Below are positions 1 to 36,443 of a stretch of DNA of 36,443 nucleotides, piece by piece (the first letter of the stretch is position 1; each line of letters opens with the position of its first letter). A program made the translations under genes and the position numbers. Source of the DNA: Candidatus Sysuimicrobiota bacterium (GTDB lineage: Bacteria; Sysuimicrobiota; Sysuimicrobiia; Sysuimicrobiales; Sysuimicrobiaceae); contig PSLI01000018.1 in assembly GCA_040289515.1 (NCBI GenBank), positions 1-36,443 on the forward strand, read 5' to 3'. The notes below the pieces were generated by a model that was not told the origin of the DNA, searched no databases, and was given only the letters and a program-made list of their open reading frames with translations.

Positions 1-603
1 GAGCCCCTCTCGAACCTGGACGCCAAGGTGCGGGCCCGTCTGCGCAGCGAGATCCGCAGGTTGCAGCAGGAGCTGCGCATCACCACCGTGTACGTCACCC
101 ACGACCAGGAGGAGGCCATGGTGCTCTCCGACCGGATCGCGGTGATGCGCGAAGGGCGCGTGGCGCAGGTGGGAACCCCCGCGGAGCTGTACGAACGGCC
201 GGCGGATCTGTTCGTGGCGGACTTCGTGGGAACCAACAACCTGCTGCCCGGCATCGTGGTAGACGTGCAGGACGGGTGGGCGGAGCTGCAGACCCCTGCG
301 GGGAGGGTGCGGGGTCGGGTGGTGAGGCCCATGGAGCGCGGGACACGGGCGGTGCTGGCGCTACGCCCGGAGACCCTCCGCATCGGCGACCCACACCAGC
401 TCCCGGATGGCCTCCGGGGAAGGGTGGTGCTGACCCAGTACCTGGGCTCGTGGATCCGGTACGAGGTGGAGATGGATGCCGGGCGGGTGCTGCTGGTGGA
501 TGTGCACCACCCCAGGGGGCACCGGATCTTAAGTCCGGGGCAGCCCGTGGCGCTGAGTTTCGATCCTGAGGCAGTCCTGGTGTTCCCGGAGGAGACCGGG
601 TGA
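1..603 (+). CDS. ABC transporter ATP-binding subunit (PotA/FbpC/AfuC-like, C-terminal TOBE domain), 5'-truncated by the window edge
   Basis: The frame is open from base 1. EPLSNLDAK follows Walker B as the D-loop, VYVTHDQEEA is the H-switch, and the ERPADLFVADFVG motif precedes a TOBE-like C-terminus. Confidence 0.93.
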   Translation, partial: EPLSNLDAKVRARLRSEIRRLQQELRITTVYVTHDQEEAMVLSDRIAVMREGRVAQVGTPAELYERPADLFVADFVGTNNLLPGIVVDVQDGWAELQTPAGRVRGRVVRPMERGTRAVLALRPETLRIGDPHQLPDGLRGRVVLTQYLGSWIRYEVEMDAGRVLLVDVHHPRGHRILSPGQPVALSFDPEAVLVFPEETG

Positions 604-2318
604 AGGCGGAAGCAGCCGCCCGCATACCGCAGATCAGGGTCCGCGTGCGGGGCCGGTGGCCGGGCTGGATGGGGGCGGTGCCCATCTACGGCTTCTTCCT
701 ACTATTCGTGGTTTACCCGCTGTTGCGCCTGCTGGCGGAGGCGGTAACGGACGAGGCGGGCCGCCTCACGGGGACCTACCTGGTCCAGTTCCTCCAGGAT
801 CCCTTCTACCGCAAGGCCCTAGTTAACTCCGTGTGGGTGGCGGGCGGCACGGTGCTGGGGTGCCTCGCCCTGGGGTTGCCCGCGGCCTTTTTGCTGGTGC
901 GGTACGACTTCCCGGGCCGTGATCTGTGGTCGTACCTGACCGTGCTGCCGGTGGTGATGCCGCCCCTGGTGGGGATCATGGGCCTGGTGTTCGTGTTGGG
1001 CCGCGCAGGCACGGTGAACGTGCTGCTCATGGACCTGTTCGGCCTGGTGCGGCCCGTGAACTTTCTGTACGGGTGGCACGGGGTGCTGCTGGCCATGGTG
1101 TTGCATTACTTCCCCCTGGTCACCCTGAACGTGGTGGACGGCCTCACGAAGGTGGACGCCTCCCTGGAGGAGGCCGCGGAGGCGCTGGGTTCCCGGGGCC
1201 TGCGCCGCGTGTGGGACATCACGCTGCCCCTGCTCCTGCCCGGCCTGGTCTCCGGTGCCACCCTGGTGTTCATCCTGTCCTTCGCGGACTTCGCCACCCC
1301 CCTGGTGGTGGGAATGCAGGACCTCCTCGCTGCGCAGGCCTACCTGAACATTGTGCAGTTCGTGGATCGGCGGCTGTTCCGCATGGGGCTGGTGGTGGGA
1401 GCTCTTATGTGCTTGATGGCCGTGGGTTTCCTCGTGGTGGCCCGGCGCGTGGTGGCCATGCGGGAGTACGCGGTGGTGTCCTACCGAGCGGTGGAACGCC
1501 AGCCCCTCCGGGTTCCGTGGCGGGTGGTGGTGCCCGCATGCTTCGCGGCGGTGCTGGGCCTGGCCTTCCTGCCCCACGTGGGCCTGCTGCTGGCGGCTTT
1601 CGGCAAGGCGTGGTCCCTGACGCCGTTCCCGACCCGTTTCACGTTGGAACACTTCGATCAGGTCCTCCACCTCACGCCCACCTACGTGGTCAACAGCCTG
1701 CGCTGGGCTGCGGTGGCCGTGGTGTTGATCCTTTTGCTGGGGGTAGCGACGGGCTGGATCCTGGCGCGGACGTCCTTGCCTGGGCGTGAGCTGCTGGACG
1801 CGGTGGTGACCCTCATCCTGGCCCTGCCCGGGACCGCGGTGGGGATCGCGTACCTACGGGCTTTCCACGCTCCTTTGCCGGGGTTTTCCTTGACCCGGTC
1901 GTGGTTCGTCATGCCCCTGGTTCTGGCGGTGCGGCGGCTGCCGTACACCGTGCGGGCCACCTTCGCGTCCCTGCTCACGGTGCACCGGGCCATGGAGGAG
2001 GCGGCGGCCAGCGTGGGCGCCTCCGGCTTCCGAATCTTCCGAGACATCTCCCTGCCCCTCATGTGGCGGGGCGTGGTGGCCGGCGCCTTGTTCTCCCTGC
2101 TGTTCGCCCTGCAGGAAGCCGCGGCTACCATCCTGCTGGTCCTGCCGGGATGGGAGACCATCACGGTGGGCATCTTCACCTTTTACACCTCGGGCACCTT
2201 TGGCCAGGCGGCGGCCCTGGGGGTCGTGCTGGTCAGCTTGTGCGCGGCCATCCTGTACGCCATCTACCGGCTCACCGGCGCTCGCCTGGGTGGGCTGTTC
2301 GGGACCGGGGGGGCGTGA
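600..2318 (+). CDS. ABC transporter permease, fused two-domain FbpB/AfuB/ThiP type
   Basis: 572-aa hydrophobic protein with two EAA loops (LEEAAEALG; MEEAAASVG). GTGA overlap with the upstream stop. Confidence 0.9.
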   Translation: MKAEAAARIPQIRVRVRGRWPGWMGAVPIYGFFLLFVVYPLLRLLAEAVTDEAGRLTGTYLVQFLQDPFYRKALVNSVWVAGGTVLGCLALGLPAAFLLVRYDFPGRDLWSYLTVLPVVMPPLVGIMGLVFVLGRAGTVNVLLMDLFGLVRPVNFLYGWHGVLLAMVLHYFPLVTLNVVDGLTKVDASLEEAAEALGSRGLRRVWDITLPLLLPGLVSGATLVFILSFADFATPLVVGMQDLLAAQAYLNIVQFVDRRLFRMGLVVGALMCLMAVGFLVVARRVVAMREYAVVSYRAVERQPLRVPWRVVVPACFAAVLGLAFLPHVGLLLAAFGKAWSLTPFPTRFTLEHFDQVLHLTPTYVVNSLRWAAVAVVLILLLGVATGWILARTSLPGRELLDAVVTLILALPGTAVGIAYLRAFHAPLPGFSLTRSWFVMPLVLAVRRLPYTVRATFASLLTVHRAMEEAAASVGASGFRIFRDISLPLMWRGVVAGALFSLLFALQEAAATILLVLPGWETITVGIFTFYTSGTFGQAAALGVVLVSLCAAILYAIYRLTGARLGGLFGTGGA

Positions 2319-3148
2319 GGACGCGCCGCGGACCTGCGCGTTTCTACCTGGGCTACGCGGTGGACCTGGACGGCACCGTGTACCTAGGCGACCGCCTGCT
2401 CCCGGGCGCGGACCGGGCCATCCGGGCGCTGCGGGAGGCCGGTGCGCGCGTAGTGTTCCTGTCCAACAACCCCCTGTACACGCGGCAGGACTACGCGGCC
2501 AAGCTCACGCGCCTGGGGATTCTTACCCACCCCCAGGAGGTGGTCAACTCGTCCATGGTCCTCGTCCGCCACCTGGCCAGCACCGCACCCGGGGCGCGGC
2601 TGTTCGTCATCGGGGAGGACTCCGTCAAGCGGGAGCTCCAGGCTGCCGGCTTCCACCTGGTGGAGCAGCCCGAGCAGGTGGACTATGTGGTGGCCTGCTT
2701 CGACCGCACCTTCGACTACCGAAAGCTGAAGATCGGGTTCCACGCCCTGCGGCGGAACGCGCGCTTCATCGCCACCAACCGGGACCCGTACTGCCCCACG
2801 CCGGACGGCGGCCTGCCGGACGCGGGCGCCATCGTGGCGGCCCTGGAGGCCAGCTCGGGCAGACCTCTGGAGGAACTGGTCGGCAAGCCCTCGCCCATCA
2901 TGGCCCGGGTGCTGCGGGAACACCTGGGGACGCCTCCGGAGGACACCCTGGTGGTGGGGGACCGGCTCGAGACGGACGTGGCCCTAGGTCGAGCCATGGG
3001 CGCCGCCACGGCCGTGGTCCTCACGGGTGCCACCACCCGGGAGATGGTGGAGCAAAGCCCGCAACCGCCGGATTTTGTGCTGGACAGCTTGGAAGATCTG
3101 CTCCCGGAGCCCACAGGCCTCGGGTGCGATCCACAAAAAGGGAGGTGA
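2315..3148 (+). CDS. HAD-IIA family phosphatase (NagD/AraL-like)
   Basis: Motif I DLDGT, FLSNN, IATNRD, GKPS and VGDRLETD. The GTG start overlaps the permease TGA (GTGA at 2315-2318). Confidence 0.92.
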   Translation: MRTRRGPARFYLGYAVDLDGTVYLGDRLLPGADRAIRALREAGARVVFLSNNPLYTRQDYAAKLTRLGILTHPQEVVNSSMVLVRHLASTAPGARLFVIGEDSVKRELQAAGFHLVEQPEQVDYVVACFDRTFDYRKLKIGFHALRRNARFIATNRDPYCPTPDGGLPDAGAIVAALEASSGRPLEELVGKPSPIMARVLREHLGTPPEDTLVVGDRLETDVALGRAMGAATAVVLTGATTREMVEQSPQPPDFVLDSLEDLLPEPTGLGCDPQKGR

Positions 3149-3154
3149 CCGCAG

Positions 3155-4492
3155 ATGAGGACGGTGGCAGTGTGGGTGGGCGCGCTGGCCCTGGCGGTGG
3201 CTTTGGGGGCCGCCGCGGGGAGAGCACAGGCGCCCCGGGTGCAGGTGGAATTCTGGCATGCCCTCCGGGGCCCTTTGGGGGAGACCCTGGAGAGCATCGT
3301 GACGGATTTCAACGCCAGCCAGACTCAGTACCGGGTGAATACTACCTTCAAGGGGTCCTATCCGGAGACCATGGTGGCGGCCATCGCAGCGTTCCGGGCA
3401 GGCAACGCCCCGCACGTGGTCCAGATGTTCGAGGTGGGCACCGCCACCATGATGGCGGCGCGGGGCGCGGTGAAGCCCGTGTACCAGCTCATGCAGGAGA
3501 CCCGGACAACCTTCGACACCAGCGTGTACCTGCCCGCGGTGCGCGGCTACTACAGCACCCCCGACGGCCGTATGGTGTCGATGCCCTTCAACAGCTCCAC
3601 CCCCGTGCTGTGGTACAACAAGGACGCCTTCCGCCGAGCTGGCCTGGACCCCAACCGACCTCCCCGCACGTGGTCGGAGCTGAGGCAGTTCGCGCAGCGG
3701 ATCCGGGCCACGAACGCGGCGCCCTGCGGGTGGTCCACCGCCTGGCCCACATGGGTGCACTTCGAGAATTTCGGGGCCATCCACGACGTGCCCTTCGCCA
3801 CCCGCGCGAACGGCTTTGAGGGGTCCGACGCGGAGCTGCTGGTCAACGCAGCCCTGTACGTGCGGCACCTGGAGAACATCGTGCAGATGCAGCGGGAGGG
3901 GCTGTTCAAGTACGGTGGCCGGGACGCAGCGGGGGACGCCCTCGGCCCCTCGGGCGAGTGCGCCATGCTCACCGCCTCCTCCGCGCTGTTCGCCCGCTAC
4001 CAGCGGGAGGCCCGGTTCGAGTGGGACGTGGGGTTCCTGCCCTACTACGAGGACGTGAAGGGGGTCCCCAAGAACTCCATCATCGGGGGCGCCTCCCTGT
4101 GGGTGATGACCTCCCCCCGTCGCACCCCGGAGGAGTACAAGGCGGTGGCGGAGTTCTTCCGCTACCTCAGCACGCCGGAGGTCTCCGCCAGATGGCACAT
4201 GGAGACGGGCTACATCCCCGTAACCTTCACGGCCATCCAGCGGGCCCGGGCCCTGGGCTACTACCAGCGGAACCCGTGGGCGGAGGTTCCCGTCCAGCAG
4301 CTCACCCGCACCCGCCCCACTGCCAACTCGAAGGGGATCCGGCTGGGCAACATGCCGGAGATCCGCACCATCCTGTACGAGGAGGTGGAACGCGTCTTGC
4401 AGGGCCAGCAGTCCCCCAAGGCGGCCCTGGACAACGCCGTGCGGCGGGGCAACGAGGTCCTGCGGCAGTTCCAGCGCACCGCGGGACGGTGA
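3155..4492 (+). CDS. ugpB: sn-glycerol-3-phosphate ABC transporter substrate-binding protein
   Basis: Sec signal peptide. UgpB-like motifs FWHAL, KGSYPET, AIAAFRAGNAPHVVQMFEVGTATMM, MPFNSSTPVLWYNKD and IIGGASLWV. SD GGAGGTG. Confidence 0.93.
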   Translation: MRTVAVWVGALALAVALGAAAGRAQAPRVQVEFWHALRGPLGETLESIVTDFNASQTQYRVNTTFKGSYPETMVAAIAAFRAGNAPHVVQMFEVGTATMMAARGAVKPVYQLMQETRTTFDTSVYLPAVRGYYSTPDGRMVSMPFNSSTPVLWYNKDAFRRAGLDPNRPPRTWSELRQFAQRIRATNAAPCGWSTAWPTWVHFENFGAIHDVPFATRANGFEGSDAELLVNAALYVRHLENIVQMQREGLFKYGGRDAAGDALGPSGECAMLTASSALFARYQREARFEWDVGFLPYYEDVKGVPKNSIIGGASLWVMTSPRRTPEEYKAVAEFFRYLSTPEVSARWHMETGYIPVTFTAIQRARALGYYQRNPWAEVPVQQLTRTRPTANSKGIRLGNMPEIRTILYEEVERVLQGQQSPKAALDNAVRRGNEVLRQFQRTAGR

Positions 4493-5268
4493 GGGCAGCG
4501 GACCTGCGGCCCCGCGTGTGCGCCCACCGGGGCGGCGCGGGGTCGGCCCCGGAGAACACCCTGGCGGCCTGCCGCCGGGCTCTGGAGGCGGGCGTGGAGT
4601 GGGTAGAGGTGGACGTACGGTTCACCGCCGACCGCGTGCCCGTGCTGCTGCACGACGACACGGTGGACCGCACCACCGACGGGAGAGGTCGGATCCGGCA
4701 GCTGCGGTGGCGGGAGCTGCGCCAGCTGGACGCGGGCAGCTGGTTCTCTCCCGCGTTCCGCGGAGAGCGCGTCCCGTCCCTGGAGGAGCTACTGCAGCTG
4801 CTCAGCCGGTTCCCGCATGCGGGGGCGTACGTGGAGATCAAAGAGGAAGGGGAGGAGGGAGAGCACCTGGCAGAGGCGGTCGTGGAGCTGGCAAGCGAAG
4901 GCGGGCTGCTGCAGCGTCTGCGGGTGGCCTCTTTTTTCGAGGCACCCCTGCAGCGCGTGCACCAGCTGCGGCCGCAGGCGGTGCCGGTGGCCCTGCAGGA
5001 TCCCCTGGAGTTCCGCGACCCCGTGCGGTTCGTTCGCGAGCGGGGGACCGGGGTGTGGGGACCTCACCATGCTGCGGTCAACCGGGAACGTTTGCAGGTG
5101 CTGCACAGGGCAGGGGTGGGCGTGTACGCATGGACGGTGAACGACCCTCCTCGGGCGGTACAGCTGTGGCGATGGGGGTTGGGTCAACACCCCGAGGACG
5201 CGGTGGCCACGGACTTTCCCGAGCCGGTGCGAGCGGCCCTGGACAGCTCCCGGGAGGGAGGAGGGTAG
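4489..5268 (+). CDS. ugpQ: Cytoplasmic glycerophosphodiester phosphodiesterase
   Basis: GDPD motifs AHRGG..APENT, VEVDV, LLHDDTVDRTT, YVEIK and AWTVND. No signal peptide. GTGA overlap with the ugpB stop. Confidence 0.9.
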   Translation: MRAADLRPRVCAHRGGAGSAPENTLAACRRALEAGVEWVEVDVRFTADRVPVLLHDDTVDRTTDGRGRIRQLRWRELRQLDAGSWFSPAFRGERVPSLEELLQLLSRFPHAGAYVEIKEEGEEGEHLAEAVVELASEGGLLQRLRVASFFEAPLQRVHQLRPQAVPVALQDPLEFRDPVRFVRERGTGVWGPHHAAVNRERLQVLHRAGVGVYAWTVNDPPRAVQLWRWGLGQHPEDAVATDFPEPVRAALDSSREGGG

Positions 5269-6149
5269 TGCGGCGGTCGTACTTCCGAGCCCCCCTGCTG
5301 CCGTACCTCCTGGTGGCACCGCAGCTGGTCTTCACCCTGGTGTTCTTCTACTGGCCCGCGGTGCAGGGGGTCTACCAGTCCCTGTTGCTTCAGGATCCGT
5401 TCGGCCTGCGCACGTCCTTCGCGGGGCTCGCCAACTTCGCGGCGGTGCTCGGGGACTCCCACTACCTCAACGCGGTGCGGGTGACGGCGGTGTTCTCCGT
5501 CGCGGTGGTGGCGGGGGCGATGCTGCTGGGTCTTGTGCTGGCCGCCGCCGCGGCCCAGCCCCTGCGGGGCGTAGCTGTGTACCGCACGCTGCTGGTGTGG
5601 CCGTACGCGGTGGCGCCCGCGGTGGCTGCGGCCCTGTGGCTGTTTCTAGCCCACCCCAGCGTGGGGATCGTGGGGCGCGCCCTGGTTCGGTGGGGAACGG
5701 GGTGGGACTACACCCTGCACGGGGGGCACGCCCTTGTCCTGGTGGTGGTGGCCTCCGTGTGGTCGCGGGTGGCGTACAACTTCGTGTTCTTCCTCGCGGG
5801 ACTGCAGTCCATTCCCGGCTCCCTCCTGGAGGCAGCCCAGGTGGACGGGGCTACGTGGTTCCAGACCTTCCGGCGGGTTGTGCTGCCCCTGCTGGCGCCC
5901 ACCACCTTTTTCCTGCTGGTGGTGAACGCCCTGTACAGCTTGTTCGACACCTTCGCGGTGGTACACGCCCTCACCAAGGGAGGGCCGGGGAAGGCCACGG
6001 AGACCCTCATCTACAAGGTGTACGTGGACGGGGTGGTGAACCTGAACCTGGGCTCTTCCAGCGCGCAGTCCGTGCTGCTCCTGATGGTGGCGGTGGTCCT
6101 CACCACCTTGCAGTTTCGGTTCCTGGAGCGGCGGGTGCACTACGGATGA
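5268..6149 (+). CDS. ugpA: Glycerol-3-phosphate ABC transporter permease
   Basis: LPYLLVAPQL, QDPFGL, YNFVFFLAGLQSIP, EAA loop and the C-terminal ERRVHYG typical of UgpA. SD GGAGG. Confidence 0.92.
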   Translation: MRRSYFRAPLLPYLLVAPQLVFTLVFFYWPAVQGVYQSLLLQDPFGLRTSFAGLANFAAVLGDSHYLNAVRVTAVFSVAVVAGAMLLGLVLAAAAAQPLRGVAVYRTLLVWPYAVAPAVAAALWLFLAHPSVGIVGRALVRWGTGWDYTLHGGHALVLVVVASVWSRVAYNFVFFLAGLQSIPGSLLEAAQVDGATWFQTFRRVVLPLLAPTTFFLLVVNALYSLFDTFAVVHALTKGGPGKATETLIYKVYVDGVVNLNLGSSSAQSVLLLMVAVVLTTLQFRFLERRVHYG

Positions 6150-7072
6150 GGTCCAGCCGGAACCCTTCCCACACCGGAGGCACCCTGGTAGCACCCGCAG
6201 CCTGGGCCGGGGTACGGTGGCCCCACCTACGCCGCCGGGTGCGCTTTCTGCCGGCCCACCTGGCGCTCCTGGCGGGGGTGATGCTGTTCGCCTTCCCCGT
6301 GTATGTGGCCTTCGTGGCGTCCACCGCGGAACTGCCCGAGGTGACCTCCGGCACCCTGCGGCTGGTTCCTGGAGTGCACGGCGCCGAGAACTACTGGAAG
6401 GCCTTCGTCCTGGGCACGGGGGAGCGCATCCGCGGCACCCCCATGGCCCGGGCCATGCTGAATAGTCTGGGGGTGGCCCTGGGGGTGGCCCTGGGGAAGA
6501 TCGTCCTGTCCGTGCTGTCCGCCTACGGGATCGTGTTCTTCGACTTCCGGTGGCGCGCTCCCGCTTTCTGGCTCATCTTCCTGACCCTCATGCTGCCCGT
6601 GGAGGTGCGCATCATTCCCACCTACAAGGTGGCGTCGGACCTGCACCTGGTGGACACCTACGCGGGGCTCATCCTGCCCCTCACGGTGTCCGCCACGGGA
6701 ACGTTGCTGTTCCGGCAATTCTTCCTCACGGTCCCCGACGAGCTGGTGGACGCCGCGAAGATGGACGGGGCAGGGCCCTTGCGCTTCCTGTGGAGCGTGC
6801 TGCTCCCCGTCTCCCGCACCACGGTGGCGGCGCTGTTCGTGGTGCTGTTCATCTACGGCTGGAACCAGTACCTTTGGCCGCTGCTGGTGACCACCTCCGC
6901 GGACAAGGAAGTGGTGGTGGTGGCCATCACCAAGATGATCGGCACGGGGGAAGCCCTGGTGGACTGGCCCGTGATCATGGCCAGCGCCCTGTTGGCCCTC
7001 CTGCCGCCGACCCTGGTCATCGTGACCCTGCAGCGGTGGTTCGTCCGCGGGCTCACGGAGACGGAGAAGTAG
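6146..7072 (+). CDS. ugpE: Glycerol-3-phosphate ABC transporter permease
   Basis: LMLPVEVRIIPTY, LFRQFFLTVPDEL, FIYGWNQYLWP and the C-terminal FVRGLTETEK. ATGA overlap with ugpA; the exact start is uncertain. Confidence 0.92.
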   Translation: MRSSRNPSHTGGTLVAPAAWAGVRWPHLRRRVRFLPAHLALLAGVMLFAFPVYVAFVASTAELPEVTSGTLRLVPGVHGAENYWKAFVLGTGERIRGTPMARAMLNSLGVALGVALGKIVLSVLSAYGIVFFDFRWRAPAFWLIFLTLMLPVEVRIIPTYKVASDLHLVDTYAGLILPLTVSATGTLLFRQFFLTVPDELVDAAKMDGAGPLRFLWSVLLPVSRTTVAALFVVLFIYGWNQYLWPLLVTTSADKEVVVVAITKMIGTGEALVDWPVIMASALLALLPPTLVIVTLQRWFVRGLTETEK

Positions 7073-8572
7073 ATGCGGTACGTGGGGGCCATCGACCAGG
7101 GGACCACCAGCACGCGCTTTCTGGTGTTTGACGAAACCGGACGCGTGGTGGCCACGGCTCAGGAGGAGCACCGGCAGATCACCCCGCGGCCGGGCTGGGT
7201 GGAGCACGACCCCATGGAGATCTGGGAGCGGACGCGCCAGGTGATCCGGCAGGCCTGCCAGCAGGCGAACCTGCGCCCTGAGGACCTGGCCGCGGTGGGG
7301 GTCACCAACCAGCGGGAGACCACCGTGGTGTGGGAGCGGGCCACGGGTCGGCCGGTCACGCACGCGGTGGTGTGGCAGGACACCCGCACGGAGGGCCTGT
7401 GCCGGGCTTTGAGCCGGCAGGGCGCGGCGGACCGGTTCCGGCAGCGCACGGGGCTTCCCGTGGCCACGTACTTCTCTGGCCCCAAGCTTCGGTGGATCCT
7501 GGACCACGTGCCCGGTACCCGCCAGCTTGCGGAGGCGGGCGAGCTCCTGTTCGGCACGGTGGACACGTGGCTGGTGTGGTGGCTCACGGGAGGGCCCCGC
7601 GGCGGACGTCACCTCACGGATGTCACCAACGCCAGCCGTACCCTGCTCATGAACCTCCGGACCCTGGACTGGGACGAGGAGCTGCTGAGGGGGCTGGACA
7701 TCCCCCGCACGCTGCTGCCCGAGATCCGCTCCAGCAGCGAGGTGTACGGGGAGGCGGTGGTGGAGGAGCTGACGGGGGTGCCGGTGGCCGCGGACCTGGG
7801 GGACCAGCAGGCGGCCCTGTTCGGGCAGACCGCCTTCCGGCCCGGGCAGGCTAAGAATACGTACGGGACCGGGTGCTTTTTGCTCCTCAACACCGGCCGC
7901 GAACCGGTGACCTCGCGTCACGGCCTGCTCACCACGATGGCCTACCGCCTGGGCACGCACCCGCCCGTGTACGCCTTGGAGGGGTCCGTGGCCGTCGCGG
8001 GCGCCGCGGTGCAGTGGCTGCGGGACAACCTGGGCTTGCTGCGCACCTCCGCGGAGGTGGAGCAGCTCGCCCGCACCGTGGAGGACAACGGCGGGGTGTA
8101 CTTCGTGCCGGCCTTCTCGGGACTGTTCGCGCCGTACTGGAACAGCGGGGCCCGGGGCGTGATCCTGGGCCTCACCCGCTACGCACACCGGGGACACATC
8201 GCCCGGGCGGTGCTGGAGGCCACCGCGTACCAGACCCGGGACGTCCTGGAGGCCATGGTGCGCGACTGCGGGATCCGGCCACCGGCCCTGCGGGTGGACG
8301 GGGGTATGGTACGCAACGAGCTGTTGATGCAGTTTCAGGCGGACGTGCTCGGTATCCCGGTGGTACGCGCTGCGGTGCAGGAGACCACCGCCCTCGGGGC
8401 CGCGTACGCTGCGGGTCTGGCGGTGGGGGTGTGGAAGGATCTTGAGGAGCTGCGGTCTTTGTGGGAGGCGGACCGCACCTGGCAGCCCTCCATGGAACAC
8501 GAGCGCCGGGAGGCCCTGTACCGCACCTGGTTGCGCGCAGTGGAGCGGGCCGTGGACTGGCTGGAGGAGTAG
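7073..8572 (+). CDS. glpK: Glycerol kinase
   Basis: [56 protein letters not shown] and ETTALGAA. Confidence 0.97.
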
Positions 8573-8573
8573 G

Positions 8574-10250
8574 GTGGGTTTCTGGTCACGGGAGGAGTCC
8601 CTCGAAGCCCTGCAGCGTGGGGTGGACGTGCTGGTGGTGGGAGGCGGGATCACGGGAGCAGGCGTGGCCCTGGACGCAGCCAGCCGTGGGTACCGGGTGG
8701 GGTTGGTGGAACGCCGGGACTTCGCTTCCGGTACGAGCAGCAGGTCCACCCGTCTGGTGCACGGGGGGATCCGGTACCTCCCCCAGGGGCATGTGGGGCT
8801 GGTGCGTGAGGCGTTGCGCGAACGTCAGCTTCTGTTCCGGCTCGCACCTCATCTGGTGCAGCCGCTGGACTTCGTGATCCCGCTCTACCGCAGCACGAGC
8901 AGGCCCCTGGGGATGCGGGTACCCCGGTGGCTGGCCGCCGTGGTGCCCGTGGGCGTGCGGGCCGGGCTTCTGGCGTACCACCTGTTCAGCCGGGACCCAC
9001 GTCTGCGGCATCAGGTGCTTTCCGTGGCGGAGGTGCAGCAGCGGGTGCCGGACCTGCGGACGGAGGGCTTGCGGGCTGCGTTCCTGTACTGGGACGGGCG
9101 CACGGACGATGTGCGGCTCACGCACACGGTTTTGAGTACCGCCCGGGCCCACGGGGCGTACACGGTGAACTACGCGGAAGTGGTGGGCTTCGTCCGATGG
9201 GGAAGCCGGATCCGCGCTGCGGGAGTTGTAGACCACCTCACCGGCCGCTCGATGGAGGTGCCCGTGCGGTGGGTGGTAAACGCCACGGGGATCTGGGCGG
9301 AGCAGGTGGCGGGCCTGGCCGGGGAGATCCCCGTGCGGATCCGGCACAGCAGGGGAGTGCACCTGGTGCTGCGCCCGGAGGCGGTGCGGGCCCGCTCGGC
9401 TCTGGTGATCCCCGAGACGGACGACGGGCGGCTGGCGTTTTTGGTACCCTGGGCGGGGAGGCTGGTTCTGGGCACCACGGACGAGCCTTACGAGGCGGAC
9501 CTGGACCAGCCCCCTGTGACCTCCCAAGACGCCGCGTATCTACTGGACCACGCCAACCGTTACTTGCGCGTACCCCTGCGGGTCGAGGACGTAACCGCGG
9601 TCTACGCGGGCATCCGGCCGCTAGTGAGCCGCCCGGCAGGCAGTAGCGCCGCGCTGAGCCGGGACCACGTGGTGGTGGCTTCTCGGAGCGGCCTGGTGAC
9701 GGTAACCGGCGGGAAACTCACCACGTACCGCCGCATGGCGCAGGACACGCTGGACGCGTTGGGGGAGCTGGAGGGGACCCGTCGGCCCTGCAGGACAAGA
9801 TCCCTGCCCCTTGTGGGGGCGGAGGGGCTGCAGGAGGCGGTCCGCGTGCTGGAGGCAAGCTCGCTGGAACCGGACCAGCGCCAGCACCTCCTGTCCGCAT
9901 ACGGGGGGCTCGCCATGGAGGTGCTCCGCCTGGTGCAGGAGGAACCGGCCCTGGGGGAACGCCTGGTTGCCGAACTGCCGCACGTGGCCGCGGAGGTAGT
10001 GTACGCCTGCCGACGGGAGTACCTGGTCACCCTTGCGGACTGCTTGTACCTGCGGGCCCGCCTGGCCGTGCTGGACTCCGCAGCCGCGGACCGGGCTGCA
10101 GCCCGGGCGGCTCGTTGGATGGCCAGGGAGCTCGGCTGGTCACGGGAGGAGGTGGACCGTCAGCTGGCCCACTACGCACGCGTGCGCTCCTGCGAGGAGC
10201 GCTGGCGTGCCGGCGAGGCCCGGTCGGAGGTAGCGCGCACGGCACCGTAG
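8574..10250 (+). CDS. glpD: FAD-dependent glycerol-3-phosphate dehydrogenase/oxidase
   Basis: GGGITGAG Rossmann motif, DFASGTSSRST, HGGIRYL, GTTD and GGKLTTYR. SD GGAGGAG precedes GTG 8574. Confidence 0.95.
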   Translation: MGFWSREESLEALQRGVDVLVVGGGITGAGVALDAASRGYRVGLVERRDFASGTSSRSTRLVHGGIRYLPQGHVGLVREALRERQLLFRLAPHLVQPLDFVIPLYRSTSRPLGMRVPRWLAAVVPVGVRAGLLAYHLFSRDPRLRHQVLSVAEVQQRVPDLRTEGLRAAFLYWDGRTDDVRLTHTVLSTARAHGAYTVNYAEVVGFVRWGSRIRAAGVVDHLTGRSMEVPVRWVVNATGIWAEQVAGLAGEIPVRIRHSRGVHLVLRPEAVRARSALVIPETDDGRLAFLVPWAGRLVLGTTDEPYEADLDQPPVTSQDAAYLLDHANRYLRVPLRVEDVTAVYAGIRPLVSRPAGSSAALSRDHVVVASRSGLVTVTGGKLTTYRRMAQDTLDALGELEGTRRPCRTRSLPLVGAEGLQEAVRVLEASSLEPDQRQHLLSAYGGLAMEVLRLVQEEPALGERLVAELPHVAAEVVYACRREYLVTLADCLYLRARLAVLDSAAADRAAARAARWMARELGWSREEVDRQLAHYARVRSCEERWRAGEARSEVARTAP

Positions 10251-10260
10251 GGAGGTCAGG

Positions 10261-10283
10261 CTCGCGGCCCGCAGCGCCGCGAG
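10261..10283 (+). terminator. GC hairpin just after glpD (possible terminator or pause; no U-tract)
   Basis: Perfect 8-bp stem CTCGCGGC/GCCGCGAG with a 7-nt loop, 10 nt after the glpD stop. Confidence 0.3.
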
Positions 10284-10327
10284 GAATCCCCCCCGTTGGG
10301 TCGAACACACTGTTGGAGGTGGTAGCC

Positions 10328-10456
10328 GTGTCCGAGTACTTGCCGGAGATGTCTGCGTGATTTCGCCTGGCGCTGACGACCGGGGGATTCCCGGCCGCCA
10401 TCGCGGGCCTGCAGTGGGTGGAGGGAGTGCTGGCCGAGCGCGGCGAGTTTACATAA
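10328..10456 (+). pseudogene. Remnant of a carboxymuconolactone decarboxylase (CMD/AhpD)-family gene with an in-frame TGA and a large internal deletion
   Basis: SD GGAGGT (10315-10320) then GTG. A single frame reads MSEYLPEMSA*FR|LALTTGGFPAAIAGLQWVEGVLAERGEFT*. The two ends resemble the N-terminus (YLP..Y..F) and C-terminus (L.LTT.GFP..IA...W...VL) of ~100-aa CMD proteins. Recognised from memory, not searched. Confidence 0.65.
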
Positions 10457-10473
10457 CGTACATTCTGCGAAGT
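10446..10473 (-). other. dif: dif chromosome dimer resolution site (XerC/XerD)
   Basis: The minus strand reads ACTTCGCAGAA-TGTACG-TTATGTAAACT in 11-6-11 format. The XerD arm is identical to B. subtilis dif (TTATGTAAACT) and the XerC arm matches ACTTCCTAGAA at 9/11. It is an AT-rich island where gene orientation inverts. Confidence 0.9.
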
Positions 10474-10487
10474 TGAGAACCGACCCC

Positions 10488-10514
10488 TTGCGGCGTGCGT
10501 TATGCTCGTATGCT
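10488..10514 (+). promoter_or_regulatory. Possible sigma70-type promoter for the GH130 gene
   Basis: TTGCGG (10488-10493) and TATGCT (two copies, at 10501 and 10509). The spacing is non-ideal (15 nt to the second copy). Confidence 0.3.
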
Positions 10515-10589
10515 GGCGGCCGAAAGCCGGCCAGGTCCGGACCCGGGCCCGTGACGGAGGAAGACAAGGCACCGAAAAGGAGACGTGAC

Positions 10590-11609
10590 ATGCCAACTGC
10601 CCTGGAGCACTCCCCTGTGGTTGTGGCGGCGCCGCGCCTTGTGCGTCACCCGGCGAACCCCATTCTCCGGCCCACCCAGCACTGGTGGGAGAACCGGTGG
10701 GTGTACAACGCGGCAGCGGCGGTGTACCGCGGCCGCGTCCACCTCCTGTACCGCGCTCAAGGCGTGGACTGGGTCTCCCGCTTGGGGCTGGCCGTGATGT
10801 CCGAGGACGGGGTGACCGTGGAGTCCCGGAGCCCCCGGCCGGTGTTCGAACCCGCTTGCGACAACCCCTGGGAGCGCCTGGGCGTGGAAGACCCCCGCCT
10901 CACCCGGATCGGGGACGTGTTCTACCTGTGCTACACCGCTGCGTCCCTGTACCCTGCCGTCAAACCCCCGGTTTCCAGGCGGCCCACCCCCTTCGGGGAC
11001 GGGGTCCCCTGGAGGACCCGCATCGCCATCGCTACCACCCGTGACCTGCGCCACTTCCGGCGGCGGGCCATCGCCTTCCGCAACTGGGACAACAAAAACG
11101 GGGCCCTGTTCCCCCGAAAGTTTGAGGGTCGGTACCTTCTGCTGCACCGCATCTTCCCCGACATCCACCTGGGCGTGTCCCGGGACCTGCACCACTGGCA
11201 CAACTACGGACCCATCCTGCGGGTTCGGCCCGGGATGTGGGACGGTAACCGCATCGGTATCGCGGGCCCCCCCCTGCCCACCCCTTACGGGTGGCTGCTC
11301 ATCTACCACGGCGTGGACGAAGCCCGCACCTACCGCCTGGGGGTAGCCCTGCTGGACCTGGAGGACCCCCGGGGGGTGCTGGGACGGTGCGACGAGCCCA
11401 TCCTGGAGCCCGAGGAGCCCTACGAGCGGGAGGGACTGGTCCCCAACGTGGTGTTCTCCTGCGGCGCGGTGTACTACCGGGGCCAAATCCTGGTGTACTA
11501 CGGAGCCGCCGATAGCGTGGTGTGCCTGGCCACGGTGCCGCGGGAGCGCCTGTGGGGATGGGCCCGCGAGGTGGCCCTCCGCAGTCGGCACGACGGACAG
11601 AAACGGTAG
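10590..11609 (+). CDS. GH130 family glycoside phosphorylase/hydrolase (beta-mannoside active, 5-bladed propeller)
   Basis: NPILRP, VYNAAA, LLYRA, SRLGLA, GVEDPR, DNKNGALFP, LLHR, WLLIYHG, EREGLVPNVVF and YYGAAD. SD AAAGGAG precedes ATG 10590. Confidence 0.9.
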   Translation: MPTALEHSPVVVAAPRLVRHPANPILRPTQHWWENRWVYNAAAAVYRGRVHLLYRAQGVDWVSRLGLAVMSEDGVTVESRSPRPVFEPACDNPWERLGVEDPRLTRIGDVFYLCYTAASLYPAVKPPVSRRPTPFGDGVPWRTRIAIATTRDLRHFRRRAIAFRNWDNKNGALFPRKFEGRYLLLHRIFPDIHLGVSRDLHHWHNYGPILRVRPGMWDGNRIGIAGPPLPTPYGWLLIYHGVDEARTYRLGVALLDLEDPRGVLGRCDEPILEPEEPYEREGLVPNVVFSCGAVYYRGQILVYYGAADSVVCLATVPRERLWGWAREVALRSRHDGQKR

Positions 11610-11610
11610 C

Positions 11611-12654
11611 CTACGCTCGCGCGCGGGCCAGACGAAGGACCCGTTCGTAGGCCTGAAGGTGCTGTTCGGCCTCCCGCCGGGCGTGGAAGCGCTCGGCCAC
11701 CCACGCCCGGCACGCTTCCCGGGAGAGGGTGCGCACCTGCCGCACCGCTTGCACCGCTTCCTCTACCTCGGCCACCACGAACCCTGTGCGCCCGTGCGCC
11801 ACCACCTCCGGCACCGATCCCCGTCGGGTACCCACCACGGGCAGGCCGCAGGCCATGGCCTCGATCATGGTCAGGCCGAAGGACTCTTCGTACTCCACCA
11901 GGTGCAGGAAGGCCAGCGCCCCGCAGCAGAGCCGGTTTCTCTCCCGTGCGTCCACGGGGCCCACGAAGCGCACCAGCTCCCCATCCAGGTGAGGCTCCAC
12001 CTCCTGCCGGAAGTACGCCTCCTCCTCCGGCGGCACGATGCCGCCCAGCACCAAGGGAATGCGGGTGCGGCGGGCTACCGCGATGGCGTGGTGCACACCC
12101 TTCACCCGGGCGATGCGGCCCACGAACAGCAGGTAGTCTCCGTGGCGTTCCTCGAAGGGGAAGTGCTCCACCTCCACCCCGTGGGGGATGGTGGCCACGT
12201 AGTTGAGCTCCGGCAGAAGACGCCGCTCGGCCTCGCTGAGGGCCAGGTACGGGAGGTGGTGGAAGCGCCGGTACAAGACCTGGCTATCTGGTTCCGCACC
12301 CGAGCCGTGGAGGGTTACCACCAGGGGCGTGCGCACGAAGGGCGTATAGCTCACCACGAAGGAGCCCGCATGGCTGTGGACCAGGTCGAACGCCTCCGCC
12401 TGCTGCAGGCAGTGCACCGCGTGCAGGATTTCGTAAGCACGGCTGCGGCCCCGGAGCTCGGGGTCCTCCTGGAGGGGTCGGGGGACCATGCTCTCCAGCT
12501 TGGCGGAGGTAACGGAGTCGGCGGTGGCGAACAGGGTCACGTCCACGCCGAGCCGCACCAGAGCCTCGGTCAGGGTAGCTACCGCCTGCTCCCATCCTCC
12601 GTAGTGCCGCGGCGGAACCCGCCATGCCACGGGTGCCAGCATGGCCACCTTCAC
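11611..12654 (-). CDS. GT4 glycosyltransferase
   Basis: VPPRHYGGWE, TLFATADS, LLFVGRI..KG and the EESFGLTMIEAMACG (E-x7-E) motif. The GTG start overlaps the upstream TGA. Confidence 0.92.
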   Translation of the reverse strand: MKVAMLAPVAWRVPPRHYGGWEQAVATLTEALVRLGVDVTLFATADSVTSAKLESMVPRPLQEDPELRGRSRAYEILHAVHCLQQAEAFDLVHSHAGSFVVSYTPFVRTPLVVTLHGSGAEPDSQVLYRRFHHLPYLALSEAERRLLPELNYVATIPHGVEVEHFPFEERHGDYLLFVGRIARVKGVHHAIAVARRTRIPLVLGGIVPPEEEAYFRQEVEPHLDGELVRFVGPVDARERNRLCCGALAFLHLVEYEESFGLTMIEAMACGLPVVGTRRGSVPEVVAHGRTGFVVAEVEEAVQAVRQVRTLSREACRAWVAERFHARREAEQHLQAYERVLRLARARA

Positions 12655-13655
12655 GCCTCCACCCCGGCCCAGGCCACAGCCGCCAGAAGGTATGCCAGAC
12701 AGGCCTCTGCCCCCCGGTTCTCGCTGGGGCCCTCCTCCCCCAGGCCGTCGCGACAGGCGCCCGAGGGGTCCACCAGGACCGCCCCGGCGACGTTCCTGCC
12801 CCAGAACCACTCCCACGCCAACTGAGCCGCCCGGCGATAGTGCGGCTGCGCGGTCAGCCGGTAAGCCTCCACGCATGCCTCCACCAGGGCTCCGGGATCC
12901 ACGGGCTGCTGGTCCCACCGGTCCTTTCGCCCGCCTCTGGGGTACCAGCCTCGGTTGCCCACGGGGACCACCAGCCCGTCCTCCACCATCACATTCAGCA
13001 AGAAGTCCAGCGTCCGCAGCGCGGCTTCGCGCCACCGGCTGGGTCGCCGCCGGCTCGCGAGCAAAAGACCGTGCGGGACCCGGGCCAGCTCGTACGTGAG
13101 GATCGGTTCGGGCCACGGCCACGCGGGGTCGGTGGCTGCCAACTGCGCCCACAGCGCCTCCGCCACCGACTCCGTCTGGTCAACCTCCTCTAGTTCCGCC
13201 AGACCCAGCAGCGCGTTGGCCCTTCCCCTGATGGTCTTTAGCTGGTAGGCCGTGGGAAGAACCCGCCGCAGCAGCTCCCTCGCCCGACCGCGGAGTCTCG
13301 GGGGCAGTTCCGAGCTCGACGCGCAGCCCAGCGCCCACAGGCACCGGCCCTGGCAGTCCTCCGACCGGCCGTCCGGGGCCCGGGTACGGTCCTCTTGCCA
13401 CACGTTCCAAACCCAACCGTCCGGCCCCACGCTGCGTTCAAGGAACGACAGGTACACCTCGGCCAGGTCCTCCAGCCCGAGCCGGCTCGCCACCACCAGG
13501 GCCCGGGCGTTGTCGTCCGCGGTGTACCCGGTGCTGGGATCCGGGTCGGGCCCGCGGGAAAACTGCACCAGACCGAAGGAGTCCGTCATCCGCCGCAGAT
13601 GCGCCAGCTGCGGCCGGACACAGGTAGGTGCGCGTACCGTCAACGCCATCACCAC
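12651..13655 (-). CDS. Six-hairpin glycosidase-like protein (stand-alone version of the domain often fused C-terminally to GT4 mannosyltransferases)
   Basis: HLRRMTD..GLVQF, GYTADDNARAL, SEDCQGR.LWALG, WPWPE..LTYE, PVGNRGW, WDQQPVD, WFWGRN, GACRDGL and NRGAE. The start was chosen from the SD AGGAGG. Confidence 0.8.
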   Translation of the reverse strand: MVMALTVRAPTCVRPQLAHLRRMTDSFGLVQFSRGPDPDPSTGYTADDNARALVVASRLGLEDLAEVYLSFLERSVGPDGWVWNVWQEDRTRAPDGRSEDCQGRCLWALGCASSSELPPRLRGRARELLRRVLPTAYQLKTIRGRANALLGLAELEEVDQTESVAEALWAQLAATDPAWPWPEPILTYELARVPHGLLLASRRRPSRWREAALRTLDFLLNVMVEDGLVVPVGNRGWYPRGGRKDRWDQQPVDPGALVEACVEAYRLTAQPHYRRAAQLAWEWFWGRNVAGAVLVDPSGACRDGLGEEGPSENRGAEACLAYLLAAVAWAGVEA

Positions 13656-13686
13656 CCCGGACACTCCTCCTGGACGGTACCGGTCC

Positions 13687-14895
13687 TCAGACGGCGGCCT
13701 CCGCCGCGGCCCGGTCCACGGCCTGCTCGAACACTGCTGCGTACCGGGCGGCGACCCGTGGCCAGCGCATAGGCAGGCTCGCCACGTACGCCCGCTCGCC
13801 TAGCCGCGCCCGCCGGCCCGGATCAGCCAGCAGCTCGTCCAGCGCCCGCGCCAGCGCCTGCGGGTCCCGGAACGGCACCAGGACTCCGCGGCCGTCCGAC
13901 AGCACCTCCACGGCGTACCGATACGGCGTGGAGACCACCGCACACCCGGCCGCCAGAGCCCACGATAGGGTTCCGCTGACGATCTGGTCCGGGTTCTGGT
14001 AAGGTGTCACGTACACATCGGTGGCCTGCAGGTACGCCAGGATCTCTTCGTCCCGTAGGTAGCGGTTCTCGAACCGAACGTGCTTGGACAGCTGCAGGGT
14101 CCGCACGCGATCCAGGAGCACGTTGCGGTAGCGCTCCCCTTCCCGGCGACGCACGTTGGGATGGGTCTCACCCAGGACCAGGTACAGCGCCTCCGGGTGG
14201 CGTTCCACCACCGCGGGGAGGGCTTCCAAAACGTCCTCGATCCCCTTCCCCGGACTGACCAGTCCGAAGGTGGACACCACCAGGCGCCCATGCAGTCCCA
14301 GGCGCCGCTTGGCTTCCTCCCTGGGCACCGGCTCCACCGTAGGCACCCCGTGCCCGATGACGTGTACGCGGCTGCGCGGCACGCCGTAGCGGGCTTCCAG
14401 CAGGTCCACCGCGGAGGGGCTCATGACCACCACCGCCGCGGCCCGACGGCAAAGGGTCCGCACCACCTTTCTCGCCCGCGGCGGCGGATCCGGAAGAACC
14501 GTGTGCAGGGTCACCACCAGGGGGCGGTCCAGTCCCTCCACCAGCTCCAGCACGTGTTCCCCCCACTCGCCCCCGAAGATGCCGAACTCGTGCTGGAGGT
14601 TCACCACGTGGGCGTCGCTGCGGTTGAGGACCTCCGCCGCCGCCCGATACTCCTCCGGTGCGTCCTCGTGGATCTGCAGGCGTACCTCCGGCCCATAGGC
14701 GTACCCTGCCCCCTCCTCGTCCATCGCCACCACCCAGGTACGGATCCCCACGTCCCGCAGGGCACGGGACAGGTCCCGGGTGAAGGTGGCAATCCCGCAC
14801 TCCCTGGGCGGGTAGGTGGAGATCAAAGCCGCAACCAGCGGTTGTCGCAGCGGCCACCCGTTGCCGGCGAGCTGGCCGACACGCGGACCGTTCAT
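13687..14895 (-). CDS. GT4 glycosyltransferase (mannosyltransferase-like subfamily)
   Basis: STYPPRECGIATFT, LQHEFGIFGG, TLHTV, TFGLVSPGKGIE, GETHP, YVTPY.NPDQIVSGTL and VSTPY. SD AAGGAGGT. Confidence 0.93.
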   Translation of the reverse strand: MNGPRVGQLAGNGWPLRQPLVAALISTYPPRECGIATFTRDLSRALRDVGIRTWVVAMDEEGAGYAYGPEVRLQIHEDAPEEYRAAAEVLNRSDAHVVNLQHEFGIFGGEWGEHVLELVEGLDRPLVVTLHTVLPDPPPRARKVVRTLCRRAAAVVVMSPSAVDLLEARYGVPRSRVHVIGHGVPTVEPVPREEAKRRLGLHGRLVVSTFGLVSPGKGIEDVLEALPAVVERHPEALYLVLGETHPNVRRREGERYRNVLLDRVRTLQLSKHVRFENRYLRDEEILAYLQATDVYVTPYQNPDQIVSGTLSWALAAGCAVVSTPYRYAVEVLSDGRGVLVPFRDPQALARALDELLADPGRRARLGERAYVASLPMRWPRVAARYAAVFEQAVDRAAAEAAV

Positions 14896-14983
14896 CGTAC
14901 CACCTCCTTCTCGGCCCGTGGTACCGCGGGCGCGCGTGCTCCGGCGACGAGGCCTGAATTTTCCAGCTGCCCCGGGAATCCGG

Positions 14984-14996
14984 TGCTATTATAGCA
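14984..14996. promoter_or_regulatory. Overlapping divergent extended -10 elements (bidirectional promoter candidate)
   Basis: Palindrome TGCTAT-T-ATAGCA. The minus strand reads TG-C-TATAAT toward the GT4 operon and the plus strand reads TG-C-TATTAT toward DUF420. Confidence 0.6.
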
Positions 14997-15012
14997 GACA
15001 GGCTATCGTGCT

Positions 15013-15441
15013 GTGACGGGATCCTTGGCGTTCGCGTGGCTGGCGCCCCTGAACACCGCGCTGATCCTCGTGAGCGGGCTCGCGGTGATGGCGGGCTACC
15101 TGTGCATCCGCGCGCGGAAGGTCCCTTGGCACCACCGGCTCATGCTCACCGCCTCGGGCTTTGCCGCAGCGTTCCTGGTCGTGTACGCAGTGCGCTGGGC
15201 CCTGGTGGGTTCCAAGCCCTTCACGGGTGCGGGCTGGCTACGCGCCGCGTACCTATCGGTGCTGGCCAGCCACGTGATCTTGGCCATCCTCCTGGCACCC
15301 CTGGCGCTGGTGACCCTGCGGCGGGCGCTGCAGGGGCAGTGGGACGCCCACCGGCACCTCGCGCGCCGGGCGCTGCCCGTGTGGCTGTACGTAGCCGCCA
15401 GCGGCTGGGTGGTCTACTGGATGCTATACGGCCTGCGCTAG
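15013..15441 (+). CDS. DUF420 (YozB-like) four-TM membrane protein
   Basis: Four hydrophobic segments with the DUF420 pattern H.R.ML.A, FL..Y, F.G.G.LR..Y..VL.SHV.LA and HR.LAR..LP.WLYV..SG..VY.MLY. Confidence 0.85.
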   Translation: MTGSLAFAWLAPLNTALILVSGLAVMAGYLCIRARKVPWHHRLMLTASGFAAAFLVVYAVRWALVGSKPFTGAGWLRAAYLSVLASHVILAILLAPLALVTLRRALQGQWDAHRHLARRALPVWLYVAASGWVVYWMLYGLR

Positions 15442-15598
15442 CCAGTCGCCCTCCGGGGGTTCCACCGCAGCCTGCCGCAAGAGCTTCAGCCCCCGGGGCC
15501 TGCACCAGTCTGTCCGCCTTCTGCATGCAGCTCGGGGATCTGCAGTTCGATCGAGTCCACCTCTAACCCAAACAGAGAAGCTGCCGGTGGCCCTTTTT

Positions 15599-16755
15599 TC
15601 AGGGTCCCCCCTGAACTGCCATCAGCCTGTACCCTAGCCCCGCGAGGCCGCAAGCGCCGAGGACGGGAATGATTCCGACTTTGAAGCGCCACAAAGCTAC
15701 GAAGGCGGCCGTGCCCGTCACGGCCGCGAACCATTCGAACGGCCCCTGAAATCCCTGTGGCCACAGCACGTGCTGGGCAAAGCGCAGCGCCAAGTTCAGG
15801 ATCACCCCCACCACCGCAGCGGTGATGCGGGAAAGTGGCGATGCGAACCTGAGATCGCCCCGCGTCCGCTCGACAATCGGCGCACCGACCCGGATAAACA
15901 GGAACGATGGGAAGAAGGTAAAGAAGGTGGCCACGGTCGCGCCGGCCATACCCGCGAGTCCGAGGAAAAGTGAATCTACACCGAACAGTCCGCTGTTCCA
16001 GCCGCCGACAAAACCAACGAGTGTCACCACCATGATCCGGGGCCCGGGCGTGGTCTCGCCCAGCGCCAGCCCGTCGATCCTCTGCGCGGCTGTGAGCCAC
16101 CGGTGTTGCTCTACGGCCCCTTGATAGAGGTAGGACAGGACCGCATACGCGCCGCCGAACGTGACGAGCGCGGCCTTGGTGAAGAACCAGCCCATCTGCG
16201 TCAGTACGCCCTGCCACCCGTAAAGCTTGTACAGGAGTCCCATGGCGCCGATCCAGAGGCTCAGACCCACGGCCACGTAGGCGATGACGTGAGACCATTT
16301 GAAATGCGTGTGTTGCGGCGGCGGCGTGCCATCGTCGATGAGCGCCGGGCCGTCGCTTTTGTGACCGCCGTCGTGATGGCCGCTGGCGTGGAACGACTCC
16401 GGCCCCAGTTTTCCGCCGAGATAGCCCAGAAGGGCGGCCCCGAGCACCATGGGAGCACGAACAATGTGCCGGCGACGCCCCCGCCCCAGGTGCCGTGCAT
16501 GAGCCAGCCCATGTAGGTGGCGAGCTGCTGGGCCTCCGGCCCAGGCAACAGCATGCAGGAGTTGAGCGCGCGGAGGAAGCGGTGTTCGGAGATCCAGCGG
16601 CGTCGCTCCACAAGCTCGTGGTGCATCATGGAAATCTGTCCTGCCGGTCCGCCAAAGCTCAGGAAGCCAAGCTTGAGCCAGTAGCGGAATGTCTCGCCGA
16701 AGGGAATCCCCGAAGGCGGGTGGGTGTGCTTGCTTTCCGCGGGCGCTGCGGCCAT
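15599..16755 (-). pseudogene. chrA: Chromate efflux transporter (long-chain CHR) pseudogene with an internal deletion and frameshift
   Basis: The N-part ([44 protein letters not shown]) is in one frame. The C-part (FFTKAALVTFGGAYAV, GLALGETTPGP, ITAAVVGVILNLA) is in another. They join at ~16450, and the intervening TM segments are missing. Confidence 0.88.
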
Positions 16756-16818
16756 GACCAGTCGGCCCCTCCGTCGACACTGGACACCTTCGCCGGCAGT
16801 CACCGTCGCCGAGTTCTA

Positions 16819-18480
16819 TCAGCCCACCCGGAGGACGGCTCCCTGCGAGGCGGAGCCCACGAGCGCCGCGTACCGGGCGAACAGGCCGGTCCGGTACTTG
16901 GGCGGGGGCGGGGCGAACTGGGGCCGCCTGCGCTCCAACTCCTCCCGCGGCACCTCCACATCCAGCCGCCGGGCCTCCAGGTCGATGACGATGGGGTCGC
17001 CGTCCCGCACGAGGGCGATGGGGCCGCCTACCTGAGCCTCGGGCGCCACGTGTCCTACCATCAGCCCTCGTGTGCCGCCCGAGAACCGCCCGTCGGTCAC
17101 CAGTGCCACCTCCGGGCCCAACCCACGGCCCACAAGGGCCGACGTTACGGACAGCATCTCGGGCATGCCCGGCGCTCCCTTGGGGCCCTCGTAGCGGATA
17201 ACCACCACGTCCCCGGGCTGCACGTGGCCTTCCAGGACTGCCTGCAGCGCGGCAGGTTCCCCATCGAACACCCGGGCGGGCCCCCGGAAGAAGGTGCGCT
17301 CCGTGCCCGCGACCTTCACCACCGCGCCCTCGGGTGCCAGGGAGCCCCGCAGCACCGCCAACCCCCCGTGCGGCTTGATGGGCCGGGCGGCGGAGTACAC
17401 CACCTGCTGCCCGGCTGTCTCGGATGGTTCTCCCACCTCCTCCGCCAGGGTCCTGCCGGTGATGGTGCGCTGCTCCCCGTCCAGCAACCCGGCCTCCAGC
17501 ATGCGTCGGAACACCAGCGGCGTGCCGCCTGCCTCGTAAAGCTCCCAGGCGGTGTAGGTCCCCCACGGGCGCAGGTCCGCGATCACCGGGGTGCGGCGGG
17601 AGACACGGTCGAAGTCATCCAGCTCCAGGGGCACGCCCACCTCCTGGGCCAGGGCCAGCAGGTGCAGCACCGCGTTGGTGGATCCACCCGTGGCCGCCAC
17701 GGTGGCCACCGCGTTGAGGAAGGACTGCCGGGTGAGGAACCCCCGGGGGGCCCGGCCTGCCCGGATGGCCTCCGCCAGGATGGCGCCGGCCCTCCGGGTG
17801 GCCTCGCGCTTCTCGGGGACCACCGCGGGGATCCCGTTGTAGCCCACGGGCGATAGGCCCAGAGCCTCCAACACCAGGGCCATGGTGTTGGCGGTGTACT
17901 GCCCGCCGCAGGCCCCGGGACCCGGGACCGCGTGCTGCTCCACGCGTTCGAACTCCTCCAGGCTCATCTGGCCCGCGCTGTACCTGCCCACTGCCTCGAA
18001 GGGGTCCACGATGGTGAGCTTGCGGCCGTTCAGCACGCCGGGAGCTACCGTTCCCCCGTACAGGACGATGCCGGGGACCCCGCTGCGGATCACCCCCATG
18101 GCGCCGCCGGGGATGGTCTTGTCGCAGCCCACCAGCACCGCCACCCCGTCGTACAGGTAGCCCTGCGCGACGACCTCCACCGCATCCGCCACTACCTCCC
18201 GGCTTACCAGGCTGGCCCGCATGGCCTCCGTGCCCATGGCCATGGCGTCGTTGACCGCAGGTGCGCCGAACTCAAACGCCAGAACCCCTGCGTCCTGCAG
18301 CCCCGCCCGCAGCTCCCGGGCCAGGTCCCGCAGGTGGAGGTTGCACGGCATGCCGTCCGTCCACGTGTTCACCACGCCCACGAAGGGCTTGGGGAAGTCC
18401 TCGTCCCGCAGGCCCACAGCCCGCAGCATGGCTCGCGCAGGCGAACGGGCCACGCCCGCCTTCAGCGCGTCGCTCCGCAT
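16819..18480 (-). CDS. ilvD: Dihydroxy-acid dehydratase
   Basis: [41 protein letters not shown] and [16 protein letters not shown]. Confidence 0.95.
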
Positions 18481-18501
18481 CGTCCTGCCTCCTTCCTCCG
18501 G

Positions 18502-19323
18502 TTACTCCTTGAGGGCTCCCGTGAGCGCCGCCACGTAGTGCTCCACGAAGAACGAGTACGCCACCGCCACGGGCACCGATCCCAACAATGCCCCCGCCAT
18601 CAAAGGACCCCACTGGAACACATCCCCCGTGACCAGCTCCGTGGCCAGCCCCACCGGCACCGTCTTCTGGTCCGTGGAGGAGAGGAACACCAGGGCGTAC
18701 AGGTACTCGTTCCACGACAGGGTGAAGGCAAAGATGAGGCAGGAGAGAATCCCCGGTACTGCCAGGGGCAGGGTCACGTACCGCATGGCCTGGAAACGGC
18801 TCGCGCCATCTACCCGGGCGCAATCTTCCAGCTCCCGGGGGATGCTGCGGAAGTAGCCCATGAGCAGCCACACGCAGAACGGTACGAGGAACGTGGGGTA
18901 CGTGAGCACCAGGGCCGCGGGCCGGTCCCACAGGCCGAGGGCCGACACGATCCGGCTGAGGGGGATGAACAGGATCACGGGCGGGACCAGGTACGACAGG
19001 AAGATGGCGATTCCCAGGGAGCTGGAGCCACGGAAGCGCAGCCGCCCGATGGCGTAGGCGGCCAAAAGGCCCGTGCCCAGGGACAGAGCCGTGGCTCCCA
19101 CGGAGATGACGAGGGTGTTCCGCATCCAGGGAAGGAAGTGGGTCTCCATCAGGAGCCGGCGTACGTGATCCACCGTGGGGTTCCACGTCCACAGAGGGTT
19201 CAGGCTGAGGTTGTACAGGTCCCGGTTGGGCTTGAAGGCGGTCACCAGCATCCAGTAGAAGGGGAACAGCAGGAAGGCCAGAAACGCCGCCAGGGGCAGC
19301 TGGAAGGTCACCAGGCGCCGCAC
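18502..19323 (-). CDS. Carbohydrate (CUT1) ABC transporter permease, MalG-type
   Basis: FPFYWM, GYFRSIPRELEDCARVDGA (EAA loop), LSWNEYLYA and GALKE. Confidence 0.92.
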   Translation of the reverse strand: MRRLVTFQLPLAAFLAFLLFPFYWMLVTAFKPNRDLYNLSLNPLWTWNPTVDHVRRLLMETHFLPWMRNTLVISVGATALSLGTGLLAAYAIGRLRFRGSSSLGIAIFLSYLVPPVILFIPLSRIVSALGLWDRPAALVLTYPTFLVPFCVWLLMGYFRSIPRELEDCARVDGASRFQAMRYVTLPLAVPGILSCLIFAFTLSWNEYLYALVFLSSTDQKTVPVGLATELVTGDVFQWGPLMAGALLGSVPVAVAYSFFVEHYVAALTGALKE

Positions 19324-19324
19324 C

Positions 19325-20251
19325 TCAATCCTCCCGCCGCAGGGCCCGGTATGCGGCCGCCACGCAGCCCACCAGCACGGGCAGCACGAACACCGCCACC
19401 GCGGCCCCTTCCCCCAAAAAGCCGCCCTGCACCGCGCGCTGGTACGCCAGGGTGCCCAGCAGGTGGGTGGCGTTGGCGGGCCCGCCCTTGGTGAGGATCC
19501 AGATGAGTTGGAAGTCCCCCACCGTCATGATGGTGCTGAACACGATCACCACCACCGCCAGGGGCGCCAGGAGGGGCCAGGTGACGAACCGCAGCCGTTG
19601 CCACGGGCTTGCCCCGTCGATCTGGGCGGCCTCGTGCAGCTCCCGGGGGATGGTCTGCAGCCCCGCCAGCAACCCGATGGCGAAGAAGGGAACCCCCCGC
19701 CACACGTTGGCGGCGATGACGGAGGCGCGGGCCAGCTGGGGGTCGCCCAGGTAGTTGATGTGCCCCTCCACCAGGCCCACCGTCCGCAGCATCCAGGTAA
19801 GGACGCTGAACTGGCTGTCGTAGATCCAGTAGAACACCAGGGCCGACAAAGACGTGGGGACGATCCACGGGAGCAGCATGGCCGCCCGCACGAACCGCTT
19901 GCCCCGGAACTCCCGGTCCACCAGGAGGGCCAGGGCAAACCCCAACACGAACTTCAGGACCACGGCCACCCCCGCGTACAGGAGGGTGTTCCACACCGTC
20001 AGCCAGAACACGCCGTCGCCGACGAGATACCAGAAGTTGGCGAGGCCCACGAACCGCCCGGGGCTTGCGATGCGGCTGTCTGTGAGGCTCAACCACAGGC
20101 CCAGAAGGAAGGGGTAGGCCAGGAAGACACCCAGGAGCAGCACCGCGGGCGCTCCCATGGCCCACCCCAGTACCTCGCGGTCCTCCAGGAGGAGGCGGAG
20201 GCCCCCGCGCCGCTCCGCCGTCCGGGGCAGGCCTAGCTCCAGGCGATCCAT
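19325..20251 (-). CDS. Carbohydrate (CUT1) ABC transporter permease, MalF-type
   Basis: FVGLANF, LLPWIVP, NVWRGVPF, AGLQTIPRELHEAAQIDGA and TKGGP. ATG 20251 lies directly after the binding-protein stop. Confidence 0.92.
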   Translation of the reverse strand: MDRLELGLPRTAERRGGLRLLLEDREVLGWAMGAPAVLLLGVFLAYPFLLGLWLSLTDSRIASPGRFVGLANFWYLVGDGVFWLTVWNTLLYAGVAVVLKFVLGFALALLVDREFRGKRFVRAAMLLPWIVPTSLSALVFYWIYDSQFSVLTWMLRTVGLVEGHINYLGDPQLARASVIAANVWRGVPFFAIGLLAGLQTIPRELHEAAQIDGASPWQRLRFVTWPLLAPLAVVVIVFSTIMTVGDFQLIWILTKGGPANATHLLGTLAYQRAVQGGFLGEGAAVAVFVLPVLVGCVAAAYRALRRED

Positions 20252-20252
20252 C

Positions 20253-21605
20253 CTAGCTGCGGTAGATGCGGCGCAGGCGGTCCTCCGCGGCACGGATGGC
20301 GTCCCGTACGCTGCGGCGCCCCGTGCACGCGTCTGCGAACATATCCACGAGCACGAACTCCGCCAGCGCCCGGGCAGCCTCCGGACCGGGACGGCCTGCG
20401 TAGGAGTGGGGCAGCATGCGGGCCACCGCGTCCCGGTACGGGGTCGCCTTGGGGTCGGACCGCCAGACCGCCAGCTTGCCGTACTCCCGCAAGGGGTGCG
20501 ACACGTACCCCAGCATTCCGTTGATCCACCGGCTGTACTGCACGTCCTCCATCATCCACCGGAGGAACTCCTTGGCCGCGTTGGGGTACCGCGTGTACGC
20601 GAAGATGTACGCCTGGCTGAACAGGTGCAGTTCCGTGGGACGCCCTACCGGCCCCACCGGAAAGAGGGCGTGGTTCATGTCCGCGGCGACCTCCGGGAAG
20701 TCGTTCTTGGCGGCGAAGTAGATGCTGATGCCGTTGTTGGTGAGGGAGATCTCGCCCGCCAGGAAGGCGCGGTTGTTGTGCGGGTCCAGCCAGCCCGCCA
20801 CGCCCGGGATCATAGTCTCATACAGGGCGCGGGCGTACTCCAGGGCGTTGGCCGTCTCCGGGGAGTTGATGGTGATGGTCTTGTTGTCGGGGGCCACCGC
20901 CCTTCCCCCGAAGGCCCACAGGCACCAGTGCACCCACACGTTGCCGTCGCCCACGGCCTTGCCCAGGGCGAAGCCCGTGGGGCGCCCGCGGGCCTTCAGG
21001 GCCCGGCACAGGCGCAGGAACTCGTCCGTGGTCCTGGGAAAGCGCGCGGGGTCCGGGTCGAACCCGGCCTCCCGCACCCACGACATGCGGTAGTTGATGG
21101 TGGCGCCGGGCGCCCCGATGGGGATGGCGATCCACGCGTTGCGTTCCGGGCTGTAGCCGTACTGGGGGCACACGTCGAACCAGCCGCCGTACTTGCGGCC
21201 CAGGTACTGCGCCAGGTCCGTGACGGGCACCAGCTTGTCCGCCCACAGGTGCGGCTCGTCAAAGAACCCGACGACGATGTCCGGGCCGCTGCCCACGTTA
21301 GCGGCGGCCGCTGCCTTGGGCTGCACGTCCGTCCAGGTCTCGTACTCGATGCGCACGGGCACCCCAGTGCGTTGGGTGAACCGCCGCGCGTTCTCCTCGA
21401 AGATGGGCCGGTCCGTGGTGACGAACTGGGACCACCGCAGCACGCGCAGGCTGGCACCCCGCTCCACGGGGAAGGTGAGCTCCTGAGCCTGCGCGGGGCT
21501 GCGACCGGCCTCCCAGCCCCACGCGGACAGCAGCAGAGCAGAGGCGGCCCGTGCCCCGTCCCGCAGGAAACGCCGGCGGGTGATTCTTCCCTTCGCTTCG
21601 GCCAT
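20253..21605 (-). CDS. Sugar-family ABC substrate-binding protein with a Tat signal
   Basis: Twin-arginine motif ITRRRFLR, followed by SBP_bac_1-like features (GPDIV, FGG..V, AFLAGEIS). Confidence 0.9.
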   Translation of the reverse strand: MAEAKGRITRRRFLRDGARAASALLLSAWGWEAGRSPAQAQELTFPVERGASLRVLRWSQFVTTDRPIFEENARRFTQRTGVPVRIEYETWTDVQPKAAAAANVGSGPDIVVGFFDEPHLWADKLVPVTDLAQYLGRKYGGWFDVCPQYGYSPERNAWIAIPIGAPGATINYRMSWVREAGFDPDPARFPRTTDEFLRLCRALKARGRPTGFALGKAVGDGNVWVHWCLWAFGGRAVAPDNKTITINSPETANALEYARALYETMIPGVAGWLDPHNNRAFLAGEISLTNNGISIYFAAKNDFPEVAADMNHALFPVGPVGRPTELHLFSQAYIFAYTRYPNAAKEFLRWMMEDVQYSRWINGMLGYVSHPLREYGKLAVWRSDPKATPYRDAVARMLPHSYAGRPGPEAARALAEFVLVDMFADACTGRRSVRDAIRAAEDRLRRIYRS

Positions 21606-21669
21606 GAGGCCCCCCTTTGCAGGTTATTCTGGGCCGGTTCCGGGCCCGAACGGTGGGTTCTACGGGGCT

Positions 21670-22725
21670 CTAAGAAATCCTTTCCCGCACCCGTTGGGCC
21701 ACCGCGCTGCCAACCTCCTCCGTGCGGGCGGTCCCGCCCACGTCCGGGGTGCGGATGCCCTCCCGCACCACCTGGCGCACCGCGGCCTCCACCGCCCGCG
21801 CCTCCTCCTCCATTCCCAGGGAGTGCCGCAGCAGCAGCGCGGCGCTGAGGATGGTGCCCACAGGGTTGGCCACTCCCTTTCCCGCCAGGTCTGGCGCGGA
21901 GCCGTGCACGGGCTCGTACAGGAAGGGAGGGTGGTCCCCCAGGCTGGCCGACGGCAGCACCCCGATGGAGCCCACCACCGCCGCGGCCTCGTCGCTCAAA
22001 ATGTCGCCGAAGGTGTTCTCCGTCAGCAGGACGTCAAAGGCGGTGGGCTGCCGGACCAGCTGCATGGCGCAGGTGTCCACCAGCATGTGCTCCACCCGCA
22101 CGTCCGGGAACTCGCGCGCCACCCGATCCACCACCTCCCGCCACAGGCGCGAGGTCTCCAGCACGTTGGCCTTGTCCACGGAGTGCACCCACCGCCGCCG
22201 CTCCCGGGCCAGCTGGAAGGCCACCCGGGCCACCCGCTCCACCTCCTCGGCCGTGTACCGCATGGTGTCCACCGCCTGCTGCGCGTCCCGCTCCTTGGGC
22301 TGGCCGAAGTACAGGCCGCCCGTGAGCTCCCGCACGATGAGGAAGTCCGTGCCCCGCACCACCTCGGGCCGAAGGGGGGAAGCCTCCTCCAGGCCGTCCA
22401 GGAGTACGGCGGGGCGCAGGTTGGCGTACAGCTGGAGCTGGTAGCGCAGGGCCAGCAGCCCTGCCTCCGGACGCACAGGGCTCGCATCCCAACGCCCCCC
22501 CCCGACGGCACCCAGGAGGATGGCGTCGCACTGCCGGGCGGCCTTCCGGGTGGGCGTGGGAAGCGGCTCTCCGAACCGGTCCAGGGCCGCGCCGCCAATG
22601 AGTTCCGTCCGGTAGGTGAAGCGGTGGCCGTAGCGCTGCGCGACCGCCTCGAGGACGCGTACTGCCTGCTCCACCACCTCCGGACCGATCCCGTCCCCGG
22701 GCAGGAGGAGGATCCGTGCTTCCAC
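21670..22725 (-). CDS. leuB: 3-isopropylmalate dehydrogenase
   Basis: LPGDGIGPEV, ANLRP, VRELTGGLYFG, VDKANVL, NTFGDILSDEA and EPVHGSAPD. Confidence 0.96.
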   Translation of the reverse strand: MEARILLLPGDGIGPEVVEQAVRVLEAVAQRYGHRFTYRTELIGGAALDRFGEPLPTPTRKAARQCDAILLGAVGGGRWDASPVRPEAGLLALRYQLQLYANLRPAVLLDGLEEASPLRPEVVRGTDFLIVRELTGGLYFGQPKERDAQQAVDTMRYTAEEVERVARVAFQLARERRRWVHSVDKANVLETSRLWREVVDRVAREFPDVRVEHMLVDTCAMQLVRQPTAFDVLLTENTFGDILSDEAAAVVGSIGVLPSASLGDHPPFLYEPVHGSAPDLAGKGVANPVGTILSAALLLRHSLGMEEEARAVEAAVRQVVREGIRTPDVGGTARTEEVGSAVAQRVRERIS

Positions 22726-22728
22726 GGG

Positions 22729-22845
22729 TCAGTACATCTGCTGGATGCAGGCGATGGTCCAGCGGTCGTCGTCCGCGTCCGCTCCCTGCGCCTGCAGCAG
22801 CCTCTGCAGCTCCGCCTCCAGCTCCTGCTGGCGAACCTCCTCCAT
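22729..22845 (-). CDS. Putative 38-aa small protein of unknown function (MEEVRQQELEAELQRLLQAQGADADDDRWTIACIQQMY)
   Basis: Strong SD GGAGGAGG directly upstream of the ATG. The ORF fills the cimA-leuB gap, stops 3 nt before the leuB GTG, and has host-like GC-ending codons. Confidence 0.65.
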   Translation of the reverse strand: MEEVRQQELEAELQRLLQAQGADADDDRWTIACIQQMY

Positions 22846-22862
22846 CCCCCTCCTCCGGATCG

Positions 22863-24446
22863 TTAGCCGCCTGAGACCGCGGTGCGCCGCCCCCTGGACC
22901 GCCACAGGGCGTAGCTGAGGCTGTCCACCAGGGCCAGCCAGCTGGCCTCCACCACGTTTTCGGAAACCCCTACGGTCTCCCACCGGTCTTCGCCGTCCGT
23001 GGTTTGGATCAGCACCCGCACCCGGGCCGCGGTGGCCGCCTCCGCGTTCAGCACGCGCACCTTGTAGTCCACCAGGCGGATGGAGCGCAGCTCCGGGTAG
23101 AAGCGCTCCAGAGCCTTGCGCAGCGCCCGGTCCAGGGCGTGCACCGGGCCGTTGCCCTCCGCGGCGGTGTGCTCCTCTGTGCCGTCCACGCGAACCCGCA
23201 CGGTGGCCTCCGCCCAGGTGCGGTCCTCCGTGCGGTGGACCACCACCAGGAAGGGGCCCGCCTGAAAGCCGTCCTTCCACTCGTCTAGCAGCCGCCGCAC
23301 CAGCAACTCGAAGGAAGCGTCCGCGCCCTCGAACTGATACCCGGTGTACTCCAGCCACTTGACCCGCTCCAGGATCTGGGCGGTGGAAGGGCTGCGGGGA
23401 TCCAGGGGCAGGCCCAGCTCCTCCGCCTTGCTGAGGATGTTGGACCGCCCCGAAAGGTCCGAGACCACGAACCGGCGGCGGTTGCCCACCGCTGCGGGAT
23501 CCACGTGCTCGTAGGTGCTGGGGTCCTGCCGGACCGCGGAAACGTGCACACCCCCCTTGTGGGCGAAGGCGTTACGCCCCACGTACGGCTGGTGCTCGTC
23601 CGGAGTTCGGTTTGCCAGCTCCGCCACGAAACGGCTCAGGTGGCTGAGTCGGCCCAGGGCCCCCGGAGCCAGGCAGGAGTAGCCCAGCTTCAGCACCAGG
23701 TTCGGCACCAGCACGCACAGGTCCGCGTTGCCGCACCGCTCCCCGTACCCGTTGATGGTGCCCTGCACGTGCCCACACCCCGCGCGCACCGCCTCCACCG
23801 CATTGGCCACCGCGCAGCCGGCGTCGTTGTGGGTGTGGACCCCCAAGCGGGCCGTGACCCCCTCCGCCACGCGCCGCACCACCGGGCCGATCTGGTGCGG
23901 GAGGCTGCCGCCGTTGGTGTCGCACAAGACGATGCGATCCGCCCCCGCCTCCTGCGCGGCCCGGAGGGTCTGCAGGGCATAGTCCGGATTGGCCCGGAAG
24001 CCGTCAAAGAAATGTTCCGCGTCGTACACCACCCGGCGTCCCTGCCCCTTGAGGAACCGCACGGAGTCTGCGATCATGCACAGGTTCTCCGCCAGGGACG
24101 TACGGAGGGCGGCCCGCACGTGTAGGTCCCAGCTCTTCCCGAACACCGCCACCCACTCCGTGCCGGCCTCCAGGAGGGCCCGGAGGTTCGTATCCTGGTG
24201 GGCGGCCACCCCCGCGCGCCGGGTGCTGCCGAAGGCCACCAGGCGCGCGTGGGACCAGGTGTGGCGGGTGGCCTGGCGGAAGAACTCCAGGTCCCGCGGG
24301 TTGCTGCCCGGCCAACCCCCCTCCACGAAGTCCACCCCCAGCTCGTCCAGGGCGCGGGCGCAGCGGAGCTTGTCTTCCACGGAGAACTCCACGTCCGCGC
24401 CCTGCGTGCCGTCCCGCAGGGTCGTGTCGTACACCTCCACCCGCAT
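22863..24446 (-). CDS. cimA: Citramalate synthase
   Basis: YDTTLRDGTQ, EGGWPGSNP, AFGSTRR, FGKSWDLHV, YDAEHFFDG, HQPYVG.NAFAHKGGVH and YQFEGADASFEL (CimA-type LeuA paralogue). The ATG overlaps the leuD TGA. Confidence 0.92.
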   Translation of the reverse strand: MRVEVYDTTLRDGTQGADVEFSVEDKLRCARALDELGVDFVEGGWPGSNPRDLEFFRQATRHTWSHARLVAFGSTRRAGVAAHQDTNLRALLEAGTEWVAVFGKSWDLHVRAALRTSLAENLCMIADSVRFLKGQGRRVVYDAEHFFDGFRANPDYALQTLRAAQEAGADRIVLCDTNGGSLPHQIGPVVRRVAEGVTARLGVHTHNDAGCAVANAVEAVRAGCGHVQGTINGYGERCGNADLCVLVPNLVLKLGYSCLAPGALGRLSHLSRFVAELANRTPDEHQPYVGRNAFAHKGGVHVSAVRQDPSTYEHVDPAAVGNRRRFVVSDLSGRSNILSKAEELGLPLDPRSPSTAQILERVKWLEYTGYQFEGADASFELLVRRLLDEWKDGFQAGPFLVVVHRTEDRTWAEATVRVRVDGTEEHTAAEGNGPVHALDRALRKALERFYPELRSIRLVDYKVRVLNAEAATAARVRVLIQTTDGEDRWETVGVSENVVEASWLALVDSLSYALWRSRGRRTAVSGG

Positions 24447-24949
24447 CAGGACGCCTCCAGGCCCAGCCGCCGCCGCACGTAGGGGATGATCCCGCCCGCC
24501 CGCGCAAGCTCTTGCATGAAGGGCGGGACTGGACGTGCCCGGTACACCTGGCCCCGGGTGAGGTTGCGGATCTCGCCCGTGTGGGGGTCGATCTCCAGCT
24601 CGTCGCCATCCTGCACCGTGCGGCTGGCCTCCGGACACTCCAGCAGAAGCAGCCCGTTGTTGAAGGCGTTTCGGTAGAAGATGCGGGCGTACGAAGCCGC
24701 CACCACCGCAGCCACGCCCGCGCCCACCAGGGCCAGGGGGGCGTGCTCCCGCGAACTGCCCTGGCCGAAGTTCTCTCCGGCCACCAGCACATCCCCGGGC
24801 CGGATGCGGTGACGCAGCTCGGGGTCCAGGTCCTCGAACAGGTGCGCGGCCAGCTGAGCTGGATCCGTAGTCACCAGGTACCGGCCCGCGATGATCAGGT
24901 CCGTGTCGATGTGATCGCCTACCTTGTGGGCGCGTCCCCGGATGGGCAT
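24446..24949 (-). CDS. leuD: 3-isopropylmalate dehydratase small subunit (short HacB/LeuD type)
   Basis: [34 protein letters not shown] and GGII. Confidence 0.93.
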
Positions 24950-24960
24950 GGCATCCCCCC

Positions 24961-26241
24961 TCACACCGCCGCGGGCTCCCGCACCACCTCGTCGGGGTGC
25001 ACCAACTTGCCGGCCACCGCAGCCGCGGCGGCCACCGCGGCGTTGGACAGGTACACCTTGCTGCCCCGGTGCCCCATGCGGCCGATGAAGTTGCGGCTGC
25101 TGGTGGACACGCACACCTCGCCGTCCGCCAGCACGCCCATGTGGCCGCCGATGCACGGCCCGCAGGTGGGGGTGGACACCGCGGCCCCCGCGTCCAGGAA
25201 CACCTGGAGGAGACCTTCCTCCAGGGCCTGGCGCCAGATGCGGGGCGTGGCGGGGATAACCAAAAGGCGCACGTCCGGGTGCACGCGGCGGCCCGCCAGG
25301 ACCCGGGCCGCCTGCCGCAGGTCCTCGATGCGGCCGTTGGTGCAGGTGCCGATGAAGCACTGGTCCACCCGCACGCCCGCCACCTCCGTGACGGGCACCA
25401 CGTTGGCGGGGGAGGGGGGCGCGCTCACCACCGGCTGCATGTCGGTGACGTCGTACTCATACACCGCCGCGTAGGTGGCGTCGGGGTCGCTGTACACCGG
25501 CTGGAAGGGCCGGCGGGCGCGCCGGCGCACCCAATCCAGCACCGCCTCATCAGGCTCCATGATGCCGTTCTTGGCCCCCGCCTCCACCGCCATATTGGTG
25601 ACGGAGAACCGCTCGTCCATGGATAGCTGCTGGAGCACGGGACCCGCAAACTCCATGGCCGCGTACCGGGCCCCGTCGACCCCGATGTCGCCGATCACGC
25701 GCAGTACCAGATCCTTCCCCGTGACCCAGCGGGGCAGGGTTCCGCGGAACACAAACCGCAGGGTGTGGGGCACCCGAAACCACAGGCGTCCCGTGGCCAT
25801 GGCCGCGGCCAGGTCCGAGCTGCCCACCCCCGTGGCGAAGGCCCCCAGGGCGCCGTGGTTGCAGGTGTGGGAATCCGCGCCCACAAAGAGCTCCCCCGGA
25901 GCCACGAAGCCCTCCTCCGCCAGGAGCACGTGGGCGATCCCCGCCCGGCCCACGTCGTAGAAGTGGGGCAGGCGGTGCTTGCGGACGAACTCTCGGGTGA
26001 TGCGGCACTGCTCCGCGGAGGCGATGTCCTTGCTGGGCGAGTAGTGGTCCAGGACGAAGGCGACTCGGTCGGGGTCGAACACCCGGTCCACCCCGATGCG
26101 CTCAAACTGCTGGATGGCCAAGGGCGCGGTGATGTCGTTGGCGAACAGCATGTCCACCCGGCACTCCACCAGCTCACCAGGCTCCACCCGAGGTAGGTCC
26201 GCGTGGGATGCCAGGATCTTTTCCGTGATGGTCATTCCCAT
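24961..26241 (-). CDS. leuC: 3-isopropylmalate dehydratase large subunit (short HacA/LeuC type)
   Basis: MTITEKIL, DH, GADSHTC, GTCTNGR, PTCGPCIG (Fe-S cysteines) and RNFIGRMG. Confidence 0.95.
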   Translation of the reverse strand: MGMTITEKILASHADLPRVEPGELVECRVDMLFANDITAPLAIQQFERIGVDRVFDPDRVAFVLDHYSPSKDIASAEQCRITREFVRKHRLPHFYDVGRAGIAHVLLAEEGFVAPGELFVGADSHTCNHGALGAFATGVGSSDLAAAMATGRLWFRVPHTLRFVFRGTLPRWVTGKDLVLRVIGDIGVDGARYAAMEFAGPVLQQLSMDERFSVTNMAVEAGAKNGIMEPDEAVLDWVRRRARRPFQPVYSDPDATYAAVYEYDVTDMQPVVSAPPSPANVVPVTEVAGVRVDQCFIGTCTNGRIEDLRQAARVLAGRRVHPDVRLLVIPATPRIWRQALEEGLLQVFLDAGAAVSTPTCGPCIGGHMGVLADGEVCVSTSSRNFIGRMGHRGSKVYLSNAAVAAAAAVAGKLVHPDEVVREPAAV

Positions 26242-26257
26242 TGAGAGCTCTCCCCGT

Positions 26258-27793
26258 TTACGACCTGGTCGGAAGGGCCTCCGCGGAGCGGGCACCTGCC
26301 AGTTTGTTGAGGGCCGCCACGTACGCCAGGGCGCTGGCCTCTAGGACGTCCGTGCTGCTGCCGCGGCCCGTAGCCACCCGGTCCCCCTCCTGCAGTCGGC
26401 ACACCGCCTCCCCCAGGGCGTCGCTGCCTCCGGTGGCAGAGCGCAGGCTGTAATCCAGCAGCCGCACCTGCCGGCCCGTGGCCGCGTTGATGGCCGCGAA
26501 CAGGGCGTCCACGGGGCCGTCCCCGGTGCCCTCCGCTACGTGCAGCTGGCCGCTCCGCTCCAGCCGCACGGCCGCGTGGGGCGGCTCGTCGCTGGCGGTG
26601 GTGACCCGGAAGGACACCAGGCGGTAGGTCTCGGGAGCCGCAGCGAACCCCTCCTGCACCAGGGCCACTAGGTCTCCTACTTCCACCCGCTTCTTGCGGT
26701 CGCACAGAGCCTTGAAGCGGGTGTACACCCGTTCCACCTCCTCCTCCGTGAGGTGAAAGCCCATCTCCCGCAGAGCGTACACCAGACCGTGGCGGCCCGA
26801 GTGCTTGCCCAGCACCAGCCGGCTGGTGGGCACCCCTACGGAGGCGGGGGTCATGATCTCGTACGTGCGCGGGTCGCTGAGCACCCCGTGCTGGTGGATG
26901 CCAGCCTCATGGGCGAAGGCGTTGGCGCCCACGATGGCCTTGTTGGGCTGCACGTCCACCCCCGTGATGGCGGACAGCAGCCGGCTGGTGGGGTAGATGC
27001 GGGTGGTGTCCACCCCGACCTGCACGCCGAATGCGTCCCGGCGGGTCACCAGGGCCATCATGACCTCCTCCAGGGCCGCGTTGCCCGCTCGCTCGCCGAT
27101 GCCGTTGATGGTGCCCTCCACCTGGCGGGCGCCCGCCTGCACCCCCGCCAGGGAGTTGGCCACCGCCATGCCCAGGTCGTCGTGGCAGTGCACACTCCAG
27201 ACCACCCGGTCGGAGTCCGGCACCCGTTCCCGCACCGTGCGGATCAGCTGGGCATACTCGTGGGGCACCGCATAGCCCACCGTGTCGGGGAGGTTGATCA
27301 CCGCCGCCCCCTCCCGGATGGCGGCCTCCACCACCCGACATAGGAAGTCCACCTCGGAGCGGGTGGCGTCCTCGCAGCTGAACTCCACCTCGGGGCACAG
27401 GGAACGCGCCAGGCGCACCGCCTGCCGGGCTGCCTCCAGCACCTCTTCCGGCTTCATCCGCAGCTTGCGCTCCATGTGGATGGGAGAGGTGGCGATGAAG
27501 GTGTGGATGCGGGGCCGCTCCGCTTCTCGGACTCCCTCCCAGCACACCTCGATGTCCTGCCGCTGCGCCCGGGCAAGGCCGCAGATCACCGGGCCCCGCA
27601 CCTTTTGGGCGATCAGGCGGACTGCCTCCAGATCGCCCGGGGAGGCGATGGGAAACCCCGCTTCGATCACGTCCACGCCCAGACGGGCCAGGGCCTCGGC
27701 CATCTCCAGCTTCTCCTGCACCGTCATGGAGAAGCCGGGGGACTGTTCCCCGTCCCGCAGGGTGGTGTCGAAGATGTAAACGCGGTCCTTCAC
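26258..27793 (-). CDS. leuA: 2-isopropylmalate synthase
   Basis: [44 protein letters not shown] and LGKHSG, plus a C-terminal regulatory domain (GDGPVDA). Confidence 0.95.
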
Positions 27794-27794
27794 C

Positions 27795-28829
27795 CTACTC
27801 CCCCCCACCGGTTCCCACCGCCTGCGGGGCCTTGGCAGCTGGCCTTTTCAGCCACGGCATCATGGCCCGCAGCTGGCGACCCACCTCCTCGATGGGGTGC
27901 TGGGCCGCACGGGCCCGCAAACTGCGGAAGGACGGGAAGTTCGCCTGGCCCTCCAGGATCCACTCCCGGGCGAAGGTCCCGTCCTGCACCTCCTTGAGGA
28001 TCTCCTTCATGCGCTGGCGCACGTGCTCGTCGATGATCCGGGGTCCCCGGGTGTAGTCCCCGTACTCCGCCGTGTCCGAGATGGAGTACCGCATCCACTG
28101 CAGGCCGCCCTCGTAGATGAGGTCCACGATGAGCTTGAGCTCGTTCAGACACTCGAAGTAGGCGATCTCCGGCTGGTAGCCAGCCTCCACCAGGGTCTCG
28201 AAGCCCGCCTGGATGAGGGCAGTCACACCCCCGCACAGCACTGCCTGCTCCCCAAACAGGTCGCTCTCCGTCTCCTCCCGGAAGGTGGTCTCCACCACCC
28301 CCGCCCGGAGGCATCCCACACCGTACGCGTACGCTAAAGCCAGCTCCTTGGCCCGCCCCGTGGCATCCTGGTGCACCGCCACCAGCCCAGGCACCCCCTG
28401 CCCTTCCACGAACACCTCCCGCATGCGGTGGCCCGGGGACTTGGGCGCCACCATGAACACGTCGACGTCCGCGCGCGGTTCTACCTGGCCGTACAGGATC
28501 GTGAAACCGTGGGCGAAGGCCAGGGCCTGTCCGGGCCGCAGGTTGGGGCAGATGGCCTCCCGGTAGACCCGTGCCTGCACCATGTCGGGCAGGAGCACGG
28601 ACACCACGTCCGCCTCCCGCACCGCTTCGGCCACCTCAACCACCCGGAACCCGTCCGCGCGGGCCCGGTCCCATGACCCACCGGGCTTCACGCCCACCAC
28701 CACCTGCACCCCCTGGTCCCGCAGGTTCAGGGCGTGGGCGTGGCCCTGGCTCCCGTATCCCAGGATGGCCACCCGCCTAGATCGGATGAGCTCCGGGTTC
28801 GCGTCGCGCTCGTAGTACACCTGGGCCAT
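27795..28829 (-). CDS. ilvC: Ketol-acid reductoisomerase
   Basis: [40 protein letters not shown] and SDTAEYG. SD AAGGAGGTG. Confidence 0.97.
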
Positions 28830-28841
28830 TCCGCACCTCCT

Positions 28842-29363
28842 TTACGTGGTGGCCGGACCCCGCAGCAGCACCACGGACCCCGTGCGGGCCACCTCCCGCA
28901 CCCCGTGCCGCGCCACGAGGTTCAGGAACGCGTCGATCTTCTCGGGGGTGCCCGTGACCTCCAGGGTCACCGTCTTTTCCGTGAGGTCAATCGGGCGCGC
29001 CCGAAACACCTGAGCGGCTTCCAAGATCTCCGACCGCACCCCCGCGGGTGCGTTCACCTTCACCAGGGCCAGTTCCCGTTCCGTGCGCGGCGCGTCCGTC
29101 ACGTCCCGGACCCGCCGCACCTCCACCACCCGGCGCACCTGCTTCACTACGGATTCCGCTAGGGCCGCGGGACACTCCACCGTCATGGTGATCCGGGAAA
29201 CCGCGGGGTCCTCCGTCACGGACACCGCCAGGCTGTGGATGTTGATCCCGCGCCGCCGAAACAGGGCCACCACACGCAGGAGCACACCCGGTACGTTGTC
29301 TACCAGCACCGACAGCACCCGGCGCTCCCCCATCGGCTGCGCATTGGGCACCGCGTTAGTCAC
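28842..29363 (-). CDS. ilvN: Acetolactate synthase small (regulatory) subunit
   Basis: ACT domain LSVLVDNVPGVL..LFRRRGINI.SL, ERELALVKV and EVARTG. The start may instead be ATG 29333. Confidence 0.93.
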   Translation of the reverse strand: MTNAVPNAQPMGERRVLSVLVDNVPGVLLRVVALFRRRGINIHSLAVSVTEDPAVSRITMTVECPAALAESVVKQVRRVVEVRRVRDVTDAPRTERELALVKVNAPAGVRSEILEAAQVFRARPIDLTEKTVTLEVTGTPEKIDAFLNLVARHGVREVARTGSVVLLRGPATT

Positions 29364-31056
29364 CGAGGATCATCTCCTTCACGGATTGCCCCGAGGGGAT
29401 CATGGGGTAGCAGTTCTCCTCCGGGTCCACCAGGAGGTCCACCACCACCGGACGGTCCGTCACCTCCAGGGACCGCTGCAGGGCCGGTTCCAGCTCCTCC
29501 GAGCGCTCCACGCGGATCCCCACCGCCCCGAAGGCCTCCGCGAGGCGGGCGAAGTCGGGGTTGCGGAGCTGGACTGCACAGTACCGCTGGTTGTAGAAGA
29601 GCTCCTGCCACTGCCGCACCATGCCCAAAGAGGCGTTGTTCACCACGTAGATCTTCAGGGGCAGCTTCCACTCCACCGCGGTGATGAGGTCCTGCATGGT
29701 CATCTGGAAGCCCCCATCCCCCACGATGGCCACCACGAGAGCGTCGGGGCGGGCGAACTGGGCTCCCATGGCGGCGGGGAAGCCGAACCCCATGGCCCCC
29801 AGGCCGCCGGAGGAGATGAAGGTCCGTGGCTTCCGGCACTTGTAGTACTGGGCCGCCCACATCTGGTGCTGCCCCACGTCCGTGACCACCAGCGCCTCCC
29901 CCCGCGTGACCCGGTGGATGGCCTCGATGGCCTCCTGGGGCTTAAGCAGGGGGCCCGGCTTCCACCGGAGTGGATAGCGGGCACGCCACTCCTCGATCTG
30001 CTTCCACCACGCCTCCACGTCCGGAGGCTGCACGAGCGGTTCCAGCGCCTCCAGCACCTCCCGAGCATCTCCCACGATGGGGATGTGGGCGGGCTTGTTC
30101 TTTCCGATCTCCGAGGGGTCGATGTCGATGTGGATGAAGCGGGCGTGGGGGCAGAAGTCCTTCAGCCGGCCCGTCACCCGGTCGTCGAACCGCGCCCCCA
30201 CCGCGATCACCAGGTCGGCGGCGTTGATGGCGTAGTTGGCGTACGCGGTACCGTGCATGCCCAGCATCCCCAGGCACAGGGGGTCTGTTTCGTCGAAGGC
30301 CCCCTTGCCCATAAGGGTCACCGTCACGGGGATGCGGCACCGCCGGGCCAGGCGGGCCAGGGGCTCGCTGGCACCCTGAGCGCCCCCGCCCACGTACAGG
30401 ATGGGCCGCCGGCTCTGGGAGATGGCCTCCGCGGCCTCCGCGATGCGGGCAGGGTGCCCCTTGGTGACCGGCCGGCGGCGGGGCTCGAAGGCCTCCTCCA
30501 GCAATTCCTCGGGGAGCTGGGCCTGCAGCACGTCGCGCGGCACATCCACCAGCACGGGACCCGGACGCCCCGACTGGCACAGGTAGATGGCCTCTCGCAG
30601 GGTGCGCACGAGCGCGTGGGGATCCATCACCAGGGCATTGTGTTTGGTGATGGGCGTGGTGATGGAGGTCACGTCCGCCTCCTGGAAAGCGTCCGTTCCG
30701 ATGTTGGCCCGCACCACCTGCCCGGTGATGGCCAGCACCGCGGCGGAGTCCATCATGGCGTCCGCCAGCCCGGTCACCAGGTTCGTGGCCCCCGGGCCGG
30801 AGGTGGCGGTGCACACCCCGAACCGTCCGGAGGCCCGCGCGTAGCCCGTGGCCGCGTGCGCGGCCACCTGCTCGTGCCGACAGAGCACGTGGCGGATGCC
30901 CGGGGCGTCATACAGGGCGTCATACAAAGGGAGGGACGCGCCACCCGGGTGCCCGAAGACCCACTCCACCCCGGCCTCCTCCAGGACCCGTACCACCGCC
31001 TTCGCCCCCGAAATGGTTCGGGTAGCCTTGCGGGTCTCGGCCGTGGCGGTTTTCAT
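29356..31056 (-). CDS. ilvB: Acetolactate synthase large subunit
   Basis: FGHPGG, RHEQ, TSGPGATN, GTDAFQE, GMLGMHG, DVGQHQMW and the ThDP-binding GDGGFQM...NN motif. Confidence 0.96.
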   Translation of the reverse strand: MKTATAETRKATRTISGAKAVVRVLEEAGVEWVFGHPGGASLPLYDALYDAPGIRHVLCRHEQVAAHAATGYARASGRFGVCTATSGPGATNLVTGLADAMMDSAAVLAITGQVVRANIGTDAFQEADVTSITTPITKHNALVMDPHALVRTLREAIYLCQSGRPGPVLVDVPRDVLQAQLPEELLEEAFEPRRRPVTKGHPARIAEAAEAISQSRRPILYVGGGAQGASEPLARLARRCRIPVTVTLMGKGAFDETDPLCLGMLGMHGTAYANYAINAADLVIAVGARFDDRVTGRLKDFCPHARFIHIDIDPSEIGKNKPAHIPIVGDAREVLEALEPLVQPPDVEAWWKQIEEWRARYPLRWKPGPLLKPQEAIEAIHRVTRGEALVVTDVGQHQMWAAQYYKCRKPRTFISSGGLGAMGFGFPAAMGAQFARPDALVVAIVGDGGFQMTMQDLITAVEWKLPLKIYVVNNASLGMVRQWQELFYNQRYCAVQLRNPDFARLAEAFGAVGIRVERSEELEPALQRSLEVTDRPVVVDLLVDPEENCYPMIPSGQSVKEMILGD

Positions 31057-31091
31057 GTCGCTCCTCCCCTCTCGGTTTGCACAGTCTCTAG

Positions 31092-31130
31092 AAAAGCACC
31101 GGGAGCCAACCTAAGGACGGGCTGGCTCCC
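31092..31130 (-). terminator. Intrinsic terminator of the Leu T-box
   Basis: Stem GGGAGCCAGCC/GGUUGGCUCCC followed by GGUGCUUUU. It is mutually exclusive with the antiterminator. Confidence 0.85.
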
Positions 31131-31320
31131 GCGGTACCACCTTAGTTCCGAGCTGCACAACAGCTCGGCCCTCGTTGACCCTTCACGCGGGCCACGTGCC
31201 GGGCTACTCGCCTTCGCCCGGCAGGCTCGGGGACGAGGTTCAGCGCCCGGCCCTGCCGGATCGCACCTCCCCGGCTCTCTGGGGGGGCCCCGCGGCGCCT
31301 ACTACTTCCCTTCGTTGCCC
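31092..31320 (-). ncRNA. T-box riboswitch (Leu specifier CUC) controlling the ilv-leu operon
   Basis: Stem I has AGUA, AGAGA and GGUGCGA motifs. The specifier loop reads GAAC-CUC-G (31237-31235). T-box AACUAAGGUGGUACCGCG (31147-31130); antiterminator AAGG-UGGUACC-GCG..CGU-CCUU. Confidence 0.93.
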
Positions 31321-31333
31321 GGATTCGGTTTTC

Positions 31334-31467
31334 CGCACACCCAGCAGCCGGGTGGGTGCCGCAGCTGCTGCTCCTGGGGGACCGGCCCCGATTGGACCGG
31401 TCCGGTGGTGCGATCGGGTGACCTTTGGTGAAGCCGCCTCCCGCACCACCGCTTCCCCCGGTGTGCG
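31334..31467 (-). ncRNA. Unidentified multi-stem structured leader RNA upstream of the Leu T-box
   Basis: Five complementary stems of 8, 4, 10, 9 and 9 bp. It starts within a few nt of the predicted TSS. See findings. Confidence 0.6.
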
Positions 31468-31477
31468 TTTGCGTTTA

Positions 31478-31506
31478 CTTGTACCAGCAGACCCCGCGGG
31501 TGTCAA
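31478..31506 (-). promoter_or_regulatory. sigma70-type promoter of the ilv-leu operon
   Basis: TTGACA (31506-31501), a 17-nt spacer, then TACAAG with an extended TG (31483-31478). Confidence 0.8.
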
Positions 31507-31535
31507 CGCAGCTTCGATTCACGTTCCTTATCAAG

Positions 31536-32582
31536 TCATGCCCGGGTACCCAGCGGGGCACCCGCCAGATCGCGGCCGATGGCTTGAGCCACCTTGCGCA
31601 GGTCCTGGACCAGCTCGGCGAACTGGTCGGGCCGCAGCTGCTGGGGGCCGTCGCTGAGTGCCCGCTCGGGGTCGGGATGGACCTCCACCAGCAGGCCGTC
31701 GGCGCCCGCCGCCACCGCCGCGCGGGCCAGGGGCGGCACCCAGTGGCGCTTGCCCGCGGCTTGGCTGGGATCCACCACCACGGGCAGGTGGCTCAGGCGC
31801 TGCAGCACAGGCACCGCGCTGATGTCCAGCAGGAAGCGGGTGTGGTTGTCGAAGTTGCGCAGCCCCCGCTCACACAGGACCACGTGGGGGTTCCCTTCGG
31901 ACAGGATATACTCCGCAGCCAGGAGGGTTTCCTCCAAGGTAGCCGCAGGCCCCCGCTTGAGCAGCACCGGGCAGCCGGCCCGCCCCACCTCTCGCAGGAG
32001 GGTGTAGTTCTGCATGTTGCGGGCGCCGATCTGCACCATGTCCGCGTAGCGCAGCACCAGCTCCAGCTGGCGGGCGTCCATGACTTCGGTGACCACGGGC
32101 AGCCCCGTGGCCTCCCGGGCCTCCGCGAGCAAGCGAAGCCCCTCCTCCTCCAGGCCCTGGAAGGAGTAAGGGGAGGTGCGGGGCTTGAAGGCGCCTCCCC
32201 GCAGCATAACCGCACCCGCCCGCTGCACCGCCAGGGCGGCCTGCAGGATCTGGTCGCGGCTTTCCACCGAACAGGGGCCCGCGATCAACACCACCTCCGC
32301 GCCCCCGATGCGCACGCCCCGGACGGTAACCAACGTGGTGTGTGGCTGGAACTCCCGGCTCACCAGCTTGTAGGGCTGGAGGACCTTCACCACCCGCTCC
32401 ACGCCTTCCATCGCTTCCAGCATGGTGCGCAGCTGCTCCTTGGTGCGGTCGTCCCCGATGACGCCAATGACGGTGCGCATGACCCCCTGGGACACGTGGG
32501 GAACCAGACCCGCCTCACGGATGCGGTGGAGCACCGCCTCCCGCTGCTCGGGGGTGCACTGGGCGTGCAGCACCACGATCAC
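31536..32582 (-). CDS. aroF: 3-deoxy-7-phosphoheptulonate (DAHP) synthase, type I-beta with an N-terminal ACT-like domain
   Basis: IAGPCSVE, RGGAFKPRTSPYSFQG, IGARNMQN, LLKRG, LCERG and VDPS. SD AAGGAGG precedes GTG 32582. Confidence 0.95.
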   Translation of the reverse strand: MIVVLHAQCTPEQREAVLHRIREAGLVPHVSQGVMRTVIGVIGDDRTKEQLRTMLEAMEGVERVVKVLQPYKLVSREFQPHTTLVTVRGVRIGGAEVVLIAGPCSVESRDQILQAALAVQRAGAVMLRGGAFKPRTSPYSFQGLEEEGLRLLAEAREATGLPVVTEVMDARQLELVLRYADMVQIGARNMQNYTLLREVGRAGCPVLLKRGPAATLEETLLAAEYILSEGNPHVVLCERGLRNFDNHTRFLLDISAVPVLQRLSHLPVVVDPSQAAGKRHWVPPLARAAVAAGADGLLVEVHPDPERALSDGPQQLRPDQFAELVQDLRKVAQAIGRDLAGAPLGTRA

Positions 32583-32603
32583 CGCCGTCCCTCCTTCCCG
32601 GAT

Positions 32604-32639
32604 AAAACGACGCCTCCCGCCCCTTTCGGGACGGGAGGC
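32604..32639 (-). terminator. Intrinsic terminator of the aroF T-box
   Basis: GCCUCCCGUCCC-GAAA-GGGGCGGGAGGC followed by GUCGUUUU. Confidence 0.88.
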
Positions 32640-32893
32640 CAGGGCCTCGCGCGGTACCACCCGACTTCCGCAGGCTTACCGGGCCTGCGGCCCTCTCGGA
32701 GTAGGACTTCCGTCCGATTCCGCCGGCTGCGCGCTCACGGGAGCCGGGACCCCGTCGGCGCCTACTGAGCCTGCGCGCTGTTCGGGCCGCCCCTCGCAGG
32801 GGAACTCGGCCGTCGGAGGGACACCGCGCTTGCACCTTGCCGCGGCTCTCTACGAGACTCCGCCGGACCGCCTACGCGTCCCTGGTCTTCGGG
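32604..32893 (-). ncRNA. T-box riboswitch (probable Phe specifier UUC) controlling aroF
   Basis: Stem I has AGAGA and GGUGCAA. Specifier GAG-UUC (32804-32802). T-box AAGUCGGGUGGUACCGCG (32667-32650); antiterminator CGGG-UGGUACC-GCG..CGU-CCCG. Confidence 0.9.
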
Positions 32894-32903
32894 TTTGTCT
32901 CCG

Positions 32904-32932
32904 ATCCTAGGAGCCGCCCCGAAGGTTGTCAA
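32904..32932 (-). promoter_or_regulatory. sigma70-type promoter of the aroF T-box leader
   Basis: TTGACA (32932-32927), 17 nt, then TAGGAT (32909-32904). The -35 overlaps the LysR stop codon. Confidence 0.85.
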
Positions 32933-33870
32933 CGGGTGCCCGATGCAGCCCGTTGATCAACCGTCACTTGTCCGCCACTCAGGGTGGCCCGCAGGGTCTG
33001 CACGAACCGCTTGGCCCACTCGTTTAGGCCTCGGCCCCTTAGGTACACCAGGTCCACGAACCGCTGGGGCATCTCCGCACCCACCAAGCGTACCGAAACC
33101 AGGCTCCCTTCCGCCACCTCCCGCCGTACCGCGATCTTCGGCAGGAGGGAGATGCCTACACCCCGCTCCACCATCTTCTTGGTGGCCTCGATGGTGTCCA
33201 GCTCCAGGACCACGTTGGGGATCAGGCCCTGGCGTCGGAAGGTGGCGTTGAGTAGGGTCCAGTCGCTGGACCCGCGGTCGTAGAAGATAAGGGGCTGGCC
33301 TGCGACCTCCTCCAGGGTCACCCGCCCCACGTTGGCGAAGGGGTGCCGGGGATACACCACCAGCGCGAAGGGATCCCGGGCTAGGTGGATGGTTTCCACC
33401 TGGGGGTGGCTCAAGGACCGAGCCAGCCCGATCTCCGCCTCTTCGTTGAGGACCATCTGCAGGACCTCCCGGGAGTGCCCTGTGCGGATCAAGACCTTGC
33501 ACGCCTCGCACTCCTGCCGGAACCGCTTCAGGGCCTCGGGCAGCAGGTACGTGCACAGGGAGGGGACTGCGGCCAAGGTCAGGGGCCCCGCGGAGGGTCC
33601 CGTGGTCTGCTGCACCGCGTGCTGGCCTTCGACCACCGCCTGGATGGCGCGCTCCGCGTACGGCAACAGGGCCTCCCCTGCCTCCGTGAGCCGCACGGTG
33701 CGGCCGTCCCGCTCGAACAGGCGCTTGCCCAGGGCTCGCTCGAGGGACTGGATGCGGGCACTGACTGCGGGCTGCGACAGGAACAAGGCCTCCGCGGCGC
33801 GGTGGAAGCTCCGGAACGTGGCCACCGCCACGAAGGCCTCCAGCTGGTGCAGCTCCACGGTCCCGCCCAC
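32929..33870 (-). CDS. LysR-family transcriptional regulator
   Basis: HTH SFHRAAEALFLSQPAVSARIQSLE..LG..LFER..LTEAG and a substrate-binding domain (MVERGVGISLLP). SD GAGGTG. Confidence 0.94.
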   Translation of the reverse strand: MGGTVELHQLEAFVAVATFRSFHRAAEALFLSQPAVSARIQSLERALGKRLFERDGRTVRLTEAGEALLPYAERAIQAVVEGQHAVQQTTGPSAGPLTLAAVPSLCTYLLPEALKRFRQECEACKVLIRTGHSREVLQMVLNEEAEIGLARSLSHPQVETIHLARDPFALVVYPRHPFANVGRVTLEEVAGQPLIFYDRGSSDWTLLNATFRRQGLIPNVVLELDTIEATKKMVERGVGISLLPKIAVRREVAEGSLVSVRLVGAEMPQRFVDLVYLRGRGLNEWAKRFVQTLRATLSGGQVTVDQRAASGTR

Positions 33871-33885
33871 GCGGTCACCTCGGCC

Positions 33886-35313
<1,428 letters not shown>

Positions 35314-35346
35314 GGCGCTGCCTCCACCGGTGGACTCAAGACCAGT

Positions 35347-36443
35347 CTACCACTGCGCCGGCGGCGGCAGGCGTACGACCGCGTCCGCGTGGCGGGCCAC
35401 CGCCTCATCCCACGTGAACAGGAACACCTGCCGGTCCCGGGCAAGCTCCCGAAGCCAATCCAGCGCCCTGTGACGGCGGTCGGGGTCGAGGGTGACGAAG
35501 GGGTCGTCCAGAAGTAGGGGCGTTCGAGCCTGCGGGGCCAGGACGTCCACCAGCGCTACCCGAGCGGCCAGGTACACCAGGTCCACGGTACCCCGGCTGA
35601 GGTGGGGCTCCTCGGGCGGGAGCCACAAGCCTGCCTCGTCGGACCACACCTCCAGCCGCAAGCTCTCCCCGTTCGGGATCCGGACGCGGGTGTACCGGCC
35701 GCCGGTGAGGCGGGCCAGGGACTGCCCTGCCCGCTCCCCCACCGCCCGGCGCGCGGGCACCTCCACGGCGGACTTGGCTTCCTGCAAAACCTCCGCGGCC
35801 ACCCGCAAGGCGCGGGCCCGGCGTTCCAGCCGTTCCAGCTCCGCACGACAGCCGTCAAGCTCCTCCTCCACCCTCAAAAGCTCCTCCTCCTCGGGAGCCG
35901 CTTCCAAGCGGCCCTCCAGGCGCTGCAGCTGCGAGCTCAGCTGCCCGCGGAGCTCCTGCAGCCGTTGGGTCTCCGCTTCGAGGCGCTGCAGGTCCAGGGG
36001 CAGGAGGGACTTCCCCCGCACCACCTCGCTTTCCAGGAAGGCCACCGCCGCGTGCAGGTCCGCGGACAGGCTTTCCAGTTCCTCCGCGATGGCCGCGGGC
36101 TCCCGGCCGGCCAGCAGGTCCTGCAGGCGGTGCTGCGCGATCCGCACGGCCTGCTCTAGGTCCCGGCGGCGCCGCAGCCGCGCCCGCAGCTCCTCCACCG
36201 TGGCCACCCCGGCCTGTTTCAGCTCGCGCTGTGCCTGGGCCCGCAGGTGTGCGACCTTCTCGCGCAGCTGCCGCGCCAGGCGGTTACGCTCCTGCTGGGC
36301 CCGCGCTTCCGCCTGGGCCTGCCGGTGCGCCTCCGCGCGGTGCCAGTCCCGCCAGGCCAGCAGGACCGCGCCCACCGAAAAGAGGGCGAGAGCGGCCCGC
36401 ACGAAGACGGGCTGCTCGAGCAGAATCGCGGCAGCGGCAGGTA
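35347..36443 (-). CDS. YhaN/SbcC-like coiled-coil ATPase (AAA_27-type), C-terminal part; 5' end outside the window
   Basis: Long coiled coil after a hydrophobic segment. Signature LSRGT...YLAAR, Walker B LLLDDPFV..D and QVFLFT. Confidence 0.8.
   Translation of the reverse strand, partial: PAAAAILLEQPVFVRAALALFSVGAVLLAWRDWHRAEAHRQAQAEARAQQERNRLARQLREKVAHLRAQAQRELKQAGVATVEELRARLRRRRDLEQAVRIAQHRLQDLLAGREPAAIAEELESLSADLHAAVAFLESEVVRGKSLLPLDLQRLEAETQRLQELRGQLSSQLQRLEGRLEAAPEEEELLRVEEELDGCRAELERLERRARALRVAAEVLQEAKSAVEVPARRAVGERAGQSLARLTGGRYTRVRIPNGESLRLEVWSDEAGLWLPPEEPHLSRGTVDLVYLAARVALVDVLAPQARTPLLLDDPFVTLDPDRRHRALDWLRELARDRQVFLFTWDEAVARHADAVVRLPPPAQW

Follow-up and report, generated by a model that had tools for sequence, protein, structure and literature searches.

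The window, a 36,443-nt stretch from Candidatus Sysuimicrobiota bacterium, carries on its minus strand a run of genes that begins with ilvB (29356..31056) and includes ilvN, ilvC, leuA, leuC, cimA and leuB, assigned by NCBIfam matches above their cut-offs. Upstream of ilvB lies a sigma-70-type promoter (31478..31506, minus strand) made up of TTGACA at 31506-31501, a 17-nt spacer and TACAAG at 31483-31478, which an earlier note on this DNA had pointed out and which is conserved in the leaders of the family. It does not appear in the list of a consensus promoter scan because the last base of its -10 box is G. A transcription start is predicted at A31470, from the 7-nt spacing to an A that is common to family leaders. 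Further downstream is a Leu T-box (31110..31324, minus strand), whose specifier we read from the sequence as CUC at 31237-31235. It matches RF00230 over its full length (31324-31110) with 89.4 bits (E 3.8e-20), 3.6 bits short of the cut-off of 93, and includes stem I with the specifier, the T-box and the terminator; nine of ten other family leaders scanned pass the cut-off. The intrinsic terminator of this T-box, recognised by a terminator scan and in the sequence, occupies 31090..31131 on the same strand.

A second T-box, divergent in kind, follows the aroF promoter at 32898-32624 of the minus strand (35.7 bits, E 1.6e-4) and begins about at its own inferred transcription start, as the earlier note had said. 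Both T-boxes of the window score below the Rfam cut-off. The TTGACA of the aroF promoter (32932-32904, minus strand) overlaps the stop codon of a LysR-family gene, and the terminator scan of the window found no terminator-like site between aroF and the ilv promoter.

Between the predicted start and the Leu T-box lies the element that we analysed (31334..31470, minus strand). Its minimum-energy fold has a free energy of -86.2 kcal/mol and a z-score of -5.74. None of 200 shuffles was as stable, and none of 198 GC-matched random windows of the same genome reached a z-score of -4. The earlier note had drawn five helices, P1 to P5; all five lie where it placed them and together make up this predicted fold, which is kept when the whole leader is folded, with about two cross pairs predicted with the T-box. 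Their conservation is mixed. P1, P3 and P4 recur among related copies, but P2 (GGGG/CCCC) keeps only 0-3 of its four pairs and P5 only 1-5 of its nine in the 12 other copies, and the purine-rich junctions to which the note had drawn attention are likewise unconserved. P2 and P5 are a rearrangement peculiar to the window copy.

Read from its 5' end, the element opens with the 5' arm of an extended closing helix (P1 of the note; 31460..31467, pairing with 31341-31334), which stands just 5' of a purine run that aligns with the 5' strand of ykkC P0. There follow a long hairpin (31403..31451, P3 of the note), the counterpart of ykkC P1 with the motif-bearing internal loops replaced by ordinary pairs, and a short hairpin (31380..31402, P4 of the note), the counterpart of ykkC P2, in register and with 93.6% of alignment cells paired. 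The 3' domain (31342..31379) is remodelled in the window into the 3' strand of the note's P2 together with its P5; in relatives it consists of GCACC, a ykkC-like P3 and a small added hairpin. The 3' arm of the closing helix (31334..31341) completes the structure, all on the minus strand, and is followed in the window by GAAAA. The nine nucleotides after the closing helix contain no U in the window copy, which thus lacks a U-tract, and 3-5 U in the 12 others. The window copy is also the lowest scorer against the family model, at 78 bits.

We found 13 distinct copies of the element, with folding z-scores from -2.4 to -7.2. Every copy comes from one Sysuimicrobiota family and occupies the same position, with the promoter on one side and the Leu T-box of ilvB on the other. 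Among 30 ilvB loci of relatives, eight bear the element (one of them the locus in the window; all belong to genera g1 and g3 of family f1), three from genus g2 of the same family have only a short hairpin without a U-rich tail, and eight from families f2, f5 and f7 have a ykkC core in the same slot. The remaining loci have neither or are cut short; in family f3, only about 70 nt separate the start of ilvB from the end of the contig, and the leader is off it. Three ykkC copies rise above the RF00442 cut-off among the 20 ilvB loci scanned. A metagenome scan, anchored on the T-box and not on the element, yielded eight loci, of which five have the element, one a hairpin and two no extra structure that we could see. 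Over all family leaders, one hairpin is present in four and no structure was seen in two. A phylum-wide search with the covariance model places the element in 8 of 94 genomes, always as a single copy and only before ilvB. We had considered a repeat or mobile element and rejected it, the element being single-copy by BLAST as well as by the model. A 503-nt contig assembled from RNA runs of a relative covers the promoter to the T-box, with 139 other letters replacing the element; these data (five runs with a share of 0.05) consist of assembled contigs only, from which neither ends nor expression can be read.

In a tree of ilvB with 61 rows, 10 element-bearing rows group together with a support of 98, separate from six rows of the family that lack the element and from a clade of 44 rows of other families, 21 of which have ykkC. 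The tree comes from a quick search, from which 11 loci without an ilvB match and near-duplicates were left out; two element rows wrongly bear the label 'other' in it. Because its root is unreliable, the order intact, eroded, hairpin, none is our inference and not a tested sequence. No intermediate with a partly intact ykkC core was found among the loci examined.

The fold conserved in the 13 copies consists, in order, of a long closing helix, a hairpin of 52-58 nt, a short hairpin, a junction (GCACC in 7/13 copies), a third, bulged hairpin and lastly a small one formed by CCC/GGG. In a plain alignment 84.4% of cells are paired. Covariation in related ilvB leaders, which the earlier note had proposed to examine, is evident: two-sided changes occur in 12 of 42 pairs, a count matched by 5 of 500 shuffles, and none of 500 attains the covariation score. 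These controls are generous because the structure was drawn from the same related sequences. The arms of the closing helix are 0.91 identical across eight genomes, and three of the 13 copies have a matched 2-nt deletion on both arms. Two pairs of the short hairpin show two-sided change. Folded alone, the long hairpin measures 52-58 nt with 16-21 pairs in every copy, versus 51-52 nt with 16-19 pairs in seven ykkC copies. Most relatives show the P0-P1-P2-P3 order of ykkC at like size, plus one added hairpin; the window copy has a remodelled P3, and that of one genome, G009, has none. The G009 leader (L016:1064-1110) is also missing one copy of an AAACGC repeat after the -10 box, so its inferred start falls inside the 5' arm and its closing helix is shorter. 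GCACC-like words recur up to four times per copy (in the 5' arm, the P2-P3 junction, the P3 loop and before the added hairpin; L010-L014, L073, L075, L076), and each of them can pair with the 3' arm of the closing helix. A leader peptide was ruled out on reading the alignment by eye, as the copies have no start codon in common.

The element matches no Rfam family at either threshold used, and RF00442, the model that detects ykkC-2a, gave no match up to E 10. Likenesses to lysine, glycine, SAM and cobalamin riboswitches and to SRP RNA were considered and dropped for want of Rfam support. Two observations of the earlier note, that the RNA is real and that it sits in the usual slot of the ppGpp riboswitch, stand together with the absence of an Rfam match, and we asked how the element relates to ykkC. 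A covariance model (R2) was trained on the 13 element copies only. Run on 94 genomes of the phylum, with 33 candidates scored per genome, it returned eight training copies and one other stretch, G024:C190:32563-32700 (E 0.041), which is an RF00442 match, a ykkC aptamer upstream of ilvB. Run on 54 loci (138,623 nt, with 25 ykkC copies), it gave 27 matches: the 13 training copies, three opposite strands of these, ten same-strand ykkC aptamers, at E 2e-4 to 0.79, and one unrelated stretch (E 0.89). Outside the element, ykkC aptamers thus account for 10 of 11 matches in these loci, although R2 missed 15 of the 25 copies on offer. In the four alignments shown, P0, the apical hairpin of P1, P2, the CACC junction and P3 are in register.

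Further comparisons gave mixed results. A profile-profile alignment of element and ykkC is colinear from end to end, with a score reached by 3/600, 1/400 and 3/400 shuffles. In a pairwise test, copy L075 scored above all 12,000 genome background windows; against descent, the window copy alone was borderline (665/12,000), and the reverse complements of four related copies also scored high (3-35 of 12,000). Also against it, a local HMM of eight ykkC copies was significant for the window copy (4/1000 shuffles) and for none of the other seven tested. The ykkC covariance model found no significant element match (best E 0.11; window copy E 3.7), its second and third matches being in-register P2-P3 pieces of two copies (E 0.13-0.14). 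Sequence shared with ykkC includes the variable apical loop of P1 and extends across the P2-P3 junction. Taken together, these sequence comparisons make it very probable that the element descended from a ykkC-2a riboswitch.

This probable parentage bears on the proposal of the earlier note that a different sensing module had occupied the slot. An unrelated RNA, resembling ykkC only because both consist of G+C-rich hairpins of similar size, would explain the missing Rfam match, the weakness of the tests run from ykkC to the element and the high scores of some reverse complements, but it is very unlikely. From 139 kb of equally G+C-rich leaders and from 94 genomes, the model of the element retrieves ykkC aptamers, with strand and helix register correct, and the two RNAs have sequence in common in the apical loop of P1, a variable part, and over the P2-P3 junction.

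Five invariant ykkC motifs (of the P1 internal loops, the P3 loop, P0/P1 and J3/0) are present in none of the 13 elements, as against 42-43 of 43 ykkC copies; one of these counts, that of the 5' core motif, is circular because the motif served to select the ykkC copies. The earlier note had rightly seen that the ykkC core motif was missing (0/13 copies). Changing any one of six conserved nucleotides lowers the affinity of the ppGpp aptamer by a factor of 1000 or more (PMC6003355), and the first C of the C-A-C at the P2-P3 junction pairs with the guanine of ppGpp (PMC6031431, PMC6003355). All three junction nucleotides are kept in 7/13 copies; the window has CCC. Across the same eight genomes, mean identity of the element is 0.63, close to that of the promoter spacer (0.61) and of four-fold sites in ilvB (0.61), and the T-box and the intact ykkC before gltB stand at 0.83 and 0.90. 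By region, the closing helix reaches 0.91, the interior 0.58-0.68 (the long hairpin, 31403..31451, 0.58), the region of the added hairpin 0.75 and the tail, the least conserved part with none of its six positions invariant, 0.48. Only six unpaired columns are invariant, two of which are start-site As. The interior of the element therefore appears to drift at about the neutral rate, where neutral is approximate because the proxies are G+C-biased and near saturation. The closing helix and the added hairpin region are conserved above that rate. Among the features of a new riboswitch class, covarying structure is present, with controls inflated by the use of the same sequences to draw it; many invariant unpaired residues and several gene contexts or a wide spread are absent. 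The gene context, an ilvB operon with a Leu T-box in its leader, is one of those of ykkC-2a, which precedes genes for branched-chain amino acids or glutamate synthase, often together with a Leu T-box. On these features the element would not belong among working ppGpp sensors, and an eroded ykkC-2a riboswitch is the best reading of it.

The predicted folding polarity also differs from that of the presumed ancestor. The ppGpp riboswitch has a labile closing helix, which the ligand stabilises against the terminator (PMC10687018). When we folded intact ykkC transcripts to the U-tract, after dropping one copy without a U run, closing-helix probability was below 0.5 in 41 of 42, with terminator-type folds and median gaps of 11.0 and 8.5 kcal/mol in two groups. 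For the element, the ligand-free prediction gives a closing-helix probability of 0.88-1.00 in 13/13 copies, the closed fold being favoured by 8.9-15.6 kcal/mol at 37 C and 4.7-10.4 kcal/mol at 65 C. An own terminator that wins without ligand, a feature of ykkC-2a, is not predicted for any copy; the closed fold wins in all 13. All of this is equilibrium secondary structure only. A 12-pair terminator-like hairpin, in which the 3' arm pairs with the 3' strand of P3, is 92.5% compatible across copies and becomes the predicted fold in most of them when the first 16 nt are blocked, but it shows no two-sided changes and 307 of 500 shuffles match it. The earlier note had called an alternative hairpin, GCACCCA/UGGGUGU, switch-like. 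It can indeed form in 13/13 copies with 6-7 of its seven pairs, but local pairing of the 3' arm makes up at most 0.08 of the ensemble, the hairpin has no two-sided covariation and it is predicted to be 9-16 kcal/mol less stable.

We think that the element is probably an eroded descendant of a ykkC-2a ppGpp riboswitch, which has lost its core motifs, is predicted to sit in a ligand-free 'on' fold and leaves the T-box as the sole RNA gate. The element and the ykkC-2a riboswitch of sister families would share a common ancestor, with ppGpp binding lost on the side of the element. Its closing helix would have grown from about six pairs to about nine in the window copy and 13-14 in most relatives, and the old 3' strand of P0 and the terminator arm would have merged into one strand, now held by the lengthened 5' end. 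Once bound in the grown closing helix, this strand could no longer serve P3 as its partner in a terminator; the default state would be reversed and the element likely fixed in its read-through fold. A ppGpp riboswitch and a T-box in tandem form an AND gate (PMC9481103). That gate would be reduced to the T-box, since transcription would run through the closed element. With the core motifs lost and a permanent 'on' fold predicted, this is likely an RNA switch being retired and not a new one. Whatever selection remains may act mostly on foldedness and on the closing helix, for instance by shielding the 5' end or by keeping the leader off stem I of the T-box, and the second input may have moved to the promoter, with its LysR-like box and A start. 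Several observations count against this reading: the closing helix and the added hairpin region are conserved beyond the neutral rate, the C-A-C persists in 7/13 copies, the 12-pair terminator-like hairpin is still largely compatible across copies, and 12/13 copies have a U-rich tail.

The covarying helices (12/42 pairs with two-sided change, a covariation score reached by 0/500 shuffles) and the conserved sequence of the closing helix could also be read as marks of a ykkC-derived switch that is still active in a rewired form. Its 3' arm would toggle between the 5' end, giving read-through, and the 3' strand and loop of P3, giving a terminator. A new ligand or an RNA-binding protein would decide between the two, possibly by way of the repeated GCACC motifs. 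Changes of ligand come easily to the ykkC scaffold (PMC6031431, PMC7266159), and the 92.5% compatibility of the alternative hairpin, as well as its prediction in most copies once the 5' end is blocked, fit such a toggle. We nevertheless consider it unlikely. Only the six unpaired columns are invariant and interior identity is just 0.58-0.68; the alternative hairpin is without two-sided changes, no better than most shuffles (307/500) and 5-16 kcal/mol less stable at 37 and 65 C; P3 is absent from the G009 copy, and the window copy has a rebuilt 3' domain and no U-tail. The single copy per genome in a single gene context is also against it. Equally unlikely is a scaffold rebuilt as a fifth ykkC subtype for a new ligand or protein, which together with the T-box and a gained LysR operator would amount to a three-input gate; Rfam would miss such a subtype because it has drifted so far. 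For either, and for the sensing module of the earlier note, we see no signature of an aptamer under selection.

Alternatively, the element may be a ligand-independent attenuator, in which the helix at the U-rich tail stops part of the transcripts in most relatives, those reading through from aroF included. This would set a basal level, perhaps with more stopping at higher temperature, and would have been lost in the window copy. In keeping with it, 12/13 copies have 3-5 U in the nine nucleotides after the helix, comparable to about four U in the T-box terminators of eight genomes, warming to 65 C brings the two folds closer in energy, from 9-16 to 5-10 kcal/mol apart, and no terminator-like site separates aroF from the promoter. 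However, the tail is the least conserved part of the element (identity 0.48, 0/6 invariant) and absent in the window, its Us are explicable by pairing with the start-site As, and the three genus g2 genomes have only a hairpin and no such tail. We regard attenuation of this kind as quite unlikely.

If the eroded element no longer passes a second signal to the operon, the promoter region offers a candidate for its replacement. A dyad box, GAT-N11-ATC, lies at 31516..31532 (minus strand), centred about 54 nt upstream of the inferred start. It contains T-N11-A, which with dyad symmetry near a promoter is the LysR-type operator pattern (PMC11495319), and so fits a candidate LysR-type operator by its sequence, though such a short motif does not single out LysR proteins. 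The box stands at the same offset from TTGACA in 19/19 ilvB leaders of family f1 and in 0/50 other leaders, one of which matches 5 nt further up, and the genome has one strong copy. A candidate binder is encoded nearby by a LysR-family regulator gene (32929..33870, minus strand), recognised by LysR models of which none is above cut-off; a structure search with the protein gave one distant match. Orthologues 81-96% identical are present in 9 of 11 other family genomes, and none above 54% was found in the 29 genomes of other families searched. The gene lies 5' of ilvB on the same contig in G002, G008, G009 and G010, and in G009 it abuts the ilv promoter with no aroF between. Because the family genomes are kin and amount to about one event, the link between box and LysR gene is a lead only. 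It hints at a handover from RNA to protein control at the ilv promoter, with the LysR protein and its dyad box as a candidate new regulator of branched-chain amino-acid synthesis.

Lost ppGpp signalling was considered as the cause of erosion and rejected, as a RelA/SpoT match over cut-off is present in 12/12 family genomes and an intact ykkC persists before the glutamate synthase gene in the genome of the window. In that genome the RelA/SpoT match is split into two frames near model position 575 (G000:C49:33455-35513, plus strand), and another, partial copy is located where a contig ends (C66:5-1255, plus strand); a frameshift or an artefact of assembly may be the reason.

The closest known system is ykkC-2a in tandem with a Leu T-box (PMC6003355), found in the same slot 5' of the ilvB T-box in sister families. 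Most copies of the element keep the order and lengths of P0, P1, P2, the junction and P3, and traces of ykkC sequence remain in the purine run of P0, the apical hairpin of P1, the CACC junction and the strands of P3. Unlike ykkC-2a, it lacks the five invariant motifs in 13/13 copies, its P1 internal loops are zipped up, its closing helix is much longer, a small extra hairpin follows P3, no separate terminator lies downstream, the predicted default fold is reversed and drift is near neutral. The guanidine-I, 2b (PRPP), 2c ((d)NDP) and 2d (orphan) variants of ykkC share the scaffold ancestry and set a precedent for ligand change (PMC7266159). Their consensus models are almost the same, with differences at the pocket, and the genes that they precede are other ones (PMC7266159), whereas the element has lost the shared core and gained no new invariant set. 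The likely end state resembles that of Bacillus subtilis, whose ilv-leu leader has one Leu T-box together with promoter control by CodY and an ATP start (PMC12452182, PMC3113569), the latter raising promoter activity in the stringent response of Bacillus (PMC3113569). Here too there would be one RNA gate with promoter control and an inferred A start, but the candidate factor is a LysR-type protein with a T-N11-A box and not CodY.

Sherlock et al. suggested in 2018 that ppGpp riboswitches used to be widespread and that many organisms came to use a protein factor in their place (PMC6003355). Our literature search, made in listings with few subscription papers, turned up no description of a degenerate ykkC or of riboswitches of this phylum. 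In Sysuimicrobiota the stages appear to exist side by side: sister families have an intact ppGpp riboswitch with T-box, and elsewhere there is an eroded copy that still folds, a lone hairpin, or no structure at all. The eroded states are accompanied by a family-specific operator-like box and a LysR gene, and the intact gltB paralogue in the same genomes provides an internal control. Because all of these coexist, riboswitch loss and handover to a protein can be tested in vitro. The case is also a warning that a covarying RNA without an Rfam match in a riboswitch slot can be a relic. Should the element prove inert, it would be a tidy evolutionary case and not new biochemistry.

Intact ykkC-2a riboswitches are common in Sysuimicrobiota, both before ilvB with a Leu T-box and before glutamate synthase (L021, L022, L023, L026, L033-L035, L038 and others; G000:C14:46074-46184). 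RF00442 matches occur in 70/94 genomes and pass the Rfam cut-off in 16. Six other leaders 5' of an ilvB T-box (L028, L085, L093, L106, L079, L123), found among the ykkC-bearing relatives, have no core and have kept 50-100 extra nucleotides, and may represent independent decays. The element model gave no match on the four of these on which it was run, nor on the set of relatives of L123; L028 and L085 contain a stretch resembling the 3' strand of ykkC P0. The ilvB leaders of the family-f4 type (L027, L084, L088, L092, L094, L119, L120) have a different 5' extension of about 90 nt, which opens with a GGGTTTC...GAAACC hairpin.
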